A program made the translations under genes and the position numbers. The notes under the pieces were generated by a model. It saw only the letters and a list, made by a program, of their open reading frames with translations. It did not search any database and was not told the origin of the DNA. Positions 1-64,000 of a stretch of 64,000 nucleotides of DNA are shown here, in pieces. This DNA comes from Caecitellus pseudoparvulus (taxonomy: Eukaryota; Protista; Bigyra: Bicosoecida): the NCBI GenBank assembly GCA_965644315.1, contig CBFFRQ010000068.1, positions 496,001 through 560,000 of the forward strand, written 5' to 3'. Positions within the stretch are counted from its first letter, which is position 1. Every line of letters starts with the position of its first letter.

Positions 1-2349
1 GGCTGCCCACAACCCAGCTGTGCGTGACCGCCTCGTCCACGCTGATGCGCCAGGCGGGGTCAGGGTGCAGCAAGCCGCACAGCAAGTTCCGTGCCTTGTC
101 ACTGAACTTGTCAGGGAAGAACCACGCAGGCATGACCAAGGCTGCGCGCTCCGCTGAGGAGAGCTCGGGCAGTCGGCCATACTTAGCTTGCAGCGGGGAA
201 AGGCTGCTGCCATCCTGCAGCCCAGCCGCCGCGAGTGGCTTGGCTGTGCCTCGCCCTTGTTCTGAATCTGATGGGTTGTTGCTGGCGATGCGGTACTCCC
301 TGCACGCAAGACGGTAGGCCTGGACCAAGTCCAGTGCCGTGCGCATGCGGGAGCAAGGCTCAGCAGGGACGCCCCTAGGGGATGCCCCAGACTCCACCTC
401 CTCGCTACACGGGCCCGAGACCGTTGGAGAGCCCAAGTCGGAGGTTTGAGTGTCAGGCGATCCGTGGCGCAGGGCCAGGACAACGGTGCCGAGGCCGCGC
501 TTCCACAGCTGCCGCAGCACCCTATCCCGCCCCGCCACCCACATACAGTAGTGCCTGTACCGTGAACAGGAGCGCAGGTCCTCCGTGAAAGGCAGCGTGC
601 CGCCCAGCATGGCGTACACAATCACGCCACACGACCACACGTCAGCCTTGGTGCCATCATACCCCTCCCCGCTACGACCCTTGTCCCCCAGCGTCAGCAC
701 CTCTGGAGCGATGTAGAAAGGCGTGCCAACGACAGACCTCAGGCGCTGTAAGGATGGGGTGGTGGGGGGCGCTGGGAGGGCCAGGGTGCTTGGGCCTGGG
801 CTTGCTGCCGGCCCAAGGAAGGGCGAGCTTAGCTGCACACCAGTGCCGCTGATTCCCCCTGCATAGGGGGAGGCAGCCCCAGACGTCTGCACAGCAGGGG
901 CTGAGGGGGCAATGCCTGGGGAAAGCGGCAAGGAAGCTGCCGCCCCGAGGGAAAGTGGAGGGGGCAGGCCCACCGTCCCAGCAAGTGGAGGCGCCGCCGG
1001 CGACAGACCTGGCGAAGCTCCATCCCCAGCACCTGCCAGCATGCTGGACCTCAAGGCAGCCAGGCCAAAGTCGGCGATTTTCAACGTTGAGTTCGTCGCA
1101 TCCAGGGTCAACGCTGCTGTCGGCGACTGGGCAGACTTGGGGCTCTCCCCATCGGACACCGGCGCAGGCTCGCTGTCCAAGTCATCCTGGCTGCTGCGAG
1201 AGAGGTCAGAGTCCCCGTCCGCATCGCGCACAGGCGACGGGGTGGAGGCATCCCCTGGCTCTGTCACGAGGAGGTTTTCCGGTTTCAAGTCCCGGTGCGC
1301 GACGCCACGCTCGTGGCAGTAAGACAGCCCCAGCAGCAGCTGCTGCACGAAGTGCCGCGCAGTTCCCTCGGCTGGGCCTGCGAGTCCCTTGTCCATAGGG
1401 ATGCGGTCGAAGAGCTCCCCGCCACGGGCGATTTCCATGACCAAGAACAGGGTTGTGCAGGTATCTTGAATGTGTTCCAGGACGTCCCACAGCGCCAGCA
1501 CGTTCGGGTGGCCACAGCCTTCACGACCGCTGCTGAGTGTCTGCATAACGGCAATTTCGCGGTACAGCCGCCGCCGCTTTTGCAGGAATTGAATGTACTT
1601 AGTGGGCACCACAGGCAGGGGCACGCTGCGGCCTCGCACGGTGGCGGTTCCCGCAACATTCTCCACGCCTGCCGACTCGTCGGCTTGAGCCGGCTCCACA
1701 CCCCAAATGTCCATGCACTGGCGCAAGGTGACCTCGGCGAGCTTGCCAGTGGAAGCCTTCGGCAGGGCTGCCAGCACCGTTCGATTGATGGGGTTGTACA
1801 CCCACGTCACGTGTCTGCGAAAGGCGAGGCAAGGTCTCGTTCTTCGATCTGAAGCACTGGGGATGCAGGACACCCCAGGAAAGTGTGGACACTCGCAAGG
1901 CAGTGCGCAGAACGTACAGTGGCATGAGTTGGTCGTAGTCATCGATGTCCTTTCCCTGTGAATGGACGGGGGGAGCAAGGGTTGCTTTCTGGCAAGTTGG
2001 CGTGGCGAACCAGGTGCGGCAAAGGCGTGGAATGGCACGACGGACCTTCACCACCACCGGGCAGCGCTGCAGGACGGTGGAGGGGGTCAGGGGATAGCTG
2101 ACCGGATTCATGACTTTGATTGCGCACTCCTGCAAGGTGAGGCGCGCGTGGCGTGGTGGCACGTGCTGCACCGACGCATGCCCTGGGAGGAGCTGGCGTT
2201 TCACGCACCATGCCGCTTCCCAGGTGCTCTGCCTCGTGGACATTGCCGGCGTTGCCGCCGCCCAGGAAGGTGCCCACAGAGTACACAGCCACATCGTCAA
2301 CTTTGATGGTGGATCCATCGTAGGATGAGATGGACCGCGGGCCTGCCAT
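1..2349 (-). CDS. Ser/Thr protein kinase, CAMK/SnRK-like; 3' end runs off the window start; 3 introns near the 5' end
   Basis: The spliced reading gives [75 protein letters not shown] and [20 protein letters not shown]. The frame stays open to base 1. Confidence 0.9.
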
Positions 2350-2757
2350 GGCGAGCGCTGCTGATGCGTGTCAGTGTCGTGCGGGGTAGGCACGTTTCAC
2401 GGCTGTTGGCCCGCAACAACTGAGCGCGTTGCTCGCCCTGCTGACGTGCTCCAAGGGGTCCACCAAACAATCCTCGCTGAGGGTGCCTTGGAAAACGTGT
2501 GGGGGCGGGGATCGGTGGAGGGTGTTTGCTCCACACCGAGTGTTGTCCCTGTCGCTCGAGAGCGTTTCGCGCTGAGCTAGGAGAGCATGCATTCCATGCC
2601 CGAGTCAACGCCACGTGACATATGGCCGGGGCTTGGCACATTTGACCATTCAAGCGCCATACGTGCCCCCCCCCTCCCCTATCTACTTCTCCACGGGCTC
2701 CGCGCACTGAGACGGCACTGACGCAGCTTCGGACCGGAAAGTGAAGTGGCAATCAAC

Positions 2758-3438
2758 ATGGCAGCTGCTCGAAAGTCGGCTGCCCTGGCTGCGGCTGCTG
2801 CTCGCACAGTGCTGCAGCAGGAGCCGGCACACTTCGGCTTCATGGCTTGCAAGGCATCGGCAGCATCTGCGCTGTCTGCGCAGCCCAACCGCGCCCTGCA
2901 TGCGTCAGCCTCGGCTGGAAACAACGCGATAATTGTTGGGAGTTTCGCCGTGGCAGCCGGCGCCATCGGCATGCGGTACGCCATGCAGGTGAGTGGTGAG
3001 CACACCTGGTGGGAGCTATGGCATGCCAGAGCAACGAGGTTCGGGCCTCTAGCCAGCCTGTGCCGCGCAGTCTCCGCGCCGGTGTGGCAGTCGTGTTCGG
3101 CGGCGTTTCATGTGGGTATTACACCGCTTCACCCACACATGCCGGCTCCGTGTGCTGCGCAGGCTTACGAGCAGTGGTCCACAGACCCCGCACGAAAGCA
3201 CAATGCGATGAAGTGGCACTACAAGGGCGACTTCGAAGACGAAATGTCAACTTCCGAGGCAGCCAAGATCCTCGGCATCCGCGAGAGCGCCAGCGTGGAT
3301 GCCGTGCGCAAGGCCCACCGCAAGCTCATGATCCTGAACCACCCCGATGCAGGGGGCAGCACCTACCTTGCTGGCAAAGTGAATGAGGCAAAGGACAAGC
3401 TCATGGGCAAGAGCGGCCAGAAGGCCAAGATGGACTGA
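2758..3438 (+). CDS. PAM18: Mitochondrial import motor J-protein Pam18/Tim14; intron 2989-3162
   Basis: Presequence-like N-terminus, a TM segment, then YKGDFEDEMSTSEAAKILG...HRKLMILNHPDAGGSTYLAGKVNEAKD, the Pam18/DNAJC19 J-domain with HPD. Confidence 0.93.
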   Translation: MAAARKSAALAAAAARTVLQQEPAHFGFMACKASAASALSAQPNRALHASASAGNNAIIVGSFAVAAGAIGMRYAMQVSGEHTWWELWHARATRFGPLASLCRAVSAPVWQSCSAAFHVGITPLHPHMPAPCAAQAYEQWSTDPARKHNAMKWHYKGDFEDEMSTSEAAKILGIRESASVDAVRKAHRKLMILNHPDAGGSTYLAGKVNEAKDKLMGKSGQKAKMD

Positions 3439-3695
3439 TTCCGTGCAGCTCCCGGGCAGCCAGGACGTCAGCCTTGCTTCTTGTGTTTTGCATCCCGAAC
3501 ATTGACAGGAGGCGCTGGCCCAGATGACAGGCTTCTCGCTGGACCGATCTTTGGCTGTGTTGTCTGCCGCCGCATTGCCCCCCCAATAATCTGCCGGCGG
3601 TGCAGCGATACGGCCGGAACCTCGCCGCAATTCAATCTTCAGACGCCAACCGCTGGACAACGGCAGGGAACGTGGCATGCGTCTTGCTCATCCAC

Positions 3696-4865
3696 ATGGG
3701 CTGCAGTGCATCGAATGTGTGCTGGTTTGGTGAGGAGGCGCAAGCGACCTCAGCAGCGTCACCAGGCGGGCAGACGGGCGCCAGTTCATTCCGCGAGGTC
3801 TCGGCTGATGCCGTTTGTGACCACCCCAATGGCGCATCCAGAGTGACGTTTGGGCCCTACTTTGCGTCCAGCGATGCAGCCCCCATGGATGCAGTGTTCA
3901 AGCGGGCTGAAGGCCCGTCGCCGCGACGCAGGCGTGCTGGCCTTCGACAGGCAACCATGGCCTCCTTCCGACGAGGCAGGGCTGAACGGCGCATGATGCG
4001 CCTGCTGGAAGCTGTCTTTCATGTAGACTCTGGCGCCTTCCTCGGGAACCGCCGCTTACACCGCACGCCATCTCCGGGCCATTTCGTTCCCCCCTTCGTG
4101 CCGAGGGTCCACAGCACGCCGCACGTGCTGGTCTTCCCTCGCCAACCGGCCCTGAGCCTCTCCCTCCGAAGCCTTGCGGCAGCATGCGCAGCTCTGCGAA
4201 GGCTGCATTGTGCAGGCTTCTCCCACCTCGATGTCAAGGCCTGCCACTTGGTGCACATGGCTCCAAGGCACGCGGCCCTGGTGGACTGGGAGTGTGCCCA
4301 GTACTTGCCCACAGCCCGACTGCGTCGCGGCAGCCAGGACGCTGTGCAGACCAAACACATGGAAGTGGCAGTCGCTCGAAGGGGGACGGCTCAAGACGAT
4401 CTGGCCTTGCTCGCGCGAGGCTCTGTCGTGGGGCAACTGGGCAGGTGGCTGCGATGGCAGCGCAGCAGCTTGCGGCGCCAGGACTGGCTCGCCGGCCTTT
4501 CTGGGCAGGCTTGGGTGAGCGTTGATGCAGCATTGCAGGTGGGATCGCCGGCAGGCCTGCCACCGGAATGCGCGGCCCCCTTGCACGACTTGGCGGCCTA
4601 CGACTCCCACGAGCGGGCCTGGGCGGTGACATGCGCCCCCTTCGCGCACTCCTTCCAGCACCCACACCCATGGCCAGCGAGGGATGCATGGGCCATGGGC
4701 TGCATCCTCCGAGACCACCACTTTCCAGGCGACCCAGTGTTGTCTTGCCTCGTCCGGTGCCTGCAAGCGGAGCAGTGGTCTGATCGCTGCCCTCTGCTGA
4801 TTGCTGAGGTTACTCTGCAGGGCATGCTGTGCCGGAGTGGCGAGCAAGATGGTGCTCCTACCTGA
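3696..4865 (+). CDS. Divergent protein-kinase-like protein (probable pseudokinase) with an N-terminal acylation motif
   Basis: First ATG gives MGCSAS. Kinase-fold remnants are HLDVKACH, LVDWE, GSPAGLPPE and DAWAMG. Confidence 0.6.
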   Translation: MGCSASNVCWFGEEAQATSAASPGGQTGASSFREVSADAVCDHPNGASRVTFGPYFASSDAAPMDAVFKRAEGPSPRRRRAGLRQATMASFRRGRAERRMMRLLEAVFHVDSGAFLGNRRLHRTPSPGHFVPPFVPRVHSTPHVLVFPRQPALSLSLRSLAAACAALRRLHCAGFSHLDVKACHLVHMAPRHAALVDWECAQYLPTARLRRGSQDAVQTKHMEVAVARRGTAQDDLALLARGSVVGQLGRWLRWQRSSLRRQDWLAGLSGQAWVSVDAALQVGSPAGLPPECAAPLHDLAAYDSHERAWAVTCAPFAHSFQHPHPWPARDAWAMGCILRDHHFPGDPVLSCLVRCLQAEQWSDRCPLLIAEVTLQGMLCRSGEQDGAPT

Positions 4866-4939
4866 CCATGCCACGCTGTGAGAGACCAATCCCAGGCTGT
4901 GCAGGACAAGAAATACCTCCCTCGTGCGCTGCCTGGCCG

Positions 4940-6332
4940 CTATTTGCCGGCACCGGGTGCGTCTGCCGCTGCCCCAGCGCCAGGCACGCCCATGACGGGC
5001 GGCAAGTCAAAATGCTCGCGCTGCAGCTTGAATGCATCAAAACGCTGGGCAGCGTAGTCAATGAAATCAAACTCCACCTCACTGAAGGCCGCCTGCATGA
5101 TGGACCAGACGCCCCACAAGAGGTGGCTGGCCAGAGCGTACATGTTGCCCATGCGAGTACAGGCAGCCCAGAACTGCGCTTGCTCCTCAGCAGTCCAGTC
5201 AGACTGAACGATAGCAGGGCATCTGGCTTCCACGTAGTGCTGCATGAATGCCTTGGCAAGGTCAGGCGAAGGGTACTCATGCAGGGAGCCCCGAAAGTCG
5301 AACCCTGCGTACTCGCACCAGTGGTTGCCAATGTCGAAGCCAGCTGGGTTAAGGCCTGCATACTCCCAATCAATAAAGTGCACAGCATCAGGGTCTTCTG
5401 CCGCCACGAGGACGTTGCCGCTGTTCACGTCGTTGTGACACACCACTTGCGAAGTCATGACCGACGAAGCAGCTTCGCTTGGCCCTGCATCCGCCGTAGC
5501 AGCTCCACTTGAAACAGCTGCAAGCTCACCCTTGAGCTTCTGGACGGCTGCTTCGATCCACGCCAGGTCTACACCTCGCAGCAGCTTCGCCTTGCCAGGC
5601 TCTGAGTGCACGAGGGCCTTGACTTGGCCGAGCCAGCTGCCCAGCTGCTGCCACAGCACGCTCTCCCCACTCGAGCCACAGTGCGCGATAGAGATATCCA
5701 AAGCATGCACTCGGGCAAGTTTTTGAGCAATGAGGGCTTGGAACTCGGGCTGAAGGAAAGCAGGGCGCGGGGGGGCGGGTGTGAACAGTGGACAACTATG
5801 TGCTGCGTGACGTGCGTCTCACCTGCCCCATGCGCTGGGGCGGAGTGATGGGCTCCGCGTCTATCCAACCCTCAACCCGGCCATTTGAGAAGCTTCCATA
5901 GTACCTTGGTCCCAGGCCCGCCGCGGACACCTCCTCTGCGACCTCTGTGACTTGCAGCACCACTTGAGTGCAGAGGCAGTGCCCCAGAAACGCCCAGCTC
6001 GCCAACTCACTGTTGTCTCGGGCTCGATCGATGAGGAGGTCACTCCCTGATCCAAACACCCGAACGAGCACCTTGATATCCCCAATGCACACTTTGAAGA
6101 GGGCATTCGTCGTGCCGCCTGACACCACCGTCACAGTTGCCGGCAAGTCTGGGTCTGTCCCAGGCACCAAAGACCGCACGACTGCCACGAGCTGCTCAGC
6201 GCGCTGCGGACCAGGCTTCAGCTGCACAGTGCATGCAACTGCTGCACATGGTGAAGATGGGGCTGCCGAGTCCTCCGCGACAGCAGCCTCGCCTGCTTGT
6301 GCAGGCAAGCGCTTGACAGCGCTGGGCGGCAT
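4940..6332 (-). CDS. ETNK: Ethanolamine/choline kinase; introns 5945-6010 and 5750-5822
   Basis: VSGGTTNALFK, VLVRVFG, LLIDR, FSNGRVEGWI, Brenner motif CHNDVNSGNVL, FIDWEYAGLN, FDIGNHWCEYAG, ASHLLWGVWS. Confidence 0.92.
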
Positions 6333-6742
6333 GGGAGCTAAAGTCTGTCCGGGAGCTGCAAGTCAGCAAAGCCCAGAGGAAAGGGGAGTGGCTCCTTGCT
6401 CCCGTATTTTGCAGCAGTTGTTGCCTGTGCCGCGTGTTGAGTTTTGAAGGCAGGGGCCTGATGGTGTTGTCCACTGGCTTGTTTCGCTTCAATCTCGCAG
6501 CCACACTTTCCACTGCTGCAAGGCTGTTCCCACAGCCGAACACCCCCCTCCCGTTCCTTGCAGGACCCAGCAGCGGCCAGAATATCTTCTCAAAGCAGCT
6601 GTCTTGGCAAACTGAGCGAAGTGTCGTGCGCATTCCATCTGCCCTTGCCATCGGCTGGCTCCTGTCTTGTCCCTCCCACAGACCCGCGAAGGTGGCACTC
6701 CACTGAGTCACAAGGTCATTCACGAAGTACTTCATTACTCCC

Positions 6743-7876
6743 ATGGACTTGCTAGCAAACGTCGCGCTGAGCGGCGGCTTGCAGCAGCTGGGAGGGACGA
6801 AACGGGAACGGGAGGAAGGTCCAATTTCCGCCCCCGTGCCGGCGCCGTCGGGGCAAGAATCCTCCGCCCTTGCGGCACATTCAGCCCAACACAAGGCCAA
6901 TTCGCGCGAAACTAGCACAGATGATGCTATCCTTGAGGGGCCAGCGTCCCCAGTTTCATCCCCTGGCCCTGAAGAGGCAGCGGCGGCTGCGGCAACATCC
7001 ACAGAGCCTGCTCCACACAGGGGAGGGAAGCAGCTGCTGCTGTTCCATTGTGCGGGAGGGCCCATGGCTGCGGTGATGGTGTCGCGAGAGCATGTGGGCC
7101 GTCTCATGACACCGGAAGAGAAGCGCGAACATCTCCGAGCAACCTTGCCGACAAAGCTTGCCATGGAGGTGGAGAGCATCGAAGGCGGTCGCATCGCCTG
7201 TCCCTGCTGCATGAAAGCATTCCAGCAAGCCAGCCGCCAGGGAGGTGAGTAAACTTGCTTCGTGTGTCGCTCCCCGGGCCCTGTGCGCGCACAAGCCCGC
7301 CCGCCCCCGCTCCCGCCAGATGAGGACCTGTACGTCAAGTCCAGCGGCAGAGAAGCCTCCATCCGCCAGATGATTCGAGACAAGCACGTGGTGAAGCTGG
7401 CAATCCGGCACCACCCGGAAAAAGGACGCATCTTGGTGGCTGTGGAGGACATCCCGGAAGGCACGTTCATCATGGAGTACGGTGGGCAACTCATCAGCGG
7501 GGAGGAAGCTGTCCGGCGAGAGGCTGCCTACAACCACGCAGGCTGTGGCTCCTACATGTACTTTTTTGAGCACAATGGCCGGCAGCACTGGTGAGCCTTG
7601 CCGCCTGGCTCTGCACGAAGCACGCAGCGCTCACCCAGCTCCCGCCCCCCCTACAGCGTGGATGCGACGGCTGAGATATCGTCATATGGCAAGGGGCGCC
7701 TGCTGAGCCATAGCCGCGCTCACCAAAACCTGCGTCCCGGCAAGACCACCATGCTGGGGGTGCCGCGGCTATACTTCACCGCCAGCCAGCACATCCCGGC
7801 CGGTACAGAGCTTCAGTACGACTACGGCGAGCGCGATGCCAAGGTCGTGGAGCAGTTGAAGTGGCTGGCTGAGTGA
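6743..7876 (+). CDS. SET-domain lysine methyltransferase, PR-Set7/KMT5A-like (H4K20); introns 7245-7319 and 7591-7656
   Basis: KGRILVA, FIMEYGGQLI, SYMYFF, CVDAT, GRLLSHS and ELQYDYGER resemble the SET8-family YMYYF/CVDAT/ELLYDYGDR signatures. Confidence 0.8.
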
Positions 7877-8367
7877 TGTCTTGCTCAGGTGTGTAGATTT
7901 CTGGGCATTGACTTGTTCCTGTCCACCCCGTGGCTGGGGGTGACTGAGGTGAGTGGGGCTGCCTTGCCCACCCTTCTGGCATGGGCGCTCGACACAGCAG
8001 CATGTTGGACCTGCCTTCGCCCCGGCCGCATCGCCGAAGACACGCCCGGTGCCCTTTCATTTGCACCTAGGCAGAAATTTATCCAGAGGAAGTACAGTGC
8101 TGCTGTGTTTCGATTCGGAAATGGGGCCTGCTCTGCAGGTTGTCGACGAAGTAAGCTGCGCCAGAGTGCTGATGCGGCACGCGTGTGGGAGGCCTGATGA
8201 AGCTGCAATGCAAAACATCCAAGGAATTGGGTTCAAAAAACGACTATAGAAAGATTCCTGAAGTACTGTGTTCCGTGCCACTTCTGAACTGCGACGACAC
8301 TTTGTCCCCGCACCTGCCAACTCTGTGTCCGCTGCAAGGGCACAAGCAATTTCCGCGGGCAGACATC

Positions 8368-9299
8368 ATGGCGTGCAGAGCACTGCACCGCTGCATGGTG
8401 AGAGTGGTGGGCAGGTGAGCAGTGCATGCATGTGGAGTCTGCTTCTTGTAGTACCTGTCGCCCTTTGTGCGTTTGACAGGCCGAAGCCTAGCGCCCCGGC
8501 TATCCACCCAATTGCTGGAGCTGGTCCCCTGGCTGTGTCGCGCCTGGCGCGTGCTGGGCCTCAGCACGTGGTGCCTGCTCGCTTTGCGGGGCACTCCAAG
8601 TGGGCCAACATCAAGCACCGGAAAGGCGCGCAGGACAAGAAGAAGGCCATGCTGCGCTCGAAGCTGGCAAGGTCAGTTGAGCTGGCTGCCAAAGCCGGCG
8701 GCCTTGACCTCAGCACAAACCTGCGCTTGGGGTATGCGCTGGACTCTGCAAAGCGGGCAGGCGTACCTAAAGACGTCATTCAGCGTGCCCTCTCCCGCGC
8801 TGAGAGCGGGTCAGGGTCGGCGCTGGAGGAGGTCGTGTACGAAGCACGTGGCCCCGGCGGCGTCGTGCTGCTGGTGGAGTGCCAGACTGACAATCGCAAG
8901 CGGACGGCACCCTTGGTGCGGCTGGCGCTGAAGCATCACGAAGGCGAGTTGCTGCCTTCAGGGGGCGCCTCGTTTGCATTTTCTCGCGTGGGGCACTTGA
9001 AGGTTCCCAGCCCAAAGCCAGAGGAAGAGGAGGCCTTGCTGGAGCAGGTGCTGGAGGCGGGGGGCGAGGAGGTGTTCGAGGAAGGCGAAGCTACCGTTGT
9101 GGTGACGCCACCCACCGAGCTGGACGTGGTGGTCCGTGGCTTGAAGGCTGCTGAGTGTGAAGTGTGGGACGCAGAGCTGGCCTGGGTGCCCGAGATGCCA
9201 GTGGAGCTATCTGCCGAGGACGGTGAGACCCTCATGGCTCTGGTGGAGGACCTTGACGACTTGGAGGATGTGCACCGAGTGTGGCACAACGCGGTGTAG
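8368..9299 (+). CDS. TACO1: YebC/PmpR-family protein, mitochondrial TACO1-like; intron 8415-8479
   Basis: Arg-rich presequence, then AGHSKWANIKHRKGAQD, YEARGPGG, TDNRKRT and LDDLEDVHRVWHN. Confidence 0.9.
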
Positions 9300-9702
9300 A
9301 GTTCGAGGCAGCGTGGGGTCCTGAGCAAGCGCGTGCAAGCATGGGCTTGTCCATGTGGCTCTTGGTTCGAGCACGCAAGCATGCCACATCGCTGCTTGGG
9401 CCCTTCTTCGGCTAGACAGTGCAGCTGGGTTCTTGTGCATGGACGTCTTCCTTTGAGAACTGTAGCAGGCGCGGAGAGGGGCCCGGGGCAGCCCCTGCCC
9501 TCTGAGAGTCAAGCAGTGCAGCTTGCGGCCTCTGACGCTGCGACCGAAGCGACGCAGCCAACATGCAGTGCTAGAACAGCGCTGCATGCGCCAACAGCCA
9601 TCACTTTCTTCCACCCGCACAATTCAAGCCGGCCTACGCGTTGAGCACCCCCTGACGAGTGTCCCCCCGCGCTTTGCGTGCTTCTGTTCAGGACGTTCAG
9701 AC

Positions 9703-11561
9703 ATGGCTGTCGCTGCCGCTGCAGCAAGCGCCCTGCGCGGCTCCCGCAGCTGGCTCCGAACCGCCGCCCTGCCCGCCGCTGCCCAGGTGCGTGCCCGTAC
9801 AGTGTGTGCCGTGCTCTCGCAGTGTGCATTGGTGGGTGCCTTCCTCTGCACAGGTTGCGGGTCTGTGCGCGCCTGCCGGCACAGCAGGCATGTGCACTGC
9901 ACCAGCAGCTCCAACCCCTGCCGAGACCTTCCACAAGTTTCAGCAGCGCCTGCAAGCCGCCCGTGAGAAGGCACTGGTCGGTGGTGGGGAGAAGCGCATT
10001 GCTAAGCAGGTCAGTGTGGCGGCGCTGCGCGTCCTACGATGAAGGCGCGCCACGTCAGCGCTGCCTGGTGCAGTGCCGTATCACCCCTCAACTTCCGCAC
10101 TGCAACTTTGGCGCTCATGTGCAGCATGCCAAGGGAAAGCTCACAGCCCGTGAGCGTCTGGATGTGTTCCTTGATGAGGGGAGCTTCCGGGAGTACGACC
10201 AGCTGAAGCAGCACCGCTGCGTGGACTTCGGCATGGCCGAGGAGTCGATGCCAGGCGATGGTGTGGTTACGGGGCACGGCACCGTGGACGGCCGCCTGGT
10301 GTTCGTGTTCAGCCAGGACTTCACCGTGTCTGGCGGCAGCCTCAGCGAGACGCACGCGCAGAAGATCTGCAAGATCATGGACAAGGCCATGTCTGTGGGG
10401 GCGCCCGTCATCGGCCTGAACGACTCCGGCGGCGCGCGCATCCAGGAAGGCGTGGACTCCCTCGCTGGCTACGCGGAGGTGTTCCAGCGCAACGTGGACG
10501 CGTCGGGCGTGGTGCCGCAGCTGACCATGATCATGGGCCCCTGCGCCGGCGGTGCGGTGTACTCGCCAGCCATGACCGACTTCACCTTCATGGTGCGAGA
10601 CACCTCCTTCATGTTCGTGACAGGGCCCGACGTCGTGAAGACCGTGACGCAGGAGAGCGTGACGCAGGAGGAGCTGGGCGGCGCCAAGACCCACACGCAG
10701 ACGTCTGGAGTCGCCCACGGCGCCTTCGAGAACGACCTGGAGGCGCTGGCCGCCCTGCGCGAGCTGGTCAGCTTCCTGCCCGCCTCCAGCCAAGAGGCGC
10801 CGCCCACCCTGCCCACTGCAGACTCCCCCACGCGGGAGTGTGACAGCCTGCGCCGCATCGTGCCCACGGACCCCAACGTGCCGTACGACATGAAGATGGT
10901 GGCTGCTGAGGTGCTGGACGACGGGAACATGTTCGAGATCATGCCGGACTACGCCAAGAACATCATCGTCGGCTTCGGGCGCCTGAACGGCTCCACCGTC
11001 GGCATTGTCGGCAACCAGCCCCTGGAGCTGGCAGGCTGCCTGGACATCAACAGCTCCGTGAAGGCTGGCCGCTTCGTGCGCTTCTGCGACGCCTTCAACA
11101 TCCCCCTCGTCACCTTCGTGGACGTGCCCGGCTTCCTGCCTGGCACGGCGCAGGAGTACGGCGGCATCATCCGCCACGGCGCCAAGTTGCTGTACGCCTA
11201 CGCGGAGGCCAGCGTGCCCAAGCTCACCGTCATCACCCGCAAAGCGTACGGTGGCGCGTACGACGTCATGTCCTCCAAGCACCTGCGGGGGGATGTCAAC
11301 TACTCCTGGCCCACAGGGCAAGTGGCCGTCATGGGCGCCAAGGGGGCTGTGGAGATCATCTTCCGAGGCCAGCAGGTGGAGGAGCGCACGCAGGAGTACC
11401 AGGAGACCTTTGCCAACCCCATGCGTGCTGCTGAGCGGGGCTTCATCGATGACATCATCGACCCCGGCACCACTCGCCAGCGGCTGATTGAGGACTTGGA
11501 GGTGCTGAAGAACAAGAAGCGCCCCAGCTTCCCCAAGCACCACGGCAACATTCCGCTGTGA
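9703..11561 (+). CDS. PCCB: Propionyl-CoA carboxylase beta chain, mitochondrial; introns 9787-9853 and 10010-10124
   Basis: [67 protein letters not shown]. Confidence 0.97.
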
Positions 11562-11614
11562 GGTGGGTGTGCGGCGGCCCCCGGCCCCGCCTCCCGTGCT
11601 GCCTGCTGGGCGGG

Positions 11615-11628
11615 GTGAATGCATTCAC
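11615..11628. promoter_or_regulatory. Perfect 14-bp palindrome GTGAATGCATTCAC at the PCCB/SBDS convergent junction; candidate bidirectional 3'-end signal
   Basis: The sequence is self-complementary and contains the SBDS stop codon (11625-11627). Function is inferred. Confidence 0.4.
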
Positions 11629-13252
11629 TTGGGCGTGGCTTCCTCCAGCAACTCCGCGACGCGGTCCTCTCCCAAAGTGGCGAAGTCTTGTTGCAGGACG
11701 GGGGGCATGCCCTGCATGGCGCGCTTCAAATTCAGAGTGTGCCACGTGCTGCGGAAGTGCGCTCTGTACTCCGCCCGCTCCTCGAACACCGCCCCGCCAC
11801 ACTTGCGGCAGGCAAGTGCCCCCGACCCGCCACTCACGACAGGTTTCGGGGCGGTGCTGGTGGGCGGCATGGCGACGCGCCCACCCTCTGCCTGCACCGC
11901 TTCGGCGAGGCCAGCAGGGGAGCTGGACGGCACCGCTGTCGCATGGGCAGCGGCAGCAGTGGAGGACCCCAGGCTCATGATGTCCCTGTCCCCCAACGCA
12001 GTCGTGGCGGTGGCGTCGGCACCAGGCGTGCCGACGGACATCGCCAGCACATCAATGGAGGCCGGGAACCAGGCAGCCTCGGCAGATGCAGAGACGGGCC
12101 CAGGGCTGCTGCTGGGCGTGGAGGCCTCCGCCGCCGCTGCAGCGGCCGCAGCCTTGCGTCGCTGCTTCTTGCTGCGTTTCTTGCCGCCTGAAGCGCCGGC
12201 GTCAGCCGACGCGGTCTGGGGCAGTGCGGGCTCCTCGCCAGCCATGATGGCCGACAAGGCTGCGGCGTCCAGAGCACTGCACCAAGTGCGCAGGCGGCGC
12301 AGGAGCTCAGGTTCCGCGGAGAACTCCACTGCCCGGCCAGGGCGGCGGGCGGCGGGCGCATCTGCCTCCGCCACGGCGTGGGCGGCGAGGGCAGCGGACC
12401 ACGGCAGACCAGAGGTTTTGTCGACCTGCACCTCCACATCGCGCAAGACAACGGCGTGGTCTGGCAGAAGGCCCAGAAAGGCTGGCCCGGCAGGGGGTGG
12501 CAGCACAGCCTTGAAGTGCATGTGCGCGCGCTCGATGGGGAGCAGGGGCTTCAGCGTGGGGATGGCCTCCAGCGCCTGGCGCTTCGTGGACACCTTCGGG
12601 TTCACGGAGAAGTGCGCCTCGCGTAAGGCTGCCTCGATCACGGAGACCTGGCGCAAGGGGGAGGGGGGGCTGCGTGTGAGCTGATGTAACACTTGGGCGC
12701 GCTTCGCCGCCGTCGGACGCACTGGGTGAGGCATGGAGGTGGTCGGGTTCACACACTTGTCTGCAATGATCGTGGCCACTTCGCGGAACATGCTGCGGCG
12801 GGGGGGGGGGCGGGGTGTGCCGGGCGGCGAGGGGAGCGCTGCCGCGTCGGCGCAGGAACGGACCTGTCCAGCTGCACCTGGCGCTCCTTGTCAGACACCT
12901 GCAGCTCCCCCTTCTCCAGCACGATTTTGCAGCACTCCAAATGGTCATCTGTGCCAAAGGCCGCCTTCAGGTCCTTGGCTTTCGCAGTGATGCCCTGGAA
13001 GCGGCGGGGGGCGCTGGCGTGGTGAGGCTAAGGAGGGATCAAAAACCGCAGGACACCCCTCACCTTGGAAGCGTTGGAGAACACGTATGGCGCCTGGAGG
13101 ACCTCGTCGATGTCCGTCTCCACCTTGTTGCGCCAGTTCACGACTTTGTTCCGGTATGCTGTCACCTCGAAGCGCTTGCCACCCTTCTTGTACTTGACGA
13201 AAGCAACATTCGTGAACCGCACCTGGCCCACAGGCTGGAAGATGCCTGCCAT
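11625..13252 (-). CDS. SBDS: Ribosome maturation factor SBDS/Sdo1 with a C-terminal C2H2 zinc finger; introns 12995-13063, 12793-12863, 12648-12722
   Basis: [64 protein letters not shown]; C-terminal CRKC...[13 protein letters not shown]. Confidence 0.95.
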
Positions 13253-13461
13253 GGTGCACCAAGGGAGCGTCACGTTTCAAAACCCAAGTTGCAAAAGATT
13301 CATGTGAAGCAAGTAGGGTGATTATTGTATGGATCCACGTCAAGTGCCACCCAGTGGGCCGCTTTGCTGAGAGGGTAAACTCACACGCGCTACTCTTCGC
13401 CCCGGCTGTCTGCAGCCCTGTTCCGAAGTTGCCGCTCACTTGGCATCGCGCTGGATCCAGG

Positions 13462-14917
13462 ATGAAACTGCTTGGATGTGCCCTCATCGCCATTGCCGCC
13501 TCAGTGTGCCTTGCAGCCGTCCCAGGTGAGGCTCTGCGCCGGCTGGCACAGACGCCGCAACTCCAGCGAAACGCCACTCGGTCGGCCCACTTGTTCCTCT
13601 GCAGCACCCAAGTACCAGGGCGTATGGAGCACCAGCGCGCTGCGCAGCGTGTACGAGGAAGACTTGTCGTCTGCAGGCAGCAGTGGTGGGTGCATTCCCC
13701 CCCCCACCCGACTGCACGTGAACCTGACACAGCTCGTCGTGAACTGGAAGGCGCTGCAAGCCCACGCACTCCCTGAGACGACCGTGGCGCCCACCCTCAA
13801 GGCTGACGCATACGGGCACGGCGCAGTGCCCGTCGCCTTGGCCCTGCAGCGGGCTGGCGCACGCGTGTTCATGGTGGCAGCGCTGCGGGAAGCTGTGCAG
13901 CTCAGGCGCGCAGGCATCCAAGGCCGCATCGTGGTCATGAGCGGCACGCCGCCCCGTGCAGTGCCCGTGGCGGCCGACCTGGGCCTGGAGCTGACCGTAT
14001 TTGACCAACACTCCGTGCACGCCTATGCAGCCGCCCTGGCTGCCGCTGGCTCCCCCGCCCTGGCAGTGCACGTGAAGGTGGACTCAGGCATGGGGCGCAT
14101 TGGCGTGCTGCCGACGGAGGCCGCGGCTGTGGCAAGTGCCCTGCAGAAACACAGCAGCGCCCTGCACCTGCGCGGGGTGTACACGCACTACAGCAAGGCC
14201 GACGAGGATGAGGTGTGGACGCGGGCACAGCACGCGACCTTCTCTGCTGCCGTCACGGCTGCCTTTGGCGCAGACACGCCAGTGCACACGTGCAACAGCG
14301 CCGCCCTTTTGCTAGACCCGAGCCTGTGCGGCTCCCTTGCGCGCACAGGCATCGCCTTGTACGGAGGGGTGGCATCCGCGGTGACCGCCCCCCTGCCGGG
14401 CATGGGGTATGCGCTGACCTGGAGCACGTGGGTGGCTCAGGTCAAGACACTGCCTGCAGGCCATGCAGTGGGGTATGGCAACACATACCACACGTCGGAG
14501 GCGGAGACTGTCGTGGTGCTGCCTGTGGGCTACTCCAACGGCCTGCGGCGGGGGCCCACGAACCAGGGGCATGTGTTGCTGCACGGCACGAAATGCCCAA
14601 TTCGAGGCCGGGTGTCCATGGAGAAACTTGTGGTGGGCGTGCAGCACCTGGTGGACGCAGGCGTGCAGGTGGCAGTGGGAGACACAGCGCTGCTGCTGGG
14701 TGCACAGGAAGCTCGGGCTGGCCAAGGCGCCGTGGGCGCCTCTGGAGCCGAGGCCCCTGCCGGCGTGGTGTCCATCACGCCAGGGGATGCAGCAGCTGCC
14801 ATCGGCACCATTGACTACGAGGTGTTCACAGGCTTGCTGCCTGCCACGCCCCGATGGGGAGGTGACGCCTGCGGTGTGCAGTACCTGTGGCCACAGGGGC
14901 AGACGCAGACACTGTGA
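13462..14917 (+). CDS. alr: Alanine racemase (PLP fold type III) with an N-terminal signal peptide; intron 13526-13604
   Basis: LKADAYGHG (PLP Lys), VHVKVDSGMGRIG, GVYTHYSKAD, CNSA, ARTGIALYG, VGYGNTY (catalytic Tyr), GRVSME, GTIDYEV. Exon 1 encodes MKLLGCALIAIAASVCLAAVP and splices in frame. Confidence 0.93.
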
Positions 14918-14923
14918 ATTCAC
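14914..14923. promoter_or_regulatory. Perfect palindrome GTGAATTCAC overlapping the alr stop at the alr/ATAD1 convergent junction
   Basis: Self-complementary 10-mer containing TGA 14915-14917. Function is inferred. Confidence 0.35.
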
Positions 14924-14942
14924 GCCCCCTCACCTGCACCAG

Positions 14943-16627
14943 CTACTGGGACGGCAGAGAGCTGAGCAAGCGAGCTGAGTTGCCTTTGACGCCGCCCCCG
15001 AAGGCGGCCCCGGCGGGCGCGAACACGGGCAAGGTGCCGTCCCCGATGCCTTCCTCTGCAGCGGCCAGGCGCTGCTGGTACTCGTACGCCGACATGCCTG
15101 TCGGGCGCACCTCCCGCATGGCAGCTGCGAAGTCCGCTGTCACGACGGGGCGGGTGGAGACGCCTGCAGAGGCACTCGCGGCCACCTCACCCAGGCGGCT
15201 GTCCCGCCACGCCAGTAGGTCCTCGTGGCACAGAGGCTGCCCTGGCTGCGCACCTTGCCCCCCCTCGTCCGTCACCTGTGACGCGGGGGCGTGGTGGCCC
15301 CCCTGCTGCCCAGCCTCCCACGCCTCCCGCGCCGCCAGGCGGCGGGCGTACTCCTCCTCCACCGCCTCCCGCGCGGCCCGCACAGCCATGCGCTCGGCGG
15401 TGCTGGCCTCCCGGATGGGGCGCAGGGCGGCAGCTCGGCACAACTCCTTGAGGTCCGAGCCAGAGTACTGCGCAGTGGCGTCTGCCACCGCCTGCAGGTC
15501 ACACTGCATCGGCCCCGAGCCCTCGGCAGCGACGTTCTCGCCCTTGAGCAGGACACGCAAGATCTTCAGGCGGCCAGCGGCAGAGGGCAGGCCCACCTCG
15601 ATTTGCCGCGGCATGCGCCGCAGGATGGCCTGATCCAGGGCGTGGGGGCGGTTGGTGGCGCCGATGACCAGCACCCAGTTCTGCGGCACGTCCTGGGAGC
15701 CCTGTGCCTGCCCGGCGCCCTCCACGGCAGCAGAGCGCGTGGAGGCGGTGGCGATGCCGTCCCACATGGCCATGAACAGTGTCTTGACTTTGTCGGTGAC
15801 GGCGGGGTCCATGCTACCCTCCGTGCGCCGGGACAAGAAGCCGTCCATCTCGTCCACGAACACGATGCAGGGCGAGAGCTTGTGGGCGAGGGAGAAGATG
15901 GCCTGCACCATCTTCTCGCTGTCCCCTACGTACTTGCTCATGATGGTGGCTAGGTTGACGTTGATGAAGGAGGCGCCACACTCTTTGGCAATGGCTTTGG
16001 CCAGCAGGGTCTTGCCTGTGCCAGGCGGCCCGTACAGCAGAACGCCGGTGGGGCGATTGGCCAGTCGGCTCTGCTTGAACAGATGCGGCTTGGTAAGAGG
16101 CAAGGTCACCATCATTTCCACCTGCTCAATCTGTGCGGCGGGCGGGCGGCGGCAGGGGCCAGGGCGGCGTGCAAAGACAGGCCGTGGCGTTACGCTTCGC
16201 AACGCGTGAGCCTCACCACTTCCTCCAACCCGCCGATGCTGTGGAAGCCTTCCTCAATCTGGTATGGAAGGATGATGTCCCGACGCAGTGCACGCTCATA
16301 TTCGTCCAGCTCCAAGCTGTGCAGGCGCCGCGTGCGGCTGTTGCCTGATTCTTGCGCCAGGGGCGCCGTCTGCTCCTTGGCTGTGTTGCTGGGGCTGGGT
16401 TTCAAGCCGTAGTACGCGGCAGCAGCCAGCGCCGCCACGCCTGCGACGATGGCGCCGCCCACCAGCGGGTTTTCCTTTGCCCAGGCAACAGTGGCCGATG
16501 CAGTGTCCACTGCCCACTGGGCGCTTGCATCCATGCCTGTCGGGCCTTTGGGCGGGCGTGCTTGCCGCACAGGGCCGGCCTGCCGTGTGCTGCCGCTGCT
16601 CATGCCGAGGTCCAGAGGCGCAGGCAT
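14943..16627 (-). CDS. ATAD1: AAA+ membrane-protein dislocase ATAD1/Msp1; intron 16131-16216; start codon uncertain
   Basis: N-terminal TM anchor, ELDEYERAL, FHSIGGLEE, GVLLYGPPGTGKT, IVFVDEMD, FMAMWDG, GATNRP...AILRRMP, YSGSDLKELC. Confidence 0.9.
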
Positions 16628-16724
16628 GGAAAGGGCGCGACCATGTGGTGACAAATAGTACATTCAGAGCTGTGTGCGGGCGGGCGTTCAGGGGGGTCGC
16701 TTGCAGACTGGAATATGCCCGGCG

Positions 16725-18565
16725 TCACTCACTGCTGCGGGAGCGCGTCTGCAACAGCTGCCCGCCTGTGCCCCCTCCCAGCCCGCCATCCGCCAGCAGG
16801 CTCGCCTGGCTGGACAGGTCCCCCATGCCCAGCGTGGCCAGGCTGCTCTCCCCCACGTGCGCGTGAGCGCTGCCGATGCCCCCGGGGCTGGGCGAGGCAC
16901 CGGCCCCCGACGGCAGGGGGCTGGACAAATGCCCCGCACCAGAGGGCGACGAGGGCGACTGTGGCAGGGCGATGGGCGAGGACGCCTCCGGCCCCGGATC
17001 TGACATGGCGTGGCCCAGCGCCATGCCATGCGGCAGGCGCACACTGCCGCTGGTGTCGATGTCCAGCCCCATGGAGGCGGCATAGGACTGCCCGAAGCCC
17101 ATGCCACTGGCGGTGAAGGGGAAGCGTGCCAGGCGCCGCTGGGCCAGGAGCAAGCGCTGGTCCTCCAGCGACGGGCCAAAGGCTTGGGCCAGCATGCTTT
17201 GCGAGGGGAGCGCCGGGGACTCCGACAGCGGGCGTGGCTCCTCTGCGGGAGTGGGCGCTGGCGGGCCCGGCTCCCCTCCCTCCTCCATGGCACAGCCCTC
17301 GCTGGTGAGGGCCGGAGCTGTGCCCTCTTCTGCGTCAACGCTGGTATGGTGGGCGCCCGGCGCCTTCCCTGCCTTGGGGCCGGCCGAGTCCAGCGCTGCA
17401 GCTGGGAAGAGCTTGGCGCCTTTGGGCACACGGGAGGCAGCGGCTGCGTCTTTGGAAGCGTCTTCCAACCCTCCCCATGAGTTGCGCTGGGGAAGGTCTG
17501 GCGCAAAGACGCCTGGCCGGTTGGGGTCAGCACACACCTCGTTGCCGTCATCCAAACAGAACATCGCCTCCACCACGCGCTCACCGTGCAGCCCGCGGCG
17601 GGGACGCAAGATGCCGCCGCTGGACAGGTGTGCCCGAATGCGGTCCTTGTACACCTGCACCTGCTGGCCAGCGACCTCTTCCAACGTGCGGCGGGGCTGG
17701 GCCCACCGCATCAGGTCCGCCTGTGGCACACACACCATGAGGGACGTCAGGTTGAACTGCACGGAGGTCTCGTTGGCGTGCACCCAGGCGCCCATGGTCT
17801 GGGCACTGTTCACGATGAGGGCCTCTTCCTGTCGCTGGCGCAAGGTGTGGATGATGCGGGACTGCACGTCCTTCTCCACATCCAGCACGAACGCATGCGT
17901 GTCCACGAGGTAGTACTGCTCGGCATCCACACCACCCTCGCCGCCGCCGCCGGCGGCAGGGCTGTCCCCGCCTGCCTCTGCCTGCTTCGCTGTGCGTTCA
18001 CTGGCAGGGGGGCAGTCCACCACGCTCACACACATGTCCCGCGTGGTGGTGGCGGCCACAGTGCGGGCCGAGTCAGGCCGCCAGCGAGAGAACAAGAAGC
18101 ACTGCATGGACAGCGTGCACGTGTCCGGCCACAGGCGGGTGTTCTCCATCTCCTCCACCCCCAACAGTGCCTCCTGCACAGACATCTCAGTCACTTTGCG
18201 CGTCTGCTTGGACAGGCGCCGCCAGCGCTTGGCGTGCAGCTGCACGGTGTCCGAGGCCAGGAACGAAGATGCCTCGGCGGTCGTGATGCTGCCGTCGTGC
18301 ACGCGGGCCTGGATGGCCTCCTCTGCGTTGTTGCTCATGGAGATCGCGACCCTCTCCACTTCCCACAGAGTGGGGCTCTTGTAAAAGCCATGGTCCACGG
18401 CAACAAGGAGCCTGCGGAATTTGCACCATGCGCCATGCAAGCGTTGCGGGGCCCAGCGCTGCGCTGCCCCACGCACCGGTACTCAAACTCGTCTGCGAAT
18501 GAGGACTTTTTCTTAGCAATCTTTCGCCTCAGCCTGTCCCTGATGGAGCCCCCACGAGACGCCAT
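16725..18565 (-). CDS. Hypothetical protein; intron 18412-18476
   Basis: Long ORF with GC3-rich coding pattern. Spliced start MASRGGSIRDRLRRKIAKKK joins in frame. Globular N-terminal half, Ser/Gly/Pro-rich C-terminal half. No family recognised. Confidence 0.7.
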
Positions 18566-18790
18566 GCTGCAGCAAGAGGCGCCAGCATGTGGGGGGGCTC
18601 AAGCCAAGTGGCTGGCACCACGGCAGGCACGTCGACGGGCTTCGTACCCCAGGCGTCAGCGCACTTGGATGAGCAGCAACACCTCAAGGAAGGGATGCAC
18701 GTCCTGATCCGCTTGCTGCCGGCGCATGGTGCGACTACAGGCATTGAATTGTAAGCCGCCCTTGCACCGAGGAGCAGCCAGCTGGGCCGG

Positions 18791-20494
18791 TCAGCCCTTG
18801 CGTGGCACCTTGGCAGCAGGCTCTGCGCTGTCCTGCAGCTCCGGCATGGGGTCGTCAAATGTTGAACGAGGGGGGGCAGCGCCACTACCGCCACTCCTAC
18901 CACCACTAGCATCAGCGCCACTGTCGCTGGCCTTGCCGGCCCCTCCCATGACACGGGAGCCATTGTAGCGCCGCTTGCGATCGCCCTCAGACAGCCCGGA
19001 CACGTGCACACGCCCCCTGCGCCCACTTGACACCGCCAATGCCCCCTCTTCGTCGTGCTCCTGCACCTCCAAGGAGCCTCGACCGCCCCCCCCACTGGCC
19101 GCCGCCTCAGCTTCAGCGGCAGCAGCCGACGGGGGCAGCGTTGTGTGGGTGTGCTCTTCACTCGCTTCCCCCGCGGCAATGGCCTCAGCACGCTGCTCTG
19201 CGAGGCTTTGCGACGGACCTGAGGCAGCAGCCGCCTCCTCCTGCCGCCGGCGCCGCAGCTGGGCGTCCTCCCACGCCAAGCGACCCGCCTCCCCCGTGCA
19301 GTACACGCCACGAGTGGTCTGGTAACAGCACTTGAAGCCCCACTCCCGGGTGTGCACGTCAAACCAGGAGCCCCACACGTGTGTGTGGTTGCCAGGCACC
19401 TCGTCCTCCGCCCACTTGCTGATGGGCACACCCTGGGCGTTGACGCCGCCCCCTGCCGCCGCCGCAGCCGCCACCATGGGCGCATACCCCTCGCCCTGCC
19501 CCAGCAGCATCTCCTCCGGCAGAGGGGCAGACGCATGGGAGGTGCCGCCATATTTGGCCTCCAGCGCCGCTGCCCGCCTCTGGGCGGCCTCGCTCGCCCG
19601 GGTCTTGTGGGCTTCCTGCATGAGAGCCACCTGGGTGGGGTTGGTTTGCAGGCTCACTGCGTGGCCCTTGCCATGCGCCTCCCACGCAAACACCTGTGCC
19701 TCCAGCATGCCGGCTGTGTCCCCTGACAGCCTTGCAGCGTTGTCACCGGCATACATCTTCTGGGACGCCGGCACGTGCGGCAGGGGGTCAGCGCGCATGC
19801 TGCGGGTCTTGGCATCGTAGAACGCGCTGTCTTCGTTCAGGTTCAACAGGTACTTCGCCGTGTCCTCGCGGATGCGCAGGTTGCGCACAGTCATCTTGTT
19901 CTTCGTCCCGTACCGCTGCACGCCCGTCTGCACGGCTTGGTGCCCCTCACTTTCCTTCGCGTCCTCGCCCCCCTCACCATCGGAATCGGAGTCACCGCTG
20001 GAGGCGGCATCGGATGACTCGGAGGAACTCGACGACAGCACCTCCCCCTTGGCTTCCGCAGCTTTCCGTCGGGCTGCCCTCTCTGCCCTGCGTTCCGCCT
20101 TCCGCCTCTGCTTGGCTGCCATCTCCTTGGCCTTCTCGGCCTCTCTCGCAGCTTCCTCCCGTTGGTACCGCTGCAGCGTCACGTCGTGCATGGCGGGGTC
20201 CCAATTCTTGTATGGATCCCGCTTCTCCGCATACCCCGCTTCATGCCGTTTCCTTGTGGACTTCTGGTGCTTCATGCTGGGGCCGTCAGCCTGCAGGGAC
20301 ATCACCGCGACGCATGTGCTGCCACTCGCCACACGGCCGCCCAGCACACGACGTACCTTGCTGTACCATGGCGCGTTAGCCATGAAAGACGGCACGTGTG
20401 GATTGATGGGCTTGCCATCTTCGTCTAGCTCGGGGGGCAACGCGCCAGACTTCCGCGCCTCCTCGATCTCCCGCTGCTGCTTGCGCCCTGCCAT
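18791..20494 (-). CDS. SLU7: Second-step pre-mRNA splicing factor SLU7; intron 20291-20356
   Basis: EEARKSGALPPELDEDGKPINPHVPSFMANAPWY, TVRNLRIREDTAKYLLNL, YDAKTRSMR, SKWAEDEVPGNHTHVWGSW, WGFKCC. Confidence 0.95.
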   Translation of the reverse strand: MAGRKQQREIEEARKSGALPPELDEDGKPINPHVPSFMANAPWYSKVRRVLGGRVASGSTCVAVMSLQADGPSMKHQKSTRKRHEAGYAEKRDPYKNWDPAMHDVTLQRYQREEAAREAEKAKEMAAKQRRKAERRAERAARRKAAEAKGEVLSSSSSESSDAASSGDSDSDGEGGEDAKESEGHQAVQTGVQRYGTKNKMTVRNLRIREDTAKYLLNLNEDSAFYDAKTRSMRADPLPHVPASQKMYAGDNAARLSGDTAGMLEAQVFAWEAHGKGHAVSLQTNPTQVALMQEAHKTRASEAAQRRAAALEAKYGGTSHASAPLPEEMLLGQGEGYAPMVAAAAAAGGGVNAQGVPISKWAEDEVPGNHTHVWGSWFDVHTREWGFKCCYQTTRGVYCTGEAGRLAWEDAQLRRRRQEEAAAASGPSQSLAEQRAEAIAAGEASEEHTHTTLPPSAAAAEAEAAASGGGGRGSLEVQEHDEEGALAVSSGRRGRVHVSGLSEGDRKRRYNGSRVMGGAGKASDSGADASGGRSGGSGAAPPRSTFDDPMPELQDSAEPAAKVPRKG

Positions 20495-20681
20495 GCTCCA
20501 CGAAACGCTGGTGAAACGGGCGTCAAACCCTGCTCAGCCCAGCACCAGACGGGCTAGAAGTGACGCGCATTTGCGGTCTGAGCAGCTAGTTATCATGTCA
20601 AGTGGTCTCACAGCTTTCATTTGCCTGTGGCCTGGCTCTGCATTCCTGCTGTGTGGCGGCCGGGCAGGCACTGCCTGCAGG

Positions 20682-23111
20682 CTAGAACTGATCAGAGACT
20701 GGCACGCTGGGTGGCGCGACAGCTCCCCCTGGCACGTCGCCACTGGGCGACTGCATCCGGCTCTGCACCTTGACTTCCGGGTCGGCGGCGTAGAAGCGCC
20801 GGTACCAGCGCTTGAGCTTGCCGAAGGGGCCATCCCCCTTCACAAGCAGGGGCTTGTCCAGCATGCGCTTGTTCTCCCACACGTCCAGATCCTGGTGCCA
20901 TCTGCGCAAAAAGAGGAAGAAGGGTGAGTGGGGAGCTGTGCGTGGTTGCACGTGCCTGGCGCGAGCACGCACTGTGCGACCCAATTGCCGACGATGTACC
21001 ACACGAGCACGTCCGGGATGGCGGCGTCTGCAAAGTAGCGGAACTCTGTGCGCAGCTTCATGATGTCCAGGGGAGTGTGCGTCTCGAACAGCACAATGCG
21101 GCCCATGTCAGGCACGGTGAACTGGAAGCGCACGAGGCCGCCTGGCCCGATGAGCAGGGTGTCCACTTCCGCCCGCGCCCAGAAGTAAGGCAGGCGCTTG
21201 CCGAACAGCTTCAAGAAGGCTTGGTCTCGGAAGTGCGAGAGGTGGCTGGCTTCGCCCAAGTCTGCGCCTGGCTCCCACAGCGTCTCGTGGTCGATAGTGA
21301 TGATGTTGAAGGGCGGCGGGATGACGTAGGGCGTCCAGGGCACCATCATCTCCGAGTGGATGGCCCCGAAATGCGCCGCGTCCACAGCATTCAACACGAA
21401 CTCGATGAGCGGCATGTTCACGACGCGAGCGCGGAAGGAGCCTCGGAAGGTCATCGTGCCAGCGTCAATGTCAGGGATGGCAGGGGGCAGGTATCTGGGC
21501 GGGTACGCCCCCTCAGCACACGCGCCCTGCCCCGTGGTCTTGCTCAGGTCAGTGTGCAGCACCAGGTCTGCATCGTAGAACACCAGCACCATGCCACAGT
21601 ACTCCATGGTGGGGTACCGCACGGCCCCCTTTGTGGGCGTGCTGGTGGAGTACGGGATGCTGGCCACGGCGCCTGCCTCATCGAACTGCCACTTGTGGAA
21701 GGGGCACTCCAAGCAGTCGCCGTGCACCTTCCCGCCAATGGCCATGTTGGCGCCCAGGTGTGGGCAGTATGCGTCAAGGGCAGAGACGGCGCCAGACTCG
21801 CCACGAAACAGGGCCAGGTGCAGGCCAACTGCTCGCACATACTCCACCTGCCCAGCCACCAGCTCCTCCGAGTTGCACAGCTTGTACCAGCCAGTCGGAA
21901 ACTGCTTCACGTACGTGGACAGTCGTTCCCGTTCGATGTCTTGCTCCACCATGAGGTTGGTGCCGGCAATAGCCGCAGGGGACACTGACGACGAGCGTGT
22001 AAAGGGCCCTGTAGCGTTGGATGCGAACGTGTCGAAGCGGCGCTGCAGAGCGATGCGCGAGCCGCACTCGCGTGCAGCAAGCACCGCCAGCGCGACACAG
22101 GCAAGCGCCCATGGCAGCACTTCCACAGAAACGCCGATGCTGGTCAGCCACTGCTGGCCAGCGCCCTCAGAGACAGCCAGAGACAAACCATACAGAGACA
22201 GGAATGGCAGCGCTGTCACCATGCATGTGACGGTGCCGACGAAGGCCCAGTCCACGACGAAGAGCAGTGCGCCGAAGACACCACAGCGGCCCGAGGAGGT
22301 CGCAGGTGCCACAGGGGAAGGCGCTGTAGCCGGAGCGGGCTCTGCATGGTCAGGCACGGTGGTGGCTGCCTTGGAGCTGTGCCTGCGGCGCACGCCCTCG
22401 GCAGCTGCGAGGCTGCGCAGCTGTTCTGAGCTGCTGGGGCTGCGCGTTGAGGGCGCGTCACCGACAGCCTCCTGGGCTGACGACAACAGGATGAACGTCC
22501 CGAAAAACATGAGCAAGTACAGGAGGGAAAGCGACGCCGCCAGGACAGCCAGAGGGTGGGCTGCGATGAAGGTGACCATGTGGCTTCGGCCGCCTGAGTG
22601 CCCGCCCACGCGTAACGCAGAGGCGAGGTACAGCGTCGACGTGAGGAAGACTGCCCCGGCAGCCCAGTTCAGCACGCGGAGCACAGCCATCACCTGCGTC
22701 TCCGTCACACGTTGGCCTTTTCGTAGGCAGGAGAGGCAGATGGGCAAGGCATCGGGGGCGAAGAACATGCTCCACACGGAAGCTGTGTGAGGAAGCGAGT
22801 CAGTGTGCAGCGTGTGAGCCGCGCACAGTGTCCTTCGGCCGGCACGCACAGAAGTTGATACGAAGGGCGGCAACAAGGACTGTCCCGATCATGATGGTCA
22901 GCCACACCGAGTTCTGGGCAGCGCGTGAGAAGGGTGGGGTGTGCCGGCTCAATTTATCCGCACCCACACATTGTGCCGGCAAGCGGCTCAACGTAGGCAC
23001 GATGTGCAGCCGCCTCGAACGGCCCTGAGCAGCGGAACGCACCACAAAGAAGCCCTTCATTTCATTGCTCTCCCCATACATGCTGGGGGGCGCCACTTCA
23101 GGCACAGGCAT
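20682..23111 (-). CDS. Rieske non-heme iron oxygenase, Neverland/DAF-36 cholesterol 7-desaturase-like, with a multi-TM N-terminal extension; introns include 22783-22849 and 20902-20972
   Basis: FPTGWY, Rieske cluster DAYCPHLGANM...CPFHKWQF, mononuclear-iron NAVDAAHFGAIH, and C-terminal QDLDVWENK...LVKGDGP...RWYRRFY typical of Nvd/DAF-36. Confidence 0.85.
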
Positions 23112-23599
23112 GATGGATGGTTGAGGGGCGGATTTTGGTCACTGCACTTCACCACGCTAAACGGCGGCGCAGATAGCTGCGTACACCCAGTCGAAGCCAA
23201 GCGTGCGCAGGAGGGATGTGTGATTAGATGTGAGCACTAGTGATTTTTATTTCGGGGGCTCTGTTGCTTTTTCGCTGGGAATGAGCAGCTTGTGGAGGCC
23301 GCTATCTCAGCGATACCCGGGGATTCGGCTGCAGGTTCGGGATTGATAACTCATGCTCTGTCGACGAGGCAAGTCGATCCGTCCAGAATTGGAGAGTTGA
23401 GCGTGTGCCCGCGCACACAGCACAGCTTCAGCCCTCCGACTTTTCGGGCAGGTGCCCAGTCGCCTGCCAGCCCTGTGCTACGCTCAAAACGTGCACGAGC
23501 GGTTGGCATGTTGGGGCGGTAAGGAGGTAGAGTATTGGGGCACTTGCCTTCTTTCGCCTCATACCTGCTTGCGTGCGAGGCCTGGGACTCCTTGGCATC

Positions 23600-25936
23600 A
23601 TGTGGAGCGTGGCATCAAAAACCGCACGCACCCCAGGCAAGGTGCCGGACTTGAAGGACCTGCTTGCCCGACAACCCAACCTTGCGAAGCAGAGGGATGA
23701 CACTGACCTTACCCTTTTGCACCATGCAGCTGCAGCAGGCAACGTCTGTGCAGTGCAGGCCCTCTTGGCGTGTGGCGCAGATGCCGCGGCCGTTGACGAG
23801 AAGGGGCGCACGCCTCTGCTGATGGCTGTGCTGGAGGGCCCGTGCTTCTCACAGAGCACTAAGGAGCAGGAGGACTCGCCAGCCACCAGCGTCTTGGGTG
23901 TCGTGAATGCCTTGCTGAGCGAGGGCGCGTCGCTGCATGCTTGCAGCGCAGCAGGGCAGAGCCCCCTTCACGTGGCTGCAGCCCTCGGCCGCCGGGCAGT
24001 CCTAGCGCGGCTTATAGCCGCTGCCAGTGGCGGCGGCGCAGAGCTGGGCGTGCTCGACACCCAAGATGGCCACGGCAGGACGCTGCTGCACCTCGCCTGT
24101 CTGGGCCGGGCAGGGCTGAGTGACGGTGACGGCGCGGCACCCTGCGCCGGCTGTACAGCGCTGCCTCTGTCCAGCAGCCCTCCACACACGGACCTCGTGC
24201 TCTGGCTCCTGCGGCTGGGCGCCAGCCCCTCCACTCCAGATGCAGAGGGCAGCCTCCCCCTGCACGTCGCGGTGCGACGTGGCTCGCCGGAGCTGGTGGA
24301 GGCCCTCGTTGCCGCCTTCCCACCCGCCGTGGCGGCGGCAGCGCAAGGCAACACCCCCATGTCCATCCTGCGGAGCCTGTGCACCTCCCCACAGCCTGCA
24401 CTGCATCGCGCCACGCTGTGGCTGCTGTGGATCCGCCTGTCGTGCGTTGCAGCGCTGCTGCCACTGGCCCCACCCGGGTCTCACTGGTGGGCAGGGGCGA
24501 CACCCCCTGCAGATGGATCGGGAGGGGGGGCAGGTGCCGGCTTCATTGCCCCACCCCAAGCCTGTGCATGGACCCTCATCGCCTTGCTAGCTGGGCCCTT
24601 GAAGTCCAGCGCCCAAGACGCAGCCACCGCACCCCTGCTCACCCCCCAACTGGCCGCGGTGCTGTGGCGATACCTGCTCGGCGCGCCGCTCAGCTTGACC
24701 CTGCTCCTGCTGCTTCGGGTAGGCCAGTGGGTGAACCAGCACGGCGCAGGCTTGTTGTGGCCTGTGGCCAGTGTAGCCCTGTGGGGTGTCTACGAAGCGC
24801 GCATTCTGCCCTGGCTCGGTCCGGCTTCGTTGATGCACTGGCTCTTCCTGGGTCTCTGGCGCGTCGCCTGGGGCGCCTTCTTGTTGGCATCTTGGGCAGA
24901 CGCCGGGTCCCTTGTGCCGCCACGAGGCATGAAAGCCTCCATCATGGCCCGCTGTGGCCTGCATGGAGCGAGGGATGCACCCACACTGGCCGCCGCAGCC
25001 GCCGCTGGCCTGCGCCACATTCGCCAGGGGGCCAGTGACCTGCCAGCCGCCCCGGCCGCGCTGGCAGCCGTGTACACCAGCCACGTTTTGCAAGGCGCCG
25101 GTGCGGGGCAGGTGTACTGCCAAACGTGCGGCATTGCCCGCCCGTGGCGCAGCAAGCACGACAAGCACAGCGGCGCCTGCATCGCACGCTTCGACCACTG
25201 GTGTCCCTGGACTGGCAACGCGGTGGGGGAGGCGAACTACCCCGTGTACTTGTTGTTCATTGTCACAGCCACGCTGCTGGGCTTCCTCTGGCTGCTGCTG
25301 TGCCTGGCGCATCTGGCCACGCAGCCACTTGGCGGTTGGGGGGACACCGCCTGGTTCCTTCTCGTCTGCACAGCCCAGCCGGGGTGGATGGCGGCCTTTG
25401 GCGCCTTGCTGTGTGTGCAACATGCACGCCTCGTGCAGAGGGGCTTGACTACCAACGAAGCCCTGTGCTGGCGCAAGTACTCGTACCTGCAGAAGTGGCC
25501 GGCGCTGGACCCGGGCCGCGCCATCCTCACGCCCCGCCTGGAGCCGCCCCCAGGCAGGTTCCGCAACCCCTTCCATCGCAGGGGTGCATCTCCATGGCCC
25601 ACCCTCCTCCGGCAACTCGGCCAGTGGAGGTGGCTGCTGGTCACCGCCCTCGCCAACGCTGTGGCCAGCGGGGTGGCACTTGCTGGTGGCCTGCGAGCTG
25701 TGCTGGAGGGCGTGGCAGCTGCCCGGGCGCTGGCACCATTGCGGCGATGGTGCGTCGGCATGACAGCCCAGCTGGCAAACCGTCTACGGGGCTGCATCGG
25801 CGGTGTCAAGGCCAAGGACGACGGCACAGAGCGGGGTGGGCCTGGTGCACCGGCAGACACCCTCGTGTCGCCGCAGCGCACAGCTGCCACGGACCACACG
25901 CCCAGACCCCGGCCGCCCAATGCTGGCGCCGTGTGA
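23600..25936 (+). CDS. Ankyrin-repeat S-acyltransferase (Akr1/ZDHHC17-like) with a DHWC active-site variant; start uncertain
   Basis: Ankyrin repeats (TLLHHAAAAG, GRTPLLMA, GQSPLHVAA, GRTLLHLAC, GSLPLHVAV), TM helices, CQTC..RPWRSKH...RFDHWCPWTGNAVGEANY, and a TTNE motif. Confidence 0.9.
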   Translation: MWSVASKTARTPGKVPDLKDLLARQPNLAKQRDDTDLTLLHHAAAAGNVCAVQALLACGADAAAVDEKGRTPLLMAVLEGPCFSQSTKEQEDSPATSVLGVVNALLSEGASLHACSAAGQSPLHVAAALGRRAVLARLIAAASGGGAELGVLDTQDGHGRTLLHLACLGRAGLSDGDGAAPCAGCTALPLSSSPPHTDLVLWLLRLGASPSTPDAEGSLPLHVAVRRGSPELVEALVAAFPPAVAAAAQGNTPMSILRSLCTSPQPALHRATLWLLWIRLSCVAALLPLAPPGSHWWAGATPPADGSGGGAGAGFIAPPQACAWTLIALLAGPLKSSAQDAATAPLLTPQLAAVLWRYLLGAPLSLTLLLLLRVGQWVNQHGAGLLWPVASVALWGVYEARILPWLGPASLMHWLFLGLWRVAWGAFLLASWADAGSLVPPRGMKASIMARCGLHGARDAPTLAAAAAAGLRHIRQGASDLPAAPAALAAVYTSHVLQGAGAGQVYCQTCGIARPWRSKHDKHSGACIARFDHWCPWTGNAVGEANYPVYLLFIVTATLLGFLWLLLCLAHLATQPLGGWGDTAWFLLVCTAQPGWMAAFGALLCVQHARLVQRGLTTNEALCWRKYSYLQKWPALDPGRAILTPRLEPPPGRFRNPFHRRGASPWPTLLRQLGQWRWLLVTALANAVASGVALAGGLRAVLEGVAAARALAPLRRWCVGMTAQLANRLRGCIGGVKAKDDGTERGGPGAPADTLVSPQRTAATDHTPRPRPPNAGAV

Positions 25937-25985
25937 GGGCAAGGTGCAGTGTCGAGCCGAGGAGGAGCATTCGTCCGTGACCCCG

Positions 25986-27599
25986 TCACTGCTTGGACTC
26001 GGCAGCCCCACCAGCCTCCGGGGTGCCCTCCCCAGCCCCTCCTGCCAGCGCAGGCAAGTGGCCCCGTGCGAAAGCCAAGTGGTCCTCCACCTCCGCAAGG
26101 GCGGCGGAGTGCCCCTCTGCGGCGAGTTTGTCCCGTAGAGCGCCCAGGGTCGCCACCAGGTCCCCTGGCAGGGGCAGGGCATCTGGCGCAGAGCCGCCTG
26201 TCCCCCCTCCCCGAGCAGCTGCGACAGCCAGGGCCCCCAGCTGCTCCACTGAGGCATCTGTCGGCACAAGTTGCAGGGTGCTGGGGCCTGCTGGTGCGGG
26301 CTGTTCGTCGCCGAGTGGAAGAGTAGGCTGGGGGAAGTCAGGTGCTTGTGGGGAGGCTGCGCCACCCTCTTCCCCGCTGCCTGCAGCTGCGGTGACGGTG
26401 TATGCCTTGGTGTCCGGGTCCATGCGCAGCACCGGCGCGGCCGAGAAGGACACCTGCGTCACTGTGAGCTGTGTGTGGGGGGGCAGCGGCGGGGCAGTGG
26501 TGTCTCCTGCCGCTTCCATCGCCGCAGCGTCTTCCTGCAGTGCGAGCGGGAAGGCCGCCAGGCCTGCCGGCTTGGCGCTGACCACTTGCCCCCGCAGGCA
26601 GCCTCGCAAGAAGGCAGCTGCCCCGTCAGCAGCCTCCCTGCCAAACGCGTGGTAGGCGCCTAGAGCCCATGCGGCAGTCAGCACGGCGGTGGACATGACG
26701 CCCCCCATCGCGAGCACCACCGCACCCAGCTCCTTTTGCACGTACCACACACAAGCCAGCAGGGCGGCACTAGTGGGCAGGGCCATCAAGAGTGTGGCGT
26801 TTGCAAAGGCGCGGTCAAAGCTCCAGCGTGTGGCCGCGCCTGCCAAGTTTTTGGCCTTGGACCCGCCCAGTGCCTCCCATGCCCGGGTGCCGGGGCCTGT
26901 GTCGGCACAGCCCTGCTCCGCACAGCGCTGCAGGGCCACCAGGGCATGACACGCTTCCTTAACCGCGAAGCCGGCCCCCTTCCCGGCGCCAGCCGCCCAC
27001 AGAAGCAGCCCCGTGGAGGCGCTGGCGGCACCTGGCACACGCAGGAAGCTGGTGGCGATGCCCACGTGCAGAGCAAGGGCCCTCCAGTGCAGCTCGGCAA
27101 TGCAACTCTTCGTGGAGGTGTCCTGCAGGAATTGCAGGAAGGTCACGGACCACCTGGCCAGGTCCTCCCCCGCGACAGTCGTGATCCAGCCCAGGTGCTG
27201 CGGCAGCAGGCACGCCACGCACTGGCTGGACAGGTACACGAGGGGCCCCATCTCAGGACTGGCGTGCTTGCTGCAGAACTCCGCGCAGCGAATAGCAAGT
27301 TCAGCAGCATCTGCACCCGTCACAGGAACCTGGAGCTCAGAGAGTGGCGAAAGCGTAAGCGCTGCTCTCCGAGCTGGGTGAGGAGGATGCAGGGAAAGAC
27401 TCACATCTTGCACCAGCAAGCTGCGCCTGAGCTGCCACAGGCCCAGCCAAACCTCCGTGGAGTCCGCTGATACGATTCGCTCCGTGATGGCACCAAGACG
27501 GGGGTCCTGGCCGCTTTCAAGCGGCTCCGCACCCTCCAGCCCATCGGCATCGCTCGAAGCAGCTGCGGATTTTGACGGGCCTGGCCCTGCGGCCGCCAT
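25986..27599 (-). CDS. Hypothetical helical protein with C-terminal hydrophobic segments; intron 27330-27404
   Basis: 537-codon ORF including one in-frame intron, Ala/Leu-rich helices and 2-3 possible TM segments. No family recognised. Confidence 0.65.
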
Positions 27600-27776
27600 T
27601 GTGTCAAGCGGAGCACAACCGACACGACGAATGTCACAGACAAGCGCGTTCCTGCCTTGAACGCTCCTCTCACGTGTAAGCCCGGCGTGCTGGGGTATTT
27701 TGTTTTTGTCTGTGTTCGGCGGCCGACTTTCTCGGGCCTGCTCTGCGCATCAGCATCACACAGCAACTTCCCTGCC

Positions 27777-29077
27777 ATGGCTGCTTCCTCGCCACCTGAG
27801 AAAGACACCCGGGTGGAAGGCCTGCCAGCCATTCAAAACGACCTCATCTTGCGTGTTGCAAGGGGAGAGGCCACAGACCGCCTGCCTGTTTGGGTGATGC
27901 GGCAAGCGGGGAGGTGCGGCTTGCCCAGCTCTTTTTCCGCGTTGTGATGCGTGGCACGGCGACGCCCCCCTGTCCCACACAGGTACCTCCCCGAGTTCAG
28001 GGAAGTGCGAAAAAGCCACGATTTCTTCTCTGTGAGTATACCACCTGCAGGTTTCCTCGAGGGGCTGCCCAGTGCACCCCGCACACCGCTGTGACGCAGA
28101 TGTGCCAAACCCCTGAGGTGGCCAAGGAGGTGACCCTGCAGCCGTTGCGGCGCACGCCCCTGGACGCCGTTATCATCTTCTCTGACATCCTTATCATCCC
28201 CCAGGCCATGGGCATGGAGTGCCTCATGGTGCCGGGCAAGGGCCCCACCTTCCCATCCCCCCTCACCACACCCGACTTACTGCCCAGCCTCACCCTCACG
28301 CCAGACCCTGACAGCACCTTCAAGTACCTCTTCGACGCCATCACGCTGACTGTGAAAGACATGGAGCACAAGGTGCCCCTCATCGGCTTCTGCGGCGCGC
28401 CATGGACCCTCATGGCCTACATGGTGGAGGGTGGCGGCAGCAAGACCTGGTCCAAAGCCAAGACATGGCTGTACAAGCACCCACAAGAGGCCCACGCCCT
28501 CCTCACCGCCATCGCTGACATCGCCGTGCACCTGCTGGTGGGCCAGTGGCGTGCCGGGGCCAGCCTGCTGCAGGTGTTCGAAAGCACCGCAGGCGAGCTC
28601 ACGCCTGCGCTGTTCAAGGAGTTCTCCCTGCCCTACCTGAAACGCATCGCAGAGGGGGTGCGTGCACGCGTGCCCAGCGTAGCCGAGGGCGGCCCTCCCA
28701 TGACTGTCTTCGCGCGCAACGCTCACTTTGCCCTGGACGACCTGTGCGACACGCCGTACGACGTGCTGGGGCTGGACTGGGCCACGCCGCCCGCCCATGC
28801 TGCTGCTGTGGTGGCGGGGCGCAAGGTGCTGCAGGGAAACCTGGACCCCTGCATCCTGTACGCGGCGCCGGAGCGCATCGCGGCGGAGACGCATAGCATG
28901 CTGGAGGCGTTTCAGGGTGCCATGCCAGGGGGGCAGCTGCGGGGCCTCATCTGCAACCTGGGACATGGCATGTTGCCCGACATGGACCCAGCGCACTTCG
29001 CAGCCTTCATCGACGCTGCACACGAGGCGTCGGCGGGCATCATCGCACAGCAAACGCAAGGCGCGGCCAAAAAGTGA
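27777..29077 (+). CDS. UROD: Uroporphyrinogen decarboxylase; introns 27914-27982 and 28032-28099
   Basis: [15 protein letters not shown] after splicing, [44 protein letters not shown]. Confidence 0.97.
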
Positions 29078-29287
29078 ATGCACAACCCACGCCAGGCTAG
29101 GAACAAGAGGCGTGCGTCGGCTTTGCATAACCCTGCACAGCACAGCCAGTCCGCCCGTCGTCTGTGGGCGGCACCTTCAGCGCCACCTCGCCTGGACAGG
29201 AGCGCGGCCCCACGCCGGCGCCCGAAGTACGGAGCGCCCGCCTCCAGAAAGGGGCTCTCTTTCCGCCAGTGCTGTATTCCGTCCAGC

Positions 29288-32200
29288 ATGGCAGCTGGTC
29301 AAGCTGGAGATGTCTCCGGCCATGTAGGTTGCCCGAGACTGCACATGCTGCAGTGCACTTCAGCACCGACCGCCTGCTTGCCTGCTCCCAGTTGCTGCTC
29401 TTGGCGTCCGTGGTGGGGCTGCAGACCAAGTGCAGGCCCTCTACCAAGGTGTGTTTCCTGGGCGAGCTCCGCTGCTTGACCATTGGCTGCCTCCTTTCCC
29501 TGGCACACTGCACTTGCCCTTGCCCAAGTGCAGATTACACTCCACGGCAGCGGTCAACAAGTACTGCACGACAAGGCGTCCACGTGCGTCGCTAGCAGCA
29601 GGACAAGCCCTGCCCACGCCTCACCACTCACCCCATGATTTTTCTAGCAGGGAATGCCTGGACTACAGCTTCAAACCTGCCGCGCTGAGCATGCCTACGC
29701 CGGGGGTCCTGGTTGAGGTGCGGTTTTTGCACTTCCCCCGCCAGCTTTCAGTGGCACCACCCTGCGCATCGGCTTCGCAACACAGGTATCCTTCGAAGCT
29801 GAGGGCCAGGAAGATTCGTTCCAGGTTGATGTCTCGCCGTCAGCGCTTGCGGAGGCAGCGGGCAAGCACTTGCAGCTGCCCGGCAAGGCTGGCGCCGCGT
29901 TGTGGATCACAGGTGCCATGGCAGCAGGCGAACCAGCCGCCGCAACGGGGCTCAGCGTCAGCGTGCAGGCAGAGAGCGCAGCATCTTCGCTACCAGCATT
30001 TGTCAGCATTGAGCGCGCGGGGGAAGATGGCAGTGGCAGCATGTGTCTGGGCCGCTCACTGCCTGCCCGGGAGCTGGACGCGGATGGCATCGCCGTCTTT
30101 CAGCCCTTCGTCCTCACCAACAGCTCCAAGGGGCCCCTGGTCATTGCCATGCATTCGTTGGATGGCGGCAGTGACTCGTCCTCCCTCCTCTCGCTTCCCT
30201 TGTCACGCGACCCAGCCTCTGGCACTCTAGGCGTGGGAGGGGCCGGTGACGACGCCCCCACTCCGCTGCAGCTGACGAGCCAGCCCTGCCACCTGCTGCC
30301 ATCCGCCTCGCCACAAACGCCACCCAAGCCTGGCAAGGCGCCAGCGCCACCCCCTGCGCCTGCCGCTGACTCGGGCAAGCCGCCTTCCCCCAAGGACAAC
30401 GCGCCTCCCGGCAGGCCCCCTGCTCCACCCGGTGTCAGCATGGGCGCACCCAGCAGCCCAGCACCCAGTGGGGCGCTGCCCAAGCCTGCAGCTTCAGGGC
30501 CTGACTTGGCTAGGAGCGGCGGCCCCAAGGCTGGGGTGGCCCCGCCGCCTGGCACTTCTGCTACGCCTTCCCCCCTGGGAGGCGTGACGCCCAACAGGGC
30601 CGCGGTGCCCAAGCCGGGTGCGCCAGCTGCCCCTGGGGCCCGCACACAGCGATCTGCCACGGTGCCGGCCAAGTCACAGACTCAGGTGCCCGAGCCCGGC
30701 CCCAGCGCATCTGTGACGCCCCCTCCTCGACCGGGCTTCAAGCGGATCGGTGGCAGGCCGAAACCCATCACGCCAGACGCTGTGAACGGCGGCGGGCCAG
30801 GCACTCCCAAGGCTCCCGCCCCAGCCCCCACTACTGCATCCAAGCCACCCCAGGCGCCTGGCAGTGCCTCCAAGAAAGCCACCCCCGAAGGGGGCAAGGT
30901 GTCCAGGCCCGCGCCCCCGAAAGGCAGGTCCCGCCGCCTCAGTGATGCCATGGGCAAGTTCGCGCCCGCCGCCCCCTCATCATCATCCTCCTCTGCACCT
31001 GAGCCTGCGCCGGCACCTGCGCCTGCACCCGCGCCTGCACCTGCGCCGGCGATTGAGGGCGATGTCTCGGAGCCTGTGGACGCTGTTGCACCGTCTGAGC
31101 CAGAGGCTGAAGCACCTGCGGCACCTACCCCTGCACCCCGACCCAAGAAACCTCGAGGTAGCAAGATGTCTCCCGTGGCAGAGGGCACAGAGCCCCAACC
31201 TGAGGATGATGCGGAGGGGGCTGGAGCCGACATTCCGACGCTGGCCCAGCCTCCCCCACGCAAGGCGCACCCTCAGCTGCGACCCCGTACAGATGAGCAG
31301 GGCCAGCGCAAGCCTTTTTGGAACCCCGATGCTCCGGCTCCCGAAGCCAGCGATACGTCCGCACAGCAAGCGGCTGGCACAGCTGGCGCCCCAGCAGATG
31401 GCGCGCAGAGCGCCCCGGCAGGAGACGCGCCCGGCACCAACACGCCGCCGAGTGCTGCCGCGCCCCAAACTCCGGCGCCCCATGCCCGAGGCAGCGACCC
31501 CAGCGAGAGCGCGTTCACAGGCCCCACCGCCACGCTGGCCCTCATCGCAGGCAGCCAGGGCAAGAGTGACGCAGTGCTGCCTGCGACGGCCACCCGGGAG
31601 GCGGCTGCGCACCGCGCTGCCTCCCTCGCAGCCGTCTCCGCAGACGCGCTCACTGCCCTGCATGGCAATTTGCAGCGCGATGCGTCGTCGCTTGGCAGCA
31701 CCACCCTGGTCCTGGGGGGAAGCTCTTGGGCAAAGGCGCCAGGGCAGGGCTCCTCTCCCGGCAGCCGCCTTACCTTTTCGAGCCCCCCCGTGCACCCCCT
31801 CGTGCAGGAGGGAATGCAAGGGGGCCAGACGCTGTGGGTGCCGCCTGACACGGCCAACGCTGCCGCCCATGCTGGCACCCCCGGTCCGCCCAACGTGCCC
31901 CCGCCTGTCGCAGCCGCGACGCAGGACGCAGCCTTCCTCGCACGTGCCGATGCCGAGCCCGAGCCAGCCAGCCCATGGACTGCCCATGCAGGCACGCCTC
32001 GCTTCCCGCCCCCCCACGGGGCAGGCGGGGGGAGCCCACCCGAGGACGGCCACAGCGTGGACAGCACTGGCAGTGGCGGGCAACCGGGTGAGAACAGCAA
32101 CCATGTCGTTGACGTGGCCGTGGTGGGGGCGGGGTTGCAGGGCGCTGGCGGAACACACTTTGTGCCTAACCCAGCAGACCCCCTGCAAACAGCAGGCCAG

Positions 32201-35200
32201 CCTCGGCGTCAGGCACAGCAGCAGTCCCACGAGCCCCAATTGCTGGGCGGCGGTGCCTTGCTGCTGGAGGACAAGCGTCAAGCCACCCCAGCACACATCG
32301 TGGCACTGACAGGGAGCAGCGGTGGGCCCACCGAGCGGCGCCTGGACTGGGAGTGTGCTCTGGCCCACCTGCAGTCCCGGGCAGGGGAGTTGGAGGGCCT
32401 GTACAAGGACCTGCACAGCGAAGGGGCAGGGCGGGCGGCTGACCAGGCAGCCCACGCCCAGACAGGCGGTGTGCCTGCCGGACCAGGGTTCCCCACTGTG
32501 GACCCCGACGCCGACGGGCGCCTGTTCGTGCCCGGCCTCGCGCCGCCCTACTTCCCCACGCGGCAGTGGCTGGCAGACCAGGGCGATGCAGCGAAAAACC
32601 CGGCCCGTGCTACCCGTCTAGGGCGCACTGGCGTGCCCCACCTCACGCGTGAGCACCTGGACCTGACTGAGGCAGGACATGACGACGGCGGCGGCTCCAC
32701 GCTGGGTGGGCAGCCAGTGCACCCGCACGTGGCCGAAGCTGGGCAAGGGGCATTCCGCTGCCCCCGCGCAGGACCCCCCTCCCCGACGCCCCAACAGGCG
32801 GAACAGCTGGCGCAAGCTGCCTCTCTGCGTGCAGCCCGGGTGCTGGCCCTGGAGGCGGAGCCCGCCCCCGAGTCGCCGACGTCTGCCCAGTCCCCCCCCA
32901 GACACGGCGCCGTTGGGGATGCAGGGGCTGATCCCCGTGTCCGGGACAGCCCATCAGCAGCCCTTGATAGGGTCAAGCCCAGACGCAACATGTCTCCCGT
33001 GTCAGTGCGAGCTCTGGCACTGGGCAGGCGAGGCCTTGCCCACTCAGCGCCCTCCAGCGACCAGGCATGGTTCAGCAGCACCCCCGCCGCACTGCGGGCG
33101 CTGCTGCAGCGACGCACGGCAGAGGGGCAGGAGCGCAGCGTCGCCGCGGCGGCCGTGCTGCTGGGCTCCTCGGGGCCCCATGGGCCCGCAGAGGGCCACA
33201 TTCGGCGGACAGAAGGCCTCGAGCAGCTGCTGGCGCCACCTTCTCCGGGCGCGGCCCTGGCCCTCTCCGTGCCCAAGGTGCAGCCTGGTGCCATCTCCCT
33301 TGCCCTGACGCACGTGCTGCACGCGGTGTGGCGCACGTCAGTGGGCGTCGTGCGCGGCGACCTGAACGCATGTGCTGACGAGCTGCAGGCTGCCATGGCG
33401 GAGATGGGCGCCGTGGAGTACGACGTCGCTGCCTCAGTCGGGCGGCGCCTGGGCGAGAACGCCGAGCTGGACAGCGCCGCCCAGGACCGGGGCTTGCACC
33501 GCCCGGCACACATGGGCTCAGCTGCCGTGCCTGCCCACGGCGTCATCGCCAGCGACATGACGGTGTCGCAGCTGGAGCACTTCGCCCAGGAGGCAGGGGC
33601 GCTGCTGGCAGAGGTGCGGGACGAGGAGGACGCTGACGAGGCGGTGGGCACGCCCGCTGTGGCCCGCGCCGTGACGGCTCTGGCAGGTGTCCTGGAGCGC
33701 GAGGCCAGGAGCCGCATCGTGGCGGCAGTGCAGGCCGTCAACGACACCCTGCGCAAGCTGCGCCTGGTGCGCACGGGTCTGGACGCCAAGGTGCACGCTT
33801 CCCGGGAGGAAGCGGACGCCCTGCAGCAGCGGCACGACGAGGTGGAGGCGCAGCTGCTGCACATGCGCGCATCATTGGACTCCATGCGGGAGCGGAGCGA
33901 TGCCGACTTCTCCGCAGCGCTGCTGGGCGTGGCACAGCAGTGCCTGGGGCTGGTGCCGTGGGACCCGCAGGTGGCTCACTTGAGCCCTCCCGGCCAGGGC
34001 GCGCTGACTGACGGCGCCGTGGACCAGCCACCCCCCCCTCCAGGTGGGGCCAGCACGCAGACTGGGGGTGAGCAGGAGCCCGCTCCCGCGCCCAGTACCC
34101 TTCAGATGCTGGGGCGTATGGCCCGGGCAGCCTGCGAGGCTCGCCAGTTGCCCAGCGCGTCCCTTGCTGGCAAGGACGCGGGCGTGTCGGAGACGGGACT
34201 GGTGCCGTCAGTTGGCGACGACGCCGACCTGCTGTCCCGGGCGGACCCTGTCCTGCGTGTGGTGGTGGACTGGCTCACCATGCCCAACACGGAGTTCCTC
34301 CGCACCAGTGCTGACAGGCAGGCGGCTGCCCTGGCAGCAGGGGAAGCAGAGGCCGCCAATTCCTGCGCGGCGAAGTACTCTGCTGCCATTGAGCAAGAGC
34401 GCCAGCGCCGTGATGCAGCAGTGCAGACCTTGCGAGAGGAGGGCAGGGCTGCCGAGGCTTCAGCGGCAGCCGCCGTGCAAAAGCCAGAGGCCTCCCGCAC
34501 TGCCAGCAGACTGCACGAGCTGGAGGAAGACATCGAAGCCCTGTCTTCCCAGGCGGCCGCCCTGCGTGCTCGCATCGCGGCTGCAGATGCCCGCACGGCT
34601 GCCACGAAGGAGGCCTGTGACGACTTGCTGCGCCTGGACATCAAGAAGACTGCAGTACGGCGCCTGTGGCAGGACTGCGAGCACCGCCTGCGGGCGGTGC
34701 GTGCGCAGGTGTCCTCTGCCGTGCGCAGCTCCAGCGAGGGACTGGGCATGGACACAGACTTGCTGGCCCACTTTTCCCTCCTGCTGGGGGTGTCCAATCA
34801 TGACTCTCGCCAGAAGTTCCTGCTCAGCGTCTTGCGGGAGGCGCCATTCAGCAAGCCCTTCCACCGCCGCCTCGTGGAGGTGCAAGGGGAGGTGTCGGGC
34901 ATAGCCAAGGCTAATGCGGACCGCCTGGAGGCTGCGGCGCTGGCGGTGGCCAGGGCCCGCCAGGAGGCAGAGGAGGCTCGCCTGGCGCAGCAAGAGCAGG
35001 GCATGACCAGCCCCACCTCCAAGTGGCGCGGGACTCCCCTCAAGTATCGCGTCCAAGCCCTCAAGACGCCTCTCCCAGCGTCCATGCTCCTGTTTTCCCC
35101 TGAGAATGGCAGCGGTGTCCCGAGCGTGGCAGGGAGTGACGAGGCAAGTCAGGACACCTCCGAAGGCGCATCTTCTCCGCGCAAGGCTGATGTGCTGGCT

Positions 35201-35407
35201 GTGCGGCGGCTGCGGGATCGAGTGCGTGCTGCAGCGACAAAGCACATCTTTGACCCTGACGATGGTAGCAGCTCAGGTGGGTCACCTCCTTCAGCAGCAC
35301 AAGCTGCACTTGAAGTGTCTCCGGCGAGCCCAAGCGTGTTGTCGGCAGTGGAAGCGAGCCGCGCCATGCGGCTGCAGGCAGCGGAGCACCGGCGACTTCT
35401 GCGTTGA
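29288..35407 (+). CDS. Large (~1950 aa) protein: degenerate C2-like N-terminus, Pro/Ala-rich disordered middle, C-terminal coiled coil; four small 5' exons
   Basis: An 1845-codon ORF plus upstream exons that splice in frame (MAAGQ...; LLLLASVV...; ITLHGSG...; ECLDYSF...; VSFEAEG...). Heptad-rich C-terminal third. Confidence 0.75.
30998..31051 (+). repeat. Coding Pro-Ala dipeptide repeat (PEPAPAPAPAPAPAPAPA)
   Basis: Degenerate CCTGCG/CCTGCA hexamer run. Confidence 0.7.
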
Positions 35408-35409
35408 AT

Positions 35410-38400
35410 TCACTCATACTCCTCAGGGGAAGCACCGGGGCTGCAGCTGGTCTGACGGCCAGACGCATTCATGGCATGCACTGCTAGCATGGCTGAGTGC
35501 ACTTCCTTCAGCGCCTTGTGGAACCTGGGCGAATGTGGCGACGAGCGAATGGAGTCACACATGGCTCTCTGCACTACCCGCTGTCGCACAGGACTGCTGC
35601 CCACACTCAGTCGGGCAGCTTCTCGCTTGCTGCACAAAGCAGCTTCCTCTTGAGCCTTCGCATCTTGAAGCGCTTGCAGCTTGGAATCAACTGCTTGCAA
35701 TCGAAGAGAGGCCGCGCGAACTTGTCGCTGACGCAGCTGCCACTTTTGCCAGGGAGCAGCAGCCCGAGCCCTTGCTTCTGCACGTAACTCCCGAGTCATC
35801 GTCTGCAGCGCCTCTTCCTCAGCACGGTGCAGGGCAGAGATGGCCTCGCTCTCAGTCTGCCTGCCTTCTGCCATCACTCCTCGAAAGGCGGCTGCACACG
35901 CTTCCCGTGTCGAATCTCTCGCTGATGCGATGGCTGCGCTGCGCAACTCATCAATGCACGCAGGCAGGTCGTCTTCTGAACTGCCCAGCGCGCGCAAGAG
36001 ACCCAGTCGCGATGGACTGCTCGCCTTGAGTGTCGCCTCCGACGAAGTCAACGTGCCCGACCCAAGACCTCTGCCGTATCGCTCAGATGCCACGCAAAGC
36101 AGGCGAGCGGGCGACCCTGCTGAGGCTGCCTGTACCACCTTTTCGCTCTCAAGCAGCAACTCTTCAGCTGCTTCGTGGTTCTGGGCGAGGTGCACAGCAG
36201 ATGCTTCTTCCCGTGTTCTGTCCATCTCGGCCTGCAGTGCAATGCGGTCAGCTCTGAGACCCTCCAGCACCCTGCGGGAGGCGAGGACCTCAGCTTCCAG
36301 CTCGCGCCGTGTGTGTTGGAGCTGGCTTAACTTGTGACGCAATGCTTGAGCGTGTATGAACCGACTTTCTCGAAGAATCGCCAACCAGGCCCCGCCAGCC
36401 ACGCGCAGTAAGTTGCCCTCCCGCTCAGTCAGCACATCTTCGGCTACCGTGTCGGGCACAACTTGCGATTCGCTCTCCATGTTTGCCTGCAGCTCTCGGT
36501 CTTGCAGCGAACTTCCTAGTGGCTTGAAGTGAAGCCACCGGTCTGTTTCCGTGTCAGCCAGCCGTCGCGCCTCATGGCCGCCCAACTCGGCTTCGACGCT
36601 GTTCACTTCATGTGCAGCGGCTTGCAGGGAGTCAGACACTTGCAGCACCTGCTGCACCAGGAGGTCCACCTGGCAGGTCCATATCGTGGTCAACGCCATG
36701 CTCGTCACATCGGGTGCTTGAGGTTCAAGTGCTGCGGCCGCTGCCAGCTTCTTGGCCTGCCGGCTCACGGCCCGTGAGCTGTGCAGCGCAGGCAGCCTAC
36801 GAACGTTTGCCAGGGCCTCGCCGCTGCTTAGATCGGCACGACCACGAGAAAGTTTCTGTGCTGGAATGCCCAGGAAGGCGCAGATACCTTGCAGGTTCCC
36901 TGTCGTGATGCGGTTCGGGGCTGGAGTGTCCACGTCTCGCATGCGCCCTGCGCGGAGCAGCCGCTCTAGCGGATCTGAGGGGACCCCTGTCTGCAGGCAG
37001 CCCCACCTCGCTGCGCAAAGATGGGCATATGCCGCGTGCTCTGTGCTTTCCTCGAGGCACTGCAAGGCTCGCTGCCGCAGGGAATCCAGGTGCTGCCCCC
37101 ACTCAAGCACTCGACGTTTCGCGGGCCCGCCGACTCTCACGACTCCTGGCTGCTCGCCAAGAAGGGAATCTGCTCCTGAGGAGTCCAAGTGGCGGCGAGA
37201 TGACCGTCTGAAGTTTGGAGAGCTGTTTCCCAGCTGTTTGAGGGTGTCCCGTCGACCCAGCTGTCGAGCGGCTGTGTGGCTGTCGCTGGAAGCGACGCTG
37301 CTGGAGCTGGTGTCATCATCCGACTCTGTCCCGGCTGGCCCATTGATGTGACCGTAGCACTGACGGTCCATGGCAGCTGCTAACACAGCCATTCGTCTCT
37401 GCTGCTCAATTCCATTCTGTTCAACATCCGCACGTTGACGAGCAAGGTGGAGCTTGCGCTGGTCCACCTCAGCTGCGTAGTCCTGTTCAGCGATGATCTG
37501 GGCTGCCTCGGGTGGCACCCACACACGCTGCCCGGCAAAGACGTAAGGGGCGACAGGAACACTTGAGAAAGGGATCACCCATCCGCGCTCTGGAGAGGCC
37601 AGGACCAACTCCGACAAAGACGAAAGCGCCTCTGTGCTCTGCGCTGCTTGCGCCGCCTCTCGCTCACTTCCTGCTGACTCTGGCGGGTCTCGAGAATGCT
37701 CCTGAGCTGTGCTTTCCTTGCGTGACGGGTGACGGGTGGGAGATGGCTCCGTAAGTCTCACTGTCGCTGTTCTTGGACTTCGGGGGCGACTCCCTTGTGG
37801 GCCATGAGCTGAATCACGAGCGGCTGTGCCTCCCACAGCGCGTGCCCGGTCCATTTCTTGGACTGCTTTCCATTTCAATGAGTCGCTGCCCAACGAAACT
37901 TTCTCCAAGGCATCAGGTGATTGAGGGTGCACAGCAGAGGAGGCTATGTGTGCAGGGGTGCTACCCCTGTTGCGCGCCTGTGCCAGGCTGCGCGTGTTTG
38001 CTTCACGAAAAGACACGCGCCTCTGCGCACTGTCCGTCAAGATGTCTCCATCCCGCGCTGGCGAAAGACGCTGATCACTGCGTGCCTCTGGCAAGCACTT
38101 CTTCGCGTTGAGTGGAGTAGGTGCCGAAGGCTTTCCGCCGCTTTGAGGCGCTATGCTGAGGAGAGTTTCAGGTTCTGGGAAGTCAATGACAGGCACAGCT
38201 GCGGCTGGTAGAGAGCGCAGGCTGATGTCGGGAGCTGCAGGGACTGGAGCACAATGACTGCCTTCAGACATGTCGAACAGTCTGTACGACCAGCTTGCGC
38301 CCCTGGCTTGGCTCGCAGTCTCGCTTGCGGCGTCGTTGCGTTTCGTTGCGTTGCTTGTTGCAGCTCCTGGTGGCAACACCAGCGCAGGCAGCTTCTCACG

Positions 38401-38460
38401 CCAGCATACCACCCGCTCCAGCAGCCTCTGCATACCTGTTTGTACGTTGTAATTGTGCAT
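35410..38460 (-). CDS. Hypothetical coiled-coil protein (~950-1015 aa); start may be 38460 or 38271
   Basis: Long uninterrupted ORF with a disordered N-terminus and a heptad-rich C-terminal half. Its stop codon lies 2 bp from the stop of the opposite-strand gene. Confidence 0.7.
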   Translation of the reverse strand: MHNYNVQTGMQRLLERVVCWREKLPALVLPPGAATSNATKRNDAASETASQARGASWSYRLFDMSEGSHCAPVPAAPDISLRSLPAAAVPVIDFPEPETLLSIAPQSGGKPSAPTPLNAKKCLPEARSDQRLSPARDGDILTDSAQRRVSFREANTRSLAQARNRGSTPAHIASSAVHPQSPDALEKVSLGSDSLKWKAVQEMDRARAVGGTAARDSAHGPQGSRPRSPRTATVRLTEPSPTRHPSRKESTAQEHSRDPPESAGSEREAAQAAQSTEALSSLSELVLASPERGWVIPFSSVPVAPYVFAGQRVWVPPEAAQIIAEQDYAAEVDQRKLHLARQRADVEQNGIEQQRRMAVLAAAMDRQCYGHINGPAGTESDDDTSSSSVASSDSHTAARQLGRRDTLKQLGNSSPNFRRSSRRHLDSSGADSLLGEQPGVVRVGGPAKRRVLEWGQHLDSLRQRALQCLEESTEHAAYAHLCAARWGCLQTGVPSDPLERLLRAGRMRDVDTPAPNRITTGNLQGICAFLGIPAQKLSRGRADLSSGEALANVRRLPALHSSRAVSRQAKKLAAAAALEPQAPDVTSMALTTIWTCQVDLLVQQVLQVSDSLQAAAHEVNSVEAELGGHEARRLADTETDRWLHFKPLGSSLQDRELQANMESESQVVPDTVAEDVLTEREGNLLRVAGGAWLAILRESRFIHAQALRHKLSQLQHTRRELEAEVLASRRVLEGLRADRIALQAEMDRTREEASAVHLAQNHEAAEELLLESEKVVQAASAGSPARLLCVASERYGRGLGSGTLTSSEATLKASSPSRLGLLRALGSSEDDLPACIDELRSAAIASARDSTREACAAAFRGVMAEGRQTESEAISALHRAEEEALQTMTRELRAEARARAAAPWQKWQLRQRQVRAASLRLQAVDSKLQALQDAKAQEEAALCSKREAARLSVGSSPVRQRVVQRAMCDSIRSSPHSPRFHKALKEVHSAMLAVHAMNASGRQTSCSPGASPEEYE

Positions 38461-38494
38461 GAATTGTGTGCTTTGGCCGAAGTTGCCTTGTGCG

Positions 38495-39609
38495 CTACAC
38501 TGAGTACTTCGCTCCGCAGAGGGGGCACACAGCTTGCGGCTGGCCAAAGGCAGCCAAGCAGCTGGTGCAGACGTGGCCAATATCCAGTGGTGTGCCCGAT
38601 ATGGCACACGTGGCGCGCAGGTCCACTGAGCGCTCTGGCAGGGTCTTCACCACCTTGCGGAGGCTGGGCAAGATGAGGAGTGCTTGCACCAGGTGCAGGT
38701 GCAAGGCGGCACGCTGCTGTTCGTCGGGAACAGACACGATGCCCCGTGAGATGTGGGCCGCCTGCTGCAGAATGGGGCAGCAAGTTTCCCCTGCTGCCAT
38801 GACGCACACGTCTATGGGGGCTTCAACCTTCAGAGCTGAGAAGGCGCAGTTGACTGCGGCGGTGTGCAGCGCTGCAGCGGTGTGCTGAGCGGAGAGGACG
38901 AGGAACCAGGGCTCCAGCCGGCGCTTCGCCCTGCTGCGCTCCAGCAGCGCATTCAATCGGAGGGAGAGCATCGAGAGAGCAGTCACGACAGTGCCCTGGC
39001 CAAGGCCGCTCGGCTGCACTTTCCGCAGCAAGACAGCCCCTGGCGGCACCGGCGAAGCAGCAGGCGAGCTTGCTGGCGAGGTCGCTGGAGTGCCTGGAAT
39101 GCCTGTGGCGGGCGAACCCACAGCGCCCCCTCCCGCCCGCGTCACAACCACCGTCCCCTTGGTGCTGCCATCGTCTGGGAGCGGCTCTGCAGTCGCGGCC
39201 AAGGCCTGCAGCCTTGAGAGTGCTGCGTCCACTGGGGCGCGGGCTTCGCTCGGCTCTGCACCTTTGCTGGACCTGGGCAGCACGAACTCCCTGTGAAGGG
39301 CGGCAGCAGATACGTGGACCAGCACAGCGCGCATGCCTGCAGCCGCATGCCACCCACGCTGTGCGGCCGTTAAATCCCACTATCGAGAGTTCGTGCGCCG
39401 GGTGCAGCAGTGCAAGCGTCAGAAGCAAGTGCCGCAGCGCAGCCAGAGATTGGGCCAGCTCAGCTGTGTGCCCGCTCCACCCATCCCCGACGTCCACGGC
39501 GACAAAAAGCCCGGGGAGAGCTGCGAAATAGGACGAAAAATCGTGTATCACAGCTTTTTGAGACGGGTCGCCTCAATCTGTCGGTGTACGGACCTGCCGT
39601 CGCAGCCAT
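38495..39609 (-). CDS. GTF2H3: TFIIH subunit p34/Tfb4; introns 39521-39593 and 39291-39357
   Basis: vWA-like LFVAVDV start, ALSMLSLRLN, VNCAFSALKVEAPIDVC, ILQQAAHISRG, VDLRATC...IGHVCTSCLAAF...CPLC. Confidence 0.88.
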
Positions 39610-39799
39610 GATGGTCCAAATTCCGCGGCAACTCGTTTGCGGGGGCGGGGTGCACAGCAATCAAGACGACGAGCAGTGCGGACACTGAAGGTGATATCAG
39701 CGTGTGTGTCATCAATTTAACTGTTCTGATATCGCGTGGGTGACGATTTTTTCTGCTCAAGTGCAGTGCTTTGACTGTGCAGCAAGTGCCCGCTCCAAA

Positions 39800-41232
39800 A
39801 TGATCACGCCCCAGAAGCTCAGCCCAGGGCAAAACACGGGCAGTGGTGCGCCTGATTGTAGTCGCTCGCTGGGGCTGCCTCACCTCCCATCGCACAGAAC
39901 TGAGCCATTGGCCGTGGGTCAGGGCTGGAGCGCGCATTGCGTTTCGCCTGCGTTTTGCCATGAACCAAGCACAGGAGGTGGCCAACCAGGCCAAGCAGCT
40001 GCAGTCCTGGCGTGCCACGACCGACAAAGACTTGTTTGCTGCCTGGGACTCCCCTCTTACACCCGAAAATGTCTCAACCTTTGACCAAGCCGTTGACCGG
40101 AGAGGGAACTTGAATCCAGGTAATCCGTCAAACTACTGGCGCTTCATGCATGAAGAGGTGGACACGCCCCAGCTACTTGAAACAGAGCAGCGACTGGTGC
40201 GTGGCGCGGCGTGCACCCATCCCCCTGCACAGGCTCACCCCAAGCACGTGCGCCTGTCGACAGGTTGCTACCTACAAGCACTGGCAGTTGCTGGCAGCAG
40301 GGGCCGCAGGTGGAGCGGCTGCTGCCTGGCGCTGGGCGCGGCACAGGCCAAACCTGGCCATTGGGGTTGGATTCGGGGCCCTTGTTGGTACGTGCTGCAG
40401 CCCCCTCCCCTCTGCCTGGCCGTCGCACGCCCCGCCCCCCTCCGCCCTGTGCAGTGGCCACTGCCGCGGAGGAGGTCAACACTTGGCTGGTTCGCACAGA
40501 CCCAGCTTACTCTCGCGAGCAGGCACACCGGCGGGACCGCTACCGCTTGCGCATGTACGTGTGGGACCTGGACCGCCGCAAGATCGTCTTCCCTCGTGCG
40601 TTGCCGCTGAAACGCCGCCTCGCTCACTGCGCCAGCTGGAAGCACGCCCCCTCCCCACTGCAGTTCGGTGTGTGAGCACGGTGCTTGCAGGGGCAGCCGT
40701 GGCAGGCATCATGATTGGGCTGTCCCGGCGCCCGACCATGCCCTGGCCGCGGTGGATATCTTCCGCCAAAGGCGCCGCAGACCCCACCACCACCGGCCTA
40801 CCGCGAGCCCTGCCCCAGCGCAATGCCCTGCCTTGGGGAGGCTTCCCGCCCCCTGGCACGCTCGTGCAGGAAGGCGGCAACGCCAGCATGGTGCGGGTGG
40901 GGCAGCTCGTGGAGGCGGCTGTGGAAGGGTGGCGTGCTGAGACGGGGGCGGGAGCAGCGGACTTGCCGCCGCCCAAAGAGTTCTACTTCGCACTGCGTCG
41001 CACGTACGACGCACTGGTGGAGGATGTGTACGGGGGCGCAACACAGGCGCCAGGCCGCACGCCACTGGAGGACATTGCTCCGGGGGCTGATTTGTCGTGG
41101 ATGGAGGGTGTCCTGGACGACGAGGAGGAGGAGGGGGAGGAGGGGGGTGCGAGCATTGCAGAGCAGGTGGAGGCGTGGGAGGCAGAGTACCAACTGCACG
41201 CCGGCAGCACGACCAGTGCGGAGCCCAGGTGA
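39800..41232 (+). CDS. Hypothetical membrane protein (about 3 Gly/Ala-rich TM segments, acidic C-terminus); introns 39846-39897, 40197-40263, 40388-40454, 40596-40663
   Basis: Four GT-AG introns join three overlapping ORF fragments into a single frame. Confidence 0.65.
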
Positions 41233-41291
41233 TGATGTCCCACACAAGCATGCACCTGCGGCAACAGCGCCCCTTGCATTGTCCTCAGCAC

Positions 41292-44200
41292 TCACTGCGC
41301 GCCGCCCCTGGCCACGCCGGCCGGCTGCTGGTCGAAGGAGGGGAAGGTCTTGCGCCGCAGGCGGTCCACCTCCGCCCGCAAGTCCGCCAGCTCACCGGCT
41401 TGCTTGCGGGCCTTCTCTGCCAATGCACGGCGAGCTGCGACAGCCTTGAACTTGCGAGACTGCTGCGCCTTAACGCGGCGCACGGTGTTGCCCAGCCCGC
41501 CCGTCTTGCTGTGCAGGATGCCCTCCCGCACCGACACGGCCGCCTGCAGCTCCGCGTGGTGCGCCGCCAGCTGGTCGTTCTCGGCCTGCTTGTCAGCCAC
41601 CTGCGCCGCCAGGCGAGCGGCGGACCGGCGCAGCTTGGCCAGGGTGCGGGTGTGGGCGCTGGCGCTGTGCTTGCCCCGGGCCTCGATGCGGGCCAGGTCG
41701 CGCCGCTGCTTGTCCACGGGGTCCCCGCCCTTGATGAACTCCTGCAGCTCCTTGGTCACGCGCAGCAGCTGCATGTCTGTGAAGTACTCCTGTGCGTCCT
41801 GCCCCAGGGCTCTCAGGTACGTCAGCGTCCACTGCATGTACGCGAGCTGGGCGTGGAAGTCCAGCTGCTCCCGCAGCACGACGGCCTTCTCGCCTGCCTG
41901 CCGCACGACGCGGGCGTTCTCCACCTCCACCACCCGCCGCGGCAGGAGAATGCAGGAGCTGTAGTCACAGTACGGCGCGTCGTCCGTGGCTTCGTCCAGG
42001 CCCTGGGGCAGCTGCACCATGAGCAGGGCGTCACAGCCCGACACCTCCCGCTCCGCGAGCAGGGTGGTGAAGTGTGCCGTCAGCGCCTCCACGTACCGTG
42101 CCTGCCGGTGGTAGTCGTCCATGAGCAGGGAGAAGCGCTCCGTCATGTCCGACACCTCACGGGACAACCGCGCGAACTGCAGCTCCGAGGCCACCTTGGC
42201 AGCGCGTTCCCGCTGCAAGGCGGCCCACACGTCCGGGTGCAAGCTGTCCCCCACCGCCAACCCGTCAGGCAAGTCCTCCTCTGACAGTGGCTGGTTCGCC
42301 TCTGCCTCCACGGCCGCGCGGATCTCAGACAGGGGCGGCAGGGACAGCTCAGACGCTGACGCTGCGTACGGGTCGCGGCTGTCTGTGTGCGTGTGGTCCT
42401 CAGTGACGGCACCCGCCATGCCGTGCTCCACAGCCCAGGCGCGCGCGGCAGCCTCGCCAGCGGCACCTGGCAGCAGGGGCGCCGGGTCGTGCTTGCGCAG
42501 CTTGAAGGCGGCCAGGAGGGGGGTGAGCGTCTCCCTGTCCAGCGGCGTGGGGCTGGCGTCCTTGAGGGCATCCCGGATGCCGCGCTCAATGGCGCGATCC
42601 GCCTCCCGCGCTGCGTTCAAGGCTGACTGCTGGGCAGTGAGGGAGCCTTGGAAGTCGGCTGCCGCCTCCGCTGCAGCCACCTTGGCGCTCTCGGACGCCG
42701 CATGCCAGGCGATGATGCGGCCCTCCATGGCCACATTGTCGTCGCGGTCTGCGACGGCCTCCGCCAGGCGCAGGCAGTACAGCTCCAGCGCCGCGGACGA
42801 AGCGGCGATCTGGGCTCTGTGCCGCACGGCCCTGGCCAGCTTGGTGTCAAAGGCCGCAAATACGTCCTGCACATCCTGCAGCAGCTTGCGCATCTCCGCC
42901 TCCTGCTCCTTGCGCCGCTGCTCGCGCGCCTCCTGCAGCTCAGCGAAGCCGGCAGACCACGCCTCCGCCTCCCGGCGCTGGTCCTCCGTCCACGTCTCGG
43001 GGCCCGGCCCGTCGCCCTCTGCCTCCACCATGCACTCGGGCTTGGGACCCAGCTCCTCCGCCATGATGTCCAGGGGGTCCTTGCTCGCCAGTGTCCCGTG
43101 CATCATGTCATCCAGAGCACGGGTGGGGGCCGTGTCCCGGTTCGCAGCGGCCGCCGCAGCGGCGGCAGCCTCCCGCTCCGCCGCCGCCGCACGCTCGGCG
43201 TCTGACACGTACGGCTCGAAGCCGATTTCCGCCTGGGTCACCTGCAGCACCTCCTCCGGTCGCTCAGCAGGGGAAGAGCCAGGCGTACTGATGTCCACCT
43301 GCGCGCCCAACGTCGCGGCAAGCTCCTTGATGCGGCCGTTCAGCTTCGCGACGCGGGCGACGTCATCCGCCTTCTCTCGGGCCAGCTGGGCAAAGACGTC
43401 GTTGAAGGAGGCGTGCATGGCGCGCACCAGCGCCCCCACCAGCAGGATCTGTGTGCGGCGCTGGGCGGGGGAACGCACCGCCGCGGGGTGGTACAGCAGG
43501 CGGACGATGTCGGCGCCGCGCCAGTCCTGCGCTGCCCCGATGCCGTCCGCCTCGTCGCCATCCTCCACGCCGCCGGCAGCCTTGGCGCCACCGCCGCCGG
43601 CGGCCGCCTCCTCCACCTCGCCCTTGCTGTTCAGCACCCTGCCCTCCGCTGCAGCGCGCAACGCGTCCCAGTAGCCACTGGCCACCTTATGCAGGGCGGA
43701 TGACGGGTTCATGTCTTCCGGGTTCAGCGGCAGTGCCGCGCTGCCTTGCCTGCCTTGGCCGGCTTGGCTGGCGTCGGTGCCACTGGCGGCCAGCTGAATG
43801 CGCAGGCGCTCAGCGTGCACTGCCAGCCCCCCTGCCGAGTCAGTGACAGCCGCGGGGTTCAGGGCAGCCGGCAAGAGCCCCGCCATGGTGACCCACGACA
43901 TGTCGTGGGGCAGGTCTGTCAGCAGGCCGCGCCACACTGGCGCATGCAGCAGCCCGTGGCGGCCTGGTCCCGCCGGCTCCGCGTCCACCGTCCCCGCCAT
44001 GTCTGCCTGCTCCAGGCGCCGCAGCAGGGTGACGCGGTCCAGGACTCTCTCCTCGTCGTGGCCGAGGACAGGCAAGGGGAAGTTGCGCAGGGTGAGGGGG
44101 CGGGCCATGCCCACCAAGGCTGACGCCGGCGTCTCCATGCTGTCCCACACCTCCCGCGTGATGGCACCTGCCAGCGCCATGAGGTACGAAATGCGCACCT

Positions 44201-47200
44201 GCAGCTGTCCTCGCCGGGCCTCGGCGGCTGCAGCAGCACTGGCCCGGTGATCCGCCGCCCCCACCAAGTCCACCACGAACTCATCGCGGGACAGGCGCTC
44301 CAGCTCAGGGGCCGCCTCGTTGGCTGCCAGCACGGCATCCAAGCGCCCCTTGAGGGCCGCCAGCTCGGCCAGCGCCTCCGCCTTGGCTGCACTGCCGGCG
44401 GCTGAGATGGCTGCCTCGGTGCTGGCGGCGATGCGGGCCAGCAGGGGCGCACGCTCAGTGCCAGCCGCGAGGGGGCCTTCCTCACGCACGAGGGGTGTCG
44501 TGGGGGGGGTCTGGCGCGCCGCCCCGCCGGGGGTGCCGGGCCCGCCGCCATCCCCCCGCCCGTCCACACTGACCCGGCGCGTCATGGGCAAGCCTGGCGT
44601 GGCAGGCGTGGGGGAGGCCAGCCCTGCTGCACTGGTGGCGTCCTCCGCCAGTGCCACCTCCGGCGCAGGAGGCATAAGAGGGGCCAGCTCTTCCGCAGCA
44701 CGGTGCAGGGCCGTGAGCAAGTCGCCCTCGGGTCCCACGGGCGTTGCGGACAGGATGCCAGCGTCGCCCGTGACGCCTGTCGCGGCCAAGCTGCTGCCCT
44801 GGACGCGGGTGAAGCCAAGGCTGCCGTCAGCCGTGGCAGTCACGAGCACCTTGCCGTCCACGGTGAAGGTTGCTCCCGTGATGGGTCGGGCGTGCACGGC
44901 GATGGTGGACGCCGCCAGGACTTGGGTGGCCGCGTCCGAGGTGGCGCCAGACGCCGCAGCCGCCTCAGCGGCAGAGGGCCGTGCAGCCGCAGGGAACGCA
45001 ACACACTGCACCACAGCCAACCCTGCCGCATCCCCTGTGGCCACAACGAGGCTGGGGGCGCCCTTGGCGGACTGGAAGGAGGCAGTGCCCCCGTGGGAGG
45101 CGCCACCTGCCACAGCGACACACATGATGCCGGCGTCGTGAGCCCCAGACCACTGCTCCCACGGCACAAGCTCCGTCACGCCGTCAGCCAGGCTGCCAAG
45201 GTCGGAGGCCGTCTCCACTTGCCCCACCTCGTCCAGGGGCTGCACCGCCACCTGCAGCGTCCCGTCGCTGTCCCGCCCTGCGTACACCAGCCCCTCCCAG
45301 GCCAGAGGCAAAAGGGGCAGCGCCGCGTAACCCGGCATGACGGCGAGGGCCAGCTCCATGGGCACGAGGCTGGAGGGGCCCGCATCTGCCGCCCCTTCCT
45401 TTCCCTCCTCCTCCTCGTACGCCACTTCGATGAGGCCGGAGAGGGCCCCCACTGCCAGGCAGGATGTGGGCAGCACTTGCAGGGGGGTGGAGGGCCACTC
45501 CCCCCGCACCTGCCGCGCATACGGCGTCAAGTCCACAGCCCGGGGAGCACCGGCAGCGACGAGGTCCGCGCCAGTCAGCCCTGCTGGGGCACCATGAGGC
45601 AGAGGGGGCACGGTGTCCGTGGAGCCGAAGCTGCCGCTGGGCACAGGCAGGGTGACGACGCTGTTGTCCCCAGCACAGGACACGATGAGCTGGGCCATGG
45701 CCGCGGGAAAGGTGGCGGGGGGGGTCGAGCCAGGCCCACCCTCTTGCAGCGGCACCGATGCAGGGTATTGCCAGGCGATGGACGTGGGCGTAGTTCCCGG
45801 GGCGAGAGTGGCAGACGCCACGACGCACGGGCCGGCCTTTGCCACTGGCACTGCCAGTGCGGACGCGGACAATCGCGCCGTGAGGTGGGCGTGGCCCGCC
45901 AGCAGGGACAAGCTGTGCAGCACGACGGAACCGGCGGCGGCGGAGAAAGAGGCCATGAAGGGCACCGTGGGATCCGAGGAGAAGGCGATGCCTGACACGC
46001 CTCCCTCGTGCACCCAGTCTGAAAGCAGGGGCACGAGGGTGAACGGTGCCGCCGCCTTGCTTCCCACGTCGCCTGCCTTGTAAATGCCTGCGCGGTCTTC
46101 GCGCGGCGAGGGCACCAGGGCCAGGATGCGCAAACGACCAGTGGCGCTTCCCACGGCAATGATGGGCAGGCGGGGGTGTGCCGCGATGCAGGTAAGGGGC
46201 GCAACGATGGGGGTGCCCTCCTCTTCGTCATCCTCCCCCTCCGTGGCCGCCGCAGCCTTGGCCGCGTCAGCTGTCCCAGGGGGCGCCCCGGCAGCCATGG
46301 CCGCCCCTGCCCGGTCCTCGACAGCAGATCCCTGCGCCTCCTCCACCACGCTCAGGAGGCGGGCAGCCTCCGCCTCGGCATCCTCCTCCAGCACCGACGC
46401 AAAGTCCTCGTGGCTGGGCAGGCCAGATAGGGAGTCCCAAGCCTGCAGGCGCACCAGGACACTGCGCGGCACGCCCGCAGCCAGCAAGGCAGCAGGGCTG
46501 GCTCCCCCCAGGGCGGGACTAGCCTCGCTGCCCTCGGTGTCTGGCAGCAGCCCCGCCGCTTGCAGTGTCTCTGCCGGTGCGACGTCCAGGAACATGCACT
46601 TGGCAAGCTGCCGGCCAGCAGCTGCATCCCAAACGCGCAAGGTGCCGTCTGTGCTTGCAGTCGCGACAAGACACCCTCGCTGAGCCTTGGCAGCATCCCG
46701 CGGCGCCGGCACGGGCACCACGCCCAGCACGGCTCCACAGTGCCCATCAGCCACCACTGTGGACGGAGCTGGGAGAGGGCTGGAGGCACTGGTCGGCCTT
46801 GCAGCAGAGGCAGCGGTGCGCGGAGGCTCTGAGCTGGTGCCGGGAGCCGGCCCCCGGGCTGACGCCGCTGCACCTCGGCTGGTGCCAGCGCCGCCCTCGT
46901 CCTCCTCCACGACAGGCGGGTCGGCGATGGAGAGGGGCAGGCCCAGCACCGCCCCGTTCGCCATCCCGACGAACAGCTCCTCAAAGGCCGGGTCTGGGCT
47001 GAGCTGGGCCACAGCACGATGCAGGGCGTGGCCAGGGACATCGTGTGCAGCACAGAGGGACTGGGGCAGTCCCATGTCAGTGGGCGACGCGAGGAGGTCG
47101 TACACTGCAAAGGGCGGCGCGGACAGGTCTTTGGCATGGCGCAGGATGAGCTGCCCCTCGCTGGTGCCAAGGAGGAGGAAGTCAGCAGTGAGCGCCAGTG

Positions 47201-48492
47201 CTGTGACGGCTGGCGTGTGCGAGCCCAGCCCGCTGCTGCCGCCCGCGCGCTCCAGCACAGCCACTCGGGAGCCGTCACGGGGAGACAGGGTCACGACGGT
47301 GCCAGCAGCCGTGGCGGCGAAGAGGACCTCTCCCCCCTGACCCCAGGCTGTGTCCAGGACGCACTGCTGGGCAATGGACTCGGCATGGGCAGCTGTGAGC
47401 TCCGCCACCTCAGCGCCACCACCCACCGCCTGCAGATCTGGCAGGCCGCTGCCGTCAGTGGACGCCGCTAGCAGCCGCTGGGTGCCGGCCGACGGGGGTG
47501 GGGGCGGCAAGGCAGCCGCCGCGAAGGGTGCCACAGTGCCGGCCCTCTCCGAAGCCGCGACAAACGCCTGAACAAAGGCGAGACCCTTGGTCGCTGAAGC
47601 AGAGGTGTCTACCAGACCGGTGCTTGGCTCCACTTCTGACAGGTCCCGCCCCGCCACCGGTGCCGTCACGTACACATCCTCCTCGGCGGAACCTGGCGGC
47701 GGAGCTGGCGAGCCGTCCAACCGGCCACGGCGCACCACCACGTGGTGCACGTCATGCACCTCCCGAAGGGTGATGAACAGCACGCCAGCAGGCCCGCTGG
47801 CTGCCAGCGTCTCCCTGGACGTCGGCGAGAAGCTCAGCGCTGTGGGGCGGAAGGCAAGTGCTTGCGGCGGCTGGGTCAGCAGCCGCCCAGAGGCCACCTC
47901 CCACACTGCCATCTGGAATGAATCTCCATTGTCGCAGGCAGCAGCCACCCAGCAACCGTCTCTGTGGGGCAAATGTCGCTGCAGGTCTGGAATGGACGAG
48001 GCAGCTCGCTGCACAGGCGCACGCACCTTGACAAAGCCACAGCTCGCACATCCCCTGCACCTGGTAAGGTCAGCCGCTGCACTTCGCCTCCGTCTTTTGA
48101 AGACATCAGCGTGACATTTGCGTCCATGCCGTCATCATCGCTGCCGATGGCCAGCAGCCTGCGCGTGGAGCCGGGCTTGCTGCACAGCACTCGATGCGAG
48201 GTCGTGCGCGAGCCCAGCACGCACTGCTTCAGGGAGCACACTGCGACACATGACGCAGCAGCCAGTCCTTTCAGGGGGAGAAAGTCCACCTTCTCTGATC
48301 CAGTGTGCTGAATCGTCACTCCCTTGGCACCCACAATCCCGACAGTGCCCTGTGTCCGCGAATGGTGCTCGGATGCGATTGGGCCAAATTCCGCAGTACA
48401 GAGCAACCTCTCACCTCTCCCAGCGCCACGACCCCTCGGTCCACGCATCGCCCTTGCACCGCCAGCACTTCACTGGACAGTGCCCCGGCCAT
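41292..48492 (-). CDS. CFAP43: Cilia- and flagella-associated protein 43 (WD40 repeats plus coiled coil); 3 short 5' introns
   Basis: N-terminal WD40 blades (VATASTDGTLRVWD, LVTATADGS), then ERLSRDEFVVD, RSPAQRRTQILL, RALDDMMHGTL, LPQGLDE, DMQLLRVTKELQ and C-terminal LRRKTFPSF. Confidence 0.85.
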
Positions 48493-48803
48493 TCCTAGCT
48501 GTGTTCTCGCCCCCACGCCCTCTGCAATCCCAGCTGGGTGCTTGTCCAACTGTCGGCCTCCTGGCGCAAGCTTGCGTCTGCGGATGGACGATGCAGCGCA
48601 GCGTCTCCACGATTGGAGCGCACTTCCTGGTAGGCCTGTAACGCGGGCAGGTGAGAAATTGTGTGTCTCTATTTTGTACAGCGAGTGCAGTTGCCATTCG
48701 GTGAACACACTCACTTGTATTCAAAAATGAAGAAGGGGAGAAACATGCATGGTCAAGTGTTTTTCTACATAACTTCGAGGTTGAGACCATGACTGAAACC
48801 CAC

Positions 48804-48927
48804 CGAGTGGCACCAAGCCCCGACAAGCCTTTGCTGGTGATGATTCTTGCGGGGCTCCTCTGCGCAGCCCCCACTCGACCCGTAGGAGATTGGGGCGCCG
48901 GAGACGAGCCCGTTGCGGCTGAGCAGG
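48804..48927. ncRNA. Candidate structured non-coding element (nested stems; C-box/D-box-like motifs)
   Basis: CGAGTGG(48804-10)/CCACTCG(48871-77), AGCCCCG(48816-22)/CGGGGCT(48850-56), CAAG/CTTG. GTGATGA at 48837 and CTGA at 48919. Confidence 0.25.
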
Positions 48928-49080
48928 CAACGAACTGTTTTCGTCAAAACACCGCTGCCCAGTTCAATTGCAACTCTTGCCACGTGGAAAGCCGCCTCCT
49001 GCCTTTCAGTTCTATACCCAGCCTGCTCTCAGGTTCAGCACAGCAGCCTTCCTGTCCGGTGCATTGACTTGCCGAGCAGC

Positions 49081-52000
49081 ATGCCATTGCTGAGCGCATT
49101 TCGTTCCCCCGCCCTGGGCGAGGCTGAGGCTGCACAGACGACCTCAGCTCTGAACGGGTGCCTGTTCGAGCACCCACGAAAGGATGGCACGCAAGTGGAA
49201 GTGCTGGGTCTGCAGTCTGAATGGAGATTCTACGGGCAGCACGAGGACCCCAGCGTCGAGAGCTGGGCGGAGCTACCAGCCGCAGGTGCGTGCCAGCGGG
49301 TACAGGAGACTTGTCATGGATCTGAAAACAGGGTGATGCAAGTGTGTAGTCATTTAGACCCACAAACCATTGTTTGATGTGGTTAAAATGCTCTCAATGC
49401 TGCATTACGATGGCAGATGCAGCCTGCGGAATCTTGTGCTGGAGCCATTTTCCGCATCCCACCCAGGCCTTCTTGCCTGCCCTGTCGCAGATGTGGAGAA
49501 AGTCACCTGGCTTTTGAGCGAAACGTTCGATCCAAAGGGGTTCAGCTTCTCCCCCCTCGTGACCCCGCCCGCGGAAGCCTCCGAGGGGGTGTGGAGCAGG
49601 GTGCTGGAGATGGGGCCGAGGCTGACGTTCACGTCCCCTTGGAGCACCAACGCTGTCAGCATCCTACGCGCTGCTGGGATCCCCATCTTGCGCCTGGAGC
49701 GATACAGACGCCTGTGCTTCCTGACCAATGTGGCGCTGGAGGAGGCTGAGGTGGCGCTGCTTGCCGCCAGTTTGCATGATCGTATGACCGAGATGGTTCT
49801 GGACCGGCCTCTGGACACGTTTGACACCGGTGCGGCCCCCGAGGCCTGGTACGAAGTGCCTGTGCTGGAGAAAGGAGCGGCTGCAATTGCTGCTGAGAAT
49901 GCGGCGTCTGGACTGGGCCTGGATGACTGGGATGTCGCCTATTACACCGAGTTGTTTCGCGAGCGGCTGCAGCGTAACCCGACTAATGTGGAGCTGTTCG
50001 ACATATCCCAATCGAATTCCGAGCACTCCCGGCATTGGTTCTTCAAGGCCCGCATGGTAATTGACGGCAAGGAACAGCCGGAGACGTTGATGGACGTGGT
50101 GGGCGCGACCTTGAAGGCCTCCCCTGGCAACTCCATCGTGGCCTTCGCAGACAACAGCAGCGCCATCCAGGGCTTCACCGGCCTGCACTTCATGCCATCC
50201 GCGGTGCAGGCTACGGATGTTGCTGCCGGGCCGGCCCCCTTTTCCGCCCAGCAGCGCATGCGGCACTTGCTCTTGACCGCGGAAACGCACAACTTTCCAT
50301 GCGGGGTCGCGCCTCTGCCCGGCGCGGAGACTGGTGCAGGAGGGCGCATCCGCGACACACACGCAACTGGAACGGGGTCCCTCGTGGCAGCTGGAACTGC
50401 CGGCTATTGTGTCGGCAACCTTCACATTCCTGGGTATGTGCTGCCGTGGGAACAGGCTGCCTCAGACTTTGCATACCCACCCAACTTTGCCCAGCCCCTC
50501 ACCATCGCCGTTCAAGCATCCAACGGCGCCTCAGACTACGGCAACAAATTCGGCGAGCCCCTGATCGCAGGATTCATGCGAAGCTTCGGCATGCGCCAGG
50601 CAAGTGGGCGTCGCAGGGAGTGGGTGAAGCCGATCATGTTCTCCGCTGGCATTGGCTTCTTGGACGCAGCCCACGCCGTGAAGGGGAAGCCAGAACCCGG
50701 CATGCTCATCACCAAAGTTGGAGGCCCCGCGTACAGGATCGGTATTGGAGGGTCAGCTGCCTCCAGCATGGTGCAAGGCGACAACCGGGCGGAGCTGGAC
50801 TTTGATGCGGTGCAGCGAGGCGATGCAGAGATGGAAAGCAAGATGAACCGTGTCATTCGCGCCTGCGTCGAGCTAGGGGAAGGCAACCCCATCGTGTCCA
50901 TCCACGATCAAGGTGCAGGTGGCAACTGCAACGTCCTCAAGGAGATTTGCGAGCCCTTGGGAGGCCGCATTCACATCCGGGCTCTGCCATGTGGCGACCC
51001 CACCATGTCCGTGCTGGAGTTGTGGGGCAGTGAGTACCAGGAGAACAACGCCTTGCTGCTGCGACCTGCAGATGCCCCACTCTTCACCGCACTATGCGAG
51101 CGGGAGCGAGTCCCGCACGCCTTCGTCGGAACTGTGTCTTCAGATGGACAAGTGCAGGTCATCGATGATGTGGACGGCACCAAGCCCGTGGACATGGACA
51201 TCGAGGCCGTGCTGGGCGGCATGCCGCAAAAGACTTTCTCATTTTCTCGCACCCCAAGGGCCTTGCTTCCCTTTGAACCCCCTCCAGGCACCACAGTCGC
51301 GACAGCGCTCAACAGGGTGCTGCGACTGCTCGCTGTGGGCTCCAAGCGCTTCCTCACAAACAAAGTTGACAGAAGTGTGACAGGGCTCGTCGCTCAGCAG
51401 CAATGTGTTGGTCCACTGCACACTCCCCTCGCTGACTGCGCCGTGGTTGCGTCCTCCTTCTTTTCCCAAACAGGGGTGGCGAGCTCCATCGGCGAAGCGC
51501 CCCTCAAGGGGCTGGTGTCCAACGCGGCTCAAGCGCGCATGACGGTCGCGGAAGCCGTCACAAACCTCATGGGTGCGCCCATCACAAAGCTAGCAGACGC
51601 AAAGTGCAGTGGGAATTGGATGTGGGCAGCAAAGCTGGATGGTGAGGGTGCGGACCTGTGGGACACAGCCATCGCCATGCGGGATGCGATGCTAGAGCTG
51701 GGACTAGCTGTGGATGGCGGCAAAGACTCGCTGTCCATGGCGGCAAAAGCTCCTGACGGTGAAGTTGTCAAGGCTCCAGGACAGCTGGTGCTGTCTTTGT
51801 ATGCCCCATGCACCGACATCACGCGAGTAGTTACGCCTGACATCAAGGCCGCCGGCTCCAGCTCCTTGCTGCTGCTGGACTGCTCGCGTGCTCCTGGCTC
51901 GGAAGCAGCACCCCAGGCGAGGCTGGGCGGGTCAGCTCTGGCTCAGGTGTACGGCCAGATTGGCGCCGAGGCACCAGATTTGTCCAACCCCTCTCATCTC

Positions 52001-53545
52001 GGGCTCATGTTTGCTGCCGTGAACACGTTAGTCAAGCGCGGGGAAGCAGCACTCGCCACTCCCTTCTCCTTGGCTGAGGGCATGGATGAGCAGGCAGCTG
52101 ATGTGACACTGTGGGCTACTGGTGTGACCGGCGCTGCATTCTCCACGGGGCCTGCACACGAACCAGTCATCCTTGCGCTTCATGATCGCTCTGATGGTGG
52201 CTTGCTCGTCGCGCTTCTCGAGATGGCATTCGCAGGAGCCTGTGGCCTGGAAGTGGACCTGCCTTGCCCTCCAGGGAGCTCTGCCTTGGGCGAATGTTTC
52301 GCCGAGGAGGTGGGAGTGGTGATTGAGGTCCACAACGACATGCTTGCCCGGGTGCAGACCTGGCTGGCTGAGGCTGGCGTGCACAGTGCGTGCGTCGGGA
52401 CAACGACCGTGGGGGCTGGCCTGCGGGTGAGTGTTGGCGGGGAGACTGTGCTCAGCACGCAGACTGCGGCACAGTCATGCCCCTCGACAGACCCAGCCTT
52501 GTCTACATGTGAAGATGACGCTCTGTTGCGTGCGTTTTCGTTGAACCAGTGGCGGGATGTGTGGGAGTGCACCTCCTTCCAGCTCGAGCGACGCCAGAGC
52601 AACCCGGCGTGCGTTGAGCAAGAGCAAGCTGCGCTGTCGAAGCCAAGAGAAACATCCCTGAGCCTCTCATTCACGCCAACACCCACACCCCAGCACTGGC
52701 TCGGGGATTCACGCCCGTCAGTCATGGTTTTGCGCGAGGAGGGAACGAACGGCGACCGTGAGCTAGCCGCAGCTTTTCACATGGCGGGGTTCGAGACCTG
52801 GGATGTCAGCATGTCAGACCTGCTGGCAGGCCGCATCACGCTGGACCGCTTCTCAGGAATCGCTGCTGCGGGCGGCTTTTCTTACGCCGACGTGTTGGAC
52901 TCAGCCAAGGGCTGGGCTGGCTCCATCAAGTTCAGCGCCAGTCTATCAGCACAGTTTCAGAGGTTCGTGAACGAGCGCCAAGACACGTTCTCTCTCGGAA
53001 TTTGCAATGGATGCCAGCTCTTTGCTTTGCTCGGCATCGTGCCCTTCCCAAGTGAAGCCTTGCCTGGCGCACAGCAACCCCGCTTCGTACACAACCGCTC
53101 TGGGCGGTATGAGAGCCGCTTCGTGGCAGTGCAGATCCAAGAGGACTCCAAGGCAATCATGCTGCAAGGCATGCAAGGGAGCAGGTTGGGTGTCTGGGTG
53201 GCACACGGCGAAGGCCGTGCCTTTTTCCCCGACACGGACGTGGTTGACCGTGTGCTGGAGCAAGGCCTGGCTCCCCTGAGGTACGTGGCTGGGGACGACA
53301 CAGAGCCAGCGGAAGGCTACCCAGCAAACCCCAACGGCAGCCCACACGGCATCGCAGCCCTCTGCTCTCCTGATGGGCGCCACCTGGCAATGATGCCACA
53401 CCCTGAACGTGCAAGTCACCTGTGGCAGTGGCCCCACCTCCCGGCCGCCTGGGCTCGAGGCCCAGACGCGCTGCGTGCTTCACCGTGGCTGAAAATGTTT
53501 CAGAACGCCAGAGAGTGGGTCCAAGCCCACAAAGTGGCCCAGTAA
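49081..53545 (+). CDS. PFAS: Phosphoribosylformylglycinamidine synthase (large PurL/Ade6); intron 49286-49490
   Basis: HDRMTE, QSNSEHSRHWFF, AETHNFP, GAETGAGGRIRD, IHDQGAGG, SKRFLTNKVDRSV, GGKDSLSM, glutaminase GICNGCQ and MMPHPER. Confidence 0.97.
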
Positions 53546-54083
53546 TGGAAAGGGGAATGCACCTCGCTTCACGATGCAGTTGTCTGCACCACCCGCTGCT
53601 GCTCAAGAGCAGCCCCAGCATGCTGGAAACATCGCTCACGCTCCATGTCCACCAGAGAATTCAGATGCGCGGAAGAATGTTCCACTCGAAGGTGAAATTT
53701 GGCTGTCTGCAATGGGCGAAGATGTCCAAGCTATTGGGGTTGAAGTGGTCACCGATGGACACGCGCAAGGCAACCACCGCAATGGGGGGTGTCAGAGAAA
53801 GCCGAACAAGAAGCAAACCTCCAAAACCATTCATGCCTTCCTACAAGAAGCCCTGCGGGAGATCTGATCGTCGGACTGGGGGTGCAAAGCACAGGGTATC
53901 GCTCCGCACTATCGACAAGTGACGGGAAAATAGCCACACCACAGGATCTTGAGCACTCACCGTCTGCGCGAGGGCGCAGCAGGTAGCAAGGCATAGCTGG
54001 CCAATGCCACTGCTAGACGCATGCACAAGTCGCCGCCATCGCTGACAGACCGGCAAAGGAAGCGGACGTGACGTGGCGAAACG

Positions 54084-57000
54084 ATGGTCTGGTGCACTGC
54101 ACTTCCTCGCCAGCGCGGCGAGCCGGCCAGCTGGCAGCAGCGCAGCCATTGCTGGGCGCAAAGCAAAGGCGTATCGTCTCGTTTGTATGTATTTGCCACA
54201 GTTGTAACTCTTCTTACACTCTGGATGACAGCGGAAGCGGTGAGTGCCGTTGCCCGGTGATGCGATGTGCCTCCTTGCCCACTGGGTGGCTGTTGGAATT
54301 GCGCATTGCCCTCCGACAAAATGAAGGTCCTTTGTGGTGCTCACTTTGCGGCACACCACGGCAGAGCCCTGTTGCGAAACCGGCAACTCTATCGTCAACG
54401 TTTGTCGCTTCACGTTTGCCACTTGACTTTGGCACACATGGACTCGATCTTTATCTCGTCCAAATTGCGCAGAGCTGCCCACTTGGGGAAGGTAGGCTAT
54501 TCTCATTCCTTCCTTGTGGGCCGTGTTTGGGAGGCAGGTATGGAGACGGAGGGAACTCTTGCAAATCTTGTGGACAAGTGAGTGAAAGCGAGTCGAATCT
54601 GGGTGCGGGCGAGAGGTCGAGCAACGCAGCTCCTTACCACACCCGAGCACCTCACACACAGGGCCGTTCAAGTAGCTTTAGAAGCTCAACTTGCGCGGAT
54701 TGTTCAGCTGGTCAGTGGCGCCTGGTGCTGTGTTTGTTTTTCTGCACATCTTGCACAACCATTTCTGCCTCACTGTCGATATTGCAGGTCGAGCTTCAAG
54801 TGACAACACCGAGAACTCACCGTGCCCAGGGTGCCCTCAAGGGAGGTATTCTGGCTCTGGACAGACGTCGTGCACGCTGTGTGCTGCTGGTAGATTTTCA
54901 GCGGCAGAGACAGCACCCCCCAACCCGTGCACCGATTGTGCAGCTGGCGAGGTATCTGCGGAAGGTGCAACAGCCTGCACGCAGTGCGTCATCGGGAGGT
55001 ATGAGGACAACAATGTGTGCACTGATTGCAATGGTGGCCAATTTTCGGACACTGCGGGGCTCCCGGCTTGCAAGCTCTGCGAAACTGGCAAGTATTCACC
55101 AGCAACAGGAACGCAGTCATCTTGCCAGAACTGCACCAATGGCTACTACCAGGACCAAGGAGGGCTAGGGGAGTGTAAATCTTGTCAAAGTGGGCGTTTT
55201 TCGGTTGGGGAAATGAGTTTCGCAGCTTGTACTCGTTGCCAAGTGGGGACCTACCAATCTTCCACCACCTCAACAACATGCGTCGAGTGTCCGATTGGGA
55301 AGACAACGCACACTTTGGGTGCTTCGGCAGAAACAGAGTGTACACCGTGTCCTGCTGGCCAAGAGACCTTGCTAGGATCACCCGTTTGCGTGAACTGCAC
55401 AGCTGGGCAGCACAACCCGACCCCCGGAGGATCCTGCATGCCTTGTCCGACTGGGGAATACGCAAGCTCACCAGGCTCAACAGCTTGTGATGTGTGCAGT
55501 GCTGGCAAGTACTCGACGGGGGCAGCGACGGCGTGTACGGATTGCGAGGCGGGGCGGTATGGAGCATTACCGGGAGCATCAAGTTGCCCTGAGTGCGAGG
55601 ACACGGAGTACCAACCTAACGTCGGGCGCACATCATGCCTCTCTTGCCCGAACAACCGAGGAAGCAACCTGCCGCGAGACAGCATCGGGGCATGTGTGTC
55701 AGCATCGCCATCTGCGACCAGCACCGTGACGCCCACTCCAAGCAACACAGCGACGCCCAGCGTCACACCATCTGTAACGTCGTCTGTGTCTGGAACCGCC
55801 ACATCCACTCCCACGCCCTCCAACACACCAAGCATGACTGGAACACCAAGTGTAACACCAAGTGTGACACCATCTGTGTCCGGAACTGTCACGCCGAGTG
55901 TCACGGCCACTGTCACCGTCACTCCCACCGTCACTCCCTCCTCAACTGTTACCCCGACAGTGACGCCCAGCATCACGCCTTCCGTGTCCCCCAACCGCAT
56001 CCCCGGTGCAGTGCGCGCCCTCAACGACACCGTCTCCCTGCGACTTGCACACCCTGCCACCACAGACATCACAGTGCTTGTGCAGTGCCACGAGTACGCC
56101 TTCACCGTGTCCACCAACACGTCGTGGCTGCAGCATGTGGGCAATGTGACGTACGGCGACCCCCGTGTGCAGGTGCCGGACCTGGTGACGCTGCGGGTGT
56201 CCACGGGTGGCTTGGCCCGGGGTGTGCACAGTGGCAGTGTGGTGTTCAGTGTGGAGGAGGACGTGCTGACGGGGCTGCCGTCGAGCGCGAGTATGGCCGT
56301 GCATGTGGAGGTGACTGGGCCGCAGGTGCTGGCGGTGGCGTTGGTGGAGTCAGGGGAGGTGAACATGGTGTCTGCGAAGGGCTCTGTGCGCGACTCTGCG
56401 GTGCCGCTGCGCATTGAGAACAGCGGGGAGGAGGCTGACAGCAATGTGAGTGTGGTGGTGGGTGTGGCAGAGCCCGTGGGTGCTGGTCTGGATGCGGTGA
56501 CGCAGACTGAGCTGCTGGAGGTGTTGACGCTGCAGGGCACAGTGGTGGGGCGGCGGCTGAGCAGCGCACTGACGGTGGGTGCGGGGGAGTCCATGGAGCT
56601 GCTGGTGCGGGGCCCCACTGCCATCGTGCCTGATGACGTCAACGCGTACCGTGTGCCGCTGCACGTGTACAGCTCCACTCCGCCTGGCGGGGTCGTGCAG
56701 AGCTTCAGCGTGTTCTTCCGGTCCACGGGCGCCTTCCTGTGCATGGCAGACGGCGCTGTGGAGCTGGCGCCCATGGCCAGGTCGGTGCTGCCGCTGCAGC
56801 TGTACACCATGGACTCTCAGCGGGCGCAGGAGCTGAGTGTGGGCGTGTCTGGGCAGGGGGGGGGTGATGGGTCGTGGCTGGCGGCGGGCAGTGTGCCAGC
56901 CTCCATCGCGGCGCGTGCTGCGCCTGTGCCGTTGTGGCTGACGGCACGGTACGGGGGCACGGGCGCATTGAGTGGTGCTCAGGTGCCAGGTCTGGGTGTG

Positions 57001-60000
57001 GCGGCACTGGATGCTGCGCCGGAGTCCAACACGGCCCAGCTGACGCTGCGCACGCGGGGGGCGCCTGATCCCAACTCCACCCAGCATGTGGGGCAGGACG
57101 CCCAGTCAGTGAACATCACGGGGCTGCCAGTGTACGGCGCGCTGTCGCCGTGGGCGTCATCTGCAACGGTGCCGCGCACTGTGGTGTCGGCAGATGTGCA
57201 GCCTGTGGTGTGTGTGTCGTTGCGGGATGTGGTGGGTGTGGCGTCGCCACTGGGCCTGGGGCAGGTGGAGGTGGAGGGAGCCTTCCTGGCTGATGGGCAG
57301 GGCAGGGCAGTGGGGGCCGTGCCACGTGTGGAGGGGATGTGGCGGTCCTTGCCTGTCACAGTGAGCAGCGACGCAGGCGCTGTGCAGCAGCAGTGTGGCG
57401 GCGTGGCGGGGTCGACGCATGTGGTGCAGGTGCAGCCGCCATCGACGGGCATGCTGCGTGTGAGTGTGAGTGTGCCGTGGGGGGCGGGGGGCGGTGTGGG
57501 TGTGGATGGTGGGGGTGCGGGTGAGGTGGTGATCGTGGTGCAGCGTGCGGCATGTCGTGGGCGTGGGACACAGGTGACGGGGGACGGGCTGCGGTGTGAG
57601 TGCCAGGTGGGGTATGAGCCTGTGGAGGGCGGTGTGGTGCAGGGCGCGGCAGGTGGCGTGTCTGTGACGGCTTGCCAGCCGTGCTTGCCGGGGTATGTCA
57701 GTGGTGGGGGCCAGGCTGAGTGCGGTCCATGTGCGGCTGAGGAGTTCTCGTACCCTGGGTCAGCCGCTTGTCGCAAGTGCCCAGGCAACACCATCTGCGA
57801 CAACGGACTGTTGTATGTGCGGAAGGGGTTCTTCCCTGACCCGGCGGTGGACATGCGGGACGTGCAGAGCGGGGACCGCTTCTACTCCTGCCTGAACCGC
57901 CAGGCATGTGTGGTGGTGTCTGAGCTGGTGGCGGGGGGCGACGTGTACCAGAGCAAGGAAGGCGGCGTGGTGGCGCCGTCAGGTGGTGTCGCGGACAGCA
58001 GCAGCGGGTCGGAGGAGGTGGCAGAGCAGGAGCTGTGTGCTGAGGGGTATGCGGGTCCGTTGTGCGCGGTGTGTGCTGAGGGGTATGCGGGGTCAGGTGA
58101 GCAGTGTTTCAAGTGTTGGTCCATGGGCGCGAACTTGGGTGTGACGGCCTTGATCCTGCTGGCAGTGGGGGCGTTTGTGGCGAACAACGTGAGTAGCAGT
58201 CCGTTCCGGAAGCAGAGTCGCAAGGTGGCACGTCAGCTGCGGCAGTATGACCAGCTGCAGGGCTTGCCGCCGCCGGTGTACTCTGACGAGGATGCGTGGC
58301 GGCACGACCCACGTGTGTTGGAGCGGATGCGGACGTTGAAGGGTGGCAAGGCTGTGACGTTGGTGCTGATTCGTGTGGCGCTGAATACGTTTCAAGTCGT
58401 CGCGTCCATCGCAGCCTTCAATCTGCCTCGGCCACAGGTCCTCTCGCAGCTCTTTTCTGTGTCCAGCTCCGCAGAGGGCCTGAACCTGTCCTTGTTCCCG
58501 GTGCAGTGCGCGAGTGGCCTGAGCTTCTTTGGTCGCTTCTGGACGACCATGCTTTTCCCTCCCTTGGCTGCTTTAGTTCCAGCGGCCGTGATGGCGTCCC
58601 TGTATGCAGTCCAAACTGGCTTTGGAGGACGCACATCCCCCCTCGCTTGTGCTTGGAATAGCAAGAAGCGCGCGCAAACGCACTTTCCGGGGCAGTCTGC
58701 TCTGTCCGCTCGTGGCAAACCAATGTCAACATCCCAAAAGCTCGCAAGTTCTTCTATCTTCAAGGGACGCGGAGCAAAGAACTTCTTCTCCAGAGCGCTG
58801 GGCCGACGGAAACCAAGCCCTCTTGCTGCAAGTGGTGCTAAGTCAGGGTCCGCGGTTCCGAGCGCACTAGAGAAAACCACGCCAATGGGCTCCGTCGCTT
58901 TCGAAGGAAATATGCCAACCCTTGCTTCTTATCTTCAAGGGAGTATCGGTGTGTCCACGGCCCTGCTCTTCATCCTGTACCCTGGCATCATGCGGCAGGT
59001 TTTGACTGCTTTCAACACCTACGGCGACGTGATCGGCGGGGAGACGTACCTGACGGGGGACTTTGCCGTGTCCACATCTGACCCGCAGTACACGGCGGTG
59101 TGGGCGACAGCGCTGGTGGCTGTGGTGGTGTACCTGGTGGGCATCCCCGCATCGGCGCTGTACTTGCTGTACCGCCGCCGGTCCCAGCTGGCTGATCCGT
59201 CCATGCGGGACACGTACGCGATGCTGTATGCGGGGTACCGGCTGCAGGGGCGTGTGTACCTGTGGGAGGGGGTGGTGTTGGCTCGCAAGGTGTCGTTTGC
59301 GTTCCTGTCGGTGTTCATGAGCAACGGGTTCCTGCAGGCGCACATCGGGCTGGCGTTGCTGTGTGTGTCGTTGATGATGCACTTGACAGTGCGTCCGTTC
59401 TCGTACGCGGTGGCGAACTCGTTGGAGACGGCGTCGCTGGGCGTGTCGGCCTTTTGCTTGATGGGGCTGCTGTACCTGTCCAGCCAGCAGCAGTTTGACT
59501 CTCTGTGGTCTTCCAGGCAGCTCTCCACAGGATCGCGCGAGTTCAGCACAGCGCAGGAGACGACAGCAGACCAGTTCCCTGTGAACATCTGGCTGCATGA
59601 GGGCGCCCGTGAGCTGGGGGCTGCAGCGATGCAGGCGCTGAACGGCACGGCTGCAGCTGCGTCTGGTGTGTGGACTCGGTACTTGCCAGCTGTGGACGCG
59701 GCGGCAGCGTTTGACTACGCTTCGAACGTGAGTGCGAGCAGTGGGATGTCGGCGTTGGGGTGGAATGAGACGTTTGTGGGTCGTGTGGGGGGTGTGACGA
59801 TGGTGCGCGAGAGCATGGTGGTGGGCGTCGAGGGAGGTGGTCTGCGTGATGCGCCTGGAGCGTTGTTGGCAGCGGAGGACACGAGTGCGCAGGACGCAGT
59901 GAACATCAATGCGAGTGCACGGGAGATCGGAGTGGTCATTCTCATGATTATCGCTATTGTGGGCCTTCTGCTGGCCTATATTTTTTCGATGGTTCGGTAT

Positions 60001-60444
60001 GCAGTGCCGTCTGCATCCAAGAAGGTGACCAAGCTAAGCTTGAAGGCAAGGGGTGTGACTCCACAAGAGAAACCTGCATCAAGGAGGCAAAGTTTCGTCG
60101 TCACTGCATCCCGTCGCATTGCTAGAAAGCCGCTGCCTGCGTTGGAGGCAGTTTCAGGCGACGCCGAGGCAAAGGCATGGGGCGTCAACCCACTCCATGG
60201 CTCCAGCAAGTCTCTGCTTATACCGCGCAATAATACGACACGAAAGTCTCCACCTAAGGGCAGGGTTTCTGAGGTCGATCTTCCTGGATCCGCTCGAGCA
60301 AGGCGGCGAAGCTCGACGAACCCACTCCGGTCACACGCTCGGGATCGAGGGAAAGATACAGTTGCATTTGCCCCCGCAAGGGCGGCGAAGCGTTCTGGTT
60401 CTGTTCTCCGAAATGACCGCGGGAAAGATGCTTTACAAGGCTGA
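54084..60444 (+). CDS. Giant cell-surface protein: signal peptide, Cys-rich TNFR/ephrin-receptor-like repeats, mucin-like stalk, beta-rich ectodomain, multi-pass TM C-terminus; introns 54240-54472, 54578-54661, 54711-54787
   Basis: Exon 1 ends LYVFATVVTLLTLWMTAEA. Many CxxCxxGxY repeats, (TPSV)n, CAEGYAGPLCAVC, then TM region with LYAGYR...YLWEGVVLARK...VRPF...NSLE. Confidence 0.88.
55700..55995 (+). repeat. Coding Thr/Ser/Pro tetrapeptide repeat (TPSV/TPTV), mucin-like stalk
   Basis: About 25 degenerate 12-bp units. Confidence 0.8.
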
Positions 60445-60747
60445 AGATGCTGCATTTTGTTTGCATGTTGTTGAATGTACTATCTTGCTTCTCGTCCGGA
60501 GCCCAGCCGCAAGGCCTCCACACAACGATTCAGGAGAAGCGAAAGCACAAACGCAGGCACCACAAAAAAGAAGTCCACACTCCCCAATTCGATTACTTTT
60601 GCTCAGCTGCATTCGTGCATGGCCCGTTTGGCGTTCGCACGAGCGGCGCACTGGACGTGGCCCGGCCCGACGAAGCGGAAATTGGTTTCCTTGCACATCT
60701 TTCCCATCGCTTCCCTGTGCCACTGACTTTGATTCACTGAAAAGGAT

Positions 60748-61514
60748 ATGCCTCAGCTGGGAATCTCGCACTATCTCCACAGACTGAGGCTAGTGCGTAA
60801 GCAATAATCGCACCTTGAGCGGTACGCCAAGGTGCCAAGCACTGGCTCACAAGCTCCCGCATTCCCTGGCCCATGCAGGAATTCAAGGATTTGCTGACAG
60901 CGGTGTTAGGCGACGGGTTGGTGCGACTTGATAGTGTCTCTGGTTTCGAGGCCTTGCCTGGTGCCGGGTTCCGCCTTCGCGTGACTTTCATGGGGGTGAG
61001 CCGCTTTCAGCAAAGGGAGTGGCCTGCAAGGGTGGACATTTCACGCAGCTTTCCCTTCGAGCCGCCCGTTGTGCGGCTGCTGTGCAGGGTGCGGCACCCC
61101 GCTTGGAATCGGAATGGCACCTTGATGTGCGAGCCCGAGCGTTTCTCGAATTGGCGCCCAGGATTCAAAGTGTCAACTCGCCTGCTGCAAGTTCTGGTGA
61201 GTCAAGCTTGAGTTCGCGGAATCCGCTCCTTTCGACCACCTCGCGTGCGACGCTGATCTCTGCAAGAGCAGATGGCCCTGAACAACCCTGAAGCTCTTGA
61301 TGGGCCTGCCCATACCTATGACCAGGAGTTGCTTAGGCTGTTCCGAGGAGAGGCGAGGTCGCGCAAGCGCGCGTGGAACCGAGTGAGGGGCTTTGCCAGG
61401 CGCCATAACCGGGCTCAAGGATGGAGTCGACGTCGGCAGATGCTGTTCCTTCGACGCGAAGCGGTCCCAGGAACCAGTATTTCACGAGAGATCCTCGTCG
61501 GGCCGGGGATTTAA
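60748..61514 (+). CDS. Divergent ubiquitin-conjugating (E2/UEV-like) protein; introns 60793-60878 and 61197-61271
   Basis: Spliced MPQLGISHYLHRLRLEFKDL, FPFEPPVVRLLCRVRHPAWNRNGTLMC, NWRPGFKVSTRLLQVLMALNNP. Confidence 0.78.
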
Positions 61515-61557
61515 TCTTTTGCCGCAAAGTGCATTGTCAAGATTCCACGCAGCTGAC

Positions 61558-63820
61558 TCACGCTTCGCGAGCACGTTTTCTGCCTCCGAGCAGCTCAGTT
61601 GCACTGGGGGCCGCCACGGCTGCTGCGTCTGATTTGGAAGCTTTCTTCGCCTTCTTGACCTTCTTTGCCTTCTTGGCTTTCTTTGCTGCCTTCTTAGAAG
61701 CCGCTTCAGCTTCCAGCATCTGTCTGGTTTGCAGCGCATCCCAGCTGCTGCGTTGGTTCTTGAAGTGCTGTACCCTCAGCAAGCGCAACACTGCGCGCCC
61801 AGATGGAACTCCACTCAAAGCACGTTCACTGTCGGCCAACTCAGAGACCATTCGTGCACGAGTGGGCAAGTCTGACCCAAGGAACGCCTTCTCAACTAGC
61901 CAGCTTCCTGCCCGGTCAGTGGCAAGCTGAGCCCACTGCCCCTTGAGATGCTTTACAACTTTTCGCCTCAAGACGGAGAGAGGTGCGTCCAATTCAGATG
62001 GTGCGTTTCCTGCAGATGAGGGTGCCAGCACTGGCTCGAGCACGTGCTTGCTGCCAGCTGGGTGCAGTGCGAGCGCTCGAATGTCGTCTGACGTCAAGCC
62101 CGCCACACCGCTGCGAAAGAGCTCCGCCGCGGATCCAGTCCAATGCAGCAGAGCTCCAACAACCCGTGCCCCATGAACTGACACGTAGTTCTCAGGCTTT
62201 TCTTCCCCACCCATTGCACCGGGCATGGCCCTGTCCACACTTGCCGAGAGCACCCCTACCCCTGACTTTGCCGCGCCAGAGCCAGCCGCTGCTTCCGAAA
62301 CGGCCTGTCCACTGCCTGGGGGAGACGAGCGCGCCCCCCCCAGATCCAGCCACCACCGAACCAGCTCAGTGTGCGAAGATGAATCTTCGTCACTCACTGC
62401 AATGTACCGTTTCGCCAGCCTGACCAGTCCAGTCGCAATAGCTGTGCGGGCTCGCGTCGCCACCCCAGGCGAGTCTCCAGCGAGGGTCAACGCAGTCGCG
62501 ACTCTCTCGTGCCCTACCTCCAAGGCCTTGTGCAGCAACGGAAGCACGTCGACGAGGACGCCACTCTCAAGGGCGGAGCCTGCGTGTGCAGAGGCAGCGA
62601 TCATGTCCGCTGCAGCATGATGGGCAATCCTGTGCGAGAGAATGCCCCCCCAGCGCGATTCGGCGACATCTTCCAGCAGCCAAGGTACAACCAACCGAGG
62701 CGCGGCTGCCATGGAAGCTTGAAGCAGCCTGCACCCGACTTCGTCCTTCATCAACTCAAGCATGCGCTCCTCAGCCGTGTCCCCGAATCGGCTCTCTTCT
62801 GCACTAGCTTCAGCCGGCTCATCCACGCCCTCAACCTCATCATGCTTACGAGTGAGGATCGCGTTCACAGCAAGAGGCAGCAGGTCTCCTTCCAGCGTGA
62901 CATCAAGCTGCGAACTGTTGGAGATAAGCTTGGAGCTGGAGGTCGCAGCTGCTGCCGGGTGCGACAGACGCACGCCAACGTCACTTGCGGCAGCTGCTTG
63001 CACGATGAGCTGCAGCACGGGACCAGCGTTAGAGTCGCATGCAGCAGAGCAGATGTCTTCGGCACTCCATGAGGCCACGTGTCGAATCCAGCCTTCCAAG
63101 TGCTGGCGTGTCTCGCTGCTCCCGGCAAAGCCAGGCGCCTCGCATGCGACCCCTGCAGCCTGCAATTCGCGCATCTCTGCAGCGGAGGACGCAAACGCTG
63201 CTTGGGCACGGGACTTCTTTTTCTTCTTCTTGTGCGCCCTGGCCCCTTCGAAACCGTTGCGGCGCTGCGCCGGAGGCTTCAAGCCGCCGAGAGCAGCCAC
63301 CAAGCTCCGTGCTACGTGCGTTGCGCATGTGTCGAATGCAAAGTCCTGCAAGGCTGCAGTGAGAGAGTCTGAGAGCTTGTAAATGCTTTTCCTGGCTGTG
63401 GCACTCGCGTCCTCCTCGTCTGACTCGCCACCACCCTCAGCCGCAGACCCCAGCCGTGACAGGCAGGTCTGCAGAACATGCGAGCCAAAGCGATCACAGC
63501 TCACAAACGGCAGGTAATCAGCTAAGGAAGCTGCAAATGTCGCGACAGACAGGATCGGCGCCTGAGATAGCACGTTCTCCACCAGGTAGCTGCACTTCTT
63601 GCTTGTGGCAGCACTGGCCTCCCTTCCCAACAGCTCCTCCAGCACACGGCGTGTCAAGATGTGCCGCTGCTCTGCATCCGCATCTCGCAAGGGCAGTTCC
63701 AGCTGCCGAAGGTACTCAACTGCAGAGTCGTCAAGCTTTCTTGGCTTCCTGTACTCGGAAAATGCGCAAGTGCAGCAAGAATACGACGGGTATACCCGCA
63801 CCTCCGCACCTGAACTCCAT
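61558..63820 (-). CDS. NOP9: Nucleolar pumilio-repeat protein NOP9; intron 63749-63809
   Basis: Spliced MEFRKPRKLDDSAVEYLRQL, CSYLVENVL, DRFGSHVLQT, DTCATHVARSL, HPAGSKHVLE, LATDRAGSWLVEKAF, and a Lys-rich tail. Confidence 0.88.
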
Positions 63821-64000
63821 GACCAATTTCCGCACAGCTGCTCAACTATACAATCAAATCGTGGGGCTCCGGGAACTCAATTCAGGAAGAAAGGTTACAG
63901 GCATTCAGCATGACAAGAAAAATCCAATTGTTGGTGCCTGTTTTAGTGGGTGTTGTCAATTTGTGTGGGCCATGGGAGTCCAGTTCGACAAGTTCCGGGT

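Follow-up and report, generated by a model that had tools for sequence, protein, structure and literature searches.

Alanine racemase (Alr) is a cytoplasmic enzyme of bacterial wall synthesis. Exported racemases with the Alr fold have been described in bacteria, namely BsrV from Vibrio cholerae and the periplasmic Alr of Pseudomonas putida KT2440, the latter serving a catabolic function (PMC7890096, PMC6034422). MurF-Alr chimeras, reported for the most part in Bacteroidota and Chloroflexota, were recently characterised (PMC13726279). For eukaryotes, D-amino-acid enzymes gained by horizontal transfer were surveyed, and the Ala_racemase_N family accounted for 14 such events; SignalP was run on all candidates of that survey, and a signal peptide was obtained in one DAO group only (PMC5169069). 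In the literature covered, which was incomplete, no alanine racemase of a eukaryote was found to be described as exported, secreted or phagosomal.

The gene described here is located on the plus strand of a 64,000-nt stretch of DNA from Caecitellus pseudoparvulus (contig CBFFRQ010000068.1, positions 496,001 to 560,000; hereafter the window), which is gene-dense and GC-rich (57-72% GC). With bacterial Alr, as represented by TIGR00492 and by the MurF-Alr chimeras of Chloroflexota and Bacteroidota (NF008897; PMC13726279), the protist racemase shares the two-domain fold type III, the Lys/Tyr pair, the PLP-site residues and the motif G-R-V-S-M-E-K. It is set apart by a predicted signal peptide of eukaryotic type and by an intron, a sequon, four additional conserved Cys residues and a C-terminal extension, as well as by a host that makes no peptidoglycan. 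The MurF-like N-terminal domain of the chimeras is missing, although the Alr domain is closest to the chimera group. An N-terminal export signal, here a predicted ER-type leader, is a feature shared with BsrV and the P. putida enzyme, but the protist racemase belongs to a different branch of the family and would follow the eukaryotic ER route instead of bacterial Sec. Like Alr1 of S. pombe, the fungal cyclosporin and HC-toxin racemases and the racemase of Adineta vaga (PMC5169069), it is a bacterial-type racemase encoded in a eukaryotic nuclear genome. None of those enzymes was reported with a signal peptide, whereas the protist leader occurs in three species and the enzyme is the single Alr of its genome. 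What appears to be new is a eukaryotic Alr with an export leader; the kind of enzyme itself is known.

To assign the enzyme, exon 2 was compared with profile and structure collections. It matched Pfam families PF01168 (Ala_racemase_N; 3e-55, 187.8 bits, cut-off 24.1) and PF00842 (Ala_racemase_C; 3e-28, 98.4 bits, cut-off 25) and the NCBIfam equivalog TIGR00492 (229.4 bits, cut-off 168). The best PDB match was 3e5p (1e-51), and the alignment with solved alanine racemases covered the whole of exon 2. The fold consists of an N-terminal PLP barrel and a C-terminal beta domain, with both Pfam domains spanning exon 2 from end to end, and the AlphaFold (AF2) model had a mean pLDDT of 89, with values of about 95 or more in the two core domains. 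Residues of exon 2 were numbered from position 13607. In addition to the two catalytic residues (Table 1), Arg164, His194, Arg246, Gly248 and Met338 were invariant in the alignment of 63 homologues and Lys157 was nearly so; after mapping to Geobacillus numbering, we take these to be PLP-site and entry-way residues. The bacterial-type Alr with both catalytic residues that the original prediction had named was thus recovered by the Pfam, TIGR00492 and PDB matches, and as far as the sequence can tell there is no reason to doubt that the predicted protein is an active alanine racemase.

The substrate-site motifs had been regarded as deviant, and this held for one residue. The Asn of GYSNG alone was specific to the eukaryotic clade, the relatives having GYSDG or GYADG. 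GRVSME(K) was common to the nearest bacterial relatives and is hence inherited, and the motifs called deviant come mostly from the donor group. The suggested likeness to Bsr-type enzymes was overstated. The Bsr-type subfamily HMM NF009879 scored 115 bits, far below its cut-off of 434, and the Bsr structures 4beu (BsrV; 3e-27) and 4dyj (5e-30) were weaker matches than the ordinary Alr 3e5p, so that the protein sits with ordinary Alr and not with the Bsr broad-spectrum racemases. No feature of the sequence points to broad specificity. In the protein atlas only generic bacterial Alr clusters were found.

The gene model rests on comparison, and exon 1 and exon 2 were each analysed separately. The features are listed in Table 1; the boundaries of both exons and of the intron agree in every position with those originally predicted, and exon 2 reads in frame to the stop codon.

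Table 1. Features of the C. pseudoparvulus racemase gene, with positions counted from the first nucleotide of the window
Feature	Position	Strand	Remarks
Spacer	13253..13461	.	209 bp; head-to-head; separates the ATG of SBDS (13252, minus strand) from that of the racemase
Exon 1	13462..13525	+	21 codons plus 1 base; predicted signal peptide
Intron	13526..13604	+	79 nt; phase 1; GT-AG; donor GTGAGG; pyrimidine-rich tail; acceptor CAG
Exon 2	13605..14917	+	short acidic linker, complete alanine racemase, C-terminal extension, stop
Cys29	13691..13693	+	4-5 residues before the first strand; in all eukaryotic orthologues, in no bacterial relative
N-L-T sequon	13721..13729	+	N-[LM]-[TS] in all eukaryotic orthologues
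Lys65, PLP-binding catalytic residue	13799..13801	+	KADAYGHG motif; invariant in 63 homologues; aligns with solved Alr
Cys229 (H-T-C-N-S) and Cys241 (L-C-G)	14291..14329	+	kept in the eukaryotic clade; aligned bacterial relatives without them
Tyr290, second catalytic base	14474..14476	+	GYGNTY motif; invariant in 63 homologues; aligns with solved Alr
Ala/Gly-rich insertion	14711..14764	+	about 18 residues; common only to the L001 orthologue; modelled with low confidence
C-terminal extension	14855..14914	+	about 20 residues; eukaryotic clade only; C-x-V-x(1-2)-Y-x-W-P-x-G; pLDDT about 51
Cys422	14870..14872	+	in the C-terminal extension; conserved in the eukaryotic clade

The ATG at 13462 has an A at position -3. 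It is followed by a Lys codon at position 2, by codons for about 17 uncharged hydrophobic residues and then by small residues (C-L-A / A-V-P), and the final base of exon 1 opens an Ala codon that the intron splits. Base 13605 led in frame into an open frame of 437 codons, which ended with a TGA stop at 14915-14917. The neighbouring SBDS gene contained two homology-backed introns of 69 and about 66 nt, one of them with the same GTGAGG donor. As the length of the racemase intron is not a multiple of three, its retention breaks the exon-1 frame; unspliced reading from 13462 gave about 100 unrelated residues and stopped at 13776.

When the enzyme frame was scanned from 13472 to the catalytic Lys, no in-frame ATG was found, and the first Met of exon 2 falls after Lys65. 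The spacer, presumably a promoter shared with the divergent SBDS gene, was without an in-frame ATG 5' of 13462, and its 209 bp leave no room for an additional 5' exon. Since no other usable ATG is present in the window, the ATG at 13462 together with splicing is the sole ATG-led route to the full enzyme. This argues against an exon 1 that is unused or a chance open frame, with a cytosolic racemase starting elsewhere, which we consider very unlikely.

Exon 1 alone and the orthologous N-termini agreed with a signal-peptide heuristic (basic start, hydrophobic core between 10 and about 17 residues long, small residues at -3/-1). Among the 19-mers that begin with ATG, of which the window has 1,337 when all six frames are counted, that of exon 1 alone was signal-peptide-like (background about 0.1%); the thresholds, which all four orthologous N-termini passed, were set after the data were seen. 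The hydrophobic core has the length of a signal peptide and not that of a transmembrane segment. The leader would be cleaved near the exon junction, the exact site being a guess.

A near-identical strain (L097) had kept both splice sites and possessed an equivalent signal peptide. Its exon 1 showed three changes (Ala to Val, Leu to Phe, and Leu to Arg at a tolerant position) and no silent one. Because all of them are amino-acid-changing, they are not evidence for purifying selection, and they count in favour of an unused exon 1, as does an in-frame ATG inside the intron of the metagenomic orthologue L001. The changes nevertheless preserve the character of the leader, which fits a fast-evolving leader and equally well weak constraint. 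Against a cytosolic enzyme stand the typical splice sites, conserved in L097 and resembling those of the SBDS introns, and the occurrence of signal-peptide-like N-termini at the first ATG in three species, to be compared with the low background given above.

The orthologue L001 was 63% identical, and the order of the genes TACO1-SBDS-Alr-SLU7-DHHC was conserved. It had its own ATG and 19 codons of a different, equally typical signal peptide, then a single base and GTAAG, and an intron of 73 nt that closed with CAG. This intron was in phase 1 and at the same position as in the C. pseudoparvulus gene. In a third lineage, represented by Tara and Logan contigs (L002/P0123) and about 50% identical, an intronless signal peptide with an A-S-A type cleavage motif was present in frame at the first ATG. 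A longer contig of this lineage (L192) carried protein kinase, PH-domain and TBCC-like genes beside the racemase, showing that the third lineage is eukaryotic; the neighbour genes on L002 matched neither a Pfam domain nor anything in the C. pseudoparvulus genome. Neither a metagenome scan nor an exhaustive comparison with 1.84 billion representatives added close relatives outside the L001 and L002 lineages.

The leader is thus conserved in orthologues of three species, together with the sequon and the four Cys residues that are restricted to the clade. The predicted N-terminal signal peptide on the racemase was in this way supported by the typical leader in exon 1 and by the leaders of two orthologous lineages. 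The dedicated first exon held for two species, while the third has its signal peptide without an intron. The observation that the list of open reading frames misses the signal peptide was also correct. Taken together, the gene model and the entry of the product into the secretory route are very probable.

The four Cys residues, the sequon and the C-terminal extension were absent from the bacterial relatives and from a signal-less sister sequence (P0004). At the sequon site the bacterial relatives mostly had Asp instead of Asn, and a sequon was present in none of those shown. The sequon and the two single Cys residues flanking the fold, Cys29 and Cys422, had already been pointed out in the original prediction and were found at the expected positions. 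About 30 residues precede the fold in exon 2, and the pLDDT of the N-terminal end was 47-66. The C-terminus carried neither a KDEL-type nor a PTS1-type ending and lacked a hydrophobic tail. Conserved Cys residues in even number, together with a conserved sequon, would be expected of a protein folding in the ER lumen, and Cys29 may pair with Cys422 as a disulfide, the AF2 model being too uncertain in both extensions. For a cytosolic racemase with an unused exon 1, the conserved sequon, Cys residues and extension would make little sense, as they are sensible only outside the cytosol.

Among 5.8 billion clustered proteins the close relatives came only from variants of the same strain, from the L001 and L002 lineages and from a short contig (P0004). 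The next sequences belonged to Chloroflexota, with identities of 41-43%; identity to Anaerolineae-type sequences was 41-45%, and the best named genome was an Anaerolineaceae MAG with 42% identity. In a maximum-likelihood tree of 81 sequences the three signal-bearing lineages were joined with an SH-aLRT support of 97, P0004 was added at a support of 100, and the resulting group was placed with named Anaerolineae sequences at 98. The exhaustive HMMER search of the 1.84 billion representatives yielded two close sequences (P0002 and P0003) and nothing nearer. Many of the top matches that followed were proteins of 820-890 amino acids in which the Alr domain lies C-terminally; these are MurF-Alr fusions, in agreement with the NF008897 match of exon 2. 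The acquisition from bacteria proposed originally is supported by the tree, in which the clade is nested among racemases of Chloroflexota (Anaerolineae), and the data may be read as a single old transfer from a bacterium to a eukaryote, the leader having been gained afterwards.

The gene content of the host was examined by profile searches of the assembly (30.6 Mb, 215 contigs). Cytosolic HSP90 was without a near relative of known name; its best named matches were oomycetes and diatoms with 73-75% identity, these being best matches and not a tree. An AAA ATPase search yielded no informative named match. Ala_racemase_C had a single match in the genome, which was the gene described here. No light-harvesting proteins, no Mur ligase domain (Mur_ligase_M) and no genuine Ddl were found in the genome, the sole matches to the latter being ATP-grasp parts of large carboxylase-like open frames. 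As Mur ligases and Ddl are missing, the racemase cannot feed peptidoglycan synthesis. A green algal host with a role of the racemase in plastid peptidoglycan was rejected on account of the lack of light-harvesting genes, Mur ligase and true Ddl.

Genes for wall degradation were present. Eight matches to GH24 lysozyme were obtained, of which six lay within open frames 4,700-5,974 residues long, and the largest GH24-bearing open frame also contained the two matches to VanY-type D,D-carboxypeptidase. AnmK was encoded by an intronless gene (234 bits). A MurQ-like match was weak (55 bits, cut-off 302), and a complete salvage route for wall sugars is therefore not supported. The best DAO-family match was likewise weak and resembled ThiO/glycine oxidase. 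In two small tandem GH24 genes a first exon of 15 codons encoded only a signal peptide and was followed by a GT-AG intron and then by the enzyme. The racemase gene has the same build, which indicates that this architecture is normal for secreted enzymes of this genome. The GH24 family is known chiefly from phages and bacteria; its members are hydrolases, whereas the racemase is a PLP isomerase. Bacterivory would fit both the missing light-harvesting genes and the wall-degrading genes that are present.

Some colourless stramenopiles retain plastids, and HSP90 groups the host with stramenopiles. The leader could accordingly make up the front part of a bipartite signal directed to a relic plastid, or else act as a membrane anchor, and the enzyme could serve an organelle. 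Genes for light harvesting and for peptidoglycan synthesis are, however, missing. The stretch behind the leader is short, acidic and variable and has neither the aromatic residue expected after the cleavage site nor the character of a transit peptide, and the hydrophobic core is too short for a transmembrane segment, so that such a function is extremely improbable.

For an exported or vacuolar enzyme the following course is proposed, in which we infer cleavage, glycosylation, disulfides, the final compartment, the direction of flux and the physiological role. The gene came from bacteria, with Chloroflexota/Anaerolineae racemases as its nearest relatives, and would have been transferred before the three present-day species diverged. 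In the eukaryote any N-terminal partner domain would have been lost, and the ER signal peptide, the sequon, the four Cys residues and the C-terminal extension would have been gained. The leader would direct translation into the ER and be removed close to where the exons join, after which the soluble PLP enzyme would move through the secretory/endolysosomal route, most likely ending in the food vacuole or in the immediate surroundings. [quoted passage not shown] By interconverting D- and L-alanine, the racemase would turn the wall-derived D-alanine into usable L-alanine, the most economical function for an enzyme routed in this way in a bacteria-digesting cell. Alanine racemases have an alkaline pH optimum and need PLP, which fits an acidic lysosome poorly and favours a neutral stage of the vacuole, the ER/Golgi or seawater.

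The enzyme might also be exported and yet make D-amino acids. D-alanine, or other D-amino acids given a broad specificity, would then be released into the vacuole or the medium to disturb the wall remodelling or signalling of bacteria, much as the periplasmic Bsr racemases act for bacteria; alternatively, the enzyme would provide D-alanine for an ER/Golgi product that is secreted or displayed on the surface. All evidence for export applies equally to this possibility, and the racemase reaction is reversible. The clade-specific change from Asp to Asn in the entry-way motif G-Y-S-N-G can be counted in its favour, and the pH of seawater suits an enzyme with an alkaline optimum. On the other hand, the protein is an ordinary Alr and not a Bsr-type enzyme, as judged from the HMM scores and structure matches given above, seawater would dilute a soluble secreted enzyme, the genome yielded no ligase that uses D-Ala, and the genomic context, with GH24 and VanY, is degradative. 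The production of D-amino acids is possible but less supported than salvage, and we regard it as unlikely.

We therefore favour, as the probable reading of the locus, a racemase that is exported or vacuolar, recovers D-alanine from the walls of prey and is the sole genuine Alr of a small, non-photosynthetic, stramenopile-like marine protist. The salvage role, taken by itself, falls slightly short of an even chance. The original interpretation was supported with respect to the bacterial-type Alr, its bacterial origin, the leader and, as far as gene content goes, a host that feeds on bacteria, and went too far with respect to the substrate motifs, the likeness to Bsr and, for one of the three species, the dedicated first exon.

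In a wider and more tentative view, marine bacterivorous stramenopiles may have assembled a route for wall digestion from acquired bacterial genes, including what would be the first exported amino-acid racemase known from eukaryotes, which would convert wall-derived D-alanine to L-alanine inside the food vacuole or on the surface of the cell. The racemase would be a tractable test case, being one soluble enzyme with a simple assay. If the view is correct, the predator has re-tooled a biosynthetic enzyme of the type found in its prey for digestion, and the gene would be a clean case of a transferred gene acquiring a leader exon, a glycosylation site and cysteines. D-alanine is a bacterial biomarker in marine dissolved organic matter. 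A eukaryotic sink or source would then have to be added to marine D-alanine, and grazers, besides bacteria, would reshape the D/L-alanine pool of seawater.

The leader exon of the racemase gene was compared between two near-identical strains by aligning L097:1400-1680 with positions 13380-13660 of the window. All three differences found in this 64-nt exon changed an amino acid. The intron held one difference. On either side, the alignment took in about 80 nt ahead of the leader exon and about 55 nt at the exon 2 end, and the two strains were identical there.

Two small lysozyme genes of the same genome are organised like the racemase gene. In each, a first exon of 15 codons codes for a signal peptide only, and a GT-AG intron separates it from the lysozyme exon, which is rich in cysteine codons. 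The coordinates of these and other features are compiled below.

Features related to the racemase gene, its neighbourhood and cell wall degradation
Feature	Position	Strand	Remarks
GH24 lysozyme genes (two, small)	L193:633-1277 and L193:1650-2282 (G000:C40, about 330132-331781)		in tandem
AAA ATPase (ATAD1-like)	window 14943-16202	-	tail-to-tail, directly after racemase
P0004	L098:19-1191		closest sister of signal-bearing racemase clade, 46% identity
Third racemase orthologue	L002:638-2134 and P0123		two inserts absent from other orthologues
AnmK (anhydro-MurNAc kinase)	L013:1387-2766 (G000:C55:234202-235371)		bacterial-type, intronless, 234 bits
Open frame, 5,974 residues	G000:C29:48449-59548		loci L106, L110, L111

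The AAA ATPase gene adjoining the racemase lies beyond SLU7 and DHHC in the syntenic metagenomic contig (L001:17199-17392), and this difference in position indicates a local rearrangement within an otherwise conserved gene order. In the third orthologue, an insert of about 60 residues, two of them additional cysteines, separates the barrel halves, and another of 7 residues follows the first helices. The sister sequence P0004 starts with a Ser/Ala/Arg-rich stretch and lacks the signal peptide, the sequon, the extra cysteines and the C-terminal extension; its 1.2-kb contig gave no clue to a bacterial or eukaryotic origin. Four further, weak Ala_racemase_N matches (40-53 bits; L006-L009) were located on contigs C42, C53, C38 and C40 of the genome. 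All four lacked the C-terminal racemase domain and probably represent different PLP enzymes of fold type III.

Wall-cutting modules were also present in giant open frames. The frame on contig C29 contained two matches to GH24 lysozymes and two to VanY-type D,D-carboxypeptidases, and GH24 pairs occurred in comparable frames of 4,800 residues on C57 and 4,700 residues on C31. A six-frame search of the whole genome gave zero matches to Mur_ligase_M. Folylpolyglutamate synthase normally matches this family; its members are either truly missing from the genome or were overlooked because the six-frame search was not sensitive enough. The AnmK gene showed no obvious leader, and its product would provide a cytosolic step of wall-sugar salvage in a host that lacks the genes for making peptidoglycan.
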